The translations under genes were made by a program, and so were the position numbers. Shown piece after piece: positions 1 to 10,489 of a stretch of 10,489 nucleotides of DNA. The stretch is from NCBI GenBank assembly GCA_963765145.1, contig CAVXVG010000034.1, positions 1 through 10,489 of the forward strand. The letters are read 5' to 3'. Within the stretch, counting starts at the first letter, position 1; each line of letters opens with the position of its first letter. The stretch is from Parachlamydiales bacterium (GTDB taxonomy: Bacteria > Chlamydiota > Chlamydiia > Chlamydiales > JAJFMK01). The notes under the pieces are model-generated. The model searched no databases, was not told the origin of the DNA, and saw only the letters and a list, made by a program, of their open reading frames with translations.

Positions 1-211
1 ATTGGACCGACATTGTTTTCCATCCATTGATGAAATTTCTCTACGTTTACATAAAAACGTCCATTGACCATGGAAAGGAATGCACCCGCTCCATTTTCTT
101 CTCGTCTTGCCGTGTAATATTGCGCATAGTGCCCTGACTGGGATACCGAAAGTGTTCTTTCCACTTGGTAAGCGCCACCCAATCTAATTTTTTGTCGACT
201 TCTATAGTCAT
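1..211 (-). pseudogene. Small winged-helix/excisionase-like DNA-binding protein, frameshifted by a 2-nt duplication near 112-115; runs off the window edge
   Basis: ATG at 211 gives MTIEVDKKLDWVALTKWKEHFRYPSQGTMRNIT. Removing one AC from ATTACACGGCA continues it as ARREENGAGAFLSMVNGRFYVNVEKFHQWMENNVGP. The joined protein resembles small island/phage DNA-binding proteins (W..H..P..G.LR....ENG.....GR......F..W pattern). Confidence 0.55.
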
Positions 212-511
212 TGTTTTAAACCTATAAATTCTTTCATTCTCTGCATTTGGCAGACATGGGCAGACTGCATCTTTCACAATCATGTCAACAAATCCAAATT
301 TTAAATTATTTTTAAAAAAAATAATACACATGCAAAATAAAAATTTTCAAGTCAAAAAGTTTTTAAATAACTTAAATGTCAGGATTTTTGTCAGAGGCCA
401 GGCCAGCAAGAGCCTGCTTGAAATAGATCAATTGAGCATGGAGTTAAAGACTGAGCAGGCTGAATCAAGCCAGGTCAGGCTGTACTATATTGTGAAAAAT
501 ACAGGGAACAT

Positions 512-557
512 ACGGAATCATAATCCGTGGGTCGTTGGTTCAAATCCGACTGCCCTA
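512..557 (+). pseudogene. 3' half of a tRNA(CAT) gene (Met-type); att-core-like remnant
   Basis: Anticodon arm ACGGA-ATCATAA-TCCGT, variable loop GGGTC, T-arm GTTGG-TTCAAAT-CCGAC, then TGCCCTA. No D-arm or 5' acceptor strand upstream. Confidence 0.8.
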
Positions 558-637
558 ACGTCTCCGGAAAAGATTGCAGGTGCCAGCAACTCCTGTTTAG
601 CTTTCACTTTTAAAAAAATTAAAGAATAGAACTATTT
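517..637 (+). repeat. Left copy of an imperfect direct repeat (tRNA 3' fragment plus downstream flank); partner at 10317-10447
   Basis: ATCATAATCC..GTCGTTGGTTCAA(A/G)TCCGACTGCC and ACTCCTGTTTA(G/T)CTTTCACTT..AAAAAATTAAAG occur in both copies. Confidence 0.85.
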
Positions 638-718
638 CTACTGGAGAGTCCAAGCTTGTCACTAGGTGCGATAACCGCCTAAACTCAAAAAGAGCACTTT
701 TTTTATCAAAGCAACGCG

Positions 719-985
719 CTAGGCTGAATCCAAAAATTTATTCCTCTCTCCATTCATGCCAGATTGCTCCCATCGACAGGAGATTGGCATAGGAGCTCCC
801 GACCATCGTAGAGCATTAGCTTGCAAAAGGCGTTGGTTTTGTTCTTTACGCGCTTCTTCTTTTTGCGGCGTGAGTTCGTTTTCGCTTTTCCGCAAACGTT
901 TCATCAAGCCAGAAGTTAGTGATGCCTCTGCTTTATTGTACCTGTCTTGCCACTCGGAAAGAAGACTCATAACTCTCATTACCAT
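719..985 (-). CDS. Hypothetical coiled-coil-like protein or gene remnant
   Basis: 88-aa ORF with a charged helical N-terminal half. No recognisable family and no clear RBS. Confidence 0.25.
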   Translation of the reverse strand: MVMRVMSLLSEWQDRYNKAEASLTSGLMKRLRKSENELTPQKEEARKEQNQRLLQANALRWSGAPMPISCRWEQSGMNGERNKFLDSA

Positions 986-1068
986 ATTATTTTTTGATGT
1001 AGGCCGTATGTACCGATTGTAAAAGAGGAGTATGGGGTCAAGTATGGGATCAGGCCTAGGGTGTTGAT

Positions 1069-1695
1069 CTAATAGGTAAAGACCCTGGGCCTGACCCCAA
1101 ACACCAACAGTTCCTCATGGACCTGCCTAAGCTCATCCATCCAGGGTCTTAAAACGCTCTCATGTTGGTGCGGGATGAGAAAATGGGCAACCCTCTTAGA
1201 TAGGTCTAGCGAGTGGGTACAAGATGTAGAGCAGGGGACGTGGCTGATGAAGGCTTTTCCTTGCCTATACGCATAAGGATTAATAAGCTTAAAAGGACCA
1301 TTGAACGGTTGGGTGATAAGCCAATCTTCAAATGCATCAATCTGCATCTCTCCAACCTCTGCGATTTTGCGGCAACAACAAGCCGGGTACCCCAGAAGCT
1401 CCCCTAACTCCTGTTCGTGAGGGTTATGAGAATGGTCTACGCTATTCACTAGGCGAAGACGCTCTTGATTTGAAGCGATATAGATAAAGCCATCTGCGCT
1501 TCTGTCAAAATAAAATTCAAACTGCTTACACCACTCTTCAAGGGAATTAAGTGTCTTTTGAAAAGACTTTAGCCTTGTGCGTACACACGATTTTAACCCC
1601 ATGAGAAATAAGAGGATATCGACATTGGCCGAAAGAGGGAAGAGAGGGTGGAGTTTCTGAACAAATGCAGAATAAGGGCGAAGGAAATTACTCAT
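1069..1695 (-). CDS. DUF483-like Cys/His-motif protein, last gene of the RiPP operon
   Basis: Motifs ELGELLGYPACCC and FISHVPCSTSC. The start overlaps the upstream stop (ATGAGTAA), suggesting translational coupling. Confidence 0.7.
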   Translation of the reverse strand: MSNFLRPYSAFVQKLHPLFPLSANVDILLFLMGLKSCVRTRLKSFQKTLNSLEEWCKQFEFYFDRSADGFIYIASNQERLRLVNSVDHSHNPHEQELGELLGYPACCCRKIAEVGEMQIDAFEDWLITQPFNGPFKLINPYAYRQGKAFISHVPCSTSCTHSLDLSKRVAHFLIPHQHESVLRPWMDELRQVHEELLVFGVRPRVFTY

Positions 1696-2296
1696 CTCTC
1701 AAAATTTCCACTCCCGACCCATCGTATTTGCTATCAGTTTTCCAAAGATACATAATCAGGCTGTTGCGCTCCCCCTCAACAGGACTAACGAAGTGATGCG
1801 AATGAGGTGAAATCTCAAAACAAATACCGCTGTTTGACTGGTACGAATATTTTTTGATGACGTCAGATTTATCCAGAGAAGCTAAAAAAGAAATTTCTCC
1901 TCCGGAAACTAGCTCGCCTTCTTTGGCAAATTGGAGAATAAAACGAAAATCTTCATAGCCAAGCTCCGGGTCACAGTAGTCGTTGTGAACATCGATTTCT
2001 TGTGAAGTGATCAGTTTATTTGCTACCAAACGGACAGCGTTTCTTAAACGGACACCGAGCAATTTTTCAATAGACTGCCTGAAAGGAATGAAAAAAAGGG
2101 GATCAAATAGAAGTGTCAGATCGTGGCCATCTGCCGGCAGAATCACGGATTCATATTGCCGGTAAAAATGGGTCTTCTTTTCCTTCCAAAAAACGTGGGA
2201 AAGAGCCTTTTGCAGAAGAAGATAGCTCTCTTCGGAAAAGATGTGTGAACATGAAAAAAACCGGAACTTTCCTGAATGAAAAAAAATCGGTCTCAA
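1688..2296 (-). CDS. yhhC: 2OG-Fe(II) oxygenase, YhhC-like RiPP tailoring hydroxylase
   Basis: HxD motif (VHNDY), distal His (HSHHFV) and 2OG-binding RxS (ERNS). Sits in the triceptide operon. The TTG start is uncertain. Confidence 0.8.
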   Translation of the reverse strand: MRPIFFHSGKFRFFSCSHIFSEESYLLLQKALSHVFWKEKKTHFYRQYESVILPADGHDLTLLFDPLFFIPFRQSIEKLLGVRLRNAVRLVANKLITSQEIDVHNDYCDPELGYEDFRFILQFAKEGELVSGGEISFLASLDKSDVIKKYSYQSNSGICFEISPHSHHFVSPVEGERNSLIMYLWKTDSKYDGSGVEILRDE

Positions 2297-2307
2297 ATTT
2301 TCCCAAT

Positions 2308-3369
2308 TTAAGAGAATTTTTCATTGAAATACTCATGAGGGGCATGCTCTTTAAGATATGCGCTGAAACCATCATCTTGAATGATATTGAGCTTATCGGC
2401 TGTTGAAAACAGATGAGAAGTGACCTCTCTCCAATATTCGGAAGGGAAAAAATCAGGGGAAAGGGCCACGTTCGTAAATACTTTAGCCGGCAACAGACTA
2501 ACTTGCTCTAGCAATTCAGTGATTCTACCTTTTATTTGCTTCAGGTCCAGATCAATGGATGATGAACGCTTGTTCCAACTGCTATCTCCATTATAACGAT
2601 TGTTAAACCCATCACAATCAATATGTAAAAACAACAGAGAGCTGTGCCGAGCCTCATCTAAAAGCTTGAAAGGGGAGGAGGCTAAAGTGTAACTATGTTT
2701 TCCATAAGAAGCGTCCAATTCAAGGGCAGGCCTCTGCTTGCCCTTTACGAGAAGGGTGTCGGAATGGTGAGTACAACCAAGAGTCTGGCGTTTGAACTCC
2801 CCCTGTTGAGAGTATTTTAAGTGGAAAATATCTACCTCGTCGATCTCATGGAGTAGCGGACAGATAAAAGAGCCTATATCCACCGACTTTTGAATGATCG
2901 CCTCCCTAACGGAACGGGGATCATTAAAATTTGTCTCCTTTTGTGTGAACATGCAGCGATACGCTTCCCCATTCCGCTCTAAAAGAGGGCTTCCAAGATC
3001 TGCGTGATCATCCACATGGAAGAGAGAAATTTTATCTACGGCCATCCCTTGAGATCTTAACCATTGAACAACAAGTGACCAGTAGTAAAGCGACCAGGAA
3101 TCATGAAAAGAAAGCATCCCATTTTTGAAAAAGCGGCAGTACAAGCCCAACTCCTCAAAAGAGATCTTTTCAAACCAACGCTCCAACGCTACTTCCATAC
3201 GAGGGTCTGCAAAATGTTTTTTGTAGTCTCTAAGAAAAACAACGAGGTTCCATTGATTATCAACTAGCTCTTCAAAAGGAACTAAATCGAAAGGGAAATA
3301 GCGATCCAGCAGCTCCCGTCTTTGCATTTTATTATCTGGCAAAGTTGAACGAGGAAGGACAAACTGCAC
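2308..3369 (-). CDS. UPF0489-family / peptide arginase-like metalloenzyme (ureohydrolase-type fold)
   Basis: Metal-binding motifs FHDSW, HVDDHADL and HIDCDGF, plus LSPDFFP. The likely start is GTG at 3369, 2 nt after the rSAM stop; the ORF track extends to TTG 3429. Confidence 0.75.
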   Translation of the reverse strand: MQFVLPRSTLPDNKMQRRELLDRYFPFDLVPFEELVDNQWNLVVFLRDYKKHFADPRMEVALERWFEKISFEELGLYCRFFKNGMLSFHDSWSLYYWSLVVQWLRSQGMAVDKISLFHVDDHADLGSPLLERNGEAYRCMFTQKETNFNDPRSVREAIIQKSVDIGSFICPLLHEIDEVDIFHLKYSQQGEFKRQTLGCTHHSDTLLVKGKQRPALELDASYGKHSYTLASSPFKLLDEARHSSLLFLHIDCDGFNNRYNGDSSWNKRSSSIDLDLKQIKGRITELLEQVSLLPAKVFTNVALSPDFFPSEYWREVTSHLFSTADKLNIIQDDGFSAYLKEHAPHEYFNEKFS

Positions 3370-3371
3370 CG

Positions 3372-5552
3372 CTAAACCATGGTTAAAGAATGTTGAGAGG
3401 AGAGGGAGAGAAACTCTTTCCACAAACAATCAAAGAATAACTGGCCTGATGGAGTAAAAGAGATGTTATTTTTTACATCGTTTAGACAAGACCTCAAATT
3501 TTCAAGATGGATGGACAATGCATGTTCAGCGATCTCCAAACATCTCCCTTCCGCTTGCATCTTACTCCAGAAACGAGCTACGTGCGTAAAAACGTAGACG
3601 GCGTGTAAAACTCCGTGCGGAGGCCGGAATGTTTTTGGCCAGGGTGAGTAAATAAGTGTCTCTTTGTCTGTGAAAAGCTCGAAACGGCTCATCAATAAGT
3701 ACAATTTCTGATGAAGATGCTCGTGGATAAGAGAAGCTGCCACAACATACGGGGAAAGCAATCCGTCTGACTTCCAAGTGCCAATAAAAAGCGCTCCCGG
3801 TATTGTTTCATCGCTAAAGGAGACATCTTTATCGGGATGGGCGTTAGAATCCTTCACAAGCTGGATATGTCTGCTCGCCAAAGCCATTTCTTGGTAGAGT
3901 GCAGCATCGTAATTTTCTAAAATCTCCAAAGCCTCTTGGAGATTTTGCATCCCTTCTCTGAGCGTGGCGGGAGGATGTTCGATGGTGATATTGGTTCCAA
4001 GAGATAATCGATACCACCGATCTTGAGACTGGATGGTAAACGCAACTTTCTCTTTTTTAGAGACAAACGAAAGGAGTTGATCAAAATAATCGGGATCTGG
4101 AGGGAGTTCCTTCTCATCAATGTTATAAACACGGTGGTTGACACTGCAGCTATGCATCGCTCTCAGCCATGCCCTACTTGTCGGCTGCAAGAGTGCAGGC
4201 TTGACCTCCTCAAATGAAAGCTTCTTACACGCAAGGATAACCTCTTGCTTATCCTTAAACGTGTTTAAAGCATAAGGTATGAGAGACAAAAATTTGACAT
4301 GTTCTTTTCGGGCTATATGCTCTTGAAGGGCGTGGATCTGCTGGCTAGAGGTTCGAGAATCGCAAAATGCCTCCATTTCAGAACGGGTGAACTCTGGGAC
4401 TAACTTCAATCCCTGCTTCTGGCTCTCTACATGCAACGTTTCTTTCAATCTGGAAGTGATGTGATCAATGAGCGCATACATCTCTTCGCAATAAACGGTT
4501 GGATTGAGATAACCATTCCGACCAAAGCGATGCCCTATAAATCCACCTCCGCAAACAAGAAGATGCTTACAAGACTGACATTGCGGACTTAACCCCTCTT
4601 TGGTTAAAAGAGTTCGATGAAAACGGATCTTTTCTGCCGATTCTGCAGCAAGTATTGGGTGTTCTTCTAAGTTTAGGCCCAGGGAAGAGGAATTTTCCTC
4701 TGTAATTTTCAAAACATCGTGGTTGTGATAGGTACCATCTGTTTCAAGGACAAGGAGGCTGATATCCCCCAACCCGAAAGAGTCTGTCTCGCTGGTATGA
4801 CCCAATACAGCTTTAAGCAGCCAGTCAAAGTATTTGCATTTGAGATGAGAATAGTGGTCGAACCAGCAGTCAAAAGCCTCGATTAACCAATTTTTGTAAA
4901 GATCTGGATTTTTATCCCTGCCGGCAGGTAGGGCAACATGATTAGCGTCCGGGATAAGGATGTTGAACTCAGAAACCCCATTTGCATCAAAAAACTCGAA
5001 TAATCTTCTAGGTTCAGAATGGGGGTTAATAACAGCAATGCAGCCCGAAAAAGTCTCCGGATACCGTCTTAAAAGCTGTAAAGCAGCATAAACCTTATCA
5101 AAAGTGGGCCTATTCTTTAGATCCACTCGATGTTGATCGTGCATCTCTTTTGGTCCATCGATACTGAGAGAAACAGTGATCCCATGTTCCTGAAGCGTCT
5201 TTAAATGCTCTTCTTTTAAGAGCGTTCCATTTGTCTGAATTCCGAAACTGGCTTCACAATGAAGGGGAGATAACCTGGCCCGAAGGAGTTCTGTGAAACG
5301 AATAATATTTTCCACTCCGAAAAGGAGCGGTTCCCCGCCGTGATAAACGATCACCACACGTCGCAGGCCCTTTTCAGCTACGTACTCGCCAAGCCGTTTT
5401 GCAAACAGTTCTTGGTGATGTTCTGACAGGCATCTAGGTTTATTTTTCCAAGTTTGGTCAGCATGTTGGTACATGTAGCAATAGTCGCAGTTAAGGTTGC
5501 ACCTGGATGCAACCTTAACTACGAACGAAGAGAATTTAAGCGGTCTTGTCAT
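3372..5552 (-). CDS. yhhB: Cyclophane-forming radical SAM/SPASM peptide maturase fused to a C-terminal aKG-HExxH domain (YhhB/FxsB-like)
   Basis: CNLNCDYC (5478-5501), HGGEPLL, QTNG and SIDG motifs. SPASM motif CQSCKHLLVCGGG...YC. C-terminal HEHLH (3711-3725), YSPW..RP..GVLH. Directly follows the precursor peptide. Confidence 0.92.
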   Translation of the reverse strand: MTRPLKFSSFVVKVASRCNLNCDYCYMYQHADQTWKNKPRCLSEHHQELFAKRLGEYVAEKGLRRVVIVYHGGEPLLFGVENIIRFTELLRARLSPLHCEASFGIQTNGTLLKEEHLKTLQEHGITVSLSIDGPKEMHDQHRVDLKNRPTFDKVYAALQLLRRYPETFSGCIAVINPHSEPRRLFEFFDANGVSEFNILIPDANHVALPAGRDKNPDLYKNWLIEAFDCWFDHYSHLKCKYFDWLLKAVLGHTSETDSFGLGDISLLVLETDGTYHNHDVLKITEENSSSLGLNLEEHPILAAESAEKIRFHRTLLTKEGLSPQCQSCKHLLVCGGGFIGHRFGRNGYLNPTVYCEEMYALIDHITSRLKETLHVESQKQGLKLVPEFTRSEMEAFCDSRTSSQQIHALQEHIARKEHVKFLSLIPYALNTFKDKQEVILACKKLSFEEVKPALLQPTSRAWLRAMHSCSVNHRVYNIDEKELPPDPDYFDQLLSFVSKKEKVAFTIQSQDRWYRLSLGTNITIEHPPATLREGMQNLQEALEILENYDAALYQEMALASRHIQLVKDSNAHPDKDVSFSDETIPGALFIGTWKSDGLLSPYVVAASLIHEHLHQKLYLLMSRFELFTDKETLIYSPWPKTFRPPHGVLHAVYVFTHVARFWSKMQAEGRCLEIAEHALSIHLENLRSCLNDVKNNISFTPSGQLFFDCLWKEFLSLSSQHSLTMV

Positions 5553-5573
5553 AAAAATAACGAGAGCGACTCC

Positions 5574-5777
5574 TTAGCCTCTATTATGTGTATGATACAT
5601 TCTGTCGTAAGCCTGACTAGCTTGCGCTAGAGGGTCAACAGAGGTTTCAGAAGCACATCTTTTCAGTGCTGAGTGATCTAGGAGAGCTGGGTCGTTAGAT
5701 TGCAAAGCTTCCGTCATGGCCTTTTGCTCCTCGAGCTGAATTGGCCGAAACACAGGTGGAGGGATGTTTAATTCCAT
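5574..5777 (-). CDS. yhhA: Triceptide RiPP precursor peptide, YhhA-like (67 aa; core YDRMYHTHNRG)
   Basis: ATG at 5777 preceded by AAAGGA. Leader segment LLDHSALKR. C-terminal aromatic-X-X motifs YDR, YHT and HNR. Ends 21 nt upstream of the rSAM gene. Confidence 0.88.
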   Translation of the reverse strand: MELNIPPPVFRPIQLEEQKAMTEALQSNDPALLDHSALKRCASETSVDPLAQASQAYDRMYHTHNRG

Positions 5778-5849
5778 AATTTTGTTTCCTTTCAATTGAA
5801 TGTTTAAGTTTTGTCTTTTCGAACAAAAACGCCCTTAACACGGATCGGG

Positions 5850-5879
5850 AATATGCCTTTTTTCTAAAAAATCAGTCAA
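5850..5879 (-). promoter_or_regulatory. Candidate sigma70-type promoter for the RiPP operon
   Basis: TTGACT-18 nt-CATATT on the minus strand, about 70 nt upstream of the precursor ATG. Confidence 0.3.
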
Positions 5880-6022
5880 GAAAAAAACGCGATGCAAGAA
5901 ATTTCGACGAGGACGTCGAGGGGGAGTTTGGCCACTTGCATAGCTTGACGGGCAGGTTTTTTGGGATGAGAAAACCGCTCTGCGTAAATTTGATTCATCG
6001 TTTTAAAGTCTTCCATGCTTGG
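5876..6022 (-). pseudogene. C-terminal fragment of a RidA/YjgF/YER057c family protein
   Basis: SMEDFKTMNQIYAERF...PARQAMQVAKLPLDVLVEISCIA is the typical Rid C-terminal half. The N-terminal half is absent. Confidence 0.8.
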
Positions 6023-6073
6023 GGTCATGCTTGGCATTCTGACATTTGGAATAAAGAACAATTTCGCGGTCAA

Positions 6074-6394
6074 TCACTTTCTTGGCTGACTCTTTCTTTG
6101 GAAGCTCATTTCGTAGCCAATAGAATCGAGAACTTTTGAGAGTGTGTCGACTGTAATGTTTTTTCGCTCACCTGATTTTAATCCCTGGATAATGGTGGGA
6201 GAGACTCCGGCGGCAGCAGCCAATCTCCTAACAGAAACATGGTCTTCTTCCATGGCTGCTAAAATGAGCTCAGATAGCAAAAGATCCTTATACTCTTTAT
6301 CAAAGAGTTCCTTCTGTTCTTTGTCCTCCATAAGCTCTTCATAAGACGATTTAATTTTCTTCTTATTCCCTGTTATTTCTTTCTTGGCAGCCAT
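6074..6394 (-). CDS. XRE/Cro-type HTH protein (HigA-like orphan antitoxin or regulator)
   Basis: HTH segment VSVRRLAAAAGVSPTIIQGLKSGERKNITVDTLSKVLDSIG. Lies immediately after hicB. The start could be 6394, 6400 or 6406. Confidence 0.8.
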   Translation of the reverse strand: MAAKKEITGNKKKIKSSYEELMEDKEQKELFDKEYKDLLLSELILAAMEEDHVSVRRLAAAAGVSPTIIQGLKSGERKNITVDTLSKVLDSIGYEMSFQRKSQPRK

Positions 6395-6407
6395 GACCAT
6401 TTCCAAT

Positions 6408-6815
6408 CTATCTTTGCGCTCTATATTGCTTGAAATTATCCAAACCTTTGTCGATTAATAGATCCATTGTCTTGCTGATGGATTTGTGAGTCATCTGGGC
6501 GATTTTGGCTATGTGATAATGGCGTTCGCTGTCTGTGCGGTAGGAGATATTCCCTTTATACGCTTCTTTGTTAATAGGCTCAGGAACAGGCTCGCCTTTG
6601 TCTTTGTAAATTTCGACTGCGCAGGCAATGAGATCTTTTATTTCCTCCATACCCTCATCGAGGCTTTCTGAATCTGTACAAATTCCAGGCAATTCATTGA
6701 CTCGAATGATGTAATAGCTCTTTCCTTTGTGTGATTCAGTTTCAATAGAATAGGTCCAGGGTAGATTGAGATAATAATCTAGGTCTTTATCGTCCTTTGT
6801 CTTTTTCTTATTCAT
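6408..6815 (-). CDS. hicB: HicB family antitoxin
   Basis: Partial RNase H-like N-domain (YIIRVNELPGICTDSESLDEGMEEI...GEPVPEP) and RHH-like C-domain (YKGNISYRTDSERH). Overlaps hicA by 8 nt. Confidence 0.88.
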   Translation of the reverse strand: MNKKKTKDDKDLDYYLNLPWTYSIETESHKGKSYYIIRVNELPGICTDSESLDEGMEEIKDLIACAVEIYKDKGEPVPEPINKEAYKGNISYRTDSERHYHIAKIAQMTHKSISKTMDLLIDKGLDNFKQYRAQR

Positions 6816-7038
6816 GATCTTTTAAAACCTCCTCTAACATTTTCATTTGATATGGCAATAGCTGGGAACGCTTTTTAATAGAAACATTCTTCTCATAGCC
6901 TTCTTTCCAGAAGATGAAATGAGAGCTTCCTGGCGATCTAACTTTAAAACCTAACTTGAGCAGAAAGCCTTCTGCCTCGTCAAACGAAACGACCTGACCA
7001 TTTTTGATCTTCAGCTTAAGCTTGTCAAACTTGCTCAT
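6808..7038 (-). CDS. hicA: HicA family toxin (mRNA interferase)
   Basis: 76 aa, basic, with the LLKLGF...GSSHFIF motif and PYQMK. Lies upstream of hicB. Confidence 0.88.
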   Translation of the reverse strand: MSKFDKLKLKIKNGQVVSFDEAEGFLLKLGFKVRSPGSSHFIFWKEGYEKNVSIKKRSQLLPYQMKMLEEVLKDHE

Positions 7039-7044
7039 ACCCGC

Positions 7045-7074
7045 ATGATATCAAAATCGATATCGACCTGTCAA
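7045..7074 (-). promoter_or_regulatory. hicAB promoter with palindromic operator
   Basis: TTGACA (7069-7074), 18-nt spacer, TATCAT (7045-7050). GATATC-N6-GATATC at 7047-7064. ATG lies 6 nt after the -10 box. Confidence 0.75.
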
Positions 7075-7320
7075 ATTGAGAGCACTCTCCCCCTACACTC
7101 TCTTTGTAGCTCTAAAAGAAATTGGGAGGATTTGTCACAAATCTCTCACAGTGACGAGCCAAAACAATCTGTTCTGGACAAAAAGGGACAACAAACCTAG
7201 AATTCCAAGCTGCAAAGGATAAGTATGTTAAATACTGTCAGTTGATTATCGCCCTGTTAAATTGAGGGCACTCTCCCCTACACTCTTTGTAGCTATGAAA
7301 AGAATTGGGAGATTTGTCAC
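7073..7320 (+). repeat. Two imperfect direct copies of a ~65-bp unit (7073-7138 and 7259-7320)
   Basis: AAATTGAG(A/G)GCACTCTCCCC..TACACTCT..TTGTAGCT..AAAAGAA..TTGGGAG..ATTTGTCAC in both copies. Confidence 0.9.
7126..7244 (+). repeat. 119-bp direct repeat, copy 1 (copy 2 at 10174-10292)
   Basis: Ungapped alignment by eye gives 7 mismatches in 119 bp. Contains the palindrome GATTTGT-C-ACAAATC near its start. Confidence 0.92.
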
Positions 7321-7338
7321 TTGCTTGTCACAGCAAAT

Positions 7339-7356
7339 ACGCTAAGGAGCGTTTTT
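7339..7356 (+). terminator. Weak intrinsic-terminator-like hairpin
   Basis: ACGCT-AAGG-AGCGT followed by TTTT. Confidence 0.25.
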
Positions 7357-7698
7357 AACTCCGAATCACGAGAACAGTACCTTTGTAATTGAAACTTAAT
7401 TTCATTTTTACAATTTTATTCACATAGTTTTGATACAACTCCTGCATGACGATGGGAAATTCTTTACATATTGGCCCTAGGCCAATGACAATGACCGAAA
7501 GAGAGCAAATGTTCTCAACGCTGACCATTTTAGGATTTCCCGTTTTGGATAGAGTCCTATAAAGCGTTTGGCGGTTGAGAGAGGATTCTTTAGATAAGGG
7601 TTTTGTGCAATATTAAGAACTTCTATGAGTGGAGTGTTGAACAACGAAAGCAATTAATGCCAGGAAAAGGGGCATTAGGAATAAAATAACAAGTCAGC

Positions 7699-8559
7699 AT
7701 GGAAGTAGTGATGAATCACGATTGTTGCTTTGACGAGACCGAGCTCACAGAAATCCCTCAAGAGCTCGACTATGACATTAAAAGGTTTAGCGCCTACAAA
7801 AACAAGCTGAGGGCTATCCCTGAGTATTTTTTCAACTTGACCAAGTTAGAAAGGCTCAATATCAGCGTCAACCACCTATCATATCTTTCAGATAGCATTG
7901 GCCATCTGAAAAGATTGCAAGTGCTGGATGTCAATCACAACGCATTAGCCTCTTTACCAGAGTCCATCGGCAACCTTCGCTCACTCCAGTTTCTCTATCT
8001 AGCTGGGAACCGCCTTACAACATTACCCGCGTCCATCAGAAATCTCAAAAATCTGATCTATTTGAACATCGCACAAAACGACTTCGAATCGGTTCCTGAA
8101 TGTATCGGGGGCATGGACAACCTCATCGAACTAAGGATATATAACAATCGTCTCCTCTCTATTCCAAACACAATAGGCCAACTTCTGAACTTACGAGAGT
8201 TACATGCCATGAACAATAAGATCAGCACTCTTCCTGATTCTATTGGCCAGCTTCGTCATTTAAGAAAATTGATGCTCGAGAATAATGAAATTAAAACATT
8301 GCCAGAAAGCCTTGGCCAATTAGAAAGCCTGACCGACTTAGATTTAAGATCCAACCGGCTCCTTTTCCTTCCTGAAACGATAGGTCATTTGAAATCCCTT
8401 CGCTTTTTAGATTTAAGAGACAACAACCTCTCAAGCCTACCTTCAAACCTACTCAACTTAACCAACCTAGAGAGACTAGATGTAAGACTGAATAAGTGCC
8501 TTGCCATCCCCTCCTGGTTCCAAGAGCTTGAAAAACGTGGATGCACTGTTTTTTATTAA
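7699..8559 (+). CDS. Leucine-rich repeat protein (about 10 regular 23-aa repeats plus one degenerate repeat)
   Basis: Repeated LPxSIGxLxxLxxLxLxxNxLxx units. No signal peptide or effector domain. The start may be ATG 7711. Confidence 0.92.
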   Translation: MEVVMNHDCCFDETELTEIPQELDYDIKRFSAYKNKLRAIPEYFFNLTKLERLNISVNHLSYLSDSIGHLKRLQVLDVNHNALASLPESIGNLRSLQFLYLAGNRLTTLPASIRNLKNLIYLNIAQNDFESVPECIGGMDNLIELRIYNNRLLSIPNTIGQLLNLRELHAMNNKISTLPDSIGQLRHLRKLMLENNEIKTLPESLGQLESLTDLDLRSNRLLFLPETIGHLKSLRFLDLRDNNLSSLPSNLLNLTNLERLDVRLNKCLAIPSWFQELEKRGCTVFY

Positions 8560-8570
8560 ATCTCTCCGAA

Positions 8571-8696
8571 TCAATCGACCATTTCATAACGCAATTGTAC
8601 CAACCCGCTTGGGTAGGATGAAGTGGACACCAATCGGCAAATTTGCTCCCGATCAATCACATTGAATAGAGGAATGCCTGAACCCAGAATAAATGG
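8571..8696 (-). pseudogene. C-terminal fragment of a RibD_C / dihydrofolate-reductase-like protein
   Basis: Manual translation PFILGSGIPLFNVIDREQICRLVSTSSYPSGLVQLRYEMVD* matches the P.LLG.GIPLF...SGLVQL.Y terminal motif. It is not in the ORF track. Confidence 0.75.
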
Positions 8697-8852
8697 GGAT
8701 TCCCGTTCCGGCGAGGCTTCTTTTCGATCTCTGAAGAGGATTTCAACCTTATTTCACAACAGATGCTGTAGTTTTTTAAGTGACAGATCCTTTCTGGCAG
8801 ATGCGAAGGTAGCAAGAGCGCTTAAAAAAGAAAAATGAAAGAGGTTGGTTCT

Positions 8853-9086
8853 CTAGATTCTGCGATGGCTATCCCATGCGGAAACTAAATGAATTTTTCC
8901 TCCTCTAGCAGCACCCTTGATGTGTTTGCCATCAATTGCTATCAGCTTCTCTTTCTCTTTATCAGGCAATGACTGAATCCAATTGATCAATGATCTTTCA
9001 AGTTGTTTTGGGTTTAGCCTCGTCAATAACCACCAAAATACGTCGTAGCTTGGCGCTTCCTCCATTTTCAGAATGCGCTGGAACAT
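8853..9086 (-). mobile_element. Internal fragment of an ISAs1-family transposase
   Basis: PSYDVF..LL.RLNP..L......W and IAIDGK.IKG....IHLVSAW motifs. Both ends of the transposase are missing. Confidence 0.85.
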
Positions 9087-9304
9087 ACTGTCATGTTTTT
9101 CGTTTCACCAGACCCGATCTCTTGGATAATGATAGGAGAAACGCCGGCAGCAGCGGCTAGCCGTCTAACAGAAATCTCATCCTTTTCCTTGAATGCTAGA
9201 ATGAGTTCGGAGAGCAAAAGAGCTTTGTATCCTTCTTCGAAAGGAGCTCTTTGCTCTTTGTCCTCCATGAACTCTTCAAAGCTGGATTTAGCCTTATTCT
9301 TCAT
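9068..9304 (-). pseudogene. 3'-truncated XRE HTH protein, paralog of 6074-6394
   Basis: EEFMEDKEQ...LLLSELILA...SVRRLAAAAGVSPIIIQ..SGE.KN.TV aligns with the paralog. Similarity stops at about 9087, where ISAs1 sequence begins. Confidence 0.78.
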
Positions 9305-9341
9305 AGTAACTCCCCTCTTTCACCAAGGTTCGTTATTCCAG

Positions 9342-9722
9342 TTAAGCTGACATGCGCAATTGGTTGAAAGACCTTTCTGATACATGAATGCTTGGAGGCA
9401 CTGTCTTCGGTTTATGCGGTTTTGTGGTGATTTCGATGTCAAAGCCAAGTGACATAACCAATTTCAACAAACGTTCAATTGAAAATTCAGACAGAAGTCC
9501 ACGAACAATTTTAGAGACTTTAGGTTGATCAATGCCCATTAATGCAGCTGCCTCTTGCTGTGTCATACCCCTTCGTTGAATGATATTAGTGATCAACATC
9601 GCAAGCTCGGCTTTTGCTTTTGCATCTTCTGGATTTGGGAGCCCAAAATCTGCATAGACATTCCCTGATCCAACAGTGAACTCAATCTCTTCAGACTTAT
9701 TTTTTGGATTTCTTTTTACCAT
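9342..9722 (-). CDS. XRE-family HTH antitoxin (HigA/HTH_37-like)
   Basis: GSGNVYADFGLPNPE, then HTH MTQQEAAALMGIDQPKVSKIVRG..FSIERL. Lies downstream of the RelE-like toxin. Confidence 0.85.
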   Translation of the reverse strand: MVKRNPKNKSEEIEFTVGSGNVYADFGLPNPEDAKAKAELAMLITNIIQRRGMTQQEAAALMGIDQPKVSKIVRGLLSEFSIERLLKLVMSLGFDIEITTKPHKPKTVPPSIHVSERSFNQLRMSA

Positions 9723-10077
9723 AATGTTCCTTATACAGGGCCTCCGCCCACTTTAATCTACTTTTTATTAGATCAACGTCTTCTTTAGGTGTTGCAATCC
9801 CCTTTTTACTTTTTTTCTGGAAGACATGTAGCACGTAAATCACTTCTTCAAAACGCACCGTATAAACTTCTCTATATGTGTCGCCTCGATAATCTCCAAC
9901 AACTTCCAAAACGGTACGCCCATGAAATCCTGTCAGTGGCTTAGCATCTTCGTGCTGGCCTCCATTGACTGCGACATCTAATGCATAAGCAAATAGCTCT
10001 TGGACTTCTGCCGGAAGTTTACGCGCGTCCTTTTGAGAAGACCCTAGGTAGATAATTTGTCGTTTTGTACCTTCCAT
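9697..10077 (-). CDS. RelE/ParE-superfamily toxin, Gp49-like/HigB type
   Basis: Motifs KPLTGF, VLEV..DYRGDTYR.VYTVRF..VIYVLHVFQKKSKKGIATPK.D.DLIK.RLK. The likely start is ATG 10077; the ORF-track TTG at 10113 coincides with the -35 box. Confidence 0.88.
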   Translation of the reverse strand: MEGTKRQIIYLGSSQKDARKLPAEVQELFAYALDVAVNGGQHEDAKPLTGFHGRTVLEVVGDYRGDTYREVYTVRFEEVIYVLHVFQKKSKKGIATPKEDVDLIKSRLKWAEALYKEHYGKKKSKK

Positions 10078-10084
10078 TAATCTC

Positions 10085-10113
10085 ATCATGCCAGCAGTGG
10101 CATAATTAAGCAA
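10085..10113 (-). promoter_or_regulatory. Promoter and operator of the RelE/XRE TA operon
   Basis: TTGCTT, 17-nt spacer, (TGG)CATGAT. Perfect inverted repeat ATGCCA-GCAG-TGGCAT at 10088-10103. Confidence 0.65.
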
Positions 10114-10173
10114 TAGACCCTACCCACCAAATGCCTCTAAAAAAAGAAATCGAGGGAGAGAAAGGCCTCTTGA

Positions 10174-10292
10174 GAGGATTTGTCACAAATCTCTCACAGT
10201 AACGAGCCAAAACGAACTGTTCTGGACGAAAAGGGACAACAAACATAAAATCCCAAGCTGCAAAGGATAAGTATGTTAAATACTGTCAGTTG
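10174..10292 (+). repeat. 119-bp direct repeat, copy 2; putative att arm region upstream of the tRNA fragment
   Basis: 112/119 identical to 7126-7244. Confidence 0.92.
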
Positions 10293-10316
10293 CTGTCCCT
10301 TTTTGGGTGTTGAGCT

Positions 10317-10359
10317 ATCATAATCCCTCGAGTCGTTGGTTCAAGTCCGACTGCCGCTA
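10317..10359 (+). pseudogene. 3' fragment of a tRNA(CAT) gene; att-core-like remnant
   Basis: ATCATAATCC, T-arm GTTGG-TTCAAGT-CCGAC, and 3' acceptor strand TGCCGCT-A. The 5' half is absent. Confidence 0.82.
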
Positions 10360-10416
10360 AAAATTCCCTTTAATTCCGCAACGCGTTTGGTGCTAAACTC
10401 CTGTTTATCTTTCACT

Positions 10417-10429
10417 TATCAAAAAATTA
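10417..10429 (+). promoter_or_regulatory. IHF consensus site
   Basis: TATCAAAAAATTA matches WATCAANNNNTTR exactly, about 60 bp from the tRNA-fragment core. Confidence 0.45.
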
Positions 10430-10489
10430 AAGCACAGCAGAATTTTCAAGCCCGATGGGAGAATCACCTCAAGAACAAGACCAAATGGT

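Follow-up and report, generated by a model that had tools for sequence, protein, structure and literature searches.

The DNA analysed here (the window, a stretch of 10,489 nucleotides from a Parachlamydiales bacterium) probably carries a functional triceptide cluster of the chl type, which belongs to a chlamydia-associated clade, travels as the cargo of a genomic island and allows a biosynthetic pathway to be proposed. Positions 1069-5777 are a genuine, intact five-gene triceptide operon of an environmental chlamydia, and the cluster is a rearranged version of the characterised chl cluster and not a new system. The genes, motifs, folds, orthology, gene content, selection and att repeats described below are observations, and it should be noted that we infer every chemical step of the pathway from them.

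The operon and its island

The region is filled by five undamaged open reading frames on the minus strand, namely the precursor gene A (5574-5777, 67 aa), BH (3372-5552, 726 aa), R (2308-3369), O (1688-2296, 202 aa) and D (1069-1695, 208 aa). From the precursor on, the spacing is 21, 2 and 11 nt, and the frames of O and D overlap by 8 nt. The frame of R is open from 3429, the first TTG, which would yield 373 aa; its homologues begin at the position of GTG 3369, the probable start, which yields 353 aa. This arrangement of genes is found again in a genome of the same genus (78% nucleotide identity) and in many other phyla, so that it cannot be due to chance; the five packed triceptide genes that a first-pass annotation had read from the letters were thus borne out by the frames, the motifs, the profile matches of BH and the neighbourhood comparison.

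Purifying selection acts on each of the five genes, with dN/dS values of 0.07-0.21 against the related locus L011, which are only rough because dS (0.9-2.0) is close to saturation. One alternative is a cluster in decay that an old island carries along, its genes present and its product no longer made, as might be suggested by the fragmentary genes nearby (RidA, ISAs1, HTH), by the frameshift that splits BH of the same-genus relative and by the loss of a GNAT acyltransferase gene. However, five intact frames with their catalytic motifs, the low dN/dS values and the occurrence of the identical precursor sequence on two contigs of a protein collection make decay very unlikely. A promoter scan of the operon was at chance level (10 observed versus 7.7±2.7), and the public sequencing runs listed comprise no RNA run and six DNA rows, with shares below 0.1.

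The proposal that the operon arrived as island cargo is supported by repeats on both sides, by an integrase gene on another contig and by a patchy distribution (3 of the 400 genomes surveyed in the phylum). The left boundary is an att-like repeat at 512-554 (plus strand), in which 43/43 nt are identical to nt 28-70, in the 3' part, of a tRNA-Met(CAT) encoded on contig C26. The right boundary, at 10317-10359 (plus strand), is a degenerate copy of the same 3' part, with 27/28 nt matching tRNA nt 47-74. On C26, the interval from the tRNA to the first repeat holds genes for an integrase, a DUF927 protein and a primase; the cluster's own segment contains no integrase gene, and its GC content equals that of the genome. 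A stretch of C26 (1574-3585, 96% identity with scattered indels) that was considered as a second copy or paralogue is interpreted as the overlapping ends of two contigs, with many sequence errors.

The cluster encodes neither a peptidase nor an exporter, and the product may therefore act inside the cell. This would suit an intracellular anti-phage product, since anti-phage lanthipeptide (lanthivirin) clusters without a protease have been reported (bioRxiv 10.64898/2026.08.26.747419). Strong PADLOC matches, defined as at least 150 bits over at least 60% of the profile by a rule fixed after the data had been seen, flank 7 of 21 related loci (among them DISARM DrmD beside chl, Lamassu, AbiE and HEC-01). 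The scan covered 108 of 135 flanking frames, 27 having been left out by hand, and one of its 15 control regions was non-existent. In the matched comparison, however, 4/14 flanks versus 1/14 control regions had such a match, which is only a trend (one-sided Fisher p 0.16), apart from generic viperin rSAM matches the cluster genes agreed with no PADLOC model, and the flanks of the window hold toxin-antitoxin pairs and no other defence-type genes. As an island location would by itself provide such neighbours, a role in phage defence appears improbable.

Core peptide, radical SAM enzyme and hydroxylases

The precursor matches the YhhA profile NF041705 below its cut-off (31.2 versus 36 bits, E 1.8e-7) and is 44% identical to ChlA over 34 aa; its leader contains H-S-A-L-K-R, the counterpart of H-P-A-L-N-R in ChlA. 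The core of 11 residues, YDRMYHTHNRG (5577-5609), comprises the aromatic-X-X motifs YDR, YHT and HNR, 21 nt upstream of BH, and only one Asp. Position 7 is Arg in 30 of 32 cores and Thr in the other two, the window included, so that Tyr-His-Thr stands where His/Tyr-His-Arg is usual.

BH joins a radical SAM (rSAM)/SPASM domain (aa 1-373) to an aKG-HExxH domain (aa ~380-726), and the fusion postulated earlier is confirmed by matches above the cut-offs of YhhB NF041707 (469.7, cut-off 445), FxsB TIGR04269 (393.6, cut-off 370) and aKG-HExxH TIGR04267 (100.4, cut-off 40). The other profiles proposed for checking the annotation (YhhA, YhhC, PF12640 and PF04467) gave matches below their cut-offs with E values of 6e-4 to 1e-27. 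The best PDB matches of BH are ChlB (9GM3, E 2e-123) and ChlH (8S5F, E 5e-47), and the identity to ChlBH is 49% in the rSAM and 35% in the HExxH domain. The rSAM cysteines are C18-C22-C25 (CxxxCxxC), the SPASM cysteines are, by alignment, C325/328/334/355, and the HExxH motif is HEHLH at 610-614, with the third conserved His in G-V-L-H-A. Two deviations are conspicuous. First, the rSAM motif HDLD, otherwise invariant, is HNHD solely in the two Thr7 clusters (20 aligned), and the Asp of LxPD, which probably corresponds to HtkB D214 and would favour a basic X3 residue, is retained. Second, the HExxH domain lacks equivalents of R613, D606 and R639, which are invariant outside the chlamydia-associated clade, and this could mean an altered or reduced activity.

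O aligns with an annotated YhhC (31% identity), sharing HxD, the distal His and the 2OG-binding Arg, and its first Atlas match is a YhhC cluster (0.95). The 2OG oxygenase recognised in the first-pass annotation is thus YhhC-like with a facial triad and a 2OG-binding Arg, although its score of 96.6 for NF041706 is below the equivalog cut-off of 150, and the best reading is that it works like YhhC.

YhhB forges bonds from C3 of Tyr and from C2 of His to Cβ of Arg (PMC11002830); Asp and His are hydroxylated by ChlH once the peptide is cyclised (PMC12636437), and the product of YhhC is β-hydroxy-Asp (PMC12186529). By orthology, the rSAM domain of BH would bind the leader and would very probably form each of two cyclophanes in the manner of YhhB/ChlB, Tyr1(C3)-Arg3(Cβ) and His8(C2)-Arg10(Cβ). 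At Tyr5-His6-Thr7, a ring to Thr Cβ would create a fully substituted carbinol; the chance of a ring here seems slightly short of even, the residues otherwise being left open or oxidised. Once the rings are in place, β-hydroxylation of the middle residues of the motifs would fall to the HExxH domain and O, with O fairly likely to act on Asp2 like YhhC and the diverged HExxH domain, by a somewhat narrower judgement, on His6. Rings at YDR and HNR, together with β-hydroxylation, are therefore likely in the product that had been described as probably tricyclic and hydroxylated; the middle ring, and with it the word tricyclic, is uncertain, because it depends on YHT having replaced His/Tyr-His-Arg while the LxPD Asp was kept. 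The five genes postulated to encode up to five catalytic activities are intact, but need not bring about five kinds of change, since ChlH takes Asp and His, YhhC takes Asp and the core has a single Asp, on which the actions of O and of the HExxH domain may coincide.

A fully tricyclic product with five distinct changes would include a Tyr-Thr cyclophane, the hydroxylation of Asn9 or ornithine by O, either being a new site for it, and a step catalysed by D. Purifying selection on all five genes would fit it, as would the confinement of HNHD to the Thr7 clusters, expected if the enzyme had adapted to Thr, and the precedent of ornithine hydroxylases that follow arginases in other RiPPs (PMC10373908; PMC12257519). 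Against this, the LxPD Asp is kept, Thr does not figure as an X3 residue in the passages of the triceptide literature that were covered, the closest named relative of O is an Asp hydroxylase and D is missing from eight loci despite long downstream sequence, so that this outcome is distinctly unlikely.

The arginase-fold and DUF483-like proteins

The gene annotated as arginase-like was corroborated as encoding an arginase fold. The AlphaFold model of R (pLDDT 88.9) has the peptide arginase OspR (8BRP) as its best Foldseek match (E 8e-8), with Z 19.0 and rmsd 3.7 over 238 aligned residues, compared with Z of at most 10.9 for other ureohydrolases. R keeps D140-x-H142-x-D144 and D271-x-D273 (numbering of the 373-aa frame), and these five ligands are present in 57/57 aligned homologues; by the motifs defined for peptide arginases (PMC10028609), the sixth Mn ligand, the His of EEH(N/H)EAF, is apparently replaced by Asp110. 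This first ligand position, mapped by sequence pattern, is Asp in 50, His in 5 and Glu in 2 of the 57. The modelled R thus has the OspR fold and five of the six Mn ligands, and the possible ornithine of the first-pass annotation, which would arise by removal of urea from a ring Arg, has a slightly better than even prospect.

Alternatively, R might share this fold and yet be a binuclear metallohydrolase of a different kind, for example one converting Arg to citrulline, deacylating in partnership with the GNAT or serving as the missing leader peptidase. The Asp at the first ligand position across the subfamily, matches far below the family cut-offs (NF052474 20.1 versus 350) or just below them (UPF0489 PF12640 23.3 versus 27), about 100 additional N-terminal residues outside the OspR alignment, the lack of a peptidase in the cluster and the retention of R after the loss of GNAT and Arg7 would all agree with this. 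A search of PDB sequences with the R profile returned no significant match. Nevertheless, the lead of OspR over the other ureohydrolases, the invariance of DxHxD, which is essential in OspR (PMC10028609), and the two ring Arg that are still there as substrates argue for an arginase and render the alternative rather unlikely.

A GNAT gene is present in 29 of 30 Arg7 loci and in neither of the two Thr7 loci; it was found neither in the window nor in the genomes G000 (84.8% complete) and G001 in a search for which G098 served as the positive control. In the form that is common in the family, GNAT would probably acylate an ornithine tied to position 7, which resembles the selidamide route of an arginase followed by GNAT acylation (PMC10373908). 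The combined Thr7, no-GNAT, HNHD state counts as a single evolutionary event, seen in a pair of sister genomes, and the clade to which the window cluster belongs has a support of 99/100. As Arg7 and GNAT were both lost in this lineage, any ornithine would stay free or be handled by D. The cluster shows a pathway with known structures after a change made by nature: Arg7, GNAT and the invariant rSAM Asp were lost together, and comparison with chl predicts both the target residue of arginase and GNAT and the enzyme residue that reads position 7.

For D, the DUF483-like assignment held as a near-match (PF04467, 20.3 versus a cut-off of 25), with 103 of 108 homologues matching at E<=1 (best 2e-8) and a DUF483 cluster, in which 37% of the members carry the family name, as first Atlas match (0.92); counting this putative protein among the enzymes was an overstatement. 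Cys106, Cys107, His152, Cys155 and Cys159 are invariant in 108/108 aligned homologues, as are Arg39, Asp87 and Tyr103, and the Cys/His set is a possible metal site. The model of D (pLDDT 95.3) had no Foldseek match at E<=0.001 (best, 2GUK), a PDB sequence search with the D profile gave nothing significant and no counterpart was found in plasmids or phages. An NleE-like SAM methyltransferase was rejected as a candidate: the structural match (Z 5.1, rmsd 4.2, 106 aligned, rank 2 of 48,161) was within the noise range of the tool, and the profile probability of 0.5 was reached by 7/60 shuffles and 7/80 unrelated frames. A metal- or SAM-dependent tailoring step by D is a doubtful suggestion. R and D are conserved in cyanobacteria, Bacteroidota, Actinomycetota, Acidobacteriota and Chlamydiota, and database and literature searches yielded no function for either; because the loci were collected with R as the query, the share of yhh/chl clusters that have R cannot be read from them.

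Quite unlikely as a whole is a jointly re-engineered chl pathway, in which Arg7 would have become Thr, the acyltransferase been lost and the rSAM active-site loop changed from HDLD to HNHD so as to form a Tyr-Thr(Cβ) cyclophane, Asp and His hydroxylation would be divided between the YhhC-type and HExxH enzymes, R would represent an Asp-ligated subfamily of peptide arginases, the DUF483 protein would be a tailoring enzyme of a new type that depends on a metal or on SAM, and the triceptide of an obligately intracellular bacterium would be directed, inside the cell, at phages or co-infecting bacteria. If true, it would provide the first function for DUF483 and a role for triceptides, the bioactivity of which is described as unknown (PMC12257519), in a phylum with a secondary metabolism described as largely unexplored (PMC9666466). 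All five genes are small enough for one co-expression series in E. coli.

Relation to known systems

No characterised system with precisely this core and these genes came up in the literature covered, which is that around the primary papers; the product might thus be called undescribed, as in the first-pass annotation, but the orthologous chl system has already been studied. The claim of an unusually rich tailoring set did not survive, because BH, R and D are all present in the chl cluster itself, together with a GNAT, and such a set is not unusual for the family.

R resembles the peptide arginases (PF12640; OspR, PbsE and FlmR/OhkR) in its fold and in all but one of the six Mn ligands, and differs from them in the apparent His-to-Asp exchange, the N-terminal extension and an identity to OspR of about 15%; an arginase associated with triceptides was not found in the passages of the literature that were covered. 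In selidamide pathways the arginase adjoins a GNAT, as in the common form of the chl family. The enteropeptin pathway (KgrD and the Fe-S methyltransferase KgrB) also combines an rSAM enzyme, an arginase and a further tailoring gene, and D is Cys-rich, but this is an analogy by description, KgrD belonging to PF00491 and not to PF12640. The yhhABC cluster on plasmid p1 of Vibrio echinoideorum has YDR and HNR motifs, a YhhB-type rSAM enzyme and a YhhC-type oxygenase, and no transporter or peptidase is annotated nearby, all as in the window; however, YhhB stands alone, is 29% identical to the rSAM domain of the window and is accompanied by neither HExxH domain, R nor D.

The closest relative is chl of the cyanobacterium Chlorogloeopsis sp. 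PCC 7702, recovered here as a locus with encoded proteins identical to ChlA, ChlB and ChlH of the PDB (9GMC, 9GM3 and 8S5F). Four of the five window genes are orthologues of chl genes (33-49% identical; R 33%, D 38%), both clusters have the rSAM-HExxH fusion, and the cores have Y-D-R-M-x-H-x-H-N-R in common. The order is A-BH-R-GNAT-D in chl and A-BH-R-O-D in the chlamydial window, so that a 2OG oxygenase occupies the GNAT slot, and the middle motif is HHR in chl and YHT in the window, the rSAM motif HDLD and HNHD, respectively, while the Arg of HEHRH and the equivalents of D606 and R639 are present only in the HExxH domain of chl.

Gene content and genomic setting of the cluster

Five intact ORFs, all on the minus strand, occupy positions 1069-5777, with spacers of 21, 2 and 11 nt between the first four and 8 nt shared by the last two, and the first-pass annotation was right to describe them as a five-gene triceptide operon. 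They encode the precursor A, which ends in YDRMYHTHNRG, the rSAM/SPASM-HExxH fusion protein BH, the arginase-fold protein R, the 2OG oxygenase O and the DUF483-like protein D. In profile searches BH (726 aa) exceeded the curated cut-offs for YhhB (469.7/445), FxsB (393.6/370) and the aKG-HExxH domain (100.4/40); A, R, O and D matched the remaining families proposed earlier (YhhA, PF12640, YhhC and DUF483, respectively) significantly yet below cut-off. No peptidase or transporter gene was found within the window. The closest copy, locus L011 (tool label Parachlamydiales/Chlamydiota), has 61-83% amino-acid identity to the window, with dN/dS of 0.07-0.21 in all five genes at a dS near saturation. 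In a relative, BH is split by a frameshift. Judged from its sequence, the cluster is real and probably active.

The window spans the whole of contig C34, from a genome of 2.68 Mb that is 84.8% complete. It is a genuine part of that genome, as it has in common with other contigs a dispersed repeat of about 75 nt, fragments of ISAs1 and an end overlap of 2 kb. The overlap puts it downstream of tRNA-Met(CAT) on contig C26, where integrase, primase and DUF927 genes come after the tRNA. The 3' part of this tRNA recurs at 512-554 (43/43 nt) and, in degenerate form, at 10317-10359; the cluster, bracketed by these copies, therefore occupies the outer segment in a tandem array of islands, as expected from the earlier suggestion that it is island cargo. 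The same segment holds toxin-antitoxin pairs, an LRR gene and gene fragments. The GC content of the window (41-47%) is similar to that of the genome, and acquisition is therefore old or from kin. A genome of the same genus (G001) carries the cluster at 78% nucleotide identity, with no tRNA in the 32 kb examined around it. Across the phylum, R was detected in 3 of 400 genomes; within the family, D was detected in two of four.

The 75-nt element lies at 10369-10446, with a weaker copy at 588-637, each 3' of an att-like repeat; it is REP/MITE-like and has well over 100 genome-wide matches, often in closely spaced inverted pairs. The overlap (window 6-1995, C26 1574-3585) is 96% identical, with many small indels breaking the C26 frames, and the C26 stretch resembles a contig end rich in errors; positions 1-1573 of C26 lack a match elsewhere in the genome. 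On C26 (L001, 3835-11124), the interval from tRNA-Met to the first att repeat holds a satellite-like integrative element that encodes an integrase, DUF927 and a CHC2/Toprim primase and also has an ankyrin gene. In the window, 6074-7038 and 9068-10113 contain a HicA/HicB-like pair with an HTH gene and a Gp49/HTH toxin-antitoxin pair, the HTH gene having a truncated second copy (70% nucleotide identity), and 7699-8559 encodes an intact 286-aa leucine-rich-repeat protein of a kind common in environmental chlamydiae. There are also a 123-nt direct repeat (7122 and 10170), a local duplication of about 185 nt (7061/7247) and an 88-aa ORF (719-985), which had no family match in the profile search and is 78% identical in nucleotide sequence to a homologue on contig C7.

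Predicted rings, hydroxylation and core position 7

ChlA, the precursor of the chl cluster of Chlorogloeopsis sp. PCC 7702, carries three rings, consistent with a title cited in PMC12636437. YhhB links Arg Cβ to Tyr C3 and His C2 (PMC11002830), and the native ChlB motif includes YDR (PMC11499958). The rSAM domain of the window would form rings at the YDR and HNR motifs. It retains the Asp of LxPD, which, from its position and motif, is probably the equivalent of HtkB D214. D214 prefers a basic third residue, and none of the third residues given in the portions of the triceptide literature examined is Thr. A Tyr-Thr ring at the middle YHT motif is possible; of the tricyclic product proposed earlier, two rings are predicted and the middle one is uncertain, given that the retained Asp probably selects a basic residue.

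ChlH hydroxylates the cyclised peptide at Asp and His (PMC12636437), and the YhhC product is erythro-β-hydroxy-Asp (PMC12186529). With a single Asp in the window core, O and the HExxH domain would overlap, or share out Asp2 and His6. A tree built from 37 rSAM domains places the window in a seven-row clade (support 99/100) with L011, the cluster-bearing genome G098 and four metagenome contigs. All seven members lack the Arg of HEHRH and the equivalents of D606 and R639, which the 13 others in the BH alignment all keep; this loss of basic residues would fit an Asp2/His6 split.

The survey comprised 68 loci (the window, 23 genome loci, 43 metagenome loci and G098), retrieved with R as query, so that its counts are skewed toward R-bearing clusters. 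A core was recognisable in 32, including four pairs of near duplicates. Position 7, the end of the middle motif, is Arg in 30 of these, and 29 of the 30 have a GNAT gene; in the remaining one the sequence stops 357 nt past R. The two Thr7 cores, those of the window and L011, are both without GNAT, and the GNAT profile, which matches in G098, found nothing in the source genome (84.8% complete) or G001. Residues 276-279 are HDLD in 18 of 20 aligned BH proteins and HNHD only in the window and L011. Because these two are sister clusters, Thr7, GNAT absence and HNHD are to be counted as one event and not as a statistic; the three linked changes nevertheless point to position 7. Of the 32 core-bearing loci, 20 have D, and eight lack it despite long downstream sequence. 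O occupies the GNAT slot in six loci (window, L011, L034, L039, L042 and L068), and L034 has both O and GNAT, so GNAT was not simply displaced by O.

Some clusters contain a second, divergent R (L034, 5284-7335; L035, 8767-10752; L015, 9045-10124), which in L034 and L035 is fused to GNAT behind an N-terminal part of unknown kind; these fusions support a functional R-GNAT link. A family-2 glycosyltransferase gene adjoins the clusters of L012, L021, L025 and L088, the last of which is interrupted by IS21 and adjoined by His-Xaa-Ser system genes. L029, L030, L070 and L073 represent a divergent type with a distant rSAM, a different precursor and a 2OG domain that either adjoins R or is part of the same protein; the first-ligand His is kept in this type.

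The accessory proteins and a possible defence role

In structure comparison, R resembles the peptide arginase OspR (Z 19.0; next entry 10.9). DxHxD and DxD are invariant in 57/57 homologues; at the position that corresponds by pattern to OspR His12, 50 have Asp, five have His and two have Glu. Conversion of Arg to ornithine is the likeliest reaction; in selidamides, an arginase step precedes GNAT acylation (PMC10373908). D has a confident model (pLDDT 95.3) and keeps Cys-Cys and His-x-x-Cys-x-x-x-Cys in 108/108 homologues. Its fold search gave no clear match (2GUK, Z 7.5; NleE, Z 5.1), and the NleE lead did not withstand a comparison at the sequence level. A preprint describes fusions of DUF483 to methyltransferase or rSAM domains (10.1101/2024.08.14.607894).

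Among 21 related loci, seven have strong PADLOC matches beside them, including DISARM next to chl itself; the scan covered 108 of the 135 flanking ORFs, and the strong-match threshold was fixed afterwards. In a matched comparison, 4/14 flanks versus 1/14 control regions had matches (p 0.16), and an anti-phage role of the cluster is a lead, no more.

Relation to the chl and yhhABC pathways

The best solved relatives of BH are ChlB (9GM3) and ChlH (8S5F), and the PCC 7702 locus encodes proteins identical in sequence to ChlB, ChlH and ChlA except for tags and an R3A change. The gene order of chl is A-BH-R-GNAT-D; all window genes but one thus have their orthologue in chl (A, 44% identity over 34 aa; rSAM domain, 49%; HExxH domain, 35%; R, 33%; D, 38%). 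The fifth, O, resembles YhhC (31%) of yhhABC, a cluster type with three genes, and is present where chl has GNAT; thus the window holds a chl cluster in which a YhhC-like oxygenase replaces GNAT. The relatives include an R homologue with the source name Ca. Neptunochlamydia vexilliferae.

In the literature as far as available, we found neither a study of R, GNAT or D in triceptide pathways nor a chlamydial triceptide. Several features keep the cluster of interest: its chlamydial clade, the joint loss of Arg7, GNAT and an rSAM Asp, a possible Tyr-Thr ring, and two tailoring proteins that are conserved and for which no function was found. The core chemistry and most genes are those of the structurally studied chl pathway, and sequence comparison indicates that the cluster is a variant of the characterised chl/yhh triceptide kind, not a separate system.
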